DNA of 64,000 nucleotides from Thermodesulfobacteriota bacterium (GTDB taxonomy: Bacteria; Desulfobacterota_D; UBA1144; Nemesobacterales; UBA2774). A program made the position numbers and the translations under genes. The notes under the pieces were generated by a model that saw only the letters and a program-made list of their open reading frames with translations, searched no databases and was not told the origin of the DNA. The first letter of the stretch is position 1; each line of letters opens with the position of its first letter. This document shows positions 1 to 64,000 of this stretch, in pieces. The DNA is taken from assembly GCA_965216785.1 (NCBI GenBank), contig OZ244197.1, forward strand, positions 2,688,001-2,752,000. The letters run 5' to 3'.

Positions 1-33
1 CTAATCAGTATAAATAAACCATGATAGCAACAT

Positions 34-116
34 AAACTAGAGCCAATCACACTTACATTGTAATAACAATATCGGAAATTTATATCCCTTCTTTTCTAGA
101 ATCCGTAAATCTTAAA
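34..116 (+). repeat. Copy 1 of dispersed repeat (22-bp core AAACTAGAGCCAATCACACTTA at 34-55 plus about 60 bp degenerate extension)
   Basis: Core is identical at 2874 and 4866. The extension (ACAATA..ATTTATA..CCTTCTT..TAG) aligns with 4753-4824 and 4878-4950. Confidence 0.85.
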
Positions 117-271
117 TACGTAGAAAGTAATAACATCTTTAATATTTCCTTGTTCTTGCCCACCGGAAACACCATGTCTTATGTAAGGTATTATGACAAC
201 CACATACGAACATAAATGTAAAGAGATTGAAAAATGTGAATGAAATTTAGAGTTTACGCGCACTACCCAAT

Positions 272-286
272 TGGCATGCTATATGC
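272..286 (+). promoter_or_regulatory. Putative sigma54 (-24/-12) promoter
   Basis: TGGCATGCTATATGC fits GG-N10-GC, about 105 bp upstream of the ATG at 391. Confidence 0.55.
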
Positions 287-390
287 AGCCAACAATATTG
301 GCGGTAAGAAATCTGAACAATGTTTTTTTAATTTAAATATGAGCAATGTATTGTAGCTGTGGATGATTGTTCAACGAGAGGTTTTGTATT

Positions 391-957
391 ATGAACGAGA
401 AAACAAAAAAAACAGATTGGAAACAGAAAGTTATCCACGAATTTCTAGAATACTGGATAAATGTCATTTATTTAGCTCTTTTTTTCGGTGTATTTATATC
501 GTACCGAAGATTAATATTGGCCCAGTATCAGATCAGCTACATTGAGTACGGAGTTAGTATAATCGAAGCGCTGGTATTAGCCAAAATCATAATGATAGGA
601 ACTGTTTTGAGAATAGGCCAAAGGTTTCAAGAAATGCCTTTGATTATTCCAACAATATTCAGGTCGTTTATTTTTAGCATTTGGGTTGCTATCTATAAGG
701 TGCTTGAGCATACAGTTGTGGGGCTTGTGCATGGGAAAGGTCTGACGGGTGGGATCAATGAGCTTATAGGACGGGGCGGCAATGAATTGGTTGCGGGGTG
801 CCTTGTCATATTTTTCGCTTTTATCCCATTCTTTGCAGTCAAAGAATTAGGGAGGGTGATGGGTGAGGGTAAATTAGCTGAACTGTTTTTACGAAGAAGA
901 GCCGGTAAGGAGTCCAATTTCGATACAGCAACTTATTCTCACACTGACAAAGGATGA
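391..957 (+). CDS. Hypothetical integral membrane protein (about 4 TM helices)
   Basis: ORF 367-957; ATG at 391 preferred over the TTG. Four hydrophobic segments and no recognised catalytic motif. Confidence 0.7.
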   Translation: MNEKTKKTDWKQKVIHEFLEYWINVIYLALFFGVFISYRRLILAQYQISYIEYGVSIIEALVLAKIIMIGTVLRIGQRFQEMPLIIPTIFRSFIFSIWVAIYKVLEHTVVGLVHGKGLTGGINELIGRGGNELVAGCLVIFFAFIPFFAVKELGRVMGEGKLAELFLRRRAGKESNFDTATYSHTDKG

Positions 958-1050
958 GAAAACTGTTGACGAAGGTATTGAAAGTAATGATTCAATTATG
1001 AGTGAAAAGTTTGAAAATACCACCATATCCTACATAGGAGGAAGATAATC

Positions 1051-2199
1051 ATGGCTAAAACAAAGAAGGCAAAGACGGTACCCCTCAATTGGAACGAGGT
1101 GTACTACACCAATTGTCCCTTGGTGTCTGCCAGCAATGTCGATCAGGAGCTGGGTTGGACCAAGGAGGAGTACAAGAAGATTGGTGTCCAGTACGCGTAT
1201 TTCCGCTCGCGCCGCGAGAACAACTGGTACCCGCACTACGTCCACAACCTCGACAACCTCATCCGCTTCGGCGGTCTGTTCCCCCCCATCCACGTTCATG
1301 CGGACATCCGCAGAACCAGGCTACTGGGGGCGACTCATGCTCCACGCGAAGGTGGCTGTATGATGGTGCGGACTCGGGACGACATCTACCGGATGATCGA
1401 CCTCAAGGGCAGAAAGATTGGTCTCACCAAGAGCCTAAACACCATCAAGAACGACTGGTGGCGCATCCAGGAGGAACAAGGTATAGAGCTGATGCTCCGA
1501 ATGAACGGCATGAGCCGTGACGATGTGGAGATCGTGGAGTTCCCCTACCCGGATGACTGGTACGAAAACCCTGAGATGTTAGAGCCCATCGAGAACCCAT
1601 CCGAATTACAGCTCAAGCGGGACCACAAGCATGACTTGGCCTTCCGTCCCCTGGAAACGGCGTTATTGGAGGGAGTCGTAGATGCGATTTATACTCAAAG
1701 TAAGGTCTTCCAACATCTTCAGGAGGCGACGGGCAAACTCAAGGCCATTGAGGACCTGTCCAGGTATCCGGACTGGACTCTGCAGGTGGCCAACATTCCC
1801 GCCGTCATCACCTGCACTGACGAGATGGCCGAGAAGCACCCCGAGCTCGCCGTTACTTTCATGAAAGGTATGATTAAGGTGGGGCGATGGTCCAATGAGC
1901 ACAAGCACGCAACTGCGGCGATCCTGAATAGGCAGACGTACTACTTGGACGTCGAGGATACGTATAGGGGCATAAAGGACATAGACATGGTGCCCAACCT
2001 GTCGCCCCAGAACCTGGCAGCCATTGGAATCGGAAAAGACTTCATGCTTAGCCACGGCTACATCAAGAACGACTTTGATGTGCATGAATGGGCTGCACCG
2101 GAGTTTCTCGAAACTGCAGCGAAGGAGCTGCTAGAGGAACGCTGGAAAAAAGTAACCATGGAAAAGCTGCCCGAGATGTCTACGTTACGGCTCGGGTAG
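1051..2199 (+). CDS. DszB-like desulfinase / SsuA-THI5 fold (type II periplasmic-binding-protein fold) protein
   Basis: YTNCP, H-x9-RFGG-x2-PP, RTRLLG and DLKGRKIG match DszB YSNCP, HFTYDQPAYTRFGGEIPP, RTRLLG and DLAGRRIG as I recall them. No signal peptide. Strong SD AGGAGG. Confidence 0.75.
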   Translation: MAKTKKAKTVPLNWNEVYYTNCPLVSASNVDQELGWTKEEYKKIGVQYAYFRSRRENNWYPHYVHNLDNLIRFGGLFPPIHVHADIRRTRLLGATHAPREGGCMMVRTRDDIYRMIDLKGRKIGLTKSLNTIKNDWWRIQEEQGIELMLRMNGMSRDDVEIVEFPYPDDWYENPEMLEPIENPSELQLKRDHKHDLAFRPLETALLEGVVDAIYTQSKVFQHLQEATGKLKAIEDLSRYPDWTLQVANIPAVITCTDEMAEKHPELAVTFMKGMIKVGRWSNEHKHATAAILNRQTYYLDVEDTYRGIKDIDMVPNLSPQNLAAIGIGKDFMLSHGYIKNDFDVHEWAAPEFLETAAKELLEERWKKVTMEKLPEMSTLRLG

Positions 2200-2227
2200 T
2201 AATAGTTTATAGAAACAGGAGGATATA

Positions 2228-2635
2228 ATGCCCAAGACAGCTATGGATCTAATCACAGAAGCCGGGGCTCAGATTGAGAACCTATCACCTATGGATGCCT
2301 CGAACGAGATCGCCTCAGGAAATATGATCGTGGTCGATGTCCGCGAACCGATGGAATGGGAGCAGCACATCGAGGGTGCGTTCCAGATACCGAGGGGATT
2401 GCTTGAGTTCGTTGCGGACCCTGCATGCGCGCCAATCCTGCCGCCGAGTCTGAAGTTCGATCTGGATCCGACCCGCCGGGTTATCGTATACTGCAACACG
2501 GGAGGACGTGGTGTACTCGCTGCGCTTACGCTGAAGACAATGGGCTTCGAGCATGTCGCCAATCTCGAAGGTGGGTTCATTGCCTGGAAGGAAGCCGGTC
2601 TGCCAGTCGCCGAGCACCATGCGGCTTTGTTATAG
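2228..2635 (+). CDS. Single-domain rhodanese (sulfurtransferase)
   Basis: VDVREP, HIEGA, active-site loop CNTGGR and LEGGFIAW motifs. Confidence 0.9.
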   Translation: MPKTAMDLITEAGAQIENLSPMDASNEIASGNMIVVDVREPMEWEQHIEGAFQIPRGLLEFVADPACAPILPPSLKFDLDPTRRVIVYCNTGGRGVLAALTLKTMGFEHVANLEGGFIAWKEAGLPVAEHHAALL

Positions 2636-2866
2636 GTTTCCAATAGAGTGGGATTGAGTAGTTGTACTGATCTTCTGGTGAGCTTCTTTACGCTTCGAAT
2701 TTAGATTTTTTAAAATATGAACGGGGCTGAGAACGTGAGTAACTGTCAGTTAAGCACCCGGAAACCAGTCCACCTTTAGAGTAAGAATTTTGCACTTTGT
2801 TCTCTAATGAATTGCTCGATGCTCTTTTTTTATACTAGCTGCACGGATAAACATTCAACAATTCCG

Positions 2867-2897
2867 GCAACTTAAACTAGAGCCAATCACACTTACA
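2867..2897 (+). repeat. Copy 2 of dispersed repeat (core only)
   Basis: GCAACTTAAACTAGAGCCAATCACACTTACA matches 27-57 at 30 of 31 positions. Confidence 0.9.
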
Positions 2898-2991
2898 CTC
2901 GACAAGAGTCACTTTTTTTGCCAGCATAAGAAAATTTAGAACACTAAATTAGCTCATGTATACTCATAATTAAAATAAACAGGAGGAATCC

Positions 2992-4596
2992 ATGAAACAA
3001 TTAGCTACGGCATTTTTATTCATTACAATCATGCTAACGTCGGTCTCTGCCGCTTCAGAGGAGAACAATACAAACGACAAAGATTTTTTGAAAGACTATT
3101 CTATGTCTAAAAAGCATAGCCATCAGGGTTACGAACATTGGTCATATGAGGATAGCGTTGATATCGAAGAATTAAGGAAAAAGAAAGGGAAAATTTACTC
3201 AAATGCGGATGAAATTCGCGCAGTACTCTCAGGTGGTGTGAAAATAAATCCTGAGACCGGTGAGGAGCTTTGGAAAGAAGGGCTAATGTTCGAAGGCATA
3301 GAGCCTATGCCACATATGGTCTCCGCCGCCAACTGGTTCCCTCGCACAGAAGAAGTTCAACCTAACGAAATGCGGATTACCTTTATGGGGACATCACCTT
3401 TGATACGTCCGGGGCAAATGAATACCTCAGTGTATGTTGAATTAGGTAATGGCTCAAGCTTTGTTTTTGATATAGGCGAAGGTTCTGTAGCCAACTATAT
3501 CGCTGCTGGTGTAGCGCTGAATGAATTGGACAAAATTTTTATCACACACCTCCATGTTGATCATTTTGGTTCACTGCCGTACGTATATGAGTTTGGCGGC
3601 TGGAATGGCCGCTGGGAAAAACCAATGACTGTTTACGGCCCGTCAGGAGCCACTCCTGAGTATGGGACGAAAGCCATGGTTGAAGGAATGCTAAATATGT
3701 TGAAATGGCACACAGACGCGTTTGATGTGTTCCCCGCTGGCAATGACATTGATGTCGTTGAGTTTGACTTCAATGATGACGGGGGTGTAATTTACGACGA
3801 AGACAATGTAAAAATAATTCATTGGCGTCGAAGCCATGCAAAAGATGGGGCTTCTGGTTATCGTCTCGATTGGAAAATCAATGATAAGGAATCGTTATGT
3901 TTCGTCTGGACAGGCGATGGACGCCCAAATGAGTTAGATATAAAATATGCAAAGGGATGTGATGTGTATGTAACAGAGCTTCAAACTGAGACATTTGGTG
4001 TATCTTCCATCGTACAGGGTGTACCGCCTTTCTTGGCAAGATATACAGTTGATACACATCACACACCTGCTTATGCAGCAGGCTACTTAGCATCCAAGAT
4101 CGAACCTAGGATACTAATGACAACTCATATGTCCTTTGATCCTTATTTAAACGAGGAAACAGTTGCGGAGATTAGAGAGCATTGGCAAGGACCATACCAC
4201 TTCGGTGCGCCTGACGGGATTGTCGTCAATGTAACACCGGATAAAATATGGGTTCGAGAAGGTATATTACCCGACTTTCCCAACACAAGAGCTCCTCAGT
4301 TTGATATGAGAGATGGATCGGACTTCCGTGTACCGATGCCAAAAAAGCAGCGCGTTGATATTCAGCAGCAGGAAATACGTGATCTCGAGATTGATCCGAA
4401 ACTTTACTATCCGGAAGGTTATCATCCTGAGTTAATGCCTGAATGGCCGGTAGAACGTGATATTGTAATCCCTGCACAAAATGTCCCTGAGTCAATGAAA
4501 CAAGGCATGGGAGCAAAACAAGAGTATATGGACAAGGCACGTAAGACACATGGATTACCCCCTAAATCCGTAACGCGACCATCAAATGACCAATAA
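2992..4596 (+). CDS. Secreted MBL-fold metallo-hydrolase, RNase Z/AtsA arylsulfatase-like (GntH-like) family
   Basis: Sec signal peptide, ITFMGTS, FDIGEG, THLHVDH metal motif, TGDG and HT motifs. Confidence 0.8.
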   Translation: MKQLATAFLFITIMLTSVSAASEENNTNDKDFLKDYSMSKKHSHQGYEHWSYEDSVDIEELRKKKGKIYSNADEIRAVLSGGVKINPETGEELWKEGLMFEGIEPMPHMVSAANWFPRTEEVQPNEMRITFMGTSPLIRPGQMNTSVYVELGNGSSFVFDIGEGSVANYIAAGVALNELDKIFITHLHVDHFGSLPYVYEFGGWNGRWEKPMTVYGPSGATPEYGTKAMVEGMLNMLKWHTDAFDVFPAGNDIDVVEFDFNDDGGVIYDEDNVKIIHWRRSHAKDGASGYRLDWKINDKESLCFVWTGDGRPNELDIKYAKGCDVYVTELQTETFGVSSIVQGVPPFLARYTVDTHHTPAYAAGYLASKIEPRILMTTHMSFDPYLNEETVAEIREHWQGPYHFGAPDGIVVNVTPDKIWVREGILPDFPNTRAPQFDMRDGSDFRVPMPKKQRVDIQQQEIRDLEIDPKLYYPEGYHPELMPEWPVERDIVIPAQNVPESMKQGMGAKQEYMDKARKTHGLPPKSVTRPSNDQ

Positions 4597-4670
4597 CGCA
4601 TGAAAAAAAGAATGCCGTTTTAAGTGCTGGCACTTGTGCGGCCATGATATAAAACAGTTTCTAATTCCAT

Positions 4671-4698
4671 AAAAGGGGAGCTTCGACTCCCCTTTTTT
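4671..4698 (+). terminator. Intrinsic terminator
   Basis: AAAAGGGGAG-CTTCGA-CTCCCCTTTTTT downstream of the hydrolase. Confidence 0.85.
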
Positions 4699-4752
4699 AT
4701 TGCCAGAAAACATAATAATTGTAAATAATTACATCACCCAGATTAAGTCCAC

Positions 4753-4950
4753 ATCACGCTTACGTTATGTCCACAATACCACTTATTTATACACCTTCTT
4801 AACTAGCAATAAGAACACATAAAAGCACAGAAGTGCATCGAAATAATCAACAATTACAGCCAGTGAAACTAGAGCCAATCACACTTAGGTTATGTTCACA
4901 AAACCACTCATTTTTACCCCTTCTTTTGTAGTATTCAGTACACATTAAAG
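4753..4950 (+). repeat. Two tandem degenerate copies (125-bp period) of the dispersed repeat; intact 22-bp core at 4866-4887
   Basis: ATCACGCTTACGTTATGTCCACAATACCACTTATTTATACACCTTCTT (4753) versus ATCACACTTAGGTTATGTTCACAAAACCACTCATTTTTACCCCTTCTT (4878). Confidence 0.85.
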
Positions 4951-5058
4951 ACCGAATTAAAACTGGTATTAAGTATCCACTCTAGCAAATGAATGCATCC
5001 ATTTTAAGCCTTTTATAAACTCAAGTTTATGTAGGTGAATCTATAAGAGCGATAAATT

Positions 5059-5961
5059 ATGAAATCAAAGTTCCATTCAGGTGAAATAGCCGTTCAGACC
5101 AAGGCCGGAGTCCAAGATATCGCGCAAAGGGTCTCTAGAGTAATTGGTACAACCTTACCGCGTAATGCCCAATATTTCCTGGAGATGCAGAGAATGGCAA
5201 TCATCGGATCATTGGATGATAGCGGCAATGTTCAGGCTAGGGTTTTAGTAGGCAATCCAGGGTTCATGGAGGCTTTAGATGAGAAGACTATTCGTATTGA
5301 GGCCGACCCGAGCAGTGGTGATAATTTATTTGAAAACCTTAAGAACAAAAATGAAATTGGCCTGTTAGCGATCGAGCTTGCCGCAAGGCTCCGGCTAAAA
5401 GTAAAAGGCAAGGCTAGATTGGAAGATAGCAGCATCTTTATAACACTCGAGCGAGCCTATGCTCAATGTCCTAAGTACATACAAGCACGCGAAGCAGACT
5501 CGGCGCCTCCTAAGCCGCGATCAGAACAGAGCGTCCAACATTTTGATAGCTTAAGCGACGATCTCAAGAATTTCTTAGCGGCGTCCGATACGTTTTTTAT
5601 AGCCTCTTATCACGAGGATACCGGAATAGACGTTTCACACAGGGGAGGCAGCCCCGGCTTTATCAAAGTTTTGAACAATAAAAAGATAGTCTTCCCCGAC
5701 TACCCAGGTAACAGTATGTTCAACACCTTGGGAAACATTTCCGTAAACCCTGGAGCAAGTCTATTGTTCATAGACTTTAATAACGGGAGTACCGTAAAAC
5801 TTAGTGGAGAGGCGAAAATTATTTGGGACGATGAGCGGGTTTCGGCATTTGAGGGGGCTGAACGCATAATCGAATACGATATAAGCGCTGTTGCGCTTAA
5901 CCGGGGCGCAGTGCCGCTAAATTGGCAATTCCTTGAGTATTCCCCATTTAATCCACTCTAG
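5059..5961 (+). CDS. Pyridoxamine 5'-phosphate oxidase-like FMN-binding protein (tandem split-barrel domains)
   Basis: FHSGE..VQ N-terminus, QCPKYIQAR, DTFFIAS, DVSHRGG.PGF and DYPGNSMFNTLGN motifs. Confidence 0.85.
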   Translation: MKSKFHSGEIAVQTKAGVQDIAQRVSRVIGTTLPRNAQYFLEMQRMAIIGSLDDSGNVQARVLVGNPGFMEALDEKTIRIEADPSSGDNLFENLKNKNEIGLLAIELAARLRLKVKGKARLEDSSIFITLERAYAQCPKYIQAREADSAPPKPRSEQSVQHFDSLSDDLKNFLAASDTFFIASYHEDTGIDVSHRGGSPGFIKVLNNKKIVFPDYPGNSMFNTLGNISVNPGASLLFIDFNNGSTVKLSGEAKIIWDDERVSAFEGAERIIEYDISAVALNRGAVPLNWQFLEYSPFNPL

Positions 5962-6057
5962 ATTTGCGGCTGTTCTGCATAAACGGACGATTCTTATATT
6001 TGCTATCACAATACGCCCTACTACTTTTATATATTGGGATATGTTATTTTAATATTT

Positions 6058-7803
6058 ATGGCGCGTTTACTATCCGTAAATGTATCGCTTCCAAAGGAGA
6101 TAACCCACAAAGGGAAGAAGATTACCACCGGCATATTTAAAGAACCCGTAGAAGGACGCGTCAAAGTTAATAAACTGAACCTTGAGGGTGACGGGCAGGC
6201 TGATTTGATAGGGCACGGGGGTACTTTTAGAGCCATCAATGTCTATTCATATGACAACTATGCTTTGTGGGCAGAGGATTTAAATAGAGACGACTTCAAG
6301 TTTGGGCAATTCGGTGAAAATTTCACTGTAGAAGGTATGTCCGACTACGAGATCCACGTCGGTGATAGATTCAAAATAGGGAGCGCGCATTTTGAAGTGA
6401 CTCAGCCTCGAGTCCCTTGTTATAAACTGGCGATCAAGATGGGAGAAGAGGGTTTTTACAACAAAATCCTTTCAAGCGGGCGGCTCGGTTTTTATTTCAG
6501 AGTTATAGAAGAAGGAGAAGTCGGGGCTGACGATGTCATTGAAAAAGTGTATGCAGACCCTACAGCAATGACTATAGATGAAGTCAACAGTTTGATGTAC
6601 TTCGATAAGGATAACTATGAGGGGTTTGAAAAGGCCCTTAAAATAAAAGCGCTCTCGCCCGGTTGGAAAACCACTTTTGAGGACCGTCTTGCAAAGGCGG
6701 AGTTGTCGGAGAGAACCAAAGACAAATACATGACGTTGACTGTCAGCAAAAAAGTACCTGAAAGTAAAACTATTACATCTTTCTATTTAGTTCCGGACGA
6801 AGGGCAGCCCTTACCCTCTTTTATGCCCGGGCAGTTCTTACCTTTGAAGCTCGATATACCGGGGCAGTTTAAGCCCGTTTTCAGGACCTACTCAATCTCA
6901 GACAGCCCGCACAAGGATTACTATAGGCTGACAATCAAAAGAGAGCCGCCCCCGCCTGACCGTCCGGACCTATACCCGGGTGTCTCTTCCAATTACTTCC
7001 ATGATCAGGTAGAACCCGGAACGAACTTACTTGCCAAAGCGCCGAGAGGTAAATTCTACCTAGACACTAATATTGATAATCCGGTGGTTTTACTGAGCGC
7101 GGGTGTCGGTCTAACTCCGCTTGTCAGCATGCTTAACTCGATCATAGATTGCGGATCCAAACGCCAAGTATGGTTTATCCACGGAGCAAGAAACAGTAAC
7201 GAACACGCCATGGGTGAGCATATTCGTAAAGTAGCTGAGGAAAATGACAACGTCCACATTCACGTAGCTTACAGCAAGCCGCTAAAAGACAATATCGAGG
7301 GCCGAGACTATGACAGTAAAGGGCATGTGGACTTAGAGCTTTTAAAGAGAGTGCTTCCCGGAAACGAAGCTGAATTTTATCTTTGCGGACCTCCTCTGTT
7401 CATGAAATCGCTTTTTAATGGACTCCTTGAATGGAAAGTCCCGGAATATTGTATTAACTATGAGTTTTTCGGCCCCGCCTCACTACTTAATGATAGAGAA
7501 AAAGTCTCTACTCCCAAGCGGGCAGCGGAGGCAATGGACTGCTCGAGTGAGATTGAGGTGGATTTTTCTGCGTCAGGTATTAAATCTAACTGGAACCCCT
7601 CATTTGAAAGCATATTGGATCTGGCGGAAGCAAACGGATTAAGCCCTGACTATAGCTGCCGCTCGGGGATTTGTCATACATGCATGTGCAGAATGCAAAG
7701 CGGGGAAGTGGAATATGTTGAGGAGCCACTCGACCAGCCGGAAGAAGGCTGCGTGTTAATCTGTGTAGCCAGACCTAAGAGTAATGTTGTGATTGATATT
7801 TAA
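6058..7803 (+). CDS. MOSC (YiiM-like) + 3-alpha + FAD/NAD-binding reductase + 2Fe-2S ferredoxin fusion
   Basis: GDGQAD..HGG, FGENFT, QPRVPCYK (MOSC); RTYSIS, AGVGLTP, YLCGP (FNR-like); CRSGICHTC...C (2Fe-2S). Start moved to ATG 6058. Confidence 0.9.
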   Translation: MARLLSVNVSLPKEITHKGKKITTGIFKEPVEGRVKVNKLNLEGDGQADLIGHGGTFRAINVYSYDNYALWAEDLNRDDFKFGQFGENFTVEGMSDYEIHVGDRFKIGSAHFEVTQPRVPCYKLAIKMGEEGFYNKILSSGRLGFYFRVIEEGEVGADDVIEKVYADPTAMTIDEVNSLMYFDKDNYEGFEKALKIKALSPGWKTTFEDRLAKAELSERTKDKYMTLTVSKKVPESKTITSFYLVPDEGQPLPSFMPGQFLPLKLDIPGQFKPVFRTYSISDSPHKDYYRLTIKREPPPPDRPDLYPGVSSNYFHDQVEPGTNLLAKAPRGKFYLDTNIDNPVVLLSAGVGLTPLVSMLNSIIDCGSKRQVWFIHGARNSNEHAMGEHIRKVAEENDNVHIHVAYSKPLKDNIEGRDYDSKGHVDLELLKRVLPGNEAEFYLCGPPLFMKSLFNGLLEWKVPEYCINYEFFGPASLLNDREKVSTPKRAAEAMDCSSEIEVDFSASGIKSNWNPSFESILDLAEANGLSPDYSCRSGICHTCMCRMQSGEVEYVEEPLDQPEEGCVLICVARPKSNVVIDI

Positions 7804-7908
7804 TACGCACACAAATCTTAAAACACTATCCCAAGAAAATAACGACTCTGCGCCTAGATGTACTGCTCCCCAATAGTGCAATGATAATTAATTACCGGAT
7901 AAATGTGA

Positions 7909-8664
7909 TTAAATGGAAAAGTTCAAGCCTAATATTACATTTGTGATCTCGGGATCGTTTATTCCGAGCTCAAGCCCCCATTCAATTGCGATACCAGAAA
8001 TCGGCGCATAGCCGGCGGAGGTCCTTATAATAGCGGGGTATTCGTTATCAGGCGTGTTTAAATCTCCTGAGAGTTCTAAACTGTATATAATTTCTTCAAT
8101 AAACAAAGGCATCTCCATCTCGAGCCCGTAAGTGAAATTATGTTCAAAGCGCTGCTCTGAAATCTGATCGTTTAGAGTGATATATCCGATGCTGGCCTGA
8201 AGAGACATAACGGACAAATGTTTTCTTAAACCGAGTACATGCTCAAGCTCATGGATTTGAGAAACCGCTCCCTCATTACTATAATCTATGGGAACCAGAG
8301 CCGAAGTTTCAGCTACAATCCCCGGCAGATGAGCACCTTCAGCCAGAATAACTAATTCTGCGGATAATCCTGTATCTCCGAAACCAAACCCCGAAACCGC
8401 GTATAATGGGTCAATGGGAAGAAACGGGGAATCAACCTCGGGTTCAATTAAACTGTTTACACTATATTTAAGAGACCACGTGGTTTGATAACTGCTGCTG
8501 TGGCTATTGACTGTACTCTCATTTCCTATACTCAGTCCGGGCTCAATATTCCCGTAAAACGTCCCACCCTCGGAAGCATCGGCGTACAGTATATGGAAAT
8601 TTAGACATAATACCGTAACTACAAGAAAAACTGTTTTAGCGATGATCATCCCGGTAAGGCTCAT
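7909..8664 (-). CDS. Hypothetical exported protein, probable outer-membrane beta-barrel
   Basis: Signal peptide, alternating amphipathic beta-strand pattern and C-terminal LGLNFSI. Last gene of the DUF4331-TPR operon. Confidence 0.5.
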   Translation of the reverse strand: MSLTGMIIAKTVFLVVTVLCLNFHILYADASEGGTFYGNIEPGLSIGNESTVNSHSSSYQTTWSLKYSVNSLIEPEVDSPFLPIDPLYAVSGFGFGDTGLSAELVILAEGAHLPGIVAETSALVPIDYSNEGAVSQIHELEHVLGLRKHLSVMSLQASIGYITLNDQISEQRFEHNFTYGLEMEMPLFIEEIIYSLELSGDLNTPDNEYPAIIRTSAGYAPISGIAIEWGLELGINDPEITNVILGLNFSI

Positions 8665-8704
8665 AGTATTCCCCCTTGTTATGCTTTAAGGCGCAGACGG
8701 AGTT

Positions 8705-10024
8705 TTAGAACCCCTCTTCGTTTTGAATTATCTCGCCAAGTATAGCTTCCACCTCTTCAGTCTTGCTTTCGTGAATGTGCGGATTAACGGCTGCTGAAAG
8801 CCCGAGTAACTCTTTTGCTTTCTTCACGTTATCCTGTCCATAGAGAATCATGCCGGCGTGATAATACAAAGTAGCGTCTTCCGTGCCGAGTCTTAGCGCC
8901 TTGCGCATAGCCTCTTCAGCACCTGCCATGTCTCCCATTTTGTAGCGGACCCATGCGAGCGTGTCATATGCATATATATCCTCTGTATCTTCCAGATCGT
9001 ATAGCGCAAGCTCGACCGCCCTGTCCAAATTGATATTTTTATCCGCGTAATGGAGCGCAAGCTCGCGCGAGTGGCCCTTAATGCCCTGGCGCTGATATAT
9101 CTCATACTGTGTCTCTGCTTTTCTGTAATGCTTCTTCGATCTCGCTGTATCACCGAGCTCGTGGTAAATGTCCCCTAACGCTAGGTAGTACTCGGGCTTA
9201 GGGCTTACGTTTATTGCACGACGGTAATAAGAAGCGGCCTTTCCATATTCACCCCTTTGAAAGTAAAGCTCGCCCAGATGCTCAAGCGCAAGGTAGTAGT
9301 CCTCGAACATCACTAGCGCATTACGGTAGTGCAGCTCCGATTTTTCTGGTTCGCCACAGTCGAAATACAGCGATCCCAGCATCACATCGGCCCATGCCAT
9401 GTTCTCCTCGGGCAGATCAAGCCTCCTGGACAAATCTATAGCCTGCTCCATTGCGCTAATTGCCCCCTCCGTGTCACCGGTGAGGAACCTTATGCGCGAG
9501 ATCCTGGTGTAGGAATCAAAACCCGGGTCTAAATACAGCATTAGCGCATATGCTTTTAGAGCCTCGTCGTAATCGCCGAGCTCAAGGTACGCGTCTCCTT
9601 TAAGCGCGTATGTAGCCGCCTTATCCGGCCTTAATTCAATTGCTTTGTCGGCATTGGTAAGCGCTCCCCGGAAATCGTGCTTGTAGGAGCTTACTCTTCC
9701 CAAGTGTAGGTAAATCTTATAGTCGCCGGGGGTTAGTTCCGAAGCTTTGATCAGTAGCTTCTCGGCTTTTTTATAATTACCGATACCGCCTTCTTCCCGG
9801 CCCTTTTGTATGTATAGCTCCCCGAGCTTTAGATAGTGATAATAGTCCCGGGGGTCCTTCTCCATCTTCTCCTCATAACTTTCTATCAGCTTATCGGTAG
9901 GGCTTTTCGCCTTATTTTGTTTCTGATCTTTATGGCTGTGGCCTACACCGTGGCCGTTTGATAAAGAAGGGGTAAGTAATATTACGAAAGCTATCAGAAT
10001 TAGTATTGCGGGGAATGTTTTCAT
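8705..10024 (-). CDS. Exported tetratricopeptide-repeat protein
   Basis: Signal peptide followed by HGVGHSH, multiple TPR repeats and a YDTLAWV.YK motif. Confidence 0.85.
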   Translation of the reverse strand: MKTFPAILILIAFVILLTPSLSNGHGVGHSHKDQKQNKAKSPTDKLIESYEEKMEKDPRDYYHYLKLGELYIQKGREEGGIGNYKKAEKLLIKASELTPGDYKIYLHLGRVSSYKHDFRGALTNADKAIELRPDKAATYALKGDAYLELGDYDEALKAYALMLYLDPGFDSYTRISRIRFLTGDTEGAISAMEQAIDLSRRLDLPEENMAWADVMLGSLYFDCGEPEKSELHYRNALVMFEDYYLALEHLGELYFQRGEYGKAASYYRRAINVSPKPEYYLALGDIYHELGDTARSKKHYRKAETQYEIYQRQGIKGHSRELALHYADKNINLDRAVELALYDLEDTEDIYAYDTLAWVRYKMGDMAGAEEAMRKALRLGTEDATLYYHAGMILYGQDNVKKAKELLGLSAAVNPHIHESKTEEVEAILGEIIQNEEGF

Positions 10025-10103
10025 TTTATCTCTCCATACCGTTTATTTAACAAGGGAGCGGAAATAGTTTGTTCCCGCCCCCTAATTCGTTTCCATTGAA
10101 TAG

Positions 10104-11762
10104 TTAGTCAACTGGGCATATGCCGTCATCAGTTCCTGTACATCCAAACTCGCCAGGGTCTACGTGGCGGCTGTTGCGGCCGTCATGGGCATAGTTAAGG
10201 TAAGGGAACGAAGTCCTGTAAGGCTGTACGTCATTTACGTTAACGCCGTCCCCGATTCGGTTGTGCGGGAATATATTGAAGTCAGGGTTCAGGACACCTA
10301 CAGCTACGCGTGACACTACGTCGATTACGTCGTCCACTACGCGGCGTCCGTTAGGAAATCCGGCAGGGTCGTCGTTGGTCTCGTCCTCATCCAGCAATGT
10401 CAGGAATCCAAGCCTGCTCTGCTGATCCGGAGGAGTCGGAGGAATTCCGGTGTTAAGCCTCAAGAGGTCCGCTATAGGTCCCGTAGGCGTGCCCTCTGCA
10501 GCAACCGGAGGAACGTACTGAACGATGGGTAAGAGGTCGAGTCTAGGTACGTCCGGTATCGGAAGAATATCCGGGCCGAACAGCGCTTCATAGACAGAGT
10601 TGAGCACGCGCGTAATGACCGGGTCTAAAAAGAAATCCTGGTACTCAGAGTCGTTCTTAGGCTTAGCCATACTGAATTTGTCTTTGAAGCCGATGCCTAT
10701 AATCAGCTCGTTTATGAGCGGGTTAGCCATCCTTTGAATCTGAGTGAACCTCTTAGAGAGTCTAGGCTCTTCGCCAGGGCCTCTGAATCTTTTCATCTGA
10801 GGTCTTGAGCTCGTACCCCACATTCCTATAGTAGCTTCAGGCTCTGAAGCATCGTGTAGCTCGCCGTCGCTCGTCAGAAGCTCGATAGGCACCTCGATTG
10901 CGATTGCGTTCACGTTATAGCCTGAAAACTCGTCCGCGGCGTAATTATTGAAATCGTCAGCGTCCTGCTCGTCTGTGAGAACTCCCTGTACCACGAAACC
11001 CTGGGTCCTGAAGTTGAAGGAGTCAAAAGCCGCTCCGAGATCGAGCCAAAACGGGTCGTCAACGGTTCCGGCAAACACTTTCATATCGTCTTCCAGTTCA
11101 TATACGCCCTGCTCGAATAGAGAGGGGTAATCAGGCATTGTCCTCGGGCCCGCGTTCGTCGGAACTTTAAAAAGAGGGCCGCCATTTGCGTTTTTGAGCC
11201 TTGTGCGTTTTTTGCCCTTTACCATTGTCACTGTATAGCTTTGGCGCAGTCCGAGACCTTGAGAGCCCGCCCCGGAAAGAGACGTAATAGCCGGAGGAAC
11301 GACCGGCTGACCTACAGTTGAATTACCGTCCAGGTCGTCAGGGGCGTTCTCAGGAGCGTTAACTCCTCCGAGCGCTCCCACATATGCAGTGAAAACGTTA
11401 GGCAGTCTAATCTCGTTCTCAAAACGAAACTCAAACACTATGTCCTCTTCTGCATCGTGGTCGTTATCAACTCTGATAGCATAGAGGATCTCTGGGTCGA
11501 ACGGAAAGTAAGAAGGCCCGTTTCCCGGCTCTAAGAACGGATCGTAGGTAACGATCATTGTAACTTTGCCTGATGAGCTCTCATCATCCGGATCGTAACT
11601 AACAAAAGCGAATACGTCAGGGATGTCCGCTTCATCGTCAAGCGCCGTGATCGGAGCCTCCCTGTGGTTTGCGGCTTGGACTACCGTCGCCGGAGTTGCT
11701 GCTGAAAGAACGAACCCCGTAATAAGTAAAGAAAAAGCGATTATAAATTTTGATAAACTCAT
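10104..11762 (-). CDS. DUF4331 domain-containing secreted protein
   Basis: Signal peptide, ANHREAP, D..DVFAF, FAG..DDPF..D, R.ANP.INE, GFPNGRR..DDV.D and FPYL motifs. Confidence 0.85.
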   Translation of the reverse strand: MSLSKFIIAFSLLITGFVLSAATPATVVQAANHREAPITALDDEADIPDVFAFVSYDPDDESSSGKVTMIVTYDPFLEPGNGPSYFPFDPEILYAIRVDNDHDAEEDIVFEFRFENEIRLPNVFTAYVGALGGVNAPENAPDDLDGNSTVGQPVVPPAITSLSGAGSQGLGLRQSYTVTMVKGKKRTRLKNANGGPLFKVPTNAGPRTMPDYPSLFEQGVYELEDDMKVFAGTVDDPFWLDLGAAFDSFNFRTQGFVVQGVLTDEQDADDFNNYAADEFSGYNVNAIAIEVPIELLTSDGELHDASEPEATIGMWGTSSRPQMKRFRGPGEEPRLSKRFTQIQRMANPLINELIIGIGFKDKFSMAKPKNDSEYQDFFLDPVITRVLNSVYEALFGPDILPIPDVPRLDLLPIVQYVPPVAAEGTPTGPIADLLRLNTGIPPTPPDQQSRLGFLTLLDEDETNDDPAGFPNGRRVVDDVIDVVSRVAVGVLNPDFNIFPHNRIGDGVNVNDVQPYRTSFPYLNYAHDGRNSRHVDPGEFGCTGTDDGICPVD

Positions 11763-11800
11763 GAAACTTACCTCCTGGAAAAATTGATTTTGAATATATA

Positions 11801-11826
11801 TACGCCGCTTGCAATTATTTGGAGCA
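11801..11826 (-). promoter_or_regulatory. ECF-type promoter for the DUF4331 operon
   Basis: Minus strand TGCTCC-N16-CGTA. Confidence 0.7.
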
Positions 11827-11877
11827 CATATTTTATATAAGATATATAAATAATATTGTCTATATACCTTTAGTAGG

Positions 11878-11917
11878 AAAAACCGGAGTGACGGCGGTCT
11901 AGCCGCCGCTCACCCGG
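11878..11917 (-). terminator. Intrinsic terminator downstream of msrB
   Basis: Minus strand CCGGGTGAGCGGCGGCTAGACCGCCGTCACTCCGG followed by TTTTT. Confidence 0.7.
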
Positions 11918-12009
11918 CTCTTAAGAAGGTATAGAGAGAATGAATATCGGGGGTTATTACTAGCTTTCATAAATTACTCGGAATCTTTGAATGACAGCTC
12001 TATATTTTC

Positions 12010-12528
12010 TTACTCAACGAACTCGAGCGCTCCTGAATTTATGCAGTACCTAAGACCGGTTGGCTCGGGCCCGTCGTTAAATACGTGACCCAGGTGTTCG
12101 CCGCACTTTGACAGGACTTCGGTCCTCTTAATACCAAGGTCGTAATCGTCCTTGAGCACAATCGAGTCCTCGGATATAGGTTGATAGAAACTCGGCCATC
12201 CGGTGCCTGAGTCATATTTATGCTCCGAGCTGAATACCGGCTCTTTACAGCCAGCTGAAACATATATGCCTTTCTTTTTATTGTAGAGATACTCTCCGGA
12301 AAAAGCCTTTTCAGTCCCTTTCTCCCAGAGAAGTTGATACTGTCCTGGGGTAAGCCTCTTTTTCCATTCCTCTTTTGAAAGATTCATTTTAGTAGAATCC
12401 TGAGCTTGTGATGCATTGTCTTTAGCTGCCAGATAACCAACAGACTCTGTATCAAATTTAGATAGAAATAGAAATCCGAAAACTAAAACAATCAAAACTA
12501 TTATTCCTATGTACTTATTGTTTTTCAT
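12010..12528 (-). CDS. msrB: Peptide-methionine (R)-S-oxide reductase with N-terminal membrane anchor/signal
   Basis: KYDSGTGWPSF and HLGHVFNDGP.PTGLRYCINS. Start set at ATG 12528 behind SD GGAGG. Confidence 0.93.
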   Translation of the reverse strand: MKNNKYIGIIVLIVLVFGFLFLSKFDTESVGYLAAKDNASQAQDSTKMNLSKEEWKKRLTPGQYQLLWEKGTEKAFSGEYLYNKKKGIYVSAGCKEPVFSSEHKYDSGTGWPSFYQPISEDSIVLKDDYDLGIKRTEVLSKCGEHLGHVFNDGPEPTGLRYCINSGALEFVE

Positions 12529-12606
12529 TTCTGACCTCCGAATTGATTTGATAAGCAAGGCGCCCCCTTCTCTCCGGGAGCGCCTTAGTCATTTAATCTC
12601 ATATGA

Positions 12607-13176
12607 TTAGTTGGGTAATACGACTGTGTCTATAACGTGTATAACGCCGTTTGACTGAATAACATCATAGGTAGTTATATTTGCCGTGTTACCGTTTTCA
12701 TCTTTTAGCACGACGTTGTTCGGGCCGTTCATCCACGCTGTAAGCGTTCCTCCGCTTGCGGTTTTGAACTCTGCCTGTCCGCCGCCCTGCTCGATCTTCT
12801 TGGATATAGCTCTGAAATCAAGGCTCCCCGGCACTACGTGATAGGTAAGTACCTTTGTAAGAGTCTCCTTGTTCTCAGGCTTGAGAAGTGTCTCTACCGT
12901 GCCCTCGGGAAGGTTCTCGAAAGCGTCGTTGGTAGGGGCGAATACTGTAAACGGACCGGGGCTCTTTAGGGTTTCAACAAGTCCTGCAGCCTGAACCGCG
13001 GCTACGAGTGTGGTGTGGTCCTTTGAATTTACGGCATTATCAACGATGTCCTTTGTAGGGAACATGGCCTCGCCGCCAACCATTACTGTATTTGCGGAAA
13101 AGGCCTGGCTTCCGCCGATTGTAAACATTGCCGCCACTATGAGCAGCATGAAGAATCTTTTAACTGTTGTGTGCAT
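12607..13176 (-). CDS. Fasciclin (FAS1) domain secreted protein
   Basis: TLVAAVQAAGLVETL, GPFTVFAPTN.AF, LTYHVV and NGVIHVIDTV motifs. Confidence 0.95.
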   Translation of the reverse strand: MHTTVKRFFMLLIVAAMFTIGGSQAFSANTVMVGGEAMFPTKDIVDNAVNSKDHTTLVAAVQAAGLVETLKSPGPFTVFAPTNDAFENLPEGTVETLLKPENKETLTKVLTYHVVPGSLDFRAISKKIEQGGGQAEFKTASGGTLTAWMNGPNNVVLKDENGNTANITTYDVIQSNGVIHVIDTVVLPN

Positions 13177-13210
13177 TTAAGCACCTCCTTGAATAAATTT
13201 TGACTATAGA

Positions 13211-13237
13211 TACGACAGGCGTGAGTGGTTTGGAGCA
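13211..13237 (-). promoter_or_regulatory. ECF-type promoter for fasciclin-msrB
   Basis: Minus strand TGCTCC-N17-CGTA. Confidence 0.7.
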
Positions 13238-13308
13238 CAAGAATTTTTGAAAATTCAAAATTTGCGCTAACACCGGGAAGGACGTATTGAAGCTTGTAAT
13301 GTTGTTAT

Positions 13309-13372
13309 AAAAAAAGCCCGATTAAGCGAATAACCGGGCTTCATGTAAGGATGGTATAGGGGTGTATACAGT
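13309..13372 (-). ncRNA. Candidate ECF-dependent small RNA (about 65 nt)
   Basis: Promoter TGATCT-N16-CGTA at 13378-13403, then a CU-rich stretch CCCCTATACCATCCTT and terminator AGCCCG-loop-CGGGCT-T7 at 13309-13340. No usable ORF in between. Confidence 0.5.
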
Positions 13373-13377
13373 ATTCT

Positions 13378-13403
13378 TACGCCGGATAAGCGCATTTAGA
13401 TCA
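13378..13403 (-). promoter_or_regulatory. ECF-type promoter (candidate sRNA)
   Basis: Minus strand TGATCT-N16-CGTA. Confidence 0.6.
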
Positions 13404-13470
13404 TATCTTTGAATAAAGTGCGGGCCGGGATAGTTATTCCAAACTGGGGGTTATTATTGAAGCAGCCTAG

Positions 13471-14052
13471 TCAGGCAAGAATCTCGTTTTCCTGAGAGGA
13501 CATAACCAATAGCAAGCACCCGTTTTCGGTGGAGATGGCTTCGTGGACGCTGCTGGCGTCCGCTCTTATATAGTCACCGACGCCGAACTTATGGCCGCCC
13601 ATGTTGATATCGCCCTCTATTATATAGCATTCTTCATCTTCAGCGTGTACGTGATCCGGGAAAGTAGCTCCCGCGTCCATGCTCACTAGCACGGTAGAGT
13701 ACTTGCGCTCGGAGTCTTCATAGAGCTGCTTTACTCTGACTCCGTTAATGATCTCTACCCATTGACCTTCATTTTGCCGTACATATAAAAATCCTTTGTC
13801 CTTATCAGAACTCTCGCGGTGTTCCCGGATTTCGGCAAAAAGCTTCTCCTCAAGCCCCGGAGGTTCTCCCTGTGGCTTGGTATTATAGGTAAGGTCGTCC
13901 ACTATCTCTTTAAAATATTCGAGATGCACGGATGCCTGGCTATCCTCTTTCAACATAACCTCGAACTCCGCCTTCTCCTCTTCACTTAAAATGCCAAGCG
14001 CATAGGATGCGGCTAAATCCTGGATATCTTCATCAGTGTACTTCTGCGCCAT
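13471..14052 (-). CDS. Anti-sigma factor with C-terminal ChrR-like cupin domain
   Basis: N-terminal DLAASYALG.L..EE...FE anti-sigma helix; cupin motifs PDHVH...EECYIIEG and GDYI.A..SSVH. Overlaps the 3' end of the sigma gene. Confidence 0.85.
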   Translation of the reverse strand: MAQKYTDEDIQDLAASYALGILSEEEKAEFEVMLKEDSQASVHLEYFKEIVDDLTYNTKPQGEPPGLEEKLFAEIREHRESSDKDKGFLYVRQNEGQWVEIINGVRVKQLYEDSERKYSTVLVSMDAGATFPDHVHAEDEECYIIEGDINMGGHKFGVGDYIRADASSVHEAISTENGCLLLVMSSQENEILA

Positions 14053-14731
14053 ATGAACGTCCTTGCTCTTCTTTAATTATATTCTTCAGTTTAACCATTG
14101 CAACCCTGATAGTGCTTTTGACCGACCCGACGGGTATGCCCACTTTCTCGGCAATCTCGCTATGACTGAACTGGTGGTAGTAGGAGAGCTCCATAACTTC
14201 TTTCTGTTTGGATGTAAGCTGAGACATAGCGTTTCTCATTATCTTTCTTCTCTCAGATGCTATGTAGGTGTCCTCCGGGTTATCGGTGCTCGTCACCAGA
14301 CTTTCGTCAATGCTATCATCTATTTGCACTGCTCTTGCGCTTTTTCTAATCTTATCAATTGCGCGGGTTCTGGTTATCATTAACAGCCAGCTTAACGGTT
14401 TGCTCAATCCTCTGTCATACCGAGACGCGTTTTTCCAGACATACATAAATACCTCGAGCGCCACTTCCTCAGCCTCTTCAGAGTTAGATATGACCCTGTG
14501 CGACATGCCGTAAACGAGTCTTACTGTCTTTTTATAAAACTCCCTCATCGCACCTTCATCACCTTGTGAAATTTGCGTCAGAAGAAGCTCTAACTCGTTT
14601 TGTTCGTTCGTATGCTCCGATTGAGAAGCCTCTGTTTCAGGACTCATAGTCTTATTGTAACTATCTATTGGACTTATCTTACTTCCGCCTATCTTCGTAC
14701 TCATATTAGCACACTCAGTATTAAATTCCAA
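14033..14731 (-). CDS. ECF RNA polymerase sigma-70 factor (SigK/RpoE-like)
   Basis: AEEVALEVF..VWK.A..YD, WL..ITRTRAID and SHSEIAEK.GIPVGSVKS.IR. Exact start uncertain (14731, 14704 or 14647). Confidence 0.92.
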   Translation of the reverse strand: MEFNTECANMSTKIGGSKISPIDSYNKTMSPETEASQSEHTNEQNELELLLTQISQGDEGAMREFYKKTVRLVYGMSHRVISNSEEAEEVALEVFMYVWKNASRYDRGLSKPLSWLLMITRTRAIDKIRKSARAVQIDDSIDESLVTSTDNPEDTYIASERRKIMRNAMSQLTSKQKEVMELSYYHQFSHSEIAEKVGIPVGSVKSTIRVAMVKLKNIIKEEQGRSYGAEVH

Positions 14732-14773
14732 TCATAGTTAAGTTAAAAATATACAGCAGCATACTTAAACAAT

Positions 14774-15007
14774 TTACTCGTCGACTTGAGCAAAAAACCT
14801 TTCTTCAAGCCCCCGGGGTTCCTCTTCGGGCTCTGTATTATAAGCGAGGTCTTCCATAATCTCTTTGAAGTATTCCAGATGCAACGATGCTCGGCTATCC
14901 TTTTTGAGCATAGCCTCAAACTTTGCTTTTTCCTCTCTACTCAGTATTCCCAGAGCATAGGAAGCAGCTAAATCCTGAACCTCTTCATCTGTATACTTGC
15001 GCGTCAT
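14774..15007 (-). CDS. Truncated paralog of the anti-sigma factor (anti-sigma domain only, 77 aa)
   Basis: MTRKYTDEEVQDLAASYALGILSREEKAKFEAMLKKDS is nearly identical to the N-terminus of 13471-14052. It stops before the cupin domain. Confidence 0.7.
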   Translation of the reverse strand: MTRKYTDEEVQDLAASYALGILSREEKAKFEAMLKKDSRASLHLEYFKEIMEDLAYNTEPEEEPRGLEERFFAQVDE

Positions 15008-15073
15008 ATAATCTTCCCTGATCAATATTAATTATATTCCCCGGTTACCACTGTCACCCTGATAGCGCTTTTG
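15008..15073 (-). pseudogene. Relic of an ECF sigma 3' end, co-duplicated with the anti-sigma N-terminus
   Basis: TAATTATATTC...CACCCTGATAGCGCTTTTG matches 14074-14120 (TAATTATATTC...AACCCTGATAGTGCTTTTG) with indels. Confidence 0.65.
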
Positions 15074-15132
15074 TAGAAAACCCACGTGATTTGCAAATGT
15101 AAAAACGCACAATCGTACTCTACGGCTATTAA

Positions 15133-15158
15133 TACGATGGTTTGTTGCGATTGGATCA
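15133..15158 (-). promoter_or_regulatory. ECF-type (probably autoregulatory) promoter
   Basis: Minus strand TGATCC-N16-CGTA upstream of the truncated anti-sigma, sigma and cupin anti-sigma genes. Confidence 0.72.
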
Positions 15159-15210
15159 CAAATTTTTAATTCGGCTGGAATTAATTCGGAATGTAAATAT
15201 GACTATAACA

Positions 15211-15807
15211 TTACCCGCGATTTTCGAATATTGCGAGCGTATTTCTGAGTTTGTCCTTGGCGAGTCTGAGCGTGCTTTTCACAGAACCAACGGGTATATC
15301 CAGCATTTCAGCAATCTCAGACTGGTTAAACTGTGAGAAGTAGGCAAGCTCTACGACCCTCCTCTGCTTTGGGCTTAGCCCTGAAAGCGAGTCGAGCACA
15401 ATCTGCCGCATCTCAAGGCCCATCACCGTGTCCTCAGGGCTGAGCCCGGTATCTGATAACTCCCCCTCAAGAGCGTCCGGGAGATCAATAGACGGCTTTC
15501 TTCTGCGGAGCTTATCGATCGCGCGCGAGCGCGTCAGCATAACGAGCCAGGTCGAAGGGTTACTCTGATCCGGGTCGTAGCCCGATGCGCTCTTCCAGAC
15601 ATATTTATATACATCCAGCACTACTTCTTCCGCATCGTCCTTATCGCTAAGGATCTGAAGCGCCAGGCTGTAGAGAAGCCTGTTAGTTTCGTCGTATAGT
15701 TTGCCGAGAGAGTCTTCGTCACCTTCTGCAATAAGGGCTATCAAACCCCGCCACCTGAGATTCCTGTTAGTAGAAGATTCGGATTTGTTGTCCATATCTT
15801 GAGACAT
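15211..15807 (-). CDS. Second ECF sigma-70 factor (SigK-like)
   Basis: AEEVVLDVY..VWKSA..YD, WLVMLTRSRAID and QSEIAEMLDIPVGSVKS.LR. Paralog of 14033-14731. Confidence 0.92.
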   Translation of the reverse strand: MSQDMDNKSESSTNRNLRWRGLIALIAEGDEDSLGKLYDETNRLLYSLALQILSDKDDAEEVVLDVYKYVWKSASGYDPDQSNPSTWLVMLTRSRAIDKLRRRKPSIDLPDALEGELSDTGLSPEDTVMGLEMRQIVLDSLSGLSPKQRRVVELAYFSQFNQSEIAEMLDIPVGSVKSTLRLAKDKLRNTLAIFENRG

Positions 15808-15914
15808 TTTATCTCGCTATGTATAAAGCAAGCATTTTCGGTAATTTTATACTATTAGAAAATAACCTCATAGCCCAGCTTTCATTCGCAAGGGCTCAGA
15901 TTTATAGAATACTG

Positions 15915-15940
15915 TGAGCTTATCTCTCTATTCTTACGTA
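15915..15940 (+). promoter_or_regulatory. Possible ECF-type promoter for the RskA-like gene
   Basis: TGAGCT-N16-CGTA, a variant of the motif seen four times on the minus strand. Confidence 0.4.
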
Positions 15941-16022
15941 TACATCAAGTAATATAGAAAGAAGTTTTGGTTAATTGTACTTTCAAGTATCAAGATGTAC
16001 CATATTACGAAAGAGGTTAAGT

Positions 16023-16841
16023 ATGCCTTACGACGAACGAGTACAAGAGTTGATCTCAGCATATTCACTAGGCGTGCTGGACGGTGAAGACCTAAAAGAG
16101 CTAGAAGATTTTCTCGCAAAAAACCCAGGTGTATATAATGATCTGCTCAGGGAGAACGAAGAAGCGTTCTCACAGCTCTCCTATGTGGTAAAGGGCGGTA
16201 GCCCGTCTCCAGAGCTCCGTACTAAGCTCTTAAATGAAGTGAAAGCCTCTGAGAAGGAGATCCCAGCACAAGAGAGCCCCGCACCCTTCTGGGAGAGGCT
16301 GCAGCCCCTCTGGCTGGGACTGGGAAGCGCGGCTGCGGTTGTCATTATAGCTCTTCTGATCGGCTACAATATATCCCTTAGCAACAGACTCAATGACCAG
16401 CTTGCGCAGAATCAAAACCTTGAAAACCAGCTCTTAGAGCAGCAAACCGAACTTGCAGCGCTTGAAAAAGTGCTTGGAACTCAGAGTGAAGCTCTGGCAT
16501 TTCTCGAAAACCCCAATGTCGTCATTATTAATATGGTCAAGACCGAGCCCGGTTTGAAGGCTGTGGGTAGAATGCTCTGGAATACGGAAGATGATGAAGC
16601 GCTATTTTACGGAATTAATCTCCCGCAAATTCCGGAAGGAAAGACCTATCAGTTATGGGCAATCGCAGGAGACGTGCCCAAAAATGCTGGAGTGTTTCAG
16701 GTAGACAGCGAAGGCAATAACCACCATGTTATAAAATCCTTAAGCGACTTCGGCGACATCAGCACGTTTGCGGTGAGCCTCGAGCCCGCGGGCGGAGTCC
16801 CCTCACCTACCGGCGAGATTTACTTAGCAGGTGAAATATAG
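16023..16841 (+). CDS. RskA-family transmembrane anti-sigma factor
   Basis: ELISAYSLGVLD N-terminus, one TM helix, coiled coil, and C-terminal LP..PEGKTYQLWAI and FAVSLEPAGG...PTG. Start ATG 16023. Confidence 0.9.
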   Translation: MPYDERVQELISAYSLGVLDGEDLKELEDFLAKNPGVYNDLLRENEEAFSQLSYVVKGGSPSPELRTKLLNEVKASEKEIPAQESPAPFWERLQPLWLGLGSAAAVVIIALLIGYNISLSNRLNDQLAQNQNLENQLLEQQTELAALEKVLGTQSEALAFLENPNVVIINMVKTEPGLKAVGRMLWNTEDDEALFYGINLPQIPEGKTYQLWAIAGDVPKNAGVFQVDSEGNNHHVIKSLSDFGDISTFAVSLEPAGGVPSPTGEIYLAGEI

Positions 16842-17205
16842 TAAAAGGACTAGAGGATAAAACAGATTCAATAGCACCTGTATATAAATTTCTTAAAATA
16901 GTTGTTATAAGAGCGATCTTCATTTCTTATATACAGCGATAAATTTAATTCATAGGCGAGAATTCTAAATCCCCGGAAGCCTTACGCGACCCAAAGCCCT
17001 CGACCATACAATTGGTATCATGATATATATCTGAGAAACCACTGCACCATATAGATATAAGATTTCTTATTGTGATTCAGTTTCAACTTAATACTCAAGT
17101 TAGTCGAACAACGCACCGAACTCATACATATATAAGCTTTACATTTCTCATATTTTTGTTTAAAATGGTCGCATGATAGTTATATGTAAAGGAGGGTACT
17201 AAACT

Positions 17206-18006
17206 ATGTTAACAATCAACAGACTTTATTTGTCTTTAATATTAATCACTATTCTTACTTTAATTCCTTTCTGGTCCGCAAGTAATGCCCAGGACAGCTA
17301 TGGTGATAGCGATCCTGGTAATCTACCTGATCCGGGTGCACAAGCAGACAATGTAATTGAGTCCTTTGAAACTCAAGGCCCATTAACGTTTGTCGACGAC
17401 CAGGCCTTGTTCAACGGTTCGTGTGGCGCCCTAGCTTTCGAAAACTTCGAAAACACAGAAGCACCAGTCGGTGGAGTTGCTGTTTGCCCAAATCCAATTA
17501 ACAGCAATACAGGGAATGGATGTTACCAACTGGGAACTGTTATTCCCGGATTTTCAATGAATGCAATTAACCCCCCCAATCCGGCTCAAGCTTTAGCCTC
17601 AGTATCATTTGGTTTAGGAAACGTTGCGGCAGGTCCTAACTTCTTCGCCGATGACCTTAGAGTTGATTTTAACGGGTTTGTAAACGCTATCGGTTTGAAC
17701 ATAATTACAGCGGGTTCTAGTACAGTTGTAGTGGATGTATACTCAGGATCTGACTTTTTGGGATCGGCGCTTGTAAATGTTGCGGGTACAGCAGGCACAT
17801 TCATAGGTATAGCAGCCCAGGCCCAGATAACACACATCGAGTTGGTGAATGGTAATGGGGAATTACTCAATGACCTTTCGTTCGGTTCGTGTGGTGGAAT
17901 CGCAAGACCCATCCCCACCCTTTCCGAATGGGGCCTCATAGCCATAGCGGGAGTTCTGGGAATAATCGCTGTATTGGCTATCCGCAGAAGAAAGGCAGCA
18001 GCTTAA
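17206..18006 (+). CDS. IPTL-CTERM sorting domain surface protein
   Basis: Signal peptide; C-terminal PIPTLSEWGLI + TM + RRRK. Confidence 0.88.
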   Translation: MLTINRLYLSLILITILTLIPFWSASNAQDSYGDSDPGNLPDPGAQADNVIESFETQGPLTFVDDQALFNGSCGALAFENFENTEAPVGGVAVCPNPINSNTGNGCYQLGTVIPGFSMNAINPPNPAQALASVSFGLGNVAAGPNFFADDLRVDFNGFVNAIGLNIITAGSSTVVVDVYSGSDFLGSALVNVAGTAGTFIGIAAQAQITHIELVNGNGELLNDLSFGSCGGIARPIPTLSEWGLIAIAGVLGIIAVLAIRRRKAAA

Positions 18007-18041
18007 CCTGCAACCAACCCATACAATAAAATTTATCTTTT

Positions 18042-18069
18042 AAAAAGGGAGCTTCGGCTCCCTTTTTTT
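18042..18069 (+). terminator. Intrinsic terminator
   Basis: AAAAAGGGAG-CTTCGG-CTCCC-T7. Confidence 0.85.
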
Positions 18070-18199
18070 GTATTATCCGCTCGAAAACAAGCTGATAAGA
18101 AGATAAACTTAATCCCTCTCCTAAACACGATTTGTCAGACAATCGTACATCTTACACGCTAGTTGCAAATAATTACCTTGTAATTATTACATTTATCTG

Positions 18200-18214
18200 T
18201 GGCACCGTATTTGC
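18200..18214 (+). promoter_or_regulatory. sigma54 promoter of the cbb3 oxidase operon
   Basis: TGGCACCGTATTTGC (GG-N10-GC). Candidate enhancer TGTCAGACAATCGTACA at 18133-18149. Confidence 0.8.
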
Positions 18215-18247
18215 CATTATACATAGGGATATCATAATACTAGTACA

Positions 18248-20710
18248 ATGGAAAACTCGACCACTTGCTCCATACGGAAAGCTCATGAGCTCCTGAAAGC
18301 TCAGCGCTGCGCCCATTGCGGAGACGAACTTACGGCCTCAAATACTGTCGAGTCCCAAGGCAGGTATTTTTGCTGTAACGGCTGCTCCTCGGTATATGAG
18401 CTTTTACACAATCTCGGTCTTGATGATTTCTACAAGATTAGGGACGCTCAATATACCGGGAAGATAGAGACCCCGTTCGATACCGATCCCGGAGATTCAT
18501 ACGATTACCTCAATACTGACAGTTTTAAAGAGCTTTATACCAGAGAAGACGACCCCCTCACCATGAACTTTTACATCGAGGGCATACACTGTGCCGCTTG
18601 CTTATGGCTCCTTGAAAAAATCCCTGAATTCGCGCCGGGAATCACGTCGGTCTCTCTCAATATGTCGGACAACACCGCTTCCGTAAGGTTCAAGGAACCG
18701 GGGCAATACTCTGTGTTCCCAAAAACAGTAAGAACGCTCGGGTATAAAGCGCACCCTATAAAAATCGACGGCGATGAGAGCGTACGTGAGCTCAAGAGAA
18801 AAGAGAGCCGGACTTCGCTTATCAGAATTGCCGTAGCTGCGGTGTGCGCGGGCAACATCATGCTCCTGTCCGCGGCCATTTATTCAGGCGCCGGGGGTGC
18901 GTTCAGAGACTACTTCGAGCTTCTAAACCTCCTGCTCACGCTCCCTGTCGTGACGTACTGCGCCTACCCTTTCTATAAAAGCGTGTGGAGCTCCTTAAGA
19001 ATCAAGCGGGCCACAGTAGACATCCCGGTAGTGTTTGTTATTCTCACAGGCTTTTTACTCAGCACCTACAGCTACTTTAAAGGCACTAGCGAGGTCTACT
19101 TCGACTCCATTACAGCCTTTGTTTTCTTACTTCTTGCAAGCCGTTATTTTCTTAAAATAGTCCAGGACCGGGCAGCCGGCACAGAGCCCTTAAGCCGTAG
19201 TCTCTTTTCCTCCAACAGAGTCCTCATACGGGACGATAAAACTAAAGAGTACGCTCTTATGCCGATTGAGCGCCTAGAGGCGGGGCAGTTAATCAAGTTG
19301 TCAAAGGGCGCTCGCGTGCCCGTTGACGGAGAGCTTCTCTCCTCATCTTCAGAGCTCAGCCTAAGCGTTCTTACGGGTGAGAACATACCGGTAAAAGTAC
19401 TTAAGGGAAGCCATGTGTACGCGGGCTCAGTGCTAGAATCCGAAGAGGCCGTGGTGAAGGTAAAAAAGACCGGGAAATTCACCCGCATAGGCGAAATACT
19501 CGATTCTGTAAACAGCAACTACCAGAGCAAATTCAACTTCACCACAAAGAGCGACAGATTCGCCACAGTGTTCACTCTAGCCGTGGGCGCTCTGGCCATA
19601 GTTTCATTTTTCACAGTCTCCGCACTTTACTCGCCGGGAGAGGCTCTAAGGCGCGTAATCGCCTTTGTGCTCATAGCATGCCCGTGCGCGTTCGTTTTCG
19701 CTCTTCCGCTTTCACTTGGGCTGTCTATCAAATCGGGCATTAAGAAAGGCTATCTCGTAAAAGATACATCCATCTTCGATAAGCTCCCGAATATAAAAAA
19801 CATATTTTTCGATAAGACGGGCACCTTGACCAAAGGTGTGTTTAAAATTCTCAAATGGGATACTGGCAAGCTCCCGCTTCAGGATAAAGCGGCGGTTCTT
19901 GCTATTGAGAGAGAATCCTCTCACCCTGTGGCAAGAGCGGTAGTCGGCTATCTCGCGGACCAGGAGCTTCCGGCCTTCAAAGTTGATGAATTTAAAATGG
20001 TTCCCTCAAAAGGTGTACAAGCGCAAGTAAACGGTAGCGCTTACTCGCTTATATCAGAAAGCATAGATCAGCGAAATGACATAAACGCCATTATCTCGAC
20101 CAAGATAGTCCTCAGTAAGGACGGAGAGCCCATCTCGGACATTCTCCTAGGCGACTCGCTTAAAGAAGACGCGAAATACGTAGTCGATGAGCTTCAAAAA
20201 AACGGCAAGAACGTATTTATACTCTCCGGAGACCGTGAGAGCAGCGTAGAGCTCGCGGGCGAGAGGCTCGGCGTTTCCGGGGACAATGTGTTCTGGGAGA
20301 AAACTCCGGAGGAAAAAGCTCACTTAATATCAGATACTAAAAGCGGACTTTCCATGATGATAGGCGACGGGCTAAATGACGCCGCGGCGCTAACGTCCGC
20401 GGATATAGGCATAGCTATCCAGGGAAGCGTCGAGGAAAGCATGAAGGTATCGGATGCCTATATACTAAATAACGATCTATTTTCAGTGCTCGAGCTAATG
20501 AATCAAGGCGGCTCTGTTAAAGACACGCTTCGGAGAAACACAACCTTCTCCATACTATACAACGTTGCCGCCGGATCGTTTGCGCTTCTTGGGTTTATAA
20601 GCCCGTTAATAGCTGCCGTGCTCATGCCGCTAAGCTCGCTGCTGCTCATAGGTTCTTCTCTGTATGGAAGACAAAATCCGAGGTTTAAGGAGCTTAAAGC
20701 AAAATTATGA
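18248..20710 (+). CDS. ccoI: Cu-translocating P1B-type ATPase for cbb3 assembly (CcoI/FixI)
   Basis: N-terminal CAHC..CCNGC, CAAC HMA domain, TGE, ACPC, DKTGT and GDGLND motifs. Confidence 0.92.
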   Translation: MENSTTCSIRKAHELLKAQRCAHCGDELTASNTVESQGRYFCCNGCSSVYELLHNLGLDDFYKIRDAQYTGKIETPFDTDPGDSYDYLNTDSFKELYTREDDPLTMNFYIEGIHCAACLWLLEKIPEFAPGITSVSLNMSDNTASVRFKEPGQYSVFPKTVRTLGYKAHPIKIDGDESVRELKRKESRTSLIRIAVAAVCAGNIMLLSAAIYSGAGGAFRDYFELLNLLLTLPVVTYCAYPFYKSVWSSLRIKRATVDIPVVFVILTGFLLSTYSYFKGTSEVYFDSITAFVFLLLASRYFLKIVQDRAAGTEPLSRSLFSSNRVLIRDDKTKEYALMPIERLEAGQLIKLSKGARVPVDGELLSSSSELSLSVLTGENIPVKVLKGSHVYAGSVLESEEAVVKVKKTGKFTRIGEILDSVNSNYQSKFNFTTKSDRFATVFTLAVGALAIVSFFTVSALYSPGEALRRVIAFVLIACPCAFVFALPLSLGLSIKSGIKKGYLVKDTSIFDKLPNIKNIFFDKTGTLTKGVFKILKWDTGKLPLQDKAAVLAIERESSHPVARAVVGYLADQELPAFKVDEFKMVPSKGVQAQVNGSAYSLISESIDQRNDINAIISTKIVLSKDGEPISDILLGDSLKEDAKYVVDELQKNGKNVFILSGDRESSVELAGERLGVSGDNVFWEKTPEEKAHLISDTKSGLSMMIGDGLNDAAALTSADIGIAIQGSVEESMKVSDAYILNNDLFSVLELMNQGGSVKDTLRRNTTFSILYNVAAGSFALLGFISPLIAAVLMPLSSLLLIGSSLYGRQNPRFKELKAKL

Positions 20711-20892
20711 ACATAATATTTCTTACACTCGGCGTATCTATAGCAATTGCTATATCATTTCTCTTCGCGTTTATCTGGGCTACGCGCAAGGGACAGTATG
20801 ACGATCTTGAAACACCCGGACATAGAATGTTACTCGATGACTATGAAACAGAGAATACGAATAAAAATAAAACGGAGGATAGAGACTCATGA
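20707..20892 (+). CDS. ccoS: cbb3 oxidase assembly protein CcoS
   Basis: FIWA.RKGQYDDLETP.HRMLLDD motif. Confidence 0.93.
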   Translation: MNIIFLTLGVSIAIAISFLFAFIWATRKGQYDDLETPGHRMLLDDYETENTNKNKTEDRDS

Positions 20893-23054
20893 GCGCAGTT
20901 AACCAAGCTGGGGCAGGGATGTTGGACAGAGTCGTTTATGACGACGACATAGTTGTAAAGTTTTTATACGCCACGTTATTCTGGGGGGCCGCTGCTTTTC
21001 TGGTCGGTTTGCTAGCGGCTCTCCAGCTTGCTTTCTGGCCGGCCAATCTGGAGCTCGAATGGCTGACATTCGGGAGAATCCGGCCACTTCACACCAATGC
21101 CGCAATATTCGCGTTCGGCGGAAATATCATATTTGCGGGCATATACCACTCGACACAGAGGCTCCTTAAGACAAGGAACTTCTCTGACATGCTGAGCAAC
21201 ATTCACTTCTGGGGATGGCAGCTCATAATTGTGGGAGCCCTAATAACCCTTCCGCTCGGCTATACGATGAGTAAAGAATACGCAGAGCTCGAATGGCCTC
21301 TCGACATAGCGATCGCGGTTATCTGGGTTGTATTTGCCGTCAATTTCTTCGGCACGATAGCCAAAAGAAGGGTAAAACACCTATACGTCGCGATATGGTT
21401 TTATATAGCAACCATCATCACCGTAGCGATGCTCCACATCGTCAACTCGATCGAGATACCCGTTGCGTTCTTAAAGAGCTACCCGGTTTATTCGGGTGTC
21501 CAGGACGCTCTGGTTCAATGGTGGTACGGTCACAACGCTGTGGCTTTTTTCCTAACCACTCCTTTCCTGGGACTCATGTACTACTATGTCCCCAAGGCTG
21601 CGAATAGGCCAATTTACAGCTACAAGCTGTCTATCGTTCATTTCTGGTCTCTCGTGTTCATCTACATCTGGGCCGGGCCTCATCATCTATTAAACACAGC
21701 GCTTCCCGACTGGGCACAGACCATTGGTATGATTTTCAGCCTTATGCTCTGGGCGCCTAGCTGGGGCGGCATGATTAACGGCTTGCTGACGCTCCGCGGC
21801 GCATGGCATAAACTCCGTACTGACCCGATAATCAAGTTTCTGGCTGTTGCCGTTACTTTCTACGGAATGTCCACGTTCGAAGGACCGCTGCTGTCTATAA
21901 AATCGGTAAGCTCTCTCGCTCACTACACCGACTGGATCATCGGACACGTTCACGGAGGAACACTCGGATGGAACGGGTTCCTAACCTTCGGAATCATCTA
22001 CTATCTGGTACCGAAACTATGGAAGACCAAGATTTACAGCGTTAAGCTCGAGAACTGGCATTTCTGGGTAGGGCTCTTAGGGATACTTCTCTACTACATC
22101 TCCATGTGGGCAAGCGGTATCACACAGGGACTCATGTGGCAGGCTATCGGCGAGAACGGACAGCTTGTGTACCCGGACTTCGTCGAGACTGTAATGAGGA
22201 TAGTCCCTCTGTACTGGGTAAGGTTCATCGGCGGAAGCCTGTTCTTAATCGGCTTCATGTTCATGCTTTATAACATATGGATGACCATTAAGCTTGCGCC
22301 TAAGAGAGACAGTAAAGAAGTACGCGAAGTAGCGCCTCTTTCGGCAGACGTTACAGATATAGGTACCGGTCACAGAAAACTCGAAGCGCTCAGCCTCGTG
22401 TTCACCGTGATCCTTTTCATCTCCGTAATAGTGGGATCGATCATTGAGATACTCCCAACGCTCTCGATCTATAAGTACCTGCCTTCTTCGGAAAAGACAG
22501 AGCCTTATACACCTCTTGAGCTAGCGGGAAGAGACATATACATAAAAGAAGGCTGCTATGTCTGCCACTCCCAGATGATCAGGAAACTGCCGTTCGACGT
22601 GCTCCGCTACGGTCCCAGCTCGACCATAGCCGAGTCCATGTACGACAGACCTTTTCAGTGGGGCTCCAAACGTACCGGGCCCGATCTGGCAAGAGTCGGA
22701 GGAAAGTACCCGGACATGTGGCACCTTAGGCATATGATAAACCCAAGGGAGATAACCCCCAACTCCATCATGCCTTCCTATCCGTGGCAGGCGGTTAAGA
22801 AGACCGACTACCATATACTGAGGAAGAAGTTCAGTGTGATGAAGATGCTCGGAGTTCCCTATTCGGATGAGGACGTAGCGAACGCGGATATTAAAGCGGA
22901 AAAAGAAGCGGCGCTCATCTACGAAGGGCTGCTTGAGCAGGACCCTTCACTTACATCCATCAAGGATACGGAGATAATTGCGCTTATCGCCTATCTCCAG
23001 AGCTTGGGGCAGAAAACCACTACGGGTGAGGAGGTGTCGACATCAAACAATTAG
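20889..23054 (+). CDS. ccoN: Fused cbb3-type cytochrome c oxidase subunits I/II (CcoNO)
   Basis: GRIRPLHTN, WWYGHNAV, WAGPHHL and GHVH (CcoN); GCYVCHSQMIR and WGSKRTGPDLARVG (CcoO). Confidence 0.97.
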   Translation: MSAVNQAGAGMLDRVVYDDDIVVKFLYATLFWGAAAFLVGLLAALQLAFWPANLELEWLTFGRIRPLHTNAAIFAFGGNIIFAGIYHSTQRLLKTRNFSDMLSNIHFWGWQLIIVGALITLPLGYTMSKEYAELEWPLDIAIAVIWVVFAVNFFGTIAKRRVKHLYVAIWFYIATIITVAMLHIVNSIEIPVAFLKSYPVYSGVQDALVQWWYGHNAVAFFLTTPFLGLMYYYVPKAANRPIYSYKLSIVHFWSLVFIYIWAGPHHLLNTALPDWAQTIGMIFSLMLWAPSWGGMINGLLTLRGAWHKLRTDPIIKFLAVAVTFYGMSTFEGPLLSIKSVSSLAHYTDWIIGHVHGGTLGWNGFLTFGIIYYLVPKLWKTKIYSVKLENWHFWVGLLGILLYYISMWASGITQGLMWQAIGENGQLVYPDFVETVMRIVPLYWVRFIGGSLFLIGFMFMLYNIWMTIKLAPKRDSKEVREVAPLSADVTDIGTGHRKLEALSLVFTVILFISVIVGSIIEILPTLSIYKYLPSSEKTEPYTPLELAGRDIYIKEGCYVCHSQMIRKLPFDVLRYGPSSTIAESMYDRPFQWGSKRTGPDLARVGGKYPDMWHLRHMINPREITPNSIMPSYPWQAVKKTDYHILRKKFSVMKMLGVPYSDEDVANADIKAEKEAALIYEGLLEQDPSLTSIKDTEIIALIAYLQSLGQKTTTGEEVSTSNN

Positions 23055-23230
23055 CGCTTTCATATTTTGAGAATATAGAGCTTACGAACCTGGCTTTGAT
23101 TCTGTTCCTGACGGCATTCACTATAGTTGTCGTCAGGGTGCTCTTCGGATCCAATAAAAAGCTCTACGATAAAATGGAGCGTTTGCCGCTTGAAGACGAT
23201 GATATTATACAGGAGGAGAAAGACACATGA
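23042..23230 (+). CDS. ccoQ: cbb3 oxidase subunit CcoQ (absent from ORF track; probable ATC start)
   Basis: Frame reads (I)KQLALSYFENIELTNLALILFLTAFTIVVVRVLFGSNKKLYDKMERLPLEDDDIIQEEKDT*. Single TM plus LPLEDD, ATGA overlap with ccoP, SD GAGGAGGT 6 nt upstream. Confidence 0.8.
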   Translation: MKQLALSYFENIELTNLALILFLTAFTIVVVRVLFGSNKKLYDKMERLPLEDDDIIQEEKDT

Positions 23231-23796
23231 GCGACGACGATAAATTAATAAAAGGCCACGATTACGACGGGATACAGGAGCTCAACAACCCGCTTCCGGG
23301 ATGGTGGCTCGCTACTTTTTATATCACGATCATATTCTCGATCGGCTACTACGCCTATTATACGTTCCTTGGCGGACCCACGTCCGATGAAGAGCTGGCA
23401 AGCAGTATGAGCGTGATTCAGGAGGAAAGACAAGCCGCGAAAGATACTCAAGAGGTTAAGTCAGAGGAGTACTTTATAGCTCTTCTGGACGATCAAGAAG
23501 TGCTCGCGGCCGGTAAAGCCGAATACACGGCCAAGTGCCTTGCCTGTCACGGCGACAAAGCACAGGGGCTCATAGGGCCCAATATGACGGATGACTACTG
23601 GATTCATGGCGACGGTTCGGTAACCTCTATGTTAGAGGTTGCTAAGAGCGGAGTACCCGATAAGGGTATGCCTCCATGGGAAGGCGTGATACCGGAGGAG
23701 ACCCTGGAAGCTGTCACAGTGTATATGTACAGCCTACAAGGTACAGACCCGCCCGGAGCCAAAGCGCCTCAAGGAGAAAAGATAGAGCGTAAATGA
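23227..23796 (+). CDS. ccoP: cbb3 oxidase subunit III (short, mono-heme CcoP)
   Basis: HDYDGIQELNNPLPGWW, a single CLACH and GMPPW. Confidence 0.93.
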   Translation: MSDDDKLIKGHDYDGIQELNNPLPGWWLATFYITIIFSIGYYAYYTFLGGPTSDEELASSMSVIQEERQAAKDTQEVKSEEYFIALLDDQEVLAAGKAEYTAKCLACHGDKAQGLIGPNMTDDYWIHGDGSVTSMLEVAKSGVPDKGMPPWEGVIPEETLEAVTVYMYSLQGTDPPGAKAPQGEKIERK

Positions 23797-25220
23797 AGGT
23801 CCTTGACCAGAGAAACCTGCCAGAAGACCGTCCGTCCACCATGGATGAGACGGGCAAGAGGGTATTTGTATTCCCGGCCAGTGTTAGCGGATTCTGGAGA
23901 CACGCGAGAACCATCGTAGAGATATTCCTGATAATCTTTTTCCTAGTGCTGCCATGGATAAAGATTGGCGGTCATCAGGCTCTTCTTCTCGACATAGGCA
24001 ATAGAAGATTCTCGGTGTTCGGGCTCACTTTTTGGTCTCACGACGCTCCGCTCATATTCTTTTTACTTGCGTTCCTGGCTATTGGGCTTGCCTTCATCAC
24101 GGCCGTATGGGGTCGTATATGGTGCGGCTGGGCGTGCCCTCAGACAGTATTCATTGACGGGGTGTTCAGAAGGTTCGAGTACTGGATTATCGGTAGCTAT
24201 ATCCAGCAGCGGAACCTGGCCAAAGCCCCCTGGAGCCTTAAGAAATTCTTCAAGCTCTCGGTACTCTGGTCACTTTTTCTGATTGCAAGCCTCATCATCG
24301 CACACAGCTTCCTCGCGTATTTCGTGGGGGCCGACAAATTAGTCGAGATGACTCAGCACAACCCGGGCGAGAACTGGACCATATTTATTATCATGGCGTT
24401 TACAACCGCGGTCATTCTGTTCGATTTCGGATGGTTCAGAGAACAGTTCTGCATCATCATGTGCCCCTATGGCCGCTTCCAGTCTGTTCTGATGGACGAC
24501 GACTCTCTTACTGTATCATACGACCCGGTGAGGGGCGAGCCCAGAAGAGGCGCCGTAGGCGAGGGACAAGAACAGGGCGACTGCATTGACTGCTATAAAT
24601 GCATAGCCGTTTGCCCCACGGGTATTGATATTAGACGAGGGCTACAGCTCGAGTGTATAGGCTGCACCGCGTGCATCGACGCCTGTGACGAGGTGATGGA
24701 GAAAATCGACAAACCCAAAGGTCTCATAAGATATGCAACGGGAAGCAGCCTTAAGGGGATAGCAACCAAATGGTTCAGGCCAAGGGTCGCTATCTACTCG
24801 GTACTTCTCCTCGCGGTTGTAGGAGCTCTCATGTTCTCTGTCTCCAGGAGACAGGACATAGACGTCACAGTCTTAAGAGCCAAGGACAATCCCTATCAGG
24901 TCGTAAGTAACGGGGACAAGGGAGAAGATGTAATAAACCACTTCAAGATGCATATGAAGAACCATACGTTTGACGACCTTAGCCTCAAAGTCGTGCTGCC
25001 CGCAGACTGGGAGTCGAAAAATATAGAGATTATTTCTCAGAACAAAACAATCGAGCTTGAAGCGGGTAAGGACATCACTCTTCACTTCTTCGTAAAATTC
25101 CCTAGAGAGGTGACAGACAGCGAGGGCTCTAGAAACATCACGGTAGATTTCATTAATCAAAAAGACAATCAGATTCTAATCGAGGAGGATGTGAAGCTTG
25201 TCGGACCTAAGTCCATTTGA
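23793..25220 (+). CDS. ccoG: Cytochrome c oxidase accessory protein CcoG/FixG
   Basis: GRIWCGWACPQTVF, CPYGRFQ, CIDC..C..VCPTGIDIR and CIGC..CIDAC motifs. Confidence 0.95.
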   Translation: MKVLDQRNLPEDRPSTMDETGKRVFVFPASVSGFWRHARTIVEIFLIIFFLVLPWIKIGGHQALLLDIGNRRFSVFGLTFWSHDAPLIFFLLAFLAIGLAFITAVWGRIWCGWACPQTVFIDGVFRRFEYWIIGSYIQQRNLAKAPWSLKKFFKLSVLWSLFLIASLIIAHSFLAYFVGADKLVEMTQHNPGENWTIFIIMAFTTAVILFDFGWFREQFCIIMCPYGRFQSVLMDDDSLTVSYDPVRGEPRRGAVGEGQEQGDCIDCYKCIAVCPTGIDIRRGLQLECIGCTACIDACDEVMEKIDKPKGLIRYATGSSLKGIATKWFRPRVAIYSVLLLAVVGALMFSVSRRQDIDVTVLRAKDNPYQVVSNGDKGEDVINHFKMHMKNHTFDDLSLKVVLPADWESKNIEIISQNKTIELEAGKDITLHFFVKFPREVTDSEGSRNITVDFINQKDNQILIEEDVKLVGPKSI

Positions 25221-25917
25221 CGCCATCTTAAGAGATTGGTCTTATTTATCAATTCCTCTTGGGGTATTCATAGCAAGTTTGCTCGGCAGCACACACTGCG
25301 CCTCGATGTGCGGCCCTATAGCGATAACCGTTAATAACTCGGGCGGTCATATGAGCCTATACCATTTCGGTCGTCTCTTAAGCTACCTAGCGCTTGGCGC
25401 TCTTGCGGGTCTTTTGGGGGAGGCATTTTTATCAAATAATTACGGTGTAGTTACAACTGTTTCGGTAATACTTATATCTGCTTTCTTCATATACACGGGC
25501 TATAGACTTATTCGGGGAAAGCCGCTTGACATAATACCCACGCGCTTAATAACCGCGTTCTTGTCAAAGCCCGCCCGATGGTCATTTGCGCGAGGAAAAA
25601 TTTTAGGCTCCTTGAGCATCGGAATAGTAAACGGCTTTTTGCCTTGCGGATGGGTATATATATTCGTAATAGGCGCGGTCGCTACAAAGAACCCTCTTTA
25701 CGGCGCGGGAATATTGCTTATATTCTGGATCGGTACTGTGCCCGTTCTCTCCGCCCTCCCCTTTGTCTATAAAAAAACCGTAGGCAGAGGATCCCGAAAG
25801 CTCACAATGGCCGCGGGGATTGTGCTCATACTCATAGGCCTTGCAAACGTTGTTGTCCACACCCTGCCTTCGGGGCATTCCGGACACACAAATCATCATT
25901 CGCACAGCATGAGATAA
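25198..25917 (+). CDS. DsbD_2 / TauE-SafE-like membrane protein of cbb3 clusters
   Basis: HCASMCGP, YHFGRLLSY, GFLPCGWVY and FWIGTVP motifs; His-rich tail. Confidence 0.88.
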   Translation: MSDLSPFDAILRDWSYLSIPLGVFIASLLGSTHCASMCGPIAITVNNSGGHMSLYHFGRLLSYLALGALAGLLGEAFLSNNYGVVTTVSVILISAFFIYTGYRLIRGKPLDIIPTRLITAFLSKPARWSFARGKILGSLSIGIVNGFLPCGWVYIFVIGAVATKNPLYGAGILLIFWIGTVPVLSALPFVYKKTVGRGSRKLTMAAGIVLILIGLANVVVHTLPSGHSGHTNHHSHSMR

Positions 25918-25958
25918 CCTGGCTATTTAGTCATAAGCGGGCCCTTTGATTTTGCAAC

Positions 25959-26327
25959 TTAAGCAATATTCAGTATGCCCTTGAGTATATCCGTAGTAGT
26001 GATAATCCCGGTCAACCTTCCGTCATCAGAAAGTACGGGAGTGGCGTTAATCTTATGGCTAATAAGGATCATACCCGCTTCCTCAAGCGAGGAGTCCTCG
26101 CTAATAGACACCGGATCGGGAGTCATTACGTTCCTTACTGTTAAATGCGGGTCTGTTACCAGAGCCATCCGGAGGTCTCTATCACTGATTATTCCCACCA
26201 GATTATCATTATCCACAACCGGCGCCTGACGTATCGATCTATCAGAGAGCATATTGAATGCAACCCTCAGATCATCACCCGGTGATACCGATGCCGGATT
26301 ACGAGTCATATAGTCTTTTACCAGCAT
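25959..26327 (-). CDS. CBS domain-pair protein
   Basis: VKDYMT.NP, PVVD..LVGIISDRD and V.NVMT..P..GIITTTD. Confidence 0.9.
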   Translation of the reverse strand: MLVKDYMTRNPASVSPGDDLRVAFNMLSDRSIRQAPVVDNDNLVGIISDRDLRMALVTDPHLTVRNVMTPDPVSISEDSSLEEAGMILISHKINATPVLSDDGRLTGIITTTDILKGILNIA

Positions 26328-26366
26328 ATCTCACCCCTCTTGGCTTTATTTAATACTTAAAATAGT

Positions 26367-26381
26367 GCAAGAACGGTGCCG
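26367..26381 (-). promoter_or_regulatory. sigma54 promoter of the CBS gene
   Basis: Minus strand CGGCACCGTTCTTGC. Confidence 0.7.
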
Positions 26382-26523
26382 GACTATCTGGCATGTAATA
26401 CAGGGTAAATGCAAAATTGGAGTGTAAATTGTCTTATTTTAATACAAATTTCTTGAATCCGTATCAGAGAACAGTCCCAATTTTCAAGCTTTCAACTTAA
26501 TTCCAAGAAGAAATGTATTTTGG

Positions 26524-26850
26524 CTAATCATTACGGGGCGAGCCGTGCAGTACGGCAACGAATACCAAATCCTCATCAAGAGCTTTTACTGAGTGTTTTT
26601 CATCAACGTCGAAAATCAGGATAGATCCCGGTACTGCTTTCTCCTCGGTATCATCTGAGCCTCTGAACATACCCTCTCCTTTCAGCACAATCAGATAAAC
26701 AGGAGACGAGGGCGAGCTATGCTCCTTGATTTCCTGTCCAGGGCGCAGCGCAAACTCAAGAAGCCTCCCGTTCTTATCCACGTGTATAGGCCTGGCGATA
26801 CCATGCTTCTCATTAAATCGAATACCGTCCATGAGATTAATGTGTTCCAT
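26524..26850 (-). CDS. Cupin-2 domain protein (last gene of nos operon)
   Basis: LRPGQEIKEH, VLKGEG and EKHSV motifs. Confidence 0.85.
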   Translation of the reverse strand: MEHINLMDGIRFNEKHGIARPIHVDKNGRLLEFALRPGQEIKEHSSPSSPVYLIVLKGEGMFRGSDDTEEKAVPGSILIFDVDEKHSVKALDEDLVFVAVLHGSPRND

Positions 26851-26868
26851 GTTGCCCCCCCTATCTAT

Positions 26869-27339
26869 TTATTTCTTACCTTCTTCCAGTACAGCCCGAG
26901 AAGCCTCGGTAAATCCGCCAAGGAACCTGCCGTTTTCCCGCTCCGCAAGCTCTCTCGCTGCATTTTCGTCACTGGCTGCGACAATTCCATGGCCCATAGG
27001 CGTTTTAATGCTCTCTACCCATACATAGTAGGCTGAAGAGCCGTCTATCCACTCGCCGCTACTATAGTCCTTAACGTAGTAGGTGGCTATTTCTCCCCGC
27101 TCGCTGTTCCCACCCTCCCCTGCGGAAGTATAGTGGAGCATACAGCCCAGATCGTCGAATTTTCTAGACTTCCCCCCGGGCAATATATACTGGGCTGAAT
27201 ATGCCTCCTCGCTTATTATCATCTTACACCTTTCACATACATCTTCACCGTAATATATCTGCGCTGGCCCAGTGCTCGGGGTATCTTTACAAGAAAAGAA
27301 GAATGCCATCAATAATATTAGTGCGAGAGTTATTTTCAA
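26869..27339 (-). CDS. nosL: Nitrous oxide reductase accessory lipoprotein NosL
   Basis: Lipobox FFSC, CERCKMII, FDDLGCM and TPMGHG. TTG start at 27339 overlaps the nosY stop. Confidence 0.92.
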   Translation of the reverse strand: MKITLALILLMAFFFSCKDTPSTGPAQIYYGEDVCERCKMIISEEAYSAQYILPGGKSRKFDDLGCMLHYTSAGEGGNSERGEIATYYVKDYSSGEWIDGSSAYYVWVESIKTPMGHGIVAASDENAARELAERENGRFLGGFTEASRAVLEEGKK

Positions 27340-28175
27340 AGCTCCTCCTTCCTGAAGCGGCTGAATACGGTATAAGCCAAAGCAAGCGGTATCAATGTCC
27401 ATAGTGCCATGATGAAAAAGAGAAGATAAAATATTCCTTCACGCCCAAACGTCCTTACAGCGTAAACCCCCACAGGCCCAAGTATCTCAAATCTCGGGCT
27501 CAGCACCAGAACCGAGGCTATCTTAAACACTTCTCCCGGGTTCAGAAGCGCAAGGATCAGCACCTGCCTTATCCCCAAGTCCAACACCACAGTTGTTCCC
27601 ATAACCCCCAGATCACCGAGCACAATGAAGAAGAGCCACAAGAAAACGCATATCCCTATTGCCTTTGACCCCTTTGTGGAGAATACCGAGACTGTAAAAC
27701 CGACGCCCAGCAGTGAAGCCGCCAGAAGACCCGAAAGCAGAGCTGTAATCAGATAGTTCGTTACATCGCCGCCCCCGCCCCTGAGCGAGACCCCCACTCC
27801 CGCTATACCGAAGCCTATTGAAATTGAAAACCATATTACGATCAGAAGCCCTAGATACTTCCCGAAAAACACCTCTGATTTTGTCACCGGGTGTGAGAGC
27901 AGATAGGAAAGAGTGCCGTTTTCCCTCTCAGAGGCAATACTAATACCCCCTGTAATTAACGCGATCAGAGGAACAAACAAAAGCACCAGATTTATCAGAC
28001 TTGCGGCAGTCCTGCCGTAACCTGTAAAACCTTCTATATTCGTGCCCGATGTAGCGATTAACAGCACAAGGAGCGCGAGAGCGGAAAAGCATGCGGTATA
28101 AAGAATAAACCATCTGTTTTTAAGAGACTCCGCAGCCTCTTTCCGCATAATCAGCAATATATTCTTAATATCCAT
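27336..28175 (-). CDS. nosY: ABC transporter permease NosY
   Basis: SLINLVL..VPLIAL, ERENGTL..LLSHP and LNP motifs; nos context. Confidence 0.92.
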   Translation of the reverse strand: MDIKNILLIMRKEAAESLKNRWFILYTACFSALALLVLLIATSGTNIEGFTGYGRTAASLINLVLLFVPLIALITGGISIASERENGTLSYLLSHPVTKSEVFFGKYLGLLIVIWFSISIGFGIAGVGVSLRGGGGDVTNYLITALLSGLLAASLLGVGFTVSVFSTKGSKAIGICVFLWLFFIVLGDLGVMGTTVVLDLGIRQVLILALLNPGEVFKIASVLVLSPRFEILGPVGVYAVRTFGREGIFYLLFFIMALWTLIPLALAYTVFSRFRKEEL

Positions 28176-29064
28176 TTTCTTCTATCTGTTTGACCAGACC
28201 CTCCATTGTGGGCTCGTCTATAGTAAAATTCTGCACCTCGATACCGTTTTCGATCAGCCGTTTAATAGGCGCCATTCTCAGGCTGTTTTCTATTTCAATA
28301 TTAAGCCCTGAACCGTTTCTGGTTACGCCCTGAAAACCTCCCTTAAGAAGTAAGGACTTAGCTCTGTCAACGCTCTCCTCGGCTATGACTAAATTAATTT
28401 TCACTTTGAGCCCAAGCGTCTCACCCAGGTTCTCGGGCTTTGCTTCCAATATAACTTTTCCGGCTCTCATAAATAGCGCTCTGTCGGCAAGGAGATCAAC
28501 TTCGTCAAGCCTGTGAGAGGAAAAGAGCACTGTCTTACCATCTTTTTTGTATGAGCTTACAAGAGTGAGAAAATCATTTCTCGCCTGCGCGTCCAGGTTT
28601 GAAGTCGGCTCATCAAGTATTAGCACAGGGGGCTCAGAAAGAAGGGCTATCGCAAAGGAGAGGCGCTGCCTCATTCCTCCGGAAAGCTCAGAGGTAGATT
28701 TAAGCTCATGCTCTTTAAGGCCGGTGAGATCAAGCACATGGTCTATTCTATCATTCCTCACCCGTCTGATAGAGGCAAAGAAGTGTAGGATATCCCTTGT
28801 CCTTATATCATAGAACTCAGGCTCCTGCGGCACATAGCCGATAAGCGACTTTGCCTGCTTTGGATTATCATTAACGTCCCGTCCGTCTACAGTTATAACG
28901 CCGCTGTAATCAAGAAGTCCCAGTACGCATTTTAGAAGAGTGCTCTTACCCGCGCCGTTTGCCCCGAGGAGCGCGACCGCTTGACCCTGTTCTACACCAA
29001 ACGTTACGCCGTCTACCGCGAGTACTTGACCAAAGCTCTTTGTAACAGAGTTAACTTCTATCAT
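28165..29064 (-). CDS. nosF: ABC transporter ATPase NosF
   Basis: GANGAGKS, LSGGMRQR, ILDEP and SSH motifs; nos context. Confidence 0.92.
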   Translation of the reverse strand: MIEVNSVTKSFGQVLAVDGVTFGVEQGQAVALLGANGAGKSTLLKCVLGLLDYSGVITVDGRDVNDNPKQAKSLIGYVPQEPEFYDIRTRDILHFFASIRRVRNDRIDHVLDLTGLKEHELKSTSELSGGMRQRLSFAIALLSEPPVLILDEPTSNLDAQARNDFLTLVSSYKKDGKTVLFSSHRLDEVDLLADRALFMRAGKVILEAKPENLGETLGLKVKINLVIAEESVDRAKSLLLKGGFQGVTRNGSGLNIEIENSLRMAPIKRLIENGIEVQNFTIDEPTMEGLVKQIEENGY

Positions 29065-29076
29065 AATTTAAACCTT

Positions 29077-30453
29077 TCACCTCGCTTTCATATACATGTA
29101 AGCGAATACGGGAATCAATATCATAAACAGGCTCGGAATGAATAAACCATAGGAAAATCCGGACTTTCCAAGCTTATATGTCTCATGAATCATAGGACTC
29201 ATTAGAGGGTAGTTATCCTCTACTTTGGGCTCGGGTTTTATTACAGGAAACGCCTCTGCCGCAAGCTCGATCGCCTCGGCTACGGGGCTGTATATAAATA
29301 TTCTCAAATTCGGGTAAGAGTCTATCAAGCTCTCGAAAAGGCTCTCGGCCCTATAGGGCGTCTCCCCTACCCCGTCATTGTTTGCGTCATATCCAACGTA
29401 ATCACTCCAGTAATTGCCTTTTCCGCTCTCATACCACTTATTACCTGAAAGTGTCCCGCCGCCCCTGACCTCTATTTGCTCGGTGTTGTCTATAAAGCTG
29501 TTAGAAACCAAAAGGTTCCGCTCTATCGAAGGCATGAATGAAGCCCCTATATCGTTAAACGCAATTACGTTTTCACTTATCGTATTCCATGAGTCTATCA
29601 TATGAGGGGAGTTATCCAGGTATAACCCGATACGGTTATCTATAAATAGGTTTCCCCGGGCGGTAATGTCGTCCAGGTCCTTGAACCCTACCCCATAGCC
29701 GGTCGCGGGGCCCTGATTACGGGCGAAAATGTTATTATGAAAGGTAATATTGCCGCTGTACATTAAAAACCCGCCCACGTAGTTATCTACAAAAACATTA
29801 TCTTCAAATAAATTGTCGTCACTATACATATAATGAAGACCGTAGCGGCCTTTCTCCACCGTGTTTCCCTTTATATGCGTATTACCGGACCACCACATCA
29901 CTAGATCCCTGGTACGTATAAGGTGGTTGTCCAGTATCTTCGTATCCGAGCTATACCATAGCCGGATACCGTCGCCCCGCACAGGAAGCGGCAAATCTTT
30001 ACCTACAACCTTGTTTCTCTCTATTACTCCGCCGGGTGAGTTCTTATAATATATTCCGAAGAGAACATCTTCGAGTGTATTGTCTGAAATTATGGTTCCT
30101 GGAGAGTCCGAGACAACAATTCCCGTATCTTCGACTGATAACCCTTCACCGCTCCCCCTAACGGTAAATCCGCTAAAGACGCATTCGGGGGCATTAATCT
30201 TAACAACCGTCCCCTTTCCTTCACCGTCTATACGCGGGTTCCCGATACCTAGAAGCTTAAGGGTTTTATCTACAACGATATGCTCTTTATATGTGCCGCC
30301 GTGAACCTCTATTGTGTCCCCTGTTCCAGCCGATTGGATTGCCTCGGATATGGAGCCGAGCTTGCCTTGTGCAGACACTCTAATCGTCTCTGCCAAGGCG
30401 CCCTGTGCACAGAAACAAAAAATGAGTAGTAACAAAACTCTGAGCAGGCTCAT
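29077..30453 (-). CDS. nosD: Nitrous oxide reductase maturation protein NosD
   Basis: Beta-helix repeats, RGDGIRLW, RYGLHYMYS and GNYWSDY.GYD motifs. Confidence 0.95.
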   Translation of the reverse strand: MSLLRVLLLLIFCFCAQGALAETIRVSAQGKLGSISEAIQSAGTGDTIEVHGGTYKEHIVVDKTLKLLGIGNPRIDGEGKGTVVKINAPECVFSGFTVRGSGEGLSVEDTGIVVSDSPGTIISDNTLEDVLFGIYYKNSPGGVIERNKVVGKDLPLPVRGDGIRLWYSSDTKILDNHLIRTRDLVMWWSGNTHIKGNTVEKGRYGLHYMYSDDNLFEDNVFVDNYVGGFLMYSGNITFHNNIFARNQGPATGYGVGFKDLDDITARGNLFIDNRIGLYLDNSPHMIDSWNTISENVIAFNDIGASFMPSIERNLLVSNSFIDNTEQIEVRGGGTLSGNKWYESGKGNYWSDYVGYDANNDGVGETPYRAESLFESLIDSYPNLRIFIYSPVAEAIELAAEAFPVIKPEPKVEDNYPLMSPMIHETYKLGKSGFSYGLFIPSLFMILIPVFAYMYMKAR

Positions 30454-30477
30454 AATATTCGCATGAAGACCCTCTTC

Positions 30478-31134
30478 CTAAGTGGCTCCGCCAGATCCTA
30501 CAATAAGAGGCTTATAAGCCCTTCTATGAAAGTAGAGTCCGATTATAATCAGTACGGAGGCCGCCATTGACATATAAAGGCCCACTTCCCAGCTCGCTAT
30601 AGTACTGAACTGAGCGATCTTTCCTTCACCTAACAACGGAGGCACAAAAGGTTGCACTGCGTTTTTAAGCGGAGCGTTCTGGTCAAGGTTCGTGCCAAAT
30701 GTCCTCATCCAGAAATACAGATCAGCCAGAAAAAACACCGGGTATGCGATTGCCGGTATCGCGAGGAATAGGGCAAACGGACTGTGCACAAATATAGTGC
30801 CCACAATAAGGAGCGCGAGCCCGATTATAATAAATACGCTCAGCGTCCGCTCCAGCACAGCCGCCTCTCCCAGGGGTTTCATTCCGATATAATGATTCAG
30901 GCTGTCAATTTCACCGATATCGCCCGTAAGCCTGTTCACATACATACTTGCCTCCAGGCCACCTGGGTACTGCGGCGCGAAAAGTGTTATTTTCCAGTAC
31001 GGAAGGAATATAGAGATAAATAACACGATCGCGGCCGCGAGCATAATAATCGTGGGAATCATGAATCTCCTCTTCTCTTTCTCCCACAACTCCTTAGGAA
31101 CCCGCGGCCCCAGAAACAGTTCATTTTCTTTCAT
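30478..31134 (-). CDS. nosB: NosB-like polytopic membrane protein of clade II nos clusters
   Basis: W.I.L.APQYP.GL, LNHYIGM and PPLLG motifs; 4 TM helices; lies between nosZ and nosD. Confidence 0.8.
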   Translation of the reverse strand: MKENELFLGPRVPKELWEKEKRRFMIPTIIMLAAAIVLFISIFLPYWKITLFAPQYPGGLEASMYVNRLTGDIGEIDSLNHYIGMKPLGEAAVLERTLSVFIIIGLALLIVGTIFVHSPFALFLAIPAIAYPVFFLADLYFWMRTFGTNLDQNAPLKNAVQPFVPPLLGEGKIAQFSTIASWEVGLYMSMAASVLIIIGLYFHRRAYKPLIVGSGGAT

Positions 31135-31241
31135 AGCTGTGCTCCCTCTCTTAAATCTATTAGTTACAAACCTGCATTACGCCTCGGGGATACCTTACGT
31201 ACAGTCTAAGCTCAGAGGTAAGATTATACAAACAAACGGTG

Positions 31242-31610
31242 CTACTTGCCGGTCAATATTCTTCTGGCGTTTAGCCCCGCGGTAGCGGCTTTTACATAAT
31301 ACTGCCACGCCATGTTATAGCCGTAATTGGCTTTTTCCCACTCCTGAGCTTCCATAGCCGTATCACCTTGCTTAAGAAACTTGTCGCCTTCGCCAAGCTG
31401 TATTACAGCGTCATCAATTAGCTCTTTTGCTGTAGGATTATCTTGGTCCCCTATCTCTTGAAGCTCTTCATAGACACTCATTACTTGTGCCCTCGTGCTC
31501 GTAGCCTGCTCCTGCCAGCTCTTTGCCGTCTCTTCATTCTGAGCTCCAAATGCGGCGCTTACGAAAACAAACACCAATACCGGACTGAGAAGAAAATATA
31601 GTTTTTTCAT
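31242..31610 (-). CDS. Hypothetical exported alpha-helical protein inside the nos operon
   Basis: Signal peptide MKKLYFLL..AFG-A behind SD GGGAGGG; no heme or Cu motif. Confidence 0.7.
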   Translation of the reverse strand: MKKLYFLLSPVLVFVFVSAAFGAQNEETAKSWQEQATSTRAQVMSVYEELQEIGDQDNPTAKELIDDAVIQLGEGDKFLKQGDTAMEAQEWEKANYGYNMAWQYYVKAATAGLNARRILTGK

Positions 31611-31716
31611 TCTAATACCCTCCCTTATAGTGTTTTGCATTCCAAAATACCAGCCCCCCTCGCAACCCCCATAAAGACCTTGGGTTACGAGGGAGGTTCA
31701 GCCATAGCTCTGTTAA

Positions 31717-33762
31717 TTATTTTTTAGGTTCTACCATCAAATACCCCATCATCTCGAGATGAAGGGCAGAGCAAAACTCGGTGCAGTAAAACGGGTACAC
31801 ACCCGGCTTATCCGCTGTGAATTTAACCGTGCTGCTCTCCCCGGGCTCAAGGCTCAGGTTTACGTTGTACCCATCTATAGCAAACCCATGTGTAGCGTCT
31901 CTTGCCCGCTCGACACTTGTTATGTGCAAGATCACTTCGTCTCCTTCGTTCACTGTTATATGCTCAGGATTAAAGTGACTTCTGATAGCGGTCATCCAAA
32001 CTTCGACCGTGCCGTTATTGCGGACAATCTTTTCCTCCCCAACTTTTGCGGCATTGGGGTTTACGCTCATCGTAGCCGGGTTCCAACCCACCTCGGGATA
32101 TACGATATAAGGATCGAGCTTATCGGCCTTCACCATTTGCACGTAGTGGGGCTCACCCACTCCGATAGGCATATCGTAAAGGAGCTGCATTTTATCGCCC
32201 GATACGTCTATAAGCTGGAAGTTCTGAGGAAGAAGCGGCCCTACAGGACTAAAGCGGTCTATCGACCATTTGTTCAAGGCAACGCAGTATTTACCGTCAG
32301 GAGACACAGTATCGCCCTCGGCGCAGACCGTATGCCCTATGTTATAGTGAACAGGGATCTTCTCTGTCAGCGTCCACGCTTCCTCACCCTCATTGTAAGG
32401 AGGGCCTAGCTTCCACTTAGCAAGGGTGCTTTCGATAAATACGCTCGTATAGGCGTTACCGTCTGCATCAAACTGAGTGTGCAGCGGCCCCAGACCAATC
32501 TCCAGCTGTGCGGCAACTACGTCGTTGTAGTTAAGTATCGGCACACCGTAGGGGTCTTCACCCTCAAAATTTTTGTCTTTAATCGCGGTTTGAATCTTAT
32601 CGAACCCGTATATAGTTGCGTGTGTATCCAGTTTTCCGGATACGACAAGATAATCTCCTCCGGGTGCTACATCTACACCGTGAGGACTCTTGGGCTCCGG
32701 TATAAAGTATAAGAGCCCTTCCTCTATCGCTACATCTAGGGGTATTACATTTGCTCCGCTTATCTCTTTTGTTTTTCCAGACTTGGCTACCTGAATAGCT
32801 TTCTCCAAGTTAACCACGTGCATGTAATCCATATCCCTCTGTGACACGCCAGCTTCAAATGGAGGATTACCGGACTCGATTCCGCCCGTGGCGAGCTCAG
32901 TGTTTATCGAGTTACAGAATACCCATCCCTCACTTACCTTCTTACCTGCATCACAAAGGTCCTGCCAATAGGGCGGCAATTCCATCTGGAAGCTTTCTGA
33001 CTCTATGATACGCCCCTTATCGCGGTCGAATTTATGGAATACGATAAGTCCCCGGTACTTATCCTGATATTCATCAAGTGGCGCGAATTCATGAAACGGC
33101 AGCGGTGTTCCGTATTGCGAGGCCTGGATTATCCACTCCGTATCAGGTGTAACAAAAGTAGATCCGTGATCCGATATAAGGTTAGGCGTCTTCACCATCT
33201 GCTTGGTCTCAAAGTCCCTTAAGTCGATAACGGCGACTCTTGCGTTAGCTTTATCATTAATAAACAGCCATTCACCGTCGTACTCTCCGTCCGTTTCGCT
33301 GAGCGCAGGGTGGTGCGTATCTGCCCAGCTCAGTTCTCTGTCAGTACCGATAGGCATATAACCCGATTTCAAAATACTTTCCGATTCCTCTGAGCCGTAC
33401 CCAAACCCCTGCCAGGGCTCCGGCGTGAATGCTGCGATAACTTTCAGAAGACGCATCGAAGGCACGCCTATTACATATACCTGACCCGAATGTCCCCCTG
33501 ATGAGAACATAATATAATCGTCGTGCTTACCCGAAGGCACATATGTTTTAAGAGCCGCGGTAATATTTTCAGGCGTAAGCCCTCTTTCCTTGGCTATTTC
33601 CTGCGCATCCTGAGGCAACCCTCCGTTTTGCTTGGCTGCAGAGGATGTATCTTGTTTACTGCCTGTCTCCTGCTCGCCGCCAGAGCTACACGAAATCATT
33701 AACCCTGCGGCAAATAACGAAAGAAGCAAAGTACTAAATAACCAAACTTTCCCTTTATTCAT
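31717..33762 (-). CDS. nosZ: Sec-dependent (clade II) nitrous oxide reductase, lipoprotein-type signal
   Basis: No twin-Arg; lipobox LMISC. Seven CuZ His (DTHH, DHG, PHG, LHT, GHT, EPH) and CuA motif H...CTEFCSALHLEM. Confidence 0.97.
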   Translation of the reverse strand: MNKGKVWLFSTLLLSLFAAGLMISCSSGGEQETGSKQDTSSAAKQNGGLPQDAQEIAKERGLTPENITAALKTYVPSGKHDDYIMFSSGGHSGQVYVIGVPSMRLLKVIAAFTPEPWQGFGYGSEESESILKSGYMPIGTDRELSWADTHHPALSETDGEYDGEWLFINDKANARVAVIDLRDFETKQMVKTPNLISDHGSTFVTPDTEWIIQASQYGTPLPFHEFAPLDEYQDKYRGLIVFHKFDRDKGRIIESESFQMELPPYWQDLCDAGKKVSEGWVFCNSINTELATGGIESGNPPFEAGVSQRDMDYMHVVNLEKAIQVAKSGKTKEISGANVIPLDVAIEEGLLYFIPEPKSPHGVDVAPGGDYLVVSGKLDTHATIYGFDKIQTAIKDKNFEGEDPYGVPILNYNDVVAAQLEIGLGPLHTQFDADGNAYTSVFIESTLAKWKLGPPYNEGEEAWTLTEKIPVHYNIGHTVCAEGDTVSPDGKYCVALNKWSIDRFSPVGPLLPQNFQLIDVSGDKMQLLYDMPIGVGEPHYVQMVKADKLDPYIVYPEVGWNPATMSVNPNAAKVGEEKIVRNNGTVEVWMTAIRSHFNPEHITVNEGDEVILHITSVERARDATHGFAIDGYNVNLSLEPGESSTVKFTADKPGVYPFYCTEFCSALHLEMMGYLMVEPKK

Positions 33763-33791
33763 GACTTACTACCTCCCTTGCGTTAATTACT

Positions 33792-34172
33792 TTATTTACT
33801 TTTCGAATCTTCATATTTGAGATAAACAATGATCTCGTCTACTTCCTCGTCCGTAAGGCCCTGGTTCGGCATAGGGACGAAGTATTCTTTAAGCATCTCT
33901 TTTGCTATCGGGTCTGTCATAATCATCGTATCCGGACTCTTTAGCCACTTCTTAAGCCACTCCTCTTCTCTTCTTTCCGTTACACCTGCAAGATCAGGTC
34001 CCGAGAGCTTACCTCCCCCGATTGTATGGCATGCCGGACAACCCTTTTCTTTAAATACAGCCTCTCCCTTCTCTGCGCTTTTACTATCTTCACTATATGC
34101 GGGGTTCTGTAGCAAGATTGCCGAAATTACGACTAAAAAAGTGATTGTTAAAGAATATAAAACCAGTCTCAT
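33792..34172 (-). CDS. Monoheme cytochrome c (NosC-like electron donor)
   Basis: Signal peptide, CPACH, GPDL and MPN; first gene of the nos operon. Confidence 0.88.
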   Translation of the reverse strand: MRLVLYSLTITFLVVISAILLQNPAYSEDSKSAEKGEAVFKEKGCPACHTIGGGKLSGPDLAGVTERREEEWLKKWLKSPDTMIMTDPIAKEMLKEYFVPMPNQGLTDEEVDEIIVYLKYEDSKSK

Positions 34173-34214
34173 CCTATTCCCTCCGTAGCTAAACGAATAT
34201 TATCCAATACATGA

Positions 34215-34229
34215 GCAAAATAGGTGCCA
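34215..34229 (-). promoter_or_regulatory. sigma54 promoter of the nos operon
   Basis: Minus strand TGGCACCTATTTTGC. Candidate enhancer at 34273-34296. Confidence 0.82.
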
Positions 34230-34411
34230 AGCCGAAGCCCTACTATTCATTGAATTTTAATATTGTAAGAAATGTCAGATGTCTTGTATTCGTACACTTA
34301 ATAAATGTAAATGTAAGTTGCTTCTTTTCTCTGCACAGAAGCAAACCTGCCCTGTTTAAGTATGTTTTAGTTTTTACTAAGAGATAGCGCGTTAAATAGC
34401 AGAGAAATAGT

Positions 34412-34448
34412 AAAAAAAATAGGGCATCCATCCTGAGGATGCCCTATT
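34412..34448 (-). terminator. Intrinsic terminator after the outer-membrane barrel gene
   Basis: Minus strand ATAGGGCATCC-loop-GGATGCCCTAT followed by a T8 run. Confidence 0.85.
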
Positions 34449-34494
34449 GGTTGAGAGGGAGAAGCCTGTTTAGGCTTCTGGAGAAAATGAGAGA

Positions 34495-35346
34495 TTAGAA
34501 TCTAAACCCTAGTCTTCCACCGTAGGTTCCAAAAGAGCCGTTATTTCTGTCTACGTAGTTATAACGTCCTTCTGCGCCTACGAATATCTTTTTCGTGATA
34601 TTAAAATCAATTCCGCCTCCCAGATGAAGTCCCAACTCAGCACTGCCCTGTCCTGACGGGTAACCTCGCTTCTGCAGAACACCGGGCTGTGGTGCGATAC
34701 CACCCACCTGACTTCCCGGATCACTCTTGTTAAGAAAGATGTTAAACCCAGGTCCACCCATTACGAAGGGCTGAACAATATGGTGAGCTTCCACTTTATA
34801 TTTCAATCCGAGCAGGATTGTGACTGTATCCAGCGTAACACTGGTTTGAGTCGGTAAAGCACCTGGTGAGAGGGCATTTACAGTCGGCTCGAACGTTAGG
34901 TCATCATCAGTTCTAGCCCATCCTATATTAATCAGACCCATCAGTTTTCCAGGTCCTAAATTCTTGTACAGCGGCAATCCAAGCTCACCCGCCATATAAA
35001 AGCCGGTGCCTGTCTTGAAGGGTCCAGTCTGAGCTCCGATTACCATTGCGAACTCAGCTCCCAACGGCTGTTGCCCTTTCCTGGAGATAAAATCCTGTAT
35101 TTTGGCCTCAGATTCCTGCATCTGGGCCTGACTGGCTGCTTTTTCGTTCTCCAGCTGTTCTATCCTCTGCATCAACAATTCATTCTGTCTGCGGTTCTCC
35201 TCATTTTGCCTGTTGTTTTGCTCAATCATCTGTTTGAGCTCCTGTATTTGCTGATCGCTTGCGGCATGAGCATCATAAGACATTAAGCCCAGCGGTCCGG
35301 CTAACAACATAAGCAACGCAAACGCTAATAAGAATGTTCTTGGCAT
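34495..35346 (-). CDS. Outer-membrane beta-barrel (OmpA/OmpW-like) protein with N-terminal coiled coil
   Basis: Signal peptide, Gln/Glu-rich coiled coil, QPFVMGGPG, GGGIDFNI..KIFVGAEGRYNY and terminal RLGFRF. Confidence 0.75.
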   Translation of the reverse strand: MPRTFLLAFALLMLLAGPLGLMSYDAHAASDQQIQELKQMIEQNNRQNEENRRQNELLMQRIEQLENEKAASQAQMQESEAKIQDFISRKGQQPLGAEFAMVIGAQTGPFKTGTGFYMAGELGLPLYKNLGPGKLMGLINIGWARTDDDLTFEPTVNALSPGALPTQTSVTLDTVTILLGLKYKVEAHHIVQPFVMGGPGFNIFLNKSDPGSQVGGIAPQPGVLQKRGYPSGQGSAELGLHLGGGIDFNITKKIFVGAEGRYNYVDRNNGSFGTYGGRLGFRF

Positions 35347-35388
35347 CCTTCTATACCTCCTCTTGGTTTTTTATAAATCAGACAAAGA

Positions 35389-35403
35389 GCAATCCAGATG
35401 CCA
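35389..35403 (-). promoter_or_regulatory. sigma54 promoter of the barrel gene
   Basis: Minus strand TGGCATCTGGATTGC. Candidate enhancer at 35455-35482. Confidence 0.75.
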
Positions 35404-35617
35404 AATAATAATATTAAATGATTTAAGATGTTTAGAGATTTAGATATTGTGAGGTGTACGTCTTAAAACAATACATCTGACATGTGAAGTCTCTTGAAAA
35501 GACTTTCACAATAAAAACAATGAGCATTTGCGAAGAACACTTAATACTGACGAACAATTGCTAATAATAGTGTCAATTGAGGGTTAGAATATTAATAAAA
35601 TGCGATCGTCGGTAGGC

Positions 35618-36973
35618 TTAATCAATCTCATAAAGCTTTAGCTTTCTATAGAGAGTGTCTCTTGAAATACCCAGCATCTCCGCAGCTTTTGATTTGTTGC
35701 CGCTGGCCTCACGGAGCGCTTGCTCAAAGGCATATTTTTCAAGCTTATCCAATGAAAGCATCTGATGTCCGCTTGCTTTAGGCTCATGCCATAAAAGGTT
35801 GGCCTTTAGGTCCTTAAGTGTTATTTCTTCTTTGTCTTGAGGGCATACGGCAACAATGCCTTCTATCAGATTCTCAAGCTCCCTGATATTGCCGGGAAAC
35901 GCGTAGCTGTAGAGTGAATTTAAAGCTCCTTCAGATAAGCCCTTTATGTTCTTTGAATACTTCATGTTAAACCTTCCGAGAAAGGTCTCTACGAGAAGGG
36001 GAATATCCCCTTTTCTTCCGCTTAATGGTGGAAGCTCAATCACTATCACCGCAAGTCTGAAAAAGAGGTCGTCCCTCAAATACTTATTTTTTAACTCTTC
36101 AATCGAGTGGTTGCTGGCAGCTATTACCCTCACGTCAAGAGGCACTTCCTCTGTATGACCGATAGGGCGTACCTTATACTCCTCGAGTACTCTGAGAAGC
36201 CTGACCTGAAGGTCTTTGGGCATCTCCCCGATTTCATCAAGGAATATAGTCCCTTTGTTTGCAGCGATAAATAAGCCCTCATGGTCTTTCACCGCACCGG
36301 TAAATGCGCCTTTTTTATAACCGAAAAGCTCGGACTCCAGTAGTTCCTTAGGTATAGCACCGCAGTTTACGGCAATAAAAGGCTCACCCGACCTCTCACC
36401 TTTAACGTGTATGGCTTTCGCAAGAAGCTCCTTACCCGTACCGGTTTCCCCTACTATAAACACCGGGGCATCGCTCCTTGCCGCCGCGGTTGCCTTTTCA
36501 AATACCGCCTTCATACCCTTTGAGCTGCTTATTATGCTCTCAAAACCGAATTTATCTGAAATAATCTGCTTGAGCTCGCCAACCTTACCCTCAAGCTCGT
36601 GTTTTTTCCGCAGCACTTGGAGCTTCTTAAGGAGCACTTCTTTATCAAAGGGTTTGGTAATAAAGTCAGATGCGCCTCTCTTAATAGCCTCAACCGCTGT
36701 CTGCACCGTGCCCTGTCCGGTAACTATTATCACCGTCATTTCGGAAGACGCCTCTTTTAACTTCTCAAGAAGCGTGAAGCCGTCCATCATAGGCATCACT
36801 AAATCTAAAAGCGCAAGGTTAATACCCGAGGTAACGCTAGCCTTCTCGAGCGCCTCCTTTCCAGAGTACGCGGTAACCACACCGTAACCACTGCGCTCCA
36901 AAAGCTCCCTTACTGCATCCACAAATTCAGGATCGTCATCAACAACTAACACTTTGTATTCAGATTTTTTCAA
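35618..36973 (-). CDS. sigma54-dependent response regulator (NtrC/AtoC family: REC-AAA+-Fis HTH)
   Basis: VDDD, LDLVMP, GETGTGKE, ESELFG..KGAFTGA and LGISRDTLYRKL motifs. Confidence 0.95.
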   Translation of the reverse strand: MKKSEYKVLVVDDDPEFVDAVRELLERSGYGVVTAYSGKEALEKASVTSGINLALLDLVMPMMDGFTLLEKLKEASSEMTVIIVTGQGTVQTAVEAIKRGASDFITKPFDKEVLLKKLQVLRKKHELEGKVGELKQIISDKFGFESIISSSKGMKAVFEKATAAARSDAPVFIVGETGTGKELLAKAIHVKGERSGEPFIAVNCGAIPKELLESELFGYKKGAFTGAVKDHEGLFIAANKGTIFLDEIGEMPKDLQVRLLRVLEEYKVRPIGHTEEVPLDVRVIAASNHSIEELKNKYLRDDLFFRLAVIVIELPPLSGRKGDIPLLVETFLGRFNMKYSKNIKGLSEGALNSLYSYAFPGNIRELENLIEGIVAVCPQDKEEITLKDLKANLLWHEPKASGHQMLSLDKLEKYAFEQALREASGNKSKAAEMLGISRDTLYRKLKLYEID

Positions 36974-38526
36974 CTCAGAGCCTCCGCATTCAAAATTGGG
37001 AGCTTAATCAGCACAGTAGTACCGCTATCGACTTTACTGCTTATACTGATTTCTCCCCCGTGATCTATAATAATCCTTTTAGCCACCGAGAGACCAAGAC
37101 CGGTCCCCTTACCGGCAGGCTTTGTAGTATAAAAAGGTTCAAACACATGTGGTATCGTTTCCTGAGCAATTCCATGGCCCTTATCGCTAATCTTAACCTC
37201 AGCAGTATCATTATCAGAGCCGCTGAAAGCGGTGACAGATATGACCCCGCCCCCTGGCATGGCGTCAACCGCATTCATCAGAGTGTCCGAGAAAACAAGG
37301 TGCATAAGATTACTGTCCGCAAGCACACTCAGGTCCTCCGGAGTATTAAGCTCGACTGAAATCTTATTCTTTTTAAGAAGGGGCCTGATTATCTCAACAG
37401 ATTCGCTTAGTAGCTCAGATAAACTCTCAGGGCGTTTTTCACTCCCAGGCTTACTGACAAATTTAAGAAGCCTCTGTATTACTTTCTGTCCATATAAAAT
37501 CTGCTTTTCAATCGAATCAAGCTTCTTACCTACGTTTTCACAGTCCGGTATATCCGGCACATCTTCCTTTAACATCTGAACTCTGAGCAGCATTGACGCA
37601 AGCGGGGTCCCCATGTGGTGGGCAAATCCCTCTGACATTTTTCCGATAATCTGAGATTTCTCAAGATCGATTATCCTTTGCCTAATCAAAAGTCTTTCAC
37701 TAATATCCCTTATTGTTATTATAAATTTGCCGTGATCACTACTTGTGTAAACAAGGCTGGCGCTGACAGATATTCTCTTTCCCCCGCTCCCGATTATCTC
37801 TGTTTCGATGTCCGTTATCTTATCTCCTTCCCTAGCCCTGCCAAGTGTTTTTGAAAAACCGTCTCTGTTCTCAGGTGTGATAATGTCCCATATTTCTCGT
37901 ATTTCTCTCCCCCCAGCGCATAAGAGCTTATTCGCCCTTTTATTACAAGTCTCAATCGTTCCTTCATTATCAAATACGATTATCGCGTCTGCCGTATTGT
38001 CCATTATCTCATGGAGCCTTTCTTCCCTTTCCACAAGGAGTTCTTCTGTGCGCTTGCGTTCTGTAATATCGATGACCGTGCCAATAACGACTATTCCCCG
38101 TTCGGTCATTAAGGGGTTGAGACCAATTTCAACCGGTATTTCCGTACCGTCTTTATGCCTTGCGAAAAGATCTCGTCCCCGGCCCATCATTTTCGCTTCA
38201 GGGTCCTTAATATAGTTTTTGTGATATGTAGCGTGGCTCTTGGAGAACCTCTCAGGCACCAGCTTCTCCACGGGCTGTCCCAAAAGCTCGGTTCGGTCGT
38301 AACCGAACATTTTCTCCATCTGCGGGTTAATGTACAGGATATTTCCTTTCTGATCGGTCATCAACATACCGTTTGGCGCCGATTCAACAATCATGCGTAG
38401 TATGTCCTCAGAGACATACCCGCTTTCTTTTTTTTGGTTCCGCGATCCTTTCAATGCGCCCGTGCTTTTACTCATTTTTTCTCCGAGCTTTTTCTCAACC
38501 TTATTAATATCTTTACCGCGTTTCAT
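36970..38526 (-). CDS. Cytoplasmic PAS-PAS sensor histidine kinase (FixL-like first PAS)
   Basis: FGY...ELLGQ.V..LVPE...H..Y...Y and MG.GRDL.ARHKDG..IPVEI; H-box AHHMGTPL; DKGHGI and TTK..GKGTGLGL; no TM. Confidence 0.9.
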   Translation of the reverse strand: MKRGKDINKVEKKLGEKMSKSTGALKGSRNQKKESGYVSEDILRMIVESAPNGMLMTDQKGNILYINPQMEKMFGYDRTELLGQPVEKLVPERFSKSHATYHKNYIKDPEAKMMGRGRDLFARHKDGTEIPVEIGLNPLMTERGIVVIGTVIDITERKRTEELLVEREERLHEIMDNTADAIIVFDNEGTIETCNKRANKLLCAGGREIREIWDIITPENRDGFSKTLGRAREGDKITDIETEIIGSGGKRISVSASLVYTSSDHGKFIITIRDISERLLIRQRIIDLEKSQIIGKMSEGFAHHMGTPLASMLLRVQMLKEDVPDIPDCENVGKKLDSIEKQILYGQKVIQRLLKFVSKPGSEKRPESLSELLSESVEIIRPLLKKNKISVELNTPEDLSVLADSNLMHLVFSDTLMNAVDAMPGGGVISVTAFSGSDNDTAEVKISDKGHGIAQETIPHVFEPFYTTKPAGKGTGLGLSVAKRIIIDHGGEISISSKVDSGTTVLIKLPILNAEALS

Positions 38527-38611
38527 ATTACTTCTTTATTCCATACCAATAGATACATTAATGAGATTATCACCTTCCCTCTTTGCTTACAATTCAGGCG
38601 TCTAACTATCA

Positions 38612-39199
38612 CTACTTCGAAAACATAGTGTAATAAAACTCAAACCTCCTGTCCCAATTCTCAAGATTATATGAGGCAATGATCAAGTCCTTAGTGACCC
38701 CTTCCTTTTCGTCTTCTATATACGAGTTTAGTACCGTTTCCGGCTCAAACCCGTAATGGCTTAGAATTTTTGAAAAACTCGGGTTACCCATAACGTACCT
38801 TACAATTATTTTTCTGAAATTCTTGCTTATCCCTTCATTCAGAAGCAGATGGAACATCTGTGAGCCCAAGCCGAGTCCCCTATAATCCGGGTGCACAAGA
38901 AGCTTTATCTCCGCAGCGTTCGACCAATATAGTCCCTCGTTATGAAGCGTTCCCTTAGCGACTATCTCAGAGTCTTTAACACAAACCAGCTGGACTAACT
39001 TGTTGTAGCTAGGGCTTGTAAACCAGCTCTCTACAGATTCCCGCGTCGATACGTCGTCCTTATACATCAGCATATCGTAACGGGGAATTTTCAAAAAGAA
39101 TCCGTAAAGAGCCTCTGTATCCTGCGGTTCAAGCAGCCTAGCGGTTATAGTTGTACCGTCCTTAAGCTTAAGTTCTTTGGGATACTCGGCCATATCCAA
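38612..39199 (-). CDS. GNAT-family N-acetyltransferase
   Basis: LKDGT....R and VHPDYRGLGLGS acetyl-CoA motif. Start may be ATG 39193. Confidence 0.85.
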   Translation of the reverse strand: MDMAEYPKELKLKDGTTITARLLEPQDTEALYGFFLKIPRYDMLMYKDDVSTRESVESWFTSPSYNKLVQLVCVKDSEIVAKGTLHNEGLYWSNAAEIKLLVHPDYRGLGLGSQMFHLLLNEGISKNFRKIIVRYVMGNPSFSKILSHYGFEPETVLNSYIEDEKEGVTKDLIIASYNLENWDRRFEFYYTMFSK

Positions 39200-39208
39200 A
39201 AATAAATT

Positions 39209-39223
39209 GCAATATATGTACCA
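39209..39223 (-). promoter_or_regulatory. sigma54 promoter of the GNAT-kinase-regulator operon
   Basis: Minus strand TGGTACATATATTGC. Candidate enhancer TGTCAGATATTCGTGCA at 39352-39368. Confidence 0.6.
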
Positions 39224-39483
39224 TATGTATATTTCTCTGACATATTATATATCCACCTCCGAAACCGGCATAACACATACGAATCATTAAATATAATCAA
39301 CAGAACAGGAATTATTGCTCAGAGATACTAATATACTTGAGAATCAATATGTGCACGAATATCTGACACCTTACAAAATTTTCAACCTGCAATTTTATAT
39401 TCATCTATCTTCATAAAAATACCACTTGCTATCACACATCCCTGTAATGTATCTTTGGACTATTCAATTAAGATGGTGTTAGG

Positions 39484-39888
39484 ATGAAAATCGTAGTGAG
39501 CAAAATAATTGTAGTGATCATAATAGCGCTGGGGGCAATCGGCGGTTGCGGAAGTGACTGCGGATTTAACCTGAGCGCAATCCTAAACGGCCCGAGTCCA
39601 AGTCAGGAACTGTCTCAGTGGAACTGCGTAGGCTCGAGAGACGGGCAGTCTGTTCCCGAATTCGTCATACAATTTTTCGGTGACGGCACCGGGTTTAATG
39701 ACGCTACAGGTCCGTTTATTTATAACCGTACGGGGTGCAGAAGCTTAAGCTACGAATCGGACACAGATGAAGCTATCATCACGAACCTTCAGGGCTCTAT
39801 CCCATCCGGCATACTTATCTTCGATCAATCCTCCACAGTAGCGGAGCAGGACGGTATACAGGGAGCATGTACTCCTGAGTTCTTCTAG
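39484..39888 (+). CDS. Hypothetical lipoprotein
   Basis: Hydrophobic N-terminus ending IGGC, with four further Cys. Confidence 0.65.
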   Translation: MKIVVSKIIVVIIIALGAIGGCGSDCGFNLSAILNGPSPSQELSQWNCVGSRDGQSVPEFVIQFFGDGTGFNDATGPFIYNRTGCRSLSYESDTDEAIITNLQGSIPSGILIFDQSSTVAEQDGIQGACTPEFF

Positions 39889-39938
39889 CTTTACCATATT
39901 TAGAACGGCTTTCCATACCCGGCCTTAAACCAATTTGG

Positions 39939-42257
39939 CTATTGCTGGCCGCTAGGTATTGTCCATTGCTTCAAACTGTTCCAGATAGAATCTGTAATAT
40001 CCTCGGGATAAAATCCTAAACATTTTTTGTATAATGATGGTGTATCAAATAAAGAGTATGTGTTCTTAGCGCACGTTAGGCCGTAAAAACCGCTCGGCTT
40101 CTGATTATAGAGCACAGTCCCGATTAATTTACGGTCCGGGTTTTGGCTTGCGTTGTACCCGCTGGTTATCGCTGAAAGGCTCGCGTTAAAATACTCTAGC
40201 TGCGTTGCGCCGTTGGAGTTATTGTAGCGCTGACATTGTGACAGATAATAATTCACCGGGTCCTGCCCGCCCGGCGGAGCTGTAAGGAACTGCTTCAGTA
40301 TAGTTACGGGCAGGCTGCTCATGCTGCAGCTCACAGGTTTTTCACTTAGCCCCGGGTCAATCCCTTTCGGGAAATTCGTATTATAGACATTTAAATGCTC
40401 CCAAAGGGTAGTAGTAGCCGCAGCGGGTGTTACGAATAAAACAGGTATATCTTTTCCGAATCCTCCGAAATAAGCCTGAACCGCATGATCCGACGTGTAA
40501 GTTTGATAGGCACTTACAGTAAGCGGCTCATACGGTGTCGATGGGTTCAGCCCGTAATCATATAAGGCAGTCAGTGCGATAATATTATTATATTTTGCGC
40601 TGATCGGGCTAAGCTGCTGGAGCTTCGGATCAAAGATTGCGACATATTTACCCTTGGCCGAAAGCTGCTTCGCAAGCTCCCCGATAAACACTGTTGTTGC
40701 GTTTTCAGACAATGTCGGGCTTTCCAAATCAAACGCGACGCCTCCTGCATTGGGGTCGTTGTTGATCGTATCCGCAATATCGTCTGCAAGCTTCATTAAT
40801 GTATCTGAGCTCGCGCTGTTTATTTCCCCGGCATCTCCGTTTATCATCGGCAACACAATCACGTTCAGACCGTTTGCGGCTTGATTTTTATAAACGCTTG
40901 TTACACTTGTTCCGGGCAAGCAACTCCCAAGCTCAGGCATGCTCAGTACTGACTCTTTAATAAGAGGAAGTGATAAATAATTCAGCACATAATCAAGCGG
41001 CGAGCTTCCGTCGCACTCTGTGTGAGCGGGGCTCAGGCTGCCGGAAGGAAGATTAGTTATGCTCGCAAAATCGGCAATTACATAGAAATTCTCTCCGCTA
41101 CCACCGTAGTTCGATGCCAGTGTCTGAAGCAGTGCCGAAGAGCACGAAGCACCTCCGCTCGCGCAGGTGATGTCCTGCGCAACATCGTCAACAATAACGC
41201 CGTTTCCAAGTGGTATCGCGTTTGTCACGTTCGCCGCAAGGAATGAGGTAACGTCCTGAGCGCTTGCGTCAAGAGTCCCCGTGTCGTGCTGTCCGCCCTG
41301 GGTAATAGATACTTCATGCGGCACGCCCGCGCTGCTTAAAGCGTTTTGCATATCGAGCGTTTGCTGCCAGGGTACGACACAGTCAGACGTCCCGCTCGCG
41401 AGATACATAGGCGGGTCAGCGGCGTCTATGTGCGAGAGAGGGCTTGCATCCGCAAGCTCCATCTGATTACACCCCGATATAGGGTCCTCTGATAATTCTC
41501 CCCCCGGCATAGGGCAGTCCAGTAGGGACAATACGGGCGTAGGGTCATACCCTGTCCCGCAGTTCCCGGAGACCGAAATCTCATCCCCGTGCGCCGCTAT
41601 TTTGTTTAAGTTATAAGGACCGTAAAAAAGTACCGCCCCCGCGACAGAGCTCGAAACACCCGGGTTTGCACCACCTTCAAGCCCCTCCACTCCGCTTGAC
41701 GCTGCGATCATAGCCGCAAGGTGCGCTCCCGCCGATTCCCCGCCGACAATTATCAGATCGGGGTCTATACCAAGCTCCTCGGCGTTTATTTTAAGCCATC
41801 TAATGGCTGATTTAACTTCATGAATTATCCCCGGCCACGGCTCTGCATCCATACCGGAAAGCCTGTATCCGACAGATACGAGATGAAAACCCGCCTCCTC
41901 GGCAATGTCAAAAGCGATCGGCGCTATATCCTCTTTTTGCCCCGCGACCCATCCGCCTCCGTGAAACCAAACAAGAACCGGTCTTGGGGACGTTTCAGTT
42001 TCTCTGGAAATCCTTGAGGTACTCACGGGCTCGAGTCCTTCAAATTTATAGAAATCGAGCATCTGCCGCGCTGTACCGCCGACTACGTAAGAATAAGTCT
42101 TAGGCATCTCTGATAGAGTCCCGCCTGTCCCAGTAAGTCCTCCGCCCGTATTATTATTGCCTGAATGCTCTGAATCACAGCCGATTGTCGAGGCCGCGAC
42201 GAAAATACTTAAAACCAGCAATATGAGTAAAGTGTTGGATGCACTAGTCTGTCTAAT
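39939..42257 (-). CDS. Lipoprotein: HSL-family alpha/beta hydrolase fused to a GH18-like domain
   Basis: Lipobox TIGC; HGGGW, GESAG, GTSDCVVP and GGQH (esterase); GGVAFDLE and LYDYG in the C-terminal half. Start is TTG 42221 or ATT 42257. Confidence 0.7.
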   Translation of the reverse strand: MRQTSASNTLLILLVLSIFVAASTIGCDSEHSGNNNTGGGLTGTGGTLSEMPKTYSYVVGGTARQMLDFYKFEGLEPVSTSRISRETETSPRPVLVWFHGGGWVAGQKEDIAPIAFDIAEEAGFHLVSVGYRLSGMDAEPWPGIIHEVKSAIRWLKINAEELGIDPDLIIVGGESAGAHLAAMIAASSGVEGLEGGANPGVSSSVAGAVLFYGPYNLNKIAAHGDEISVSGNCGTGYDPTPVLSLLDCPMPGGELSEDPISGCNQMELADASPLSHIDAADPPMYLASGTSDCVVPWQQTLDMQNALSSAGVPHEVSITQGGQHDTGTLDASAQDVTSFLAANVTNAIPLGNGVIVDDVAQDITCASGGASCSSALLQTLASNYGGSGENFYVIADFASITNLPSGSLSPAHTECDGSSPLDYVLNYLSLPLIKESVLSMPELGSCLPGTSVTSVYKNQAANGLNVIVLPMINGDAGEINSASSDTLMKLADDIADTINNDPNAGGVAFDLESPTLSENATTVFIGELAKQLSAKGKYVAIFDPKLQQLSPISAKYNNIIALTALYDYGLNPSTPYEPLTVSAYQTYTSDHAVQAYFGGFGKDIPVLFVTPAAATTTLWEHLNVYNTNFPKGIDPGLSEKPVSCSMSSLPVTILKQFLTAPPGGQDPVNYYLSQCQRYNNSNGATQLEYFNASLSAITSGYNASQNPDRKLIGTVLYNQKPSGFYGLTCAKNTYSLFDTPSLYKKCLGFYPEDITDSIWNSLKQWTIPSGQQ

Positions 42258-42415
42258 TGTTTTATCCTCCTTCAGGCTCTAATTTTAGAGCCGTTAAATT
42301 AATTATACGGCTAACTTTCTAGGAGGGATATAGAAAATATTATTGCCTTCTGTTATTATGAGAGCGCCGGGATCTCTGAATAAAGTCTTTACGATTCACT
42401 CGGGAAATTAATAAG

Positions 42416-42745
42416 ATGGCATACGACGAAAAACTGGCGGAGAGGTTAAGCAAAGCGTTCAGGAGACGCAAGGGAGCTGCCGAAAAAAAGATGTTTGGCG
42501 GTATCGCCTACATGGTAGACGGCCACATGTGCTGCGGGGTTATAAAAGACATGCTCGTAGTGCGGGTCGGCCCCGACGCCTATGAAAAAGCGCTTGAAGT
42601 AAAGCATACAAGACCCATGGACTTTACCGGCAGGCCCATGAAAGGATACGTTTACGTCGAGGCTAAAGGCATAAAGTCCGATGAGAATTTAAAATCCTGG
42701 ATAGAGCGCGGGATAAAATTCGTAAATACACTACCGCCGAAATAA
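42416..42745 (+). CDS. TfoX/Sxy N-terminal domain protein
   Basis: MAYDE.LA.R, EKKMFGG, MDFTGRPMKG and LPPK motifs. Confidence 0.9.
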   Translation: MAYDEKLAERLSKAFRRRKGAAEKKMFGGIAYMVDGHMCCGVIKDMLVVRVGPDAYEKALEVKHTRPMDFTGRPMKGYVYVEAKGIKSDENLKSWIERGIKFVNTLPPK

Positions 42746-42747
42746 GA

Positions 42748-43251
42748 CTACTCGGCTTTAAGCACTACAACCGGAATTTCCCTCTCTCCGGCTCTCCCTT
42801 TATAAGTGTCGTAACCCGTATAAAGCTCAACCGCTTTGGCCCACAGCCTATCCCGCTCTTCCCCTTTGGCTTCGTGAGCTGTATAGGTAACAGACTTGCC
42901 GTCGAGCAGCACCTCAACCTCTGGGTTAGCGGTCAGGTTCAGATACCATGCCGGGTGTTTTGCGTTTCCGCCTTTAGAGGCGATCAGTATTATGTCATCC
43001 CCGTCCTGGTAATAGAGAAGAGAGACTGTGCGGGGCTTTCCTGTTTTAGCACCTTTTGTGGTTAACAGCAGGCACGGCCAGGCGAGCGTTGAGTTGTATT
43101 TTCCTCCTGTCGCCTTTATTAGCCAGAGGTCAATTTTTGTACCCAGATTGATAATCGTCCAGGCGCCGGCCCTGCTAGAGCCAAACCACGTCAGGAACCG
43201 CACCAACAAACTGTCTTGATCCACTTTTCCGCTCACCGGATGCCACCTCAT
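42748..43251 (-). CDS. Deazaflavin-dependent nitroreductase (Ddn/FDOR-A) family protein
   Basis: LLLTTKGAKTG..R, IASKGG..KHPAWYLNL.ANP and Y..Y.....REIPVV motifs. Confidence 0.88.
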   Translation of the reverse strand: MRWHPVSGKVDQDSLLVRFLTWFGSSRAGAWTIINLGTKIDLWLIKATGGKYNSTLAWPCLLLTTKGAKTGKPRTVSLLYYQDGDDIILIASKGGNAKHPAWYLNLTANPEVEVLLDGKSVTYTAHEAKGEERDRLWAKAVELYTGYDTYKGRAGEREIPVVVLKAE

Positions 43252-43375
43252 AGTTTTAATTGATACTACATCAAAAAACCGATAATTTATATTGCTGTTC
43301 AGAGTGAACAGACCAGAAATAATATTAAGCCCCGGACTGTTTGATGCGCACTATCTATTCTCATTAAGATAAATT

Positions 43376-43906
43376 ATGAATACTCACATAGCTACATACA
43401 TGCGAAGCAGATTTACATTAACACTCATTTTGGCCCTTATCGTCTCGCTCAGCGCGTCATGCGCCAACATGGGCAGATGGACACAGACCATTGATCCCGA
43501 AGAGGTAAGTAAGGAAGACCTAAAGGACATCCCTTACGAGGTTACGCCAGAATATAAGTTCAAGGTCAGCGTCGCCAAAAATGTTCCTTCGAACAAAAAG
43601 AATATTCTTTTAAATATCGACAAGCAGTTCACGCAATTCAGCCGCTGTTACGACTTAAAAGACAACGGTAAAGAGGCAAGGAAATATCTCATAGCCGTAG
43701 TAGACGGCACTTTCGAGTGCAGGTTCCACGGCGGGAAGTGTAACGGCGAGTTTGACCCTGAGGCCGGGCTAATTATCGCGAGCTTTAAGGCTTTTAACAG
43801 AAAAGGCACCCTACCGCTCCTAAAGCACGAGTGGGCTCATGCATACGGGATCCTAAGCTCAGACCATAAGAACCTAAAATCGGTTCAAAAATGTACCAGG
43901 TACTGA
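43376..43906 (+). CDS. Hypothetical lipoprotein with HEXXH motif
   Basis: Lipobox SASC; LLKHEWAH near the C-terminus. Confidence 0.65.
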   Translation: MNTHIATYMRSRFTLTLILALIVSLSASCANMGRWTQTIDPEEVSKEDLKDIPYEVTPEYKFKVSVAKNVPSNKKNILLNIDKQFTQFSRCYDLKDNGKEARKYLIAVVDGTFECRFHGGKCNGEFDPEAGLIIASFKAFNRKGTLPLLKHEWAHAYGILSSDHKNLKSVQKCTRY

Positions 43907-43935
43907 TCTCCCCTCATCCCGATTCCACAAAGACT

Positions 43936-44604
43936 CTATTGTTCTTTATAGCTCGAATAATCTGGCGTTCTATAGCGGTCGTCGTAATTGGTGGGCTTAC
44001 TATAATCCCCGTCAAGAAACATCTGCTTGGCCGGATCTTGTGCTTTATCCCCTCTTTTCTGGTCAAGCTCTTTTTCAAACTTTGCCTGGTTGATCGGCTG
44101 ATAAGTATAGTTGACCTTGACTACATTGTTTTTGGTATTTGTGTGCAGCACGAGCTTTACCTTCGGCAAGTGCCAGGTCCAGGTTTTAAAGTACATCATC
44201 TCATCCGTCTCAGACGGAGCGCCGTAGCGGTCATTAAAATACTCCGAGAATGCCTCTTCGATCCACTCTTCAGTCGGAGAGTCTTCCGCGTTAAATACGA
44301 GCGATGAAGAAAGGAGTTTTTTCTTGTAAAACTCTAGACCTGTATTCACATCGAGACCATTTGGGTTTACAGGAAGGTCAACTATAACTCCCTGCATTAT
44401 TATCGTTCTAATTTTTTTCGAATCGACCTTGTCTTCTATTATCCTTTTGCCCTTTGCGTTTATAACCTTTTTGGCATCTTTATTAGAAATTCCGAACTGA
44501 AAACCAAGCGGCGCGAGATCAGCCGTCTCTTCCTGTGCCTCGGCAAAAGACACCGAAACCATAAGTATTAAGATTATCGCTACAGTTTTTTTCAATATAT
44601 TCAT
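43936..44604 (-). CDS. Hypothetical exported protein
   Basis: Signal peptide ending AEA-Q; PLGFQFG..S and RYGAP motifs. Confidence 0.65.
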   Translation of the reverse strand: MNILKKTVAIILILMVSVSFAEAQEETADLAPLGFQFGISNKDAKKVINAKGKRIIEDKVDSKKIRTIIMQGVIVDLPVNPNGLDVNTGLEFYKKKLLSSSLVFNAEDSPTEEWIEEAFSEYFNDRYGAPSETDEMMYFKTWTWHLPKVKLVLHTNTKNNVVKVNYTYQPINQAKFEKELDQKRGDKAQDPAKQMFLDGDYSKPTNYDDRYRTPDYSSYKEQ

Positions 44605-44704
44605 ATTTAAATCCCCCCATGATATTTATTTCACTCAGCCGTTTACCGACATCTAATCAATAACAGTATAAAAATGTATTAAAAACGCAGGATAAATCAA
44701 GTGC

Positions 44705-46291
44705 CTATTTAAGCCAGAGCCGCTCGAACACATAACTCATCACTATAATCGCTATAAAGTAGATCACTAAGAACACATAGCGGCCCGTCCATTTTATCTT
44801 AGGCTTTAGTTCGTCCTTCTTGTAAGTTTCAACCATGCCTCTTTGCGGGAACACCAGACTCCACAAATTCCCGACAGCAATTGCGCTAAGACAGCCGGTA
44901 ACGTTCCACCAGAGCCATGAAACCCCCGGGAACCATATCCATAATATGAAATTTACACTCACTCCCGACAGCACTCCGAGCTTTACCCCCGTAGCACTTG
45001 TCCTCTTAAACAATATCCCGAGCACAAACGCGGCCAGCACGGGACCGTAGAATAAAGAGCCCACTTTGTTAATCGCCTCTATCACAGTGTCCGAAATGCT
45101 GCCCACCAAAAACGCGAAACCCGTGCATACGATACCCCAGAAGACCGTGAGTATTTTTGACCATATGAAATAATGCCTGTCCTCCGCCTCGGGTTTTATA
45201 AACCTCTTATAAATATCTGTCATCGTAGCCGCGCTGAGCGAGTTTATAGACGAGTCCAGGCTCGACATAAAAGCCGCGAGCAGAGCTACCACAATAAACC
45301 CTATTAGCCCGTGCGGAAGGTAATTTAGGACAAATATTGGCACCATGTAGTCGACCTTGTCCTTAGGAATCAAGTCCATAAACTCCTGGTTCTGAAAAGC
45401 GAAGGCGCCAATAATGAGACCCATTGAAAGATAAGACACAACGAGTATTACGCGCACAACGCCGTTAAACATAAGAGACTTCTTCGCGTCATCCTCGGAT
45501 TTTGCGGACAGCTCCCTCTGTATCTGGCTCTGGTCGCACCCATAGTAGGACACGTACAGAAAGAAGCCGCCGAACAGTAGCGCCCAAAAGCTAAAGTCCT
45601 CACCGTCCCCAAAACCGTGCTTATTAAAATTCAGTATCTTAAGACGCTCGACTTCGATGCCTGAAACCAAACCGTCCCAGCCTCCGAGCAAATCATAAGC
45701 GGTTAGGCCGACTATAAATATCCCGACAGTCAACACGCCCATCTGCACAAGATCGCTGTACACAACCGCCCTGATTCCCCCCCAAACGTCATATACTATT
45801 GTGACAGTTCCTATTATGACTATTGTCGGGAAGAGCGGCACATCAAGAATTGCCGAGAGAACTATCCCGATTGCGTATATAGCCACTCCTGTCGCAAGAG
45901 CGCGGCTAATTTGAAATATCAGGCTCACTATCGAGCGCGTGGAGGCGTCAAAACGTTTCTCCAGATATTCATATACGCTAACAACCCGGGCCCTGTGGAT
46001 GACAGGGAGGATGAAGATCATAACAAACACCATGGCAACGGGAATGGCAAATTCAAACCCTAGCCACTTGAGACCTCCCTCCGGCTTAAGGGCTACAAAG
46101 GCTGGGGCAGAGATGAAGCTGATCGCGCCCAGCTGAGTCGCCATTGTGGAAACCCCGATTACCCACCAGGGGATATTCCGGCCCCCCAGATAGTAGTCTT
46201 CCACACTATCCTGCTTCTTACTCAAGTGCCAGCTGAATATTATCAGGCACGCTCCGTAAACTACGACTACTGTCCAATCCAGATAATTCAT
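44705..46291 (-). CDS. Sodium:solute symporter family protein
   Basis: DYYLGGR, YEYLEKRF, GGIRAVVYSD, DQSQIQR and AAFMSSLDSSINSL; about 13 TM helices. Confidence 0.93.
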   Translation of the reverse strand: MNYLDWTVVVVYGACLIIFSWHLSKKQDSVEDYYLGGRNIPWWVIGVSTMATQLGAISFISAPAFVALKPEGGLKWLGFEFAIPVAMVFVMIFILPVIHRARVVSVYEYLEKRFDASTRSIVSLIFQISRALATGVAIYAIGIVLSAILDVPLFPTIVIIGTVTIVYDVWGGIRAVVYSDLVQMGVLTVGIFIVGLTAYDLLGGWDGLVSGIEVERLKILNFNKHGFGDGEDFSFWALLFGGFFLYVSYYGCDQSQIQRELSAKSEDDAKKSLMFNGVVRVILVVSYLSMGLIIGAFAFQNQEFMDLIPKDKVDYMVPIFVLNYLPHGLIGFIVVALLAAFMSSLDSSINSLSAATMTDIYKRFIKPEAEDRHYFIWSKILTVFWGIVCTGFAFLVGSISDTVIEAINKVGSLFYGPVLAAFVLGILFKRTSATGVKLGVLSGVSVNFILWIWFPGVSWLWWNVTGCLSAIAVGNLWSLVFPQRGMVETYKKDELKPKIKWTGRYVFLVIYFIAIIVMSYVFERLWLK

Positions 46292-46410
46292 AATTTTTAT
46301 AGAAAAACTTAAATAATGCTCATGTTTTGAGGCAAACGTAGCGCTTGTACTAGAGTGCGCTCTAGAATAATATATACCCCCAAGGGATAATTCAAAAAGG
46401 GATAAATAAT

Positions 46411-46872
46411 ATGAAAACCTTAATCGGAGTCATAGGCGCGGGAGATGCAAGTGAACAAGAGCGCGAAACCGCACAAAGTGTAGGAAGAGAAATCGCTAAA
46501 AGGGGCTTCACGCTCGTATGCGGGGCAATGGGCGGCGTCATGGAGGCCGCCTGCCGGGGCGCTAAAGCAGAAGGGGGGCTCACTGTCGGCATTGTCCCGG
46601 GCGAATCAAAGGGCGAATGCAACCCCTACGTAGACATCCCCGTGGTAACCGCCATGGGCCATGCCCGAAACGTAATTGTGGTTCGCTCCAGCTCTGCCGT
46701 TATTGCAATAGGCGGCAGCTTCGGTACATTATCTGAAATAGCCTTTGCACTTAGATTGGATATACCAATCATTGGAATAAATACCTGGGATGTATCAACG
46801 GAGATTAAAAAAGCTGAAACTCCCAAAGAGGCCGTGGATATGGCTATTGAGCTTATTGGTGCTAGCACTTAG
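46411..46872 (+). CDS. TIGR00725 (LOG-like Rossmann fold) protein
   Basis: GGVMEAACRGA, ARNVIVV and GG.FGTLSEIA motifs. Confidence 0.88.
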   Translation: MKTLIGVIGAGDASEQERETAQSVGREIAKRGFTLVCGAMGGVMEAACRGAKAEGGLTVGIVPGESKGECNPYVDIPVVTAMGHARNVIVVRSSSAVIAIGGSFGTLSEIAFALRLDIPIIGINTWDVSTEIKKAETPKEAVDMAIELIGAST

Positions 46873-47518
46873 CGGCGCGTGCGGTAAAAAAGCGCCGCCA
46901 CCACCGCCGACACCGTCTATTCCCAGTGCCGACGCAAAAAAGTTAGAAGATTGTCTCAGGGGAGGCATCAGTGTCCAGAGGGGTACCAGATACCACACAC
47001 TGGGCCAGGGTGAGACGCTCTACAGAGTTTCCCGGATGTACGGCGTAGGTGTGAGCGAGCTCATCGAGGTCAATAGCATTACGGACCACACGGACATAGA
47101 CACAGGCACAAGGCTCATAGTACCCGGAGCGGTAATAACCCAGGGCATAGTGTGGCCGCTCAGGGGAAAGCTCTCGTCGAGCTTCGGCCCGCGAGGGAAA
47201 AGATATCACTGGGGAATAGACATACCTGCTCCCCGCGGTACCCCGATAAGAGCAGCAGGGGACGGGCTTGTACTCGTAAGCGCGAACAACCTTAAGGGAT
47301 ACTCGGGGTACGGACGGTTAATTATAATTGAGCACGGAAACGGAATCAGGACGCTCTATGCGCACAACAGTAAAAACAGAGTTAAGGGCGGAACATGCAT
47401 CAGAGCAGGTGAAATAATTGGAGAGGTAGGCTCTACAGGACGCTCTACCGGTAACCACCTTCACTTTGAGGTCAGGCAAAACGGAAAAGCAGTAAACCCC
47501 TTAAACTACTTACCATAA
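46790..47518 (+). CDS. LysM + M23 peptidase lipoprotein (NlpD-like)
   Basis: Lipobox SGAC, LysM (GETLYRVSRMYGV), H.GID and HLHFE. Start uncertain. Confidence 0.88.
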   Translation: MYQRRLKKLKLPKRPWIWLLSLLVLALSGACGKKAPPPPPTPSIPSADAKKLEDCLRGGISVQRGTRYHTLGQGETLYRVSRMYGVGVSELIEVNSITDHTDIDTGTRLIVPGAVITQGIVWPLRGKLSSSFGPRGKRYHWGIDIPAPRGTPIRAAGDGLVLVSANNLKGYSGYGRLIIIEHGNGIRTLYAHNSKNRVKGGTCIRAGEIIGEVGSTGRSTGNHLHFEVRQNGKAVNPLNYLP

Positions 47519-47537
47519 GGAAAGAGGATTAAACCAC

Positions 47538-48059
47538 ATGACAAGGTTAAAAGATTATATAAGAGATATTCCCAATTTCCCCAAGGAAGGGATCATTTTT
47601 CACGATATTACCCCGCTTCTTCAAAACGCTAAAGCGTTTGAGAAGGCCATAGATGAGATGGCCGAGCTTCTTGACGGCCAGGACATCGACTCACTCGTGG
47701 GCATAGAGGCAAGAGGGTTTATATTCGCCTCGGCGCTTGCTATAAAGCTGGGCACAGGTCTTGTGATCATACGAAAACCCGGCAAGCTCCCCTACGTAAC
47801 CATAAATGCGGAATATAATCTTGAGTACGGCTCTGACTCGCTCGAGGTACACCGAGACGCCGTTCACGAAGGGAGCAAGGTAGTTCTTGTAGACGACCTT
47901 CTCGCTACGGGCGGCACAGGGTTTGCGGCAGCCGAGCTCATTGAGAAGCTCGGGGGCGAAGTGCTCGGTCACTGTTTTCTGGTAGAGCTCCTGGCTCTCA
48001 ACGGTAAAGAAAAGCTATCACCCCACCAGGTATGGTCAGTACTACAATACACGGCATGA
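47538..48059 (+). CDS. apt: Adenine phosphoribosyltransferase
   Basis: IPNFPKEGIIFHDITPLL, GIEARGF and VDDLLATGGT motifs. Confidence 0.96.
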   Translation: MTRLKDYIRDIPNFPKEGIIFHDITPLLQNAKAFEKAIDEMAELLDGQDIDSLVGIEARGFIFASALAIKLGTGLVIIRKPGKLPYVTINAEYNLEYGSDSLEVHRDAVHEGSKVVLVDDLLATGGTGFAAAELIEKLGGEVLGHCFLVELLALNGKEKLSPHQVWSVLQYTA

Positions 48060-49039
48060 AGACTCTAGGTGTAATTTTAAATCCTGCTGCGAAGATAAAT
48101 AAAAAGCACACTTCCGACATAGTGGAGGGTTTCAAGCAGATCTTCGGTGATAGCGCTCTGGTGGCTTGCACGTATGACAAGTCCGAGATACCGGACGTGA
48201 TGAAAGAGTTTCATGACGAGGGTATAAAGCTCTTGCTCATCAGTGGAGGAGACGGCACCATATGCAACGTGCTTACAAGCTACATAAACCTCTTCGGTGA
48301 AGCGGGACTCCCGATCATAGTACCGCTCATGGGCGGTACGATAAACATGATTGGAGACGATGCCGGTCTCAGAAAAGATCAGTTTCAGGTCTCTGAGAGT
48401 CTTCACCACTTAATATTAAATAAGAGTCCTATACCGGTCATTAAAAGGGGTCTTGTTAAAGTAATCGATCCTCACCTGGCTGAGCCCGGCTACGGGTTTA
48501 CATGGATTGACGGGCTTTTGTACAGAGTCCTGCTCGATTATTACAATCAGGGCGCGGGTGTACAAGTCGCTTCCATGATGGCTGTGAAGCTTGTTCTTAC
48601 TTCACTTTCAAACGCTGATGATTCGGAGTTTAACGATATTGAATCCAGGGTGTTTATCGACAGCGAAAAGCTGCCCTATGAAAACCATCTATTGATAATA
48701 GCCTCCAGCCTTAAAAAGTTCGTATTCGGTTTCGATATATTTAAAGAAGAGGCTCAGCCCGGAAAAACATTTAACTCGGTCTATATGCGCTCGGAGTATC
48801 TAAAGAAAGAAAAACTTAAAATACCCCTTGGTCTTTACAGAAGTCTCGAATCAGACCCCAGCGGCAATTTTATCAACAGGTCCGTTAAAACTATGGTAGT
48901 AGAAAAAAACTCCGGGTATATAATTGATGGAGAAATTTACAACCACAGCAAAGAAGACACAATTACTCTTGAATCTGGCCCCGAGCTCAATATCTATTCA
49001 CCCAACAGTGTAAAGGAGATTCGGATTTCGCAACTTTAA
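48056..49039 (+). CDS. Diacylglycerol kinase family protein
   Basis: ILNP, GGDGT, GGT.N and IDGE motifs; ATGA overlap with apt. Confidence 0.82.
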   Translation: MKTLGVILNPAAKINKKHTSDIVEGFKQIFGDSALVACTYDKSEIPDVMKEFHDEGIKLLLISGGDGTICNVLTSYINLFGEAGLPIIVPLMGGTINMIGDDAGLRKDQFQVSESLHHLILNKSPIPVIKRGLVKVIDPHLAEPGYGFTWIDGLLYRVLLDYYNQGAGVQVASMMAVKLVLTSLSNADDSEFNDIESRVFIDSEKLPYENHLLIIASSLKKFVFGFDIFKEEAQPGKTFNSVYMRSEYLKKEKLKIPLGLYRSLESDPSGNFINRSVKTMVVEKNSGYIIDGEIYNHSKEDTITLESGPELNIYSPNSVKEIRISQL

Positions 49040-49055
49040 GATTGAAAGGAAAAAT

Positions 49056-50150
49056 ATGGAAAGCATAAAAGTAAATTTAATTAAGACCGTAGATAACTCA
49101 TACGATATCCTGATTAAAGAGGGTGTGATCGCGGAGGTCGCTCATTATCTTAAGAACGAGAATATGGCCTATAGATTCGCAATAATTACAGACGATACAG
49201 TAGAGGCCCTGTACGGTGAGAAATTACAAAAAGATTTACTGGCCCATGGCCTCAACTCAGAGCTGATCGCGTTTCCCGCCGGAGAAAAAAATAAGAGCCG
49301 GGAAACTAAGGCCTGGATAGAAGACCGCATGCTGGAGAACAACTTTGCCCGTGACTCTGCCGTAATCGCCCTTGGGGGAGGAGTAGTCGGTGATATGGCG
49401 GGTTATGTAGCTGCCACTTACACAAGAGGAATCCCCTATATACAGATTCCAACCACTTTGGTTGCTTGCGTAGACAGCTCGATTGGCGGGAAGACTGCTG
49501 TAGATACGCCGCACGGGAAAAACCTGATCGGTTCTTTTTATCAGCCCCGGAGGGTATATATAGACGTAGCCACACTTAGCTCTCTTGACGGAAAAGAAAT
49601 AAGAGAAGGTCTCGCTGAGGTTATAAAATACGGAGTTATAAGCGATAGCTCGCTCTTTTCATACGTTGACAATAATATTGATCAAATCTTCTCTTACGAC
49701 TGTGAGGCGCTCACACACATCGTAAAAAGAGGCTGTGAGATCAAAGCCCGCGTAGTTGAGAAGGATGAGAGGGAATCTAATCTCAGAAAAATACTAAATT
49801 TCGGACACACGATCGGGCACGCTGTAGAAAACCTATCGGGTTACGCTATATCACACGGACAGGCGATCTCAATCGGAATGGTAGCGGAGGGAGTGCTTGC
49901 ATGTGAGATGGGACTATGGAAAGAAAACGAGTTAGCGAGCTTAACCGCTCTCCTGGACAAAGCCGGCCTCCCAACGAAGATGCCCGAAGAAATGGATGTT
50001 AAGAATATTATCGAGACTATGAAGCTCGATAAAAAATCACGGGGCGGCCAGATTGAAATGGTTCTGCCTAAGGCTATCGGCAGCATGTCCCAAACCCAGG
50101 ACGGCTACGCGCATAAGATAGAGGAATCCTTCATAGAAAAGGTACTATAG
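49056..50150 (+). CDS. aroB: 3-dehydroquinate synthase
   Basis: GGGVVGD, PTTL..VDSSIGGKT and LNFGHTIGHA motifs. Confidence 0.96.
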   Translation: MESIKVNLIKTVDNSYDILIKEGVIAEVAHYLKNENMAYRFAIITDDTVEALYGEKLQKDLLAHGLNSELIAFPAGEKNKSRETKAWIEDRMLENNFARDSAVIALGGGVVGDMAGYVAATYTRGIPYIQIPTTLVACVDSSIGGKTAVDTPHGKNLIGSFYQPRRVYIDVATLSSLDGKEIREGLAEVIKYGVISDSSLFSYVDNNIDQIFSYDCEALTHIVKRGCEIKARVVEKDERESNLRKILNFGHTIGHAVENLSGYAISHGQAISIGMVAEGVLACEMGLWKENELASLTALLDKAGLPTKMPEEMDVKNIIETMKLDKKSRGGQIEMVLPKAIGSMSQTQDGYAHKIEESFIEKVL

Positions 50151-50178
50151 CCCTCTTGTTCATTAACTCCTCATAAAT

Positions 50179-50793
50179 ATGGCTGAGCTAGCGATCAACC
50201 CTATCCTTGATATTTCAGAAGTCTTTATTCCTATCGACACTGAAGAGCTCTTCGGAAATAGAAATAACTGCGCTCTAGAGGTTGGTTTCGGGGACGGAGA
50301 TTTTTTGATCGAGACTGCAGGGTTAAGACCGGATACTAACTTTATCGGCATAGAGATCAAAAAAAAGAGATTCAATAAAGCCGTTAAAAGAACCCGCAGG
50401 GGAAAAGTGCCTAACGTTAAATTCCTCCATATGGACGCTAACATAGCTTTGACTGAGGTATTTAAACCCGACACCTTCAATGAAATCTACATAAACTTCC
50501 CCGACCCCTGGCCCAAGGACAAGCATGAAAAGAACCGTATACTAAACACAGAGTTTTTGACAAAGCTTTCAGGAATCCTTATACAGAAAGGCCGCTTGGA
50601 AATAGCAAGCGACCACCGAAGTTACATTCAAGAGACGCTCGACACGTTCAAGCAATTGCCTCAATTTATTAATAGTTACCAGGGCCCAGGCTATCGGAAC
50701 AAATTGGAAGAGCGTATTGAGACTAAATTTGAGAAAGAATTCCGAGAAGAGGGAAGAGAAATTTATTACCTAATGTTTACAAACAGCAAATGA
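50179..50793 (+). CDS. trmB: tRNA (guanine-N7)-methyltransferase
   Basis: LEVGFGDG, FPDPWPK.KH.K.R and TKFE motifs. Confidence 0.93.
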   Translation: MAELAINPILDISEVFIPIDTEELFGNRNNCALEVGFGDGDFLIETAGLRPDTNFIGIEIKKKRFNKAVKRTRRGKVPNVKFLHMDANIALTEVFKPDTFNEIYINFPDPWPKDKHEKNRILNTEFLTKLSGILIQKGRLEIASDHRSYIQETLDTFKQLPQFINSYQGPGYRNKLEERIETKFEKEFREEGREIYYLMFTNSK

Positions 50794-50941
50794 TTCAAGA
50801 TAATATTTGTATAAAGCAAGCTGACATCCGTATAAAGATTGTGCTGTATAAACGGGTTAGAAGTAAGCCGGGTCGGGCTTAATAAGAGATAGCTTGAAAG
50901 ATAATATATAAATATAAATTCAGATTTGGAGGAGTATACTC

Positions 50942-51223
50942 ATGCATAGGACAACAGCTTTCATAGGAATAATACTCAGTTCATTAATGCTATCCGGCTG
51001 CGCAGGTGGAGGCTCAGGACCCGGTTATCTGTTTCAGATTATTTTTATAGTTCTTCCATTGGTAGGTCTTGGTCTCTTACTTTTAAAGAGGAGCGAAAGC
51101 ACTAACGACTCTTTATATATTTTGGAGGGGCAGCTTAAAAGACTTTCTGCCAAATTGGATAGTCTTGAGGAAAAGGTATCGGAGCTTACTCAGAAAGGAA
51201 CTAAGCCAAGAACGAAGAAGTAA
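50942..51223 (+). CDS. Small membrane lipoprotein with coiled-coil tail
   Basis: SD GGAGG, lipobox LSGC and a second TM helix. Confidence 0.65.
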   Translation: MHRTTAFIGIILSSLMLSGCAGGGSGPGYLFQIIFIVLPLVGLGLLLLKRSESTNDSLYILEGQLKRLSAKLDSLEEKVSELTQKGTKPRTKK

Positions 51224-51246
51224 CAATACGCGTTAGATCAGCGCTT

Positions 51247-51849
51247 TTAATTGTTATCACCCTTTTTAATTTCCAAGCTGCCTTCGGAGTTTTCAAGGGC
51301 TTGCATCTGATACTCTATCGGAACGTGCCCCAGGTTGTTTGTAGCGTGTAGTACACCGTTTTCATCTTTCCACATAAAGAGCCCTCTCTTTACACCGGGA
51401 GTAAATCCCTCATTGCCGCTAGGACCGCTTGGAGGTGAGCTAAGCGCTTTAGAGCTCTCCTGAACACCGGGGTTCTTCTCTTTTTCTTTTTCTTTTTCTT
51501 TTTCTTCTTCTTCAGCTTTTTGTCTGGCTTTTTCCCTTTCCATTCTTTTTCTTTTGAGCTCGGCGTTTACATCAAGATTACTTCCCCGCTTCTCAGTTGT
51601 CCCGAGCGTGCCGACACCGTCTCTATAATCTATATCATCACTCCCCGACATGGTTGATAAATCAAAGTTATTCAAATCCTCTCTCGGTGTGACAATATAA
51701 TCGGGAAAATCAGGGGGTGGCTGTACTACGTCAGGAGTTTGCGCTGCTGGGGGAGATGCCGGAGAATCCTGAGCTTCTGAGCTTTGAGGTATGAATATCA
51801 AAAGACCGAAAAATATATACAGGACCGCTATATAAAGCTTTTCCATCAA
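51247..51849 (-). CDS. Exported low-complexity protein with C-terminal DUF4124-like motif
   Basis: Signal peptide, EKEKEK tract and WKDENGVLH.TN...VP.EY. Confidence 0.65.
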   Translation of the reverse strand: MMEKLYIAVLYIFFGLLIFIPQSSEAQDSPASPPAAQTPDVVQPPPDFPDYIVTPREDLNNFDLSTMSGSDDIDYRDGVGTLGTTEKRGSNLDVNAELKRKRMEREKARQKAEEEEKEKEKEKEKNPGVQESSKALSSPPSGPSGNEGFTPGVKRGLFMWKDENGVLHATNNLGHVPIEYQMQALENSEGSLEIKKGDNN

Positions 51850-51992
51850 ATTCCTCCGTATCTATTGCTTATTTTAAATATACACCTCTATATAAAAACG
51901 CACAACCGGGTATATTCTAGCATTTTTATTATTAAATTGCAATATTAAGTCTATAGTGTAAGCAGCTTAGATAATTGCATATTTATTGCCAA

Positions 51993-52541
51993 TCAAGTAC
52001 CGGAAGAAATATGGAGATGATACCAGTAAAACGCGGCTATAACTAAAGAGTGCGTAATCTGTCCCCGGGCCACTATTTTAGGGATGTCTGCTGCGGGGAG
52101 AGTATACGTTCGTATGTCTTCAGTATTATCAAACTCAGGCTCTTTTACTTTAACGGAAGATTCCGCCAAAAAGGTATAGCACTTATTATCTTGAATCGCC
52201 GGGTTGGGCACAACTTCACCTATACAAAGCCACTTTTGAGCCTCGTAACCAGTCTCTTCAAGAAGCTCCCTTCTGGCGGCTTCAAGCGGGGATTCGCCCG
52301 GGTCTATCATCCCTCCCGGAATCTCAACAGTCACGGAGCGGATACCATGTCGATACTGTTTAATCAATACAATTTCCTCCTCAGGCGTTAAAGCAACCAC
52401 GTTTATCCAATCAGGAGCCTCTATAACAAAAAAGTCATGCTCCCTGCCGGTAAGTGGAGACAGAGCTCTATCCTGTCTTACGGAAAAAACTCTGTTAGAT
52501 TCTATTTCGGTTGTCTTGAGGAGGTCCCATTTCTTAATCAT
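51993..52541 (-). CDS. NUDIX hydrolase (ADP-ribose pyrophosphatase-like)
   Basis: Nudix box GGMIDPGESPLEAARRELLEETGY and QYRH. Confidence 0.92.
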   Translation of the reverse strand: MIKKWDLLKTTEIESNRVFSVRQDRALSPLTGREHDFFVIEAPDWINVVALTPEEEIVLIKQYRHGIRSVTVEIPGGMIDPGESPLEAARRELLEETGYEAQKWLCIGEVVPNPAIQDNKCYTFLAESSVKVKEPEFDNTEDIRTYTLPAADIPKIVARGQITHSLVIAAFYWYHLHISSGT

Positions 52542-52584
52542 TGTCGTTTATTGTGCTGTAGTTTAAGATAGTTACATCGTATTA

Positions 52585-53337
52585 CTAATCTCTGATCACA
52601 ATCTGTTCTAACTGCTTCCGAGTGCTTTTTGAGTACCAAATATCTACAAATTCCGATATAGAGCCTTTTTCATTTTTCTCTATCCTCTTGTAAATTTCCG
52701 ATCGGAGCAGTTTCTTAACACTATTATAAACCTTCTTATCCCTTGCCCCGTATTCAAGAGCGACTTTGTTTACAGCGTTTCTGAAACTTCTTTGCGTTAC
52801 CGCTTCATCGACGAGCCCTAAAGACAAAGCTTCCTCAGCCGTATACATTTTCCCTGAATACAGCACCTTCTGCGCGTTACTACTTCCAACTCCGAACCTT
52901 AGATATTCCGCAACACTTGAAAATATGGTCGAACCGAAGGTCAGCTCGTTCATGGATATCTTTGCTTTACCCTTTACCATAACTCTGTAATCGCATGCGA
53001 GCGACAGAATACATCCTCCTGCGATAGTATGCCCGTTCAGTGCAGCGATTACAGGTTTAGGGTACATAAAAATCTGCTGCGTAAGCTTTGAGAACTTCCT
53101 GATATAGCGCTCAAACGCCTTTTTCTTATAATCCATGAACCCAGGTACATCAAACCCAAATGAGAAAAAGCTCCCCTGCCCCGTTAGTACTACGGCATTT
53201 ATACCCTTATCTTTAGAGAGCTTTCCGAAACACTCATACAGCTCATCGACCAGCTCTTCATTGAGTGCGTTGACCTTTGGCCTTACAATAGTCACGGTAA
53301 CTATATTGCCCTGAAGAGAAACATCTAAGTATTTCAT
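52585..53337 (-). CDS. Enoyl-CoA hydratase/isomerase family protein
   Basis: FSFGFD and PKPVIAALNGHTIAGGCILSLACDYR. Start set at ATG 53337. Confidence 0.9.
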   Translation of the reverse strand: MKYLDVSLQGNIVTVTIVRPKVNALNEELVDELYECFGKLSKDKGINAVVLTGQGSFFSFGFDVPGFMDYKKKAFERYIRKFSKLTQQIFMYPKPVIAALNGHTIAGGCILSLACDYRVMVKGKAKISMNELTFGSTIFSSVAEYLRFGVGSSNAQKVLYSGKMYTAEEALSLGLVDEAVTQRSFRNAVNKVALEYGARDKKVYNSVKKLLRSEIYKRIEKNEKGSISEFVDIWYSKSTRKQLEQIVIRD

Positions 53338-53512
53338 AAATACCCCCATATATATAATATAGCCTGTTAATAACATGAAAATTCAAGCTTAATACCAATA
53401 CACACATATACACTATACAAAATTGAGCAAATAAACACTATACAAAAGTGAATTTACGGTTAAAATTAAACTGCTTTGATGAGGAGCATACAACACACAG
53501 GAGGTCGATAAT

Positions 53513-53899
53513 ATGAAAAGTTTTACACTGCTTACAGCGGTACTAGTTCTACTTATAGGTATGGGTGTTAATACGGTTACAGCAGAGGAAAAGGGCGATG
53601 CCGCAAAGGGTAAAGAGCTGTATAATCAGTACTGCGTTTCCTGCCACGGAGCAGAGGGTAAAGGAGACGGAGTTGCCGCGCAGGCGCTCGATCCCAAACC
53701 AAGAGATCTGAGCGACGCAGCGTTTACCTCAACCGTTACTAACGAGCACCTCTATAAAGTAATAAGCGAGGGCGGTCCGGCTGTTGGTCTTTCGCCGCTT
53801 ATGGCAGCCTGGGGTGGTGCAATGAGTGAAGCGGATATATGGGACGTAATTGCTTTCATAAGACAAGACGTATGTAAGTGTAAGTATGAAAAGAAGTAA
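53513..53899 (+). CDS. Monoheme c-type cytochrome
   Basis: Signal peptide, CVSCHG..GKGDG, PKPRDL and MAAW. Confidence 0.92.
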   Translation: MKSFTLLTAVLVLLIGMGVNTVTAEEKGDAAKGKELYNQYCVSCHGAEGKGDGVAAQALDPKPRDLSDAAFTSTVTNEHLYKVISEGGPAVGLSPLMAAWGGAMSEADIWDVIAFIRQDVCKCKYEKK

Positions 53900-53993
53900 C
53901 CACTATATACTTCTTTAGTCTTAAGAGATAATATCGGCTTATGAATTCATGATATAAATACGGAGTGTAGGTATTCTATTAAAGGTTGAATAT

Positions 53994-54188
53994 ATGAGAT
54001 TAAACATAATAAGCTTTAAGTCTTATATCCCTATGATAATCCTGGCATCGGTATTATTTACAGGGTGCTCTTGGTTCTCACCTGGCACGGTGGAAGACCC
54101 GGGTGAGGCAGTAGGCGCTCCGACTGAACCGGAAGTAATAGAGGAAGGTTTTGAGGAAGGCTCGGATTATCCAGAGGAAGATTTTTAA
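53994..54188 (+). CDS. Small acidic lipoprotein
   Basis: Lipobox FTGC followed by a Glu/Pro-rich tail. Confidence 0.55.
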   Translation: MRLNIISFKSYIPMIILASVLFTGCSWFSPGTVEDPGEAVGAPTEPEVIEEGFEEGSDYPEEDF

Positions 54189-54271
54189 GTAAACAGCGGT
54201 TTCAGAATCTGAAAAAAGCCCACTTTTGAACATTATTTCTGAATGTTAATATTTTCTCGTTCAGACTTCAG

Positions 54272-54363
54272 GGAGAGGTGACCGAGCGGCCGAAGGTGCA
54301 CGCCTGGAAAGCGTGTAGGGGGTTTACGCTCCCTCGAGGGTTCGAATCCCTCCCTCTCCGCCA
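54272..54363 (+). tRNA. tRNA-Ser (anticodon GGA)
   Basis: Acceptor GGAGAGG/CCTCTCC, anticodon arm CACGC-CTGGAAA-GCGTG, long variable arm, GGTTCGAATCC and encoded CCA. Confidence 0.97.
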
Positions 54364-54467
54364 GAGAATATAGCTAAAACACAAAGCGGACGACAAAGAT
54401 TTCAGTTATTATGATATAAGTATAAACTGTGTTTTAGATTTGAAGTTTTATGAAATGATATAAATTT

Positions 54468-54573
<106 letters not shown>

Positions 54574-54585
54574 TTTAGGTGCCAA

Positions 54586-56283
54586 ATGTCATACCTAGTC
54601 CTTGCCAGAAAATGGAGACCTAAAACCTTTGACGATATTGTCGGGCAGGACTACATTACACAAACACTTAAAAACGCGGTATCGAGCGGAAAGACAGCTC
54701 ACGCATTTATATTCTCGGGTCCAAGAGGAGTCGGGAAAACCTCAACGGCAAGAATTGTTGCCAAAGCCCTAAATTGCGAGAAAGGACCTACGCCCGATCC
54801 CTGCTCAGAGTGCACGTACTGCAAAGAAATCTCCGAGGGCAAGTCACTTGACGTAATAGAGATTGATGCCGCTTCGCATACCGGAGTAAATGACGTAAGG
54901 GAGATCATTGAGAATATTAAGTATCTTCCAACTTCAGGTAAGAATAAGATTTACATCATTGACGAAGCTCACATGCTCTCTCAATCGGCTTTTAACGCGC
55001 TGCTTAAAACTCTTGAAGAACCCCCTCCTCACGTATTGTTTATACTGGCAACAACCGAAGTGCATAAGATCCCCGTCACCATACTGTCCAGGTGTCAGAG
55101 ATATGATTTCAAGAAAGTCACGGTAGATGAAATCAGACAGCAGTTAAAAACCATAACCTCAAATGAAGGCGTTAATATTGATGACGAGACCCTTTACTTA
55201 ATCTCTCAGGAAGCGGACGGGAGCGTAAGAGATTCACTTAGCTTAATGGATCAGCTCATCGCCACATTTGGAAGTGATATTAAGCATGAAGAAGCCGTAT
55301 CCATACTTGGAATCCTGGACAAAGCTTTAATAAAATCTGTTCTTAAATCAATACTCGAGAATAATCCGAAGTCCTCAATTGAGAGCTTGAACAGCGCAAT
55401 TGAAAAAGGCATAAGCCCCCGGCGTTTCGCTGAGGATTTGCTTAAGACTCTTCGGTACTCGGTATTAGTTAAGACTTGCGGAAAATCCGTAGTATCCGAG
55501 CTTTCCGAAGAAGAAATAACCGATATTGAAAAACTTACATCAAAAGTAAACGTTGAGAGTTTAGAATCACTTTTCAATTTAATGCTTGAAGATGCGGAGA
55601 ATATTCAAAAGTCTTTTTATCCCCAAATGGCGCTTGAGCTAACTCTGATCAAACTATCTACGATGGAGCGGATAGTCTCTATAGAAGATATTATAAGTAA
55701 GATCGAATCTCTGAGCGGTTCTTCAAACCCGGGTTACGGAAAATCCGCGCGTATGGACGAGCACCGCGTGGATTATAAAAAAAAAGACGCCCCGGCTGAT
55801 ATAGAACACCAGCCAGCCAAAAAAGCGCAGGTTGTGAATGAAGAATCCGAGGCCCCTAAGCAGGGAGAACCTGAAGCCAAAAAGAATATGCCGGGGGAGA
55901 ATCAAAAAGGTGGTTTATTAAAGTTTATTAAGGGTAAAAAACGAATACTCGGCACAAGACTCGAGCAGGCAAATGAGATAGTAATCGAAGATTCCAGAAT
56001 TAGGATAATTTGTGATAAGGGATCGCCCGGGGCTCTATATCTAAAGAGACAAGAGTCTAAAGAGTCGATTAAGAATTTTAGCGGAGAATTCCTCGGCCGA
56101 GATATGAGAATAGATATAGAGGAAACCGACTCTCCGGGAAAGAAAGGTGTGGGGGATGAAAAACAGAGTAAGAATGTAAAAGAGCAAAAAGCTATAAACA
56201 AAAAAAAGATACATGATGATCCGATTGTTAAAGAGGCAGAGGAAATTTTCGGAGGCCGGGTCATAGATATAAAACCCAATTAA
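54586..56283 (+). CDS. dnaX: DNA polymerase III subunit gamma/tau
   Basis: LARKWRP, GPRGVGKT, Zn-binding Cys cluster, DEAHML, NALLKTLEEPP and SRC motifs. Confidence 0.97.
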   Translation: MSYLVLARKWRPKTFDDIVGQDYITQTLKNAVSSGKTAHAFIFSGPRGVGKTSTARIVAKALNCEKGPTPDPCSECTYCKEISEGKSLDVIEIDAASHTGVNDVREIIENIKYLPTSGKNKIYIIDEAHMLSQSAFNALLKTLEEPPPHVLFILATTEVHKIPVTILSRCQRYDFKKVTVDEIRQQLKTITSNEGVNIDDETLYLISQEADGSVRDSLSLMDQLIATFGSDIKHEEAVSILGILDKALIKSVLKSILENNPKSSIESLNSAIEKGISPRRFAEDLLKTLRYSVLVKTCGKSVVSELSEEEITDIEKLTSKVNVESLESLFNLMLEDAENIQKSFYPQMALELTLIKLSTMERIVSIEDIISKIESLSGSSNPGYGKSARMDEHRVDYKKKDAPADIEHQPAKKAQVVNEESEAPKQGEPEAKKNMPGENQKGGLLKFIKGKKRILGTRLEQANEIVIEDSRIRIICDKGSPGALYLKRQESKESIKNFSGEFLGRDMRIDIEETDSPGKKGVGDEKQSKNVKEQKAINKKKIHDDPIVKEAEEIFGGRVIDIKPN

Positions 56284-56295
56284 AAGGAGTGAGCA

Positions 56296-56622
56296 ATGAA
56301 ACTAGGCGGCGGTAACATGAAGAACTTACTTAAACAGGCAAATAAGATGAAGGAGCAGATGGAAAAGCTCCAGCAAGAGGCCGGGGAAAAAACTGTCGAG
56401 GCTTCATCCGGCGGCGGCATGGTAACCGTGGTCGCCAAGGCTAAAGGCGAGGTCCTCTCTATAACCATAGAGCCCTCAATCGTGCAGGACGACGATCTGG
56501 AAATGCTCCAGGACCTAATCACAGCCGCTGTGAACGAAGCGCTGAACCGGGGACAGGATCTAATGAAAGACGAAGTTTCCAAGCTTGCCGGGGGCATGGG
56601 TCTTCCACCGGGTCTCATCTAA
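56296..56622 (+). CDS. ybaB: YbaB/EbfC nucleoid-associated protein
   Basis: ASSGGGMVTV and D.EMLQDLI.AAVNEA; dnaX-ybaB-recR synteny. Confidence 0.95.
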   Translation: MKLGGGNMKNLLKQANKMKEQMEKLQQEAGEKTVEASSGGGMVTVVAKAKGEVLSITIEPSIVQDDDLEMLQDLITAAVNEALNRGQDLMKDEVSKLAGGMGLPPGLI

Positions 56623-56623
56623 A

Positions 56624-57229
56624 ATGAACCGTACAGGTCTTCCAGAGCCAATCTCAAAGCTTATAAACGAGCTGTCAAAACTTCCTGGCATTGGCGAGAA
56701 GAACGCAACCAGACTTGCTTTTCATATATTCAGAACGCAAAATTCTTATGCTGAAAACCTAGCCCGCGCTATAGTCGATACGAAGACCAAGGTAATTGTG
56801 TGCGGCACCTGCTTTAATTTCGCGTCAGAATCACCATGCAGAGTCTGTAAGGACACGCAAAGAGACCCGGATTCTATATGTGTAGTGGAAGAACCCTTGG
56901 ACCAGCTCGCGATAGAAAGGAGCAGGGAGTTCAAAGGCCGCTACCATGTGCTTAATGGCGTCATCTCACCAATAGAGGGAGTCGGCCCGGAGGACCTTAG
57001 GATTAAAGAACTCTTAGCAAGGGTTGAGCGGGAAGGCGTGAAAGAGGTGATAATAGCAACGAACCCGAGTGTCGAGGGTGAGGCTACGGCTCTTTATCTG
57101 GCAAAGCTTATTAAGCCTTTAGGGGTAGAGGTAAGCAGGATTGCTCACGGCGTGCCCATGGGAGGCGACATAGAATACATTGACGAAATAACATTAAGTA
57201 AAGCTATAAGGGATAGAAAGCATATATAA
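56624..57229 (+). CDS. recR: Recombination mediator RecR
   Basis: LPGIGEK.A.RLA, C4 zinc finger and ATNPSVEGEATA toprim. Start ATG 56624. Confidence 0.96.
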   Translation: MNRTGLPEPISKLINELSKLPGIGEKNATRLAFHIFRTQNSYAENLARAIVDTKTKVIVCGTCFNFASESPCRVCKDTQRDPDSICVVEEPLDQLAIERSREFKGRYHVLNGVISPIEGVGPEDLRIKELLARVEREGVKEVIIATNPSVEGEATALYLAKLIKPLGVEVSRIAHGVPMGGDIEYIDEITLSKAIRDRKHI

Positions 57230-57262
57230 GATAGATACAAGAAAAGCGTACCGGAGGACAAT

Positions 57263-57709
57263 ATGCCTAGAATCGGAAGAGCTTTTAATGAACTCAGCGT
57301 AGGAGATAAATTCTCCGAGAGTATGACAATTACAGAAGCGCACGTCGTAAAGTCGGCGGGACTTTTTAACGACTACAACGCACTGCATACAAACGAGCGT
57401 GACATGCAGAATTCCAGATTCAAGAAAAGGATAGTGCACGGCGCTCTTACGTTTAGCCTCATGGTCGGAGTGTACAGCAAGGTATTCCATGACACAGACA
57501 TATCGACAGTCGAGGCATCAATAGAGTTCACGGCGCCTATATTTATCAATGACACAGTCACTATGGAGTGGGAAGTCACGGAGCTAGACGAGAAGAAAAA
57601 GCTAAACGGCGGACTGGTAGCGCTAAAGGGTGAGGTGAGAAACTCGGAAGGCACTGTAGCAGCTACACTTGGGGCCAAGATACTTGTAGGGAACGAAACA
57701 ATCTTTTAG
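57263..57709 (+). CDS. MaoC-family dehydratase (hotdog fold)
   Basis: D.N.LH, RIVHG and F.APIFI.DT motifs. Confidence 0.88.
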   Translation: MPRIGRAFNELSVGDKFSESMTITEAHVVKSAGLFNDYNALHTNERDMQNSRFKKRIVHGALTFSLMVGVYSKVFHDTDISTVEASIEFTAPIFINDTVTMEWEVTELDEKKKLNGGLVALKGEVRNSEGTVAATLGAKILVGNETIF

Positions 57710-57729
57710 AGTCTTGTCCCAATAATGAG

Positions 57730-58761
57730 ATGAGCAACCGTAGACTATCCAAATCCCTTCTTCTCAAAACCGTTCTATCTATTGGGGCAATAGCTATTAC
57801 TTTTATTGTCATTGAGTTTGCGGGACGCTATCTATATTCCAAAGAAACAACTAAATCCACAACACTCGAGCTTATTGAGAGCACAAACAAACCGGGCGGG
57901 AACAGGTTAAGAATCAAGGCATGGAATGAAAGCTTTAAGGAAAGGGGAATCGACGTGCCTAAATCAGGCCCTAGAGACGGCAAAAACGGGAACAGGATAA
58001 CCCCGAACAGATGCATGGTAACAGAGTGTTCACACATACAAAACATACCGGGGATAATTGAAATAGACGAGTCAGGTTTTCAAAACACTGGAAAGAAAGA
58101 GGACGCCTCTCCTGATATTCTCATAATTGGGGGGAGCGTAGCCTGGGGCGCTGCCGCCTCAGACATAGAAAACACCTATTACACTAAGCTCTATAATTTA
58201 CTAAAAACACAGTACCCAAACACCGGAATTTCGGTGCTCGCGGGCGCGGGTTCAACGAGCGGCAAAGATTTATTCGCATTCGTTAATAAAGTACTCCATC
58301 ACAAGCCGGATATCGTAATATTTCTAAACGGTTTAAACGATATAACAGTAAATGAGCCCACCATAAAAAGAGCCGGAGATTATTTGCTTACAATGAAGAC
58401 CGCGGCTAAGATCGCGGAGCAAAACGGTATAGAGATGGTTGTTGTGAGGCAGCCCTACCCAGGCAACAAAAAGATTAAAACCGAGCTAGAGAAAATAATT
58501 TTGGAACTCAGTCACGAGGATTTTGAGAAAACCATGAACCCGCTCTACAATTATATCGGTGCGGGTCTGCAAAAGATTTCAGAGCAGGAGGAAATTTATT
58601 ACATCGACGCCGGAGGGTGCTTTGACGATGAATCCGCTACAACTTTTTCTGACCTGTGGCATTTTTCCGACCCCGGTCAGGAGCTTTTAGCCGGGTGTAT
58701 ATATGAGGGGCTTTTGCCTGTGCTTGAAGATTTTTATCCGGAATCTCAAAGTAAGCACTAA
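57730..58761 (+). CDS. Membrane-anchored SGNH/GDSL hydrolase
   Basis: N-terminal TM, GGSVAWG, G.ND and DLWH blocks. Confidence 0.8.
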   Translation: MSNRRLSKSLLLKTVLSIGAIAITFIVIEFAGRYLYSKETTKSTTLELIESTNKPGGNRLRIKAWNESFKERGIDVPKSGPRDGKNGNRITPNRCMVTECSHIQNIPGIIEIDESGFQNTGKKEDASPDILIIGGSVAWGAAASDIENTYYTKLYNLLKTQYPNTGISVLAGAGSTSGKDLFAFVNKVLHHKPDIVIFLNGLNDITVNEPTIKRAGDYLLTMKTAAKIAEQNGIEMVVVRQPYPGNKKIKTELEKIILELSHEDFEKTMNPLYNYIGAGLQKISEQEEIYYIDAGGCFDDESATTFSDLWHFSDPGQELLAGCIYEGLLPVLEDFYPESQSKH

Positions 58762-58910
58762 TTCTCTCACCCCAATCCTACAGATACTCCTGCACGCTTC
58801 GCGCACGCTTAGAGTGAGCGGGTTTTTATAACCTCCTTCCTCGATCCTTCCCCCTTTATATGGGGAAGAAATAATATGGATTCCTGATAAAGACATTCGG
58901 AAATGTAAAA

Positions 58911-58954
58911 TTATTCACCCCCACCTTTAATCCTCCCCCATCAAGGGGGAGGAA
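58911..58954. repeat. REP-like palindromic element, copy A
   Basis: TATTCACCCCCACCTTTAATCCTCCCCCATCAAGGGGGAGGAA; near-copy at 62139-62181. Confidence 0.75.
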
Positions 58955-58971
58955 ATGAAAAAAGGCAAAAG

Positions 58972-59014
58972 AAAACCCGTTCGTACTTTGATTTATTGAG
59001 CACGAACGGGTTTT
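58972..59014. terminator. Bidirectional hairpin/terminator between convergent genes
   Basis: AAAACCCGTTCGT-loop-ACGAACGGGTTTT. Confidence 0.7.
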
Positions 59015-59037
59015 GTTTGTTGTTTATTAAAGAGTAC

Positions 59038-59964
59038 TTAAGCTTCGTAAGATTCGCCGCGGCGTCTAAGAACAAATAAAGCTGCTGCGAGAAAAGCTAC
59101 AGCAACAAGGATGAGCCCGTACTGTGAGAGCGTAGGGATATTGGAAATTTTGGGATTTCTTACCGCTAACGCATCTAACCCGTCAACTGTTACACCTATC
59201 AGATCAACTTGTCCGCTGTCAACGTCAATTGTCACGAGATAATAAGTGTATTCCAGCTCTTCATTATCCAGTACTCCATAAAAGATATTGTTAACCGTAT
59301 CTTTATCCATCGAAAGAATTAATGGGAAATCGTTCGCAGGAGGCGGTACAATGAGATTAGTTTTAAATGTAGCACCACCGTTTGTTTGATTTAACACATT
59401 TAGAGTAGGAAGGAGTTCAGTATTGGCGTTATAAAGCTCATCATTAATTGCTATACCGTTTCCGTCACCAATAAGTCCTGTAGGGCCAAGGTTTTGAATC
59501 AAACCGGTTTCGGGATTTAAAATAGCGAGAAAGTCATCTTCCTTTAAATCCACATAAGCGAATAAAGTTCCGTCTTCCCTAAACGAAATATCAACTATAA
59601 TCCCAAAGTCGCCGTCCTCAAATTGGAGCTCGGTAATTTCAGTGCCGTGCCCCGTAAAGGGATCAATGTCTAAAAGCACTTGATTATGGCTCATACCAAA
59701 ACATACAGCATACAACTTGTTTTTTAGCGGATGAAAATCAAGTCCTGTGCAATCGTGAGAACCTACCGGTCCTACAGGAGTAGCGAATCCTGTTTTATAG
59801 TCAATCTTATACAGCGTGCTTCCTGAAACACCGTTACGAGTTTCAGTAATTGACCTATCCATTCCTTCCGAGCCGTTTGAAATTCCGAAGATTTCAACTT
59901 CGGCAGCGTTCGTAATGCCGGCCTGGATGAGAAATATGCAAAAAACTATAAATAGTTTCTTCAT
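59038..59964 (-). CDS. IPTL-CTERM surface protein with beta-propeller-like repeats
   Basis: Signal peptide, repeated L..ID..TG....G and C-terminal NIPTLSQYGL + TM + RRR. Confidence 0.85.
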   Translation of the reverse strand: MKKLFIVFCIFLIQAGITNAAEVEIFGISNGSEGMDRSITETRNGVSGSTLYKIDYKTGFATPVGPVGSHDCTGLDFHPLKNKLYAVCFGMSHNQVLLDIDPFTGHGTEITELQFEDGDFGIIVDISFREDGTLFAYVDLKEDDFLAILNPETGLIQNLGPTGLIGDGNGIAINDELYNANTELLPTLNVLNQTNGGATFKTNLIVPPPANDFPLILSMDKDTVNNIFYGVLDNEELEYTYYLVTIDVDSGQVDLIGVTVDGLDALAVRNPKISNIPTLSQYGLILVAVAFLAAALFVLRRRGESYEA

Positions 59965-60036
59965 CTCAACATGCTCCTTTGATAAAAATTATATTTGATA
60001 TGACCAACGATAGTAGCTTATATAGATTTACGAGTC

Positions 60037-60067
60037 AAAAAAGGGCAAGCCGAAAACGGCCTGCCCC
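60037..60067 (-). terminator. Intrinsic terminator between the two IPTL-CTERM genes
   Basis: Minus strand GGGCAGGCCG-TTTT-CGGCTTGCCC followed by T6. Confidence 0.75.
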
Positions 60068-60086
60068 CTACCCTATTTCATTTAAT

Positions 60087-61352
60087 TTAAGCATTTACTT
60101 TTCTTCTAAGATAGAATGCGCCTGAGAGCATGAGGATTCCTGCAAGTGCAATAAGGCCCCACTCTGAAAGTGTGGGGATGGGCCTTGGACCCATGCGGCC
60201 AAAAAGCGCGTAATCGATGCTATTCGTAAACATAGAAGCGAAAAATACTTCTGCGCCTCCGCCATTACCTCCGGTCATACCGTTACTTACCGCGATCGGG
60301 CCGTTAACAAACTGCATAAACGGGAATTGCGAGATTTGGAAGGTTTGATTTGTATCGAGACTAAACTGGAAGTGTCTGCCGGGAGTTATGACATTTACGA
60401 TTCCTTCAGGACCTTCCGCACAAGCAACACCGAAGAATGTGGTAAATAACGGAGCATCACCCAGAGTCACCACAAACGGAGGGAAGAAGCCCACCAGGTC
60501 TTCAACCAAAAGCTTAATGGTACCGGAATCTCTGTGGTAATAAGGAGCTACAATAAAGCCTTGAACAACCTTCGGAGGAAAACTTTCGGCCAGAGTTCGA
60601 CCCGGACTGTCCATATCAAGTACTTCAAATTGACCCCCTTGGAATAAAACAAGCTCGCCATCCTCGATCAGCCTAGTAGTATTTTGATCGTTCTCAACCG
60701 CCTTGCCCCCGTTGAAGCCTGTCATATAGAAAATTACAGGCTCACCGTTAATTATATTAAATGTCGGGCGTGTACCGCCATCCGACGGACATAGGACACC
60801 TTTAATTGCTTGAATCTGGTTCCAGGTAAGCCCATTGTCTTGGGACTGAAATACCATGTATGCATTCCCGTCCGCATTACACGCTCCTATAAAAACATCG
60901 CCGTTACTGACAGCAGTCTCACAGCTATCGTATTCAGCAGACTCTGCGACCTGCACCCTATTCCAGTCTGTCCCGTTTTGCGACTGCACCGCGATTAACG
61001 CAAAATTGTCGGTAAAGCACGAATGAGCAGTGCCGTTTGCAGAGTGAATGACGTGACCGAGACCAAAAGCCGGTGTATTTACCGGAATAGTAGAAGTTGA
61101 CTCGACTGAGCGGGTGCTGCGGTTAATGTTGTAAACCATGAGATTTGAAAGGTTGTTATCGTCAAGGACTATAAACGTATCAATGCCCGGGAACACAGCG
61201 CCTCCCGAAATCTCTAAAGGATCTACATCGGAGTTAATGATATTATCGAAAATCCACTGGCCGTTAAGCGGCTGGGCAGTGGCGTTATTCTGTAATAATA
61301 CCAAGCTGAATACTAATAGAATTAATGTTGAAGACGTGATTATTCTTATCAC
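60087..61352 (-). CDS. IPTL-CTERM surface protein with BNR/Asp-box repeats
   Basis: Signal peptide, SQNGTDW and SQDNGLTW Asp-boxes, C-terminal PIPTLSEWGL + TM + RRK. Confidence 0.85.
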   Translation of the reverse strand: MIRIITSSTLILLVFSLVLLQNNATAQPLNGQWIFDNIINSDVDPLEISGGAVFPGIDTFIVLDDNNLSNLMVYNINRSTRSVESTSTIPVNTPAFGLGHVIHSANGTAHSCFTDNFALIAVQSQNGTDWNRVQVAESAEYDSCETAVSNGDVFIGACNADGNAYMVFQSQDNGLTWNQIQAIKGVLCPSDGGTRPTFNIINGEPVIFYMTGFNGGKAVENDQNTTRLIEDGELVLFQGGQFEVLDMDSPGRTLAESFPPKVVQGFIVAPYYHRDSGTIKLLVEDLVGFFPPFVVTLGDAPLFTTFFGVACAEGPEGIVNVITPGRHFQFSLDTNQTFQISQFPFMQFVNGPIAVSNGMTGGNGGGAEVFFASMFTNSIDYALFGRMGPRPIPTLSEWGLIALAGILMLSGAFYLRRKVNA

Positions 61353-61538
61353 AGATACATCCTCCTCTAATTAAGATTATTTTATCTTAATATCCTCCCT
61401 TTTGTGTGGCAATTATACTATATATCCGAATAATTTTGCAAGATATTAAGAATATTTGCGCATTATAATTTTAAGCAGTGTTAACGTATACTATTGTCGG
61501 TGAAGAAAATTACTATATAAATTTTTCAGGAGGGCACA

Positions 61539-61922
61539 ATGCGGTTTTTACATACGATGATAAGGGTCGGGGACCTGGATAAATCTATAAAATTCTACAC
61601 AGAAGTATTGGGGCTTAAGTTTCACAGGCAGACGGAGTACCCGGAGGGTGAGTTTACACTCGCTTTTCTGGGTTATGGAGGGGACACGGAACCATTTCTT
61701 GAGCTCACACACAACTGGGGTACAGATTCCTATGATCTCGGCAACGCTTACGGGCATATGGCTTTTGGTGTGGAGGACATATACGGCGCGTGCAGTAAGA
61801 TTGAAGAGCTAGGTGGAAAGGTCGTAAGGCCGCCGGGGCCGATGAAGCACGGTACTACGGTGATTGCGTTTGTGGAGGATCCGGACTCCTACAAAGTTGA
61901 GTTGATAGAAAGAAAAGAGTGA
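61539..61922 (+). CDS. gloA: Lactoylglutathione lyase (glyoxalase I)
   Basis: [22 protein letters not shown] and [14 protein letters not shown] motifs. Confidence 0.96.
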
Positions 61923-62138
61923 CGTTTAGATTTAAAAACAAATCCCTCTCAATCTCCTTTTTCAATGGGAGAAGTAACAAGAGATTCTTCGTATTAGAAT
62001 TTGATGAGACCGCGTACCATAAGCTTAACTTGCATATTCCCCTGTAGTTAAGGGTGGCCGATTGTGCACTCGCTTACAATCGTTGGCCCAGAATGACAGT
62101 GTTTCATCCTTCGAGAACCTCAGGATGAGTAAAGCTTA

Positions 62139-62181
62139 TATTCACCCCCATCCTAACCTTCCCCCATCTAGGGGGAAGGAA
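62139..62181. repeat. REP-like palindromic element, copy B
   Basis: TATTCACCCCCATCCTAACCTTCCCCCATCTAGGGGGAAGGAA between convergent gloA and rarA. Confidence 0.75.
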
Positions 62182-62194
62182 GTTTAAGGTCGAA

Positions 62195-63526
62195 CTATTC
62201 TTTTTTATCTCGGCGTTTTTTCCATTTTTTTTCGAGGAATTTCTTGATGTTGGACTCTCTTCCGATATCACGCGGCTCGTAGAAGATCTTTTCCTTGAGC
62301 TCATTTGGCAGAAAGTGCTGTTCCTTTGCATCCTCACTCTGATCATGAGAGTACTTGTAGTGCTTACCGTAGCCAAGGTCTTTCATAAGCTGGGTGGGCG
62401 CGTTTCTGAGATGCAGCGGAACCGGGACATCCGGCCTTGTCCGCACCTCGTCGATTGCGCTTCCTATAGCTTTGTAGGAGGCGTTGCTCTTGGGGCAGCC
62501 CGAAAGGAAAGTTGCCGCCTGGGCGAGGATGATGCTGGCCTCGGGCATTCCTACGTAGTCAACGGCCGTGAATGAGGCCGTTGCTAAAGTGAGGGCATAG
62601 GGTTCGGCGTTACCTATATCTTCAGAGGCTAGGACTATCAATCTCCTGGCAATAAATTTTGGGTCTTCACCAGCCTCGAGCATTCTCGCCAGATAATAAA
62701 GAGCCGCGTCGGGCTCACTTCCCCTGACGCTCTTGATGAATGCGGATATGGTGTTGTAGTGTTCCTCCCCTGCCCTGTCGTAGCGGTAATGGCGGGTTTG
62801 ATAGGCCTCTCTTATTGTGTCTCTAGATATGTCATAGGACTCGCGAGTCTCTGAGATATCAAAAGCGACCTCAAGGGCGTTCAGCATGGTGCGGGCGTCG
62901 CCCCCGCACTGTCTGATGAGCTCTTCCTGAGCCTCTTCGCTTAGCACAGCCTGCTTTATCACATCGTCCTGGCCAAGAGCTTTATCTAGAATTGCGAGCA
63001 GGTCTTTTTCAGTGAGTGACTCAAGCACATATACACCGCAGCGTGAGAGCAGCGGCGATATTACCTCAAAAGAAGGGTTTTCGGTAGTCGCTCCAATGAG
63101 TACGAGCGTGCCGTTCTCGACGCTCTTTAGGAGCGCCGCCTGCTGGGATTTATTGAAGCGGTGGATCTCATCTATAAACAAAACCGTACGCTTTCCCATG
63201 CGTAGCTCGTGCTCTGCTTCAGAGATTATTTCCCGGAGCTCTTTTACGCCTGAGGATATGGCGTTTATCTGTACGAACCTGGCGTCGATCTTTGTAGCCA
63301 AGAGTCTTGCGAGCGTGGTCTTGCCAGTTCCGGGAGGACCCCAGAAAATCATGGAGCGGATATGTCCGCCCTCGAGCATCCTGCGGATTATGCCCTCGGG
63401 GCCGAGTAGATGCTCCTGACCCTGAATCTCATCAAAGCTCCTGGGTCTCAGCCTTTCGGCCAGAGGTACCGCGTCCTCGGGCGGCTTGAATAATGACGGC
63501 TCTTGAGCCGGGTCTCTTGAAGACAT
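62195..63526 (-). CDS. rarA: Replication-associated recombination protein A (MgsA/RarA)
   Basis: PLAERLRP, WGPPGTGKTT, DEIHRFNK.QQ, ASEDIGNA and VPLHLRNAPT motifs. Start set at ATG 63526. Confidence 0.96.
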   Translation of the reverse strand: MSSRDPAQEPSLFKPPEDAVPLAERLRPRSFDEIQGQEHLLGPEGIIRRMLEGGHIRSMIFWGPPGTGKTTLARLLATKIDARFVQINAISSGVKELREIISEAEHELRMGKRTVLFIDEIHRFNKSQQAALLKSVENGTLVLIGATTENPSFEVISPLLSRCGVYVLESLTEKDLLAILDKALGQDDVIKQAVLSEEAQEELIRQCGGDARTMLNALEVAFDISETRESYDISRDTIREAYQTRHYRYDRAGEEHYNTISAFIKSVRGSEPDAALYYLARMLEAGEDPKFIARRLIVLASEDIGNAEPYALTLATASFTAVDYVGMPEASIILAQAATFLSGCPKSNASYKAIGSAIDEVRTRPDVPVPLHLRNAPTQLMKDLGYGKHYKYSHDQSEDAKEQHFLPNELKEKIFYEPRDIGRESNIKKFLEKKWKKRRDKKE

Positions 63527-63666
63527 AAAAAAAGAGTAGTGGGATATACAAAATAAATCAATACTTATCTCCAGTCGTTCATACTTGCAATAAAACCATA
63601 GCAGCACTAAGATTTAACAATAAAGACGGGGGAATGCTAAATTTCTATTCCTAACAAATAAGTAAA

Positions 63667-64000
63667 ATGAAAAAAAATCTGGATAAATTGAAAGAGCTCA
63701 GGCTGCTCATACGCTCGCACTACAGCGTGATATATGTGGACACACCAGAGGTAGAACGCACGCGCGGGCTCATCAGACTCCTGGCGGACAATCTGAGAAT
63801 ACCGTTTTTTTGCTGGTCCCGGACTAAGGGGCTTATACGTGAAGATATAAATTCCAAGGGACCTGTGTATGGCTCTCAGGAGTTAAAATCCGCGCTCGCT
63901 CATATTGAGGCCTCGAAGTTTCAAGCTCTGTATCATTTCGGAAATATCGAAGACTATTTAGAGGATAAGCTCATCGTGAGCATGATCAAGGATGCTGCGG
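63667..64000 (+). CDS. AAA-family ATPase (Ycf46-like N-terminus), runs off the window end
   Basis: Open frame MKKNLDKLKELRLLIRSHYSVIYVDTPEVER...WSRTKGL. The ATPase motifs would lie outside the window. Confidence 0.6.
   Translation, partial: MKKNLDKLKELRLLIRSHYSVIYVDTPEVERTRGLIRLLADNLRIPFFCWSRTKGLIREDINSKGPVYGSQELKSALAHIEASKFQALYHFGNIEDYLEDKLIVSMIKDAA

What the first reader, a model, noticed from the sequence alone, without database searches (positions are those of the whole stretch)
13309..13403. Candidate ECF-dependent small RNA with an anti-Shine-Dalgarno seed
An ECF promoter (13378-13403, minus strand) is followed within about 65 nt by an intrinsic terminator (13309-13340). The downstream fasciclin gene has its own promoter, so this unit has no evident coding target. 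The transcript is an unstructured CU-rich 5' part (CCCCUAUACCAUCCUUAC) plus the terminator hairpin, which is the usual layout of a base-pairing sRNA. The seed could pair with the RBS of the barrel gene at 35351-35362 (GAGGAGGUAUAG) with one bulge. By analogy, ECF-controlled sRNAs such as RybB/MicA and Rhodobacter Pos19 act as the repressor arm of the regulon.
Basis: partly seen in the sequence, partly recalled or inferred. Interest (0 to 1): 0.7.

Follow-up and report, generated by a model that had tools for sequence, protein, structure and literature searches.

The report
Small RNA left by deleted gene
A stress-type promoter and a terminator frame a 64-base stretch conserved in three related Dadabacteria; it is likely the 3' tail of a lost small-protein gene, kept as a small RNA that is predicted to mask ribosome-binding sites, but neither the transcript nor any target has been shown.

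Summary
Promoter (TGATCT-N16-CGTA, 13403-13378), terminator (13342-13309) and the bulged match to the barrel RBS are all in the sequence. The unit is conserved in three lineages: 19 of 21 core bases invariant, against 14 of 52 fourfold sites and 6 of 16 spacer bases. In three relatives the same promoter drives a 92-aa secreted-type protein gene. A tree makes that gene ancestral and lost twice; only this clade kept its 3' tail. A model of the unit finds that family's 3' UTRs as its seven best outside hits, then a sibling with the same seed under another promoter. A related CAUCCUCCAUCCUCC unit occurs in 55 of 101 genomes of the order. No Rfam family; no Hfq, CsrA or ProQ found; KhpA/B present. 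Against: no RNA evidence, only three copies, this genome's copy has lost CCUCC, and no target beats shuffled seeds, the barrel gene included. Verdict: likely a base-pairing sRNA born the OxyS way; target unknown.

The parts
13378..13403 (-). ECF promoter, -35 TGATCT (13403-13398), 16-nt spacer, -10 CGTA (13381-13378); in G007, G010 and G021 the same promoter drives a 92-aa secreted-type protein gene
   Evidence: same boxes as the Shewanella RpoE2-ChrR promoters in PMC4336711 (passages)
13309..13372 (-). predicted sRNA, about 64 nt; start inferred 6-8 nt after the -10 box; no start codon-to-stop ORF inside
   Evidence: (90% mean column identity over three copies); no RNA evidence
13345..13369 (-). 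conserved CU-rich core with the predicted seed; the family form is CCUAUACCAUCCUCC, this genome has CCUAUACCAUCCUUAC
   Evidence: 19 of 21 invariant over 13369-13349; same seed in the sibling
13309..13342 (-). intrinsic terminator, 12-pair stem and U run; alike in sequence to terminators of the small secreted-protein genes
13471..14052 (-). anti-sigma factor with a ChrR cupin domain
   Evidence: PF12973 E 1.8e-20; below NCBIfam cut-offs
14033..14731 (-). ECF sigma factor (best profile SigK-like, below cut-off); likely reader of the promoter
   Evidence: the link to the promoter is inferred
13211..13237 (-). separate ECF promoter of the fasciclin-msrB genes, TGCTCC-N17-CGTA
12607..13176 (-). 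fasciclin-domain gene downstream of the unit
   Evidence: PF02469 E 3e-32
35351..35362 (-).

Best explanation
The unit is likely a stand-alone small RNA, probably transcribed by the neighbouring ChrR-controlled ECF sigma factor, that likely arose when a small secreted-protein gene was deleted from between its promoter and its 3' UTR, and whose CU-rich seed is predicted to pair over GGAGG-type ribosome-binding sites and lower their translation. Shown in sequence: promoter boxes, terminator, conservation of the core, the gene in the same slot in relatives, likeness to that gene family's 3' UTRs, and siblings with the same seed. Inferred: transcription, which of the two local sigma factors reads it, the deletion history, base-pairing as the mode of action, repression, and a chaperone role for KhpA/B. 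The inducing stress is probably oxidative, from the ChrR cupin and msrB next door. The targets are unknown; mRNAs of exported proteins are the best guess.
For: (1) Core 19 of 21 invariant in G000, G001 and L095, against 14 of 52 fourfold sites in chrR, 6 of 16 spacer bases and 3 of 30 upstream bases (window chosen after seeing the alignment). (2) G007, G010 and G021 have promoter, RBS, a 92-aa gene and a CC(C)ATACCCC tail in this slot. The sigma+ChrR tree places gene-bearing genomes at the base of both clades, with the three stand-alone copies together (96/95) and six promoter-only genomes together (87/88). (3) Model R1 over 101 genomes: the 7 best outside hits (E 3e-8 to 2e-5) are 3' UTRs of that gene family, 6 by tblastn and 1 read by eye at a contig end. 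The copy near chrR in G028, another family, scores 26.9 bits. (4) A second stand-alone unit with the seed CCTATACCATCCTCC follows a TGAATCC-type promoter in 7 genomes of two other genera, with a one-change form in G000, G001 and G002. (5) CCATCCT and ATCCTCC are among the four most enriched 7-mers before 475 strong terminator-like sites in G000 (8 vs 0.74 and 9 vs 1.16 expected). (6) Precedents: OxyS arose from a peroxidase 3' end and kept its regulator (PMC8825220, passages); FoxI/FoxJ are sigmaE-dependent, C-stretch-seeded repressors in a species without Hfq (PMC9546586, PMC11005410, passages).
Against: No RNA contig covers the unit; the data are too thin to say anything. Only three copies were found, and none in G002 of the same genus (82% complete). 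This genome's copy has changed CCUCC to CCUUAC. No target stands out: best -18.6 kcal/mol against -13.1 to -23.3 for 12 shuffles. The multi-LysM gene whose RBS fits the seed in 13 of 25 orthologues has lost the fit in all three genus-g1 genomes. R1 does not score the 3' UTRs of the nearest syntenic genes in G007, G010 and G021, so descent from that exact gene rests on synteny and a short motif. Eight g3 genomes keep the promoter with no conserved RNA behind it, so promoter retention alone proves nothing. The tree has 15 rows, G028 was left out, and G001 is represented by ChrR only.
Confidence: 0.62

Rival explanations
1. The RNA is made and matters, but works by binding a protein or another RNA (KhpA/B ligand, decoy, or a 3'-end stability element inherited from the mRNA) rather than by blocking ribosome-binding sites.
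For: The motif always sits just before a terminator, both in mRNA tails and in stand-alone units. No specific mRNA target emerges. KhpA and KhpB are encoded; Hfq, CsrA and ProQ were not found.
Against: The family seed ends in CCUCC, and the sigma70-type siblings in CCUCCUUU, like the 16S 3' end of this genome, which is what pairing with SD sites would select. A pure stability element would have nothing to protect in a 64-nt unit.
Confidence: 0.15
2. It is a relic. The hairpin is kept only to end the sigma/anti-sigma operon transcript, and the promoter and CU stretch are leftovers of the deleted gene that are slowly decaying.
For: No other strong hairpin with a U run was found between chrR and this one. 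The promoter survives without any RNA in 8 g3 genomes. G000 has lost CCUCC. No transcript was seen.
Against: The unpaired core is far better kept than fourfold sites, spacer or flanks, and termination does not need it. The same seed is kept in a non-syntenic sibling across three genera.
Confidence: 0.13
3. The conserved core is a DNA operator (inverted repeat GTATA-N6-TATAC just after the start site), or a leader that controls read-through into fasciclin-msrB.
For: The inverted repeat is in the sequence and overlaps +1 to +20. A CsoR/RcnR-family repressor gene exists; such repressors bind C/G-tract operators (recalled). In g3 the promoter has no terminator behind it and could feed the operon.
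Against: The repeat is broken in L095. No second GTATA-N6-TATAC site lies between genes. The palindrome before the csoR-family gene, ATACCTAGGTAT, is different. The terminator hairpin persists in the minimum-energy fold of the whole leader and in the 12 near-optimal folds printed. Fasciclin has its own promoter. The 3' half of the core matches mRNA tails elsewhere.
Confidence: 0.1

Closest known systems
OxyS of Enterobacteriaceae (origin; PMC8825220, passages read)
   Same: An sRNA in the slot of a former protein gene, made from its 3' end and terminator, still under the parent's regulator.
   Different: No sequence relation (no Rfam match). Here an ECF sigma factor rather than OxyR, no coding remnant seen, and the parent family survives as five paralogues in the same genome.
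FoxI and FoxJ of Fusobacterium nucleatum (function; PMC9546586, PMC11005410, passages read)
   Same: ECF-dependent sRNAs with a C-rich seed that pair across SD sites of envelope-protein mRNAs, in a species without Hfq; KhpA/B present (PMC11039985, search listing only).
   Different: Homology not tested; unrelated phylum. Different promoter type. No target or induction shown here.
Pos19 of Rhodobacter sphaeroides (PMC5036791, passages read)
   Same: sRNA in an RpoE-ChrR-type regulon; the promoter boxes match the RpoE2-ChrR type (PMC4336711).
   Different: Pos19 is 219 nt, carries a translated small ORF and needs Hfq; this unit is about 64 nt, has no ORF, and no Hfq was found.
Cuckoo/CcsR RNAs of Alphaproteobacteria (PMC4615179, PMC8034643, search listing only)
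   Same: Multi-copy RNAs with an anti-SD-like C/U motif.
   Different: Their motif is CCUCCUCCC in repeated hairpin loops (structure recalled). Here a single linear CCAUCCUCC-type stretch precedes the terminator. No Rfam match.
3' UTR-derived sRNAs such as UhpU (PMC12704781, abstract and start of introduction)
   Same: Seed plus terminator in an mRNA tail, later given independent transcription; an RNase E/G gene is present.
   Different: UhpU gained an internal promoter with its gene intact; here the gene appears to have been deleted. Processing of the tails is untested.

Membership tests
Any Rfam 15 family | match at or above the gathering score | tested here: not met
   Whole window gives only SRP and a tRNA. 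The unit's region L155 has no match at E <= 5, and all 20 matches in the 15 regions scanned are below gathering.
ECF-dependent trans-acting sRNA (FoxI/RybB/MicA kind) | ECF promoter directly before a short non-coding unit with an intrinsic terminator | tested here: met
ECF-dependent trans-acting sRNA (FoxI/RybB/MicA kind) | conserved, largely single-stranded seed | tested here: met
   19 of 21 invariant; the AUCCU/ACCU part is unpaired in all three folds, the 5' half is partly paired in two
ECF-dependent trans-acting sRNA (FoxI/RybB/MicA kind) | a short transcript that depends on the sigma factor | tested here: inconclusive
   Four runs laid, contigs only; the two RNA runs touch fasciclin/msrB at low depth and not the unit
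ECF-dependent trans-acting sRNA (FoxI/RybB/MicA kind) | conserved pairing with specific mRNA targets | tested here: inconclusive
   No target beats shuffled seeds. The best candidate RBS, of a small acidic lipoprotein, is kept in G000, G001, G007 and G096, but was picked after the fact.
Hfq-dependent sRNA (RybB, MicA, Pos19) | Hfq in the genome | tested here: not met
   PF17209 not found in G000 (one contig, 92% complete)
sRNA derived from a protein gene's 3' end (OxyS route) | parent gene in the same slot behind the same promoter in relatives | tested here: met
   G007, G010, G021; basal in both clades
sRNA derived from a protein gene's 3' end (OxyS route) | sequence likeness to the parent's 3' end | tested here: inconclusive
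   Met for paralogous tails and for G028; not detected by the model for the three nearest syntenic tails
Cuckoo/CcsR RNA | CCUCCUCCC motif in tandem hairpin loops | tested here: not met
   motif and repeated hairpins absent; no Rfam match
CsoR/RcnR operator | likeness to the repressor gene's own upstream palindrome and recurrence elsewhere | tested here: not met

The most novel reading that the evidence does not exclude
Dadabacteria run an undescribed, Hfq-free network of 16S-tail mimics. One cassette (CCAUCCUCC-type seed plus terminator) rides in the 3' UTRs of a small secreted-protein family and has been freed more than once as stand-alone RNAs under different sigma factors (two ECF types, sigma70, sigma54-like). 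Each stress would then damp translation of a broad class of strong-SD mRNAs for exported proteins, rather than a few specific targets. This unit is a birth event caught beside a sister clade that lost both gene and tail.
Probability: 0.25. Interest if true: 0.72.

Novelty: new variant of a known kind. Interest (0 to 1): 0.52.

Why it matters
It would be a first regulatory RNA family for Dadabacteria: none turned up in Rfam, in three paper searches or in this scan's notes. It gives a clean comparative case of an sRNA born from an mRNA tail: gene present in three genera, lost twice, tail conserved in one clade and gone in the other. That argues the tail had a job of its own before the gene went, a question PMC8825220 leaves open for OxyS (two routes, Fig. 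7 legend). It also adds a second Hfq-less lineage in which to test whether KhpA/B serve C-rich sRNAs. The limits are real: uncultured host, three copies, no transcript, no target.

Tried and rejected
Barrel gene as target: pairing is real but not singled out. Its RBS is kept in G002, where the unit was not found, and differs in G021, G099, G097 and G007. LysM gene at G000:355086 as target: top of the accessibility ranking, but no exact copy of its RBS 15-mer among the listed matches in 32 relatives (16 matches not listed). Multi-LysM gene as target: RBS fits in 13 of 25 orthologues with a start found (5 of 30 loci had none) but in 0 of 3 genus-g1 genomes, and fasciclin spacers are as well conserved, so spacer conservation is no evidence. 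Signal-peptide enrichment among GGAGGAT RBS genes (45 of 86 vs 202 of 562, p 0.004): crude predictor, paralogues not collapsed, extension chosen after the fact; a hint only. Small ORF: a 42-aa frame crosses the unit in G000 but is not kept in G001. Antisense SD+ATG in the sigma70-type siblings opens only 2-7 codons (read). RNA runs: nothing on the unit or on one sibling; uninformative. Genome-collection pattern scan: 16 matches, 1 true copy (not counted as independent); 5 others checked had no terminator, 10 not checked. Viral scan: 29 exact 15-mers, not examined, plausibly chance. The small protein has no Pfam family and no Atlas hit above 0.78. One search used wrong coordinates (part of ChrR) and was repeated. 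Target ranking used my own ORF calls and RNAduplex, not IntaRNA or CopraRNA. No supplements were read; those of PMC8825220 list further cases.

Full report
Observation. On the minus strand, 13403-13378 reads TGATCT-N16-CGTA, followed by about 30 CU-rich bases and a 12-pair hairpin with a U run ending at 13309. The same promoter pattern occurs three more times nearby: before the sigma operon (15158), fasciclin (13237) and the DUF4331 gene (11826). It has 50 matches genome-wide, 9 of them intergenic. The locus is ECF sigma, ChrR-cupin anti-sigma, the unit, fasciclin, msrB, DUF4331 and a TPR gene. The boxes match the RpoE2-ChrR promoters of Shewanella (PMC4336711, passages). A second ECF sigma with a divergent RskA-type anti-sigma lies just upstream, so which sigma reads the promoter is open. 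The one named genome record that carries the unit is titled Candidatus Dadabacteria, which agrees with an earlier scan note on this genome. Rfam has no family for it.

Conservation. Three copies were found: G000, G001 (same genus) and metagenome locus L095, the only match to a promoter-plus-core pattern. Their ChrR proteins are 77-81% identical to G000's. In chrR, 14 of 52 fourfold sites are the same in all three; in the promoter spacer 6 of 16; in the 30 bases upstream 3 of 30; in the core of the unit 19 of 21 (nominal binomial p 2e-9, window chosen after seeing the alignment). The transcribed part has 90% mean column identity. G001 and L095 end the core in CCUCC; G000 has CCUUAC, so the window's copy is the odd one. 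A small 5' hairpin is predicted in two of three copies, without covariation.

Origin. Of 101 genomes of the order, 15 have a close ChrR homologue (E below 1e-50). In G007, G010 and G021 the slot holds the same promoter, an RBS, a 92-aa protein with a hydrophobic N-terminus and two FGV motifs, then CC(C)ATACCCC, and in G007 and G021 a GAAGCC-stem terminator. In six other g3 genomes, plus two seen from the fasciclin side, the promoter is kept but nothing behind it is conserved. Two of these eight carry a bare CCTCC, and none of the six tested scores with the model (best E 0.18). A sigma+ChrR tree of 15 rows gives (G007,(G021,(G000,G001,L095))) and (G010,(six promoter-only)); supports are 93/92, 81/67, 96/95, 99/99 and 87/88, drawn from the midpoint with three rows of another family apart. 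The simplest reading is a gene present in the ancestor and lost twice. G028 was left out of the tree; it has the gene downstream of chrR and a further sigma gene.

Homology to the gene's tail. A covariance model built from the three copies alone hit 26 of 101 genomes at E <= 0.05, 34 places; I inspected 24 of them. The seven best outside hits (E 3e-8 to 2e-5) start 4-11 bases after the stop codon of paralogues of the small protein, with both the CU stretch and the terminator alike. A local profile search over 205 held loci gave the same top hits. G028's tail scores 26.9 bits, but the tails in G007, G010 and G021 do not score. So family-level descent is well supported, and descent from the exact syntenic copy less so. 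An ATCCTCC-like motif lies within 100 bases after 11 of 34 family genes, against 83 of 2987 ORFs in G000 (motif chosen from those sequences).

Siblings. The next tier of hits is a different stand-alone unit with the seed CCTATACCATCCTCC behind a TGAATCC-type promoter, in G094, G019, G010, G093, G096, G007 and G004. Its counterpart in G000 (genome 741305, minus), G001 and G002 reads CCTATACCCTCCTCC. G000 also has three units with CATCCTCCATCCTCCTTTAA behind TTGACA promoters, two behind TTGGCA-N5-TTGC (sigma54-like, recalled) boxes, and several in 3' UTRs. The 15-mer CATCCTCCATCCTCC occurs in 55 of 101 genomes, 1-4 copies each, with 0 control matches; it is absent from 36 of 37 genomes of one family. 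Of 30 loci read, 29 show a TTGAC-like promoter or its downstream half, the motif and a strong hairpin. CCATCCT and ATCCTCC are among the four most enriched 7-mers before strong terminator-like sites in G000. The 16S 3' end here reads GATCACCTCCTTTT.

Targets. The best hit of the real seed (-18.6) lies inside the range of 12 shuffles (-13.1 to -23.3). The top short-seed hit is a 97-aa acidic lipoprotein whose RBS AGGAGGTATAGG is kept in G000, G001, G007 and G096. That 12-mer occurs in 26 of 33 family genomes, mostly before a multi-LysM gene, but that gene has lost the match in all three g1 genomes, and RBS spacers are generally well conserved in this family. No target can be named.

Machinery and expression. 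Hfq, CsrA and ProQ were not found in G000 (92% complete). KhpA, KhpB and RNase E/G are present. Two metatranscriptome runs touch fasciclin and msrB at low depth and miss the unit; contigs cannot show a 64-nt RNA, so this is uninformative.

Mechanism. Most likely (0.62): stress releases the sigma factor from ChrR; it transcribes fasciclin-msrB, DUF4331-TPR and this short RNA; the RNA's seed pairs over SD regions and lowers translation. Rivals are a protein-binding or decoy RNA (0.15), a relic with a useful terminator (0.13) and an operator or leader (0.10).

Comparison. It likely works like FoxI/FoxJ (PMC9546586, PMC11005410, passages) and likely arose like OxyS (PMC8825220, passages). It is not a member of any Rfam family, of the Hfq-dependent class or of the cuckoo family. 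Searches for Dadabacteria with small RNA (2 unrelated papers), for CCAUCCUCC (8 eukaryotic papers) and a wider one (none of 15 listed mention Dadabacteria) found no description; the library lacks most subscription papers. Verdict: a real, conserved element and probably an sRNA; a new variant of a known kind; interest 0.52.

Noticed in passing
G000 genome 954584(+), 1076804(+), 1734030(-); L112-L141: Order-wide sibling units: TTGACA promoter with a conserved TTAAG...CTTAA motif, then CATCCTCCATCCTCCTTTAA and a strong terminator; 55 of 101 genomes, control 0; no Rfam family. Probably the larger discovery.
   Followed up: partly
G000 genome 741305(-); L215-L217, L219-L222, L224: Second stand-alone sibling with the same seed behind a TGAATCC-N17-(T)ATC/TCTA promoter, the promoter type also seen before many paralogues of the small secreted protein.
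   Followed up: partly
G000 genome 489355(+), 2111096(+), 631358(-), 2139813(+): Further CU-motif-plus-terminator units; the first two follow TTGGCA-N5-TTGC sigma54-like boxes.
   Followed up: no
L065 1501-1776; G000 genome 698091, 2105592, 2115942, 2120855, 2127777: Undescribed ~90-aa secreted-type protein family with two FGV motifs, in 45 of 101 genomes of the order, often several copies; no Pfam family.
   Followed up: partly
window about 11880-11945 (-): After msrB, a CU-rich stretch (CTCTCTATACCTTCTT) before a strong terminator resembles the seed; possibly another tail-embedded copy.
   Followed up: no
window 14774-15025 (-), 15211-15807 (-), 15975-16841 (+): A truncated duplicate of the anti-sigma N-terminus (71% identical over 77 aa) sits between two SigK-like sigma genes; an RskA-type anti-sigma is divergent.
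   Followed up: no
L039, L040, L041, L043, L044, L045, L006, L009: In g3 genomes an AT-rich TATATTACATAT-like stretch is conserved between the orphan promoter and the fasciclin promoter; possible operator.
   Followed up: no
window 31717-35346 (-): The barrel gene heads a cluster with a cytochrome c and a nitrous oxide reductase gene (PF18764).
   Followed up: no
G000 genome 2121793(+): The only other copy of ACACCCCTATA is antisense to the RBS of a 107-aa gene next to a small-protein paralogue; may be chance.
   Followed up: partly
L296-L325: The RBS AGGAGGTATAGG of a ~900-aa multi-LysM gene is kept across genera g2, g3, g5 and g6 but altered in g1; a candidate target for the g3/g6 sibling rather than for this unit.
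   Followed up: partly
window 54272-54360, 54474-54570 (+): A tRNA and the small SRP RNA.
   Followed up: no
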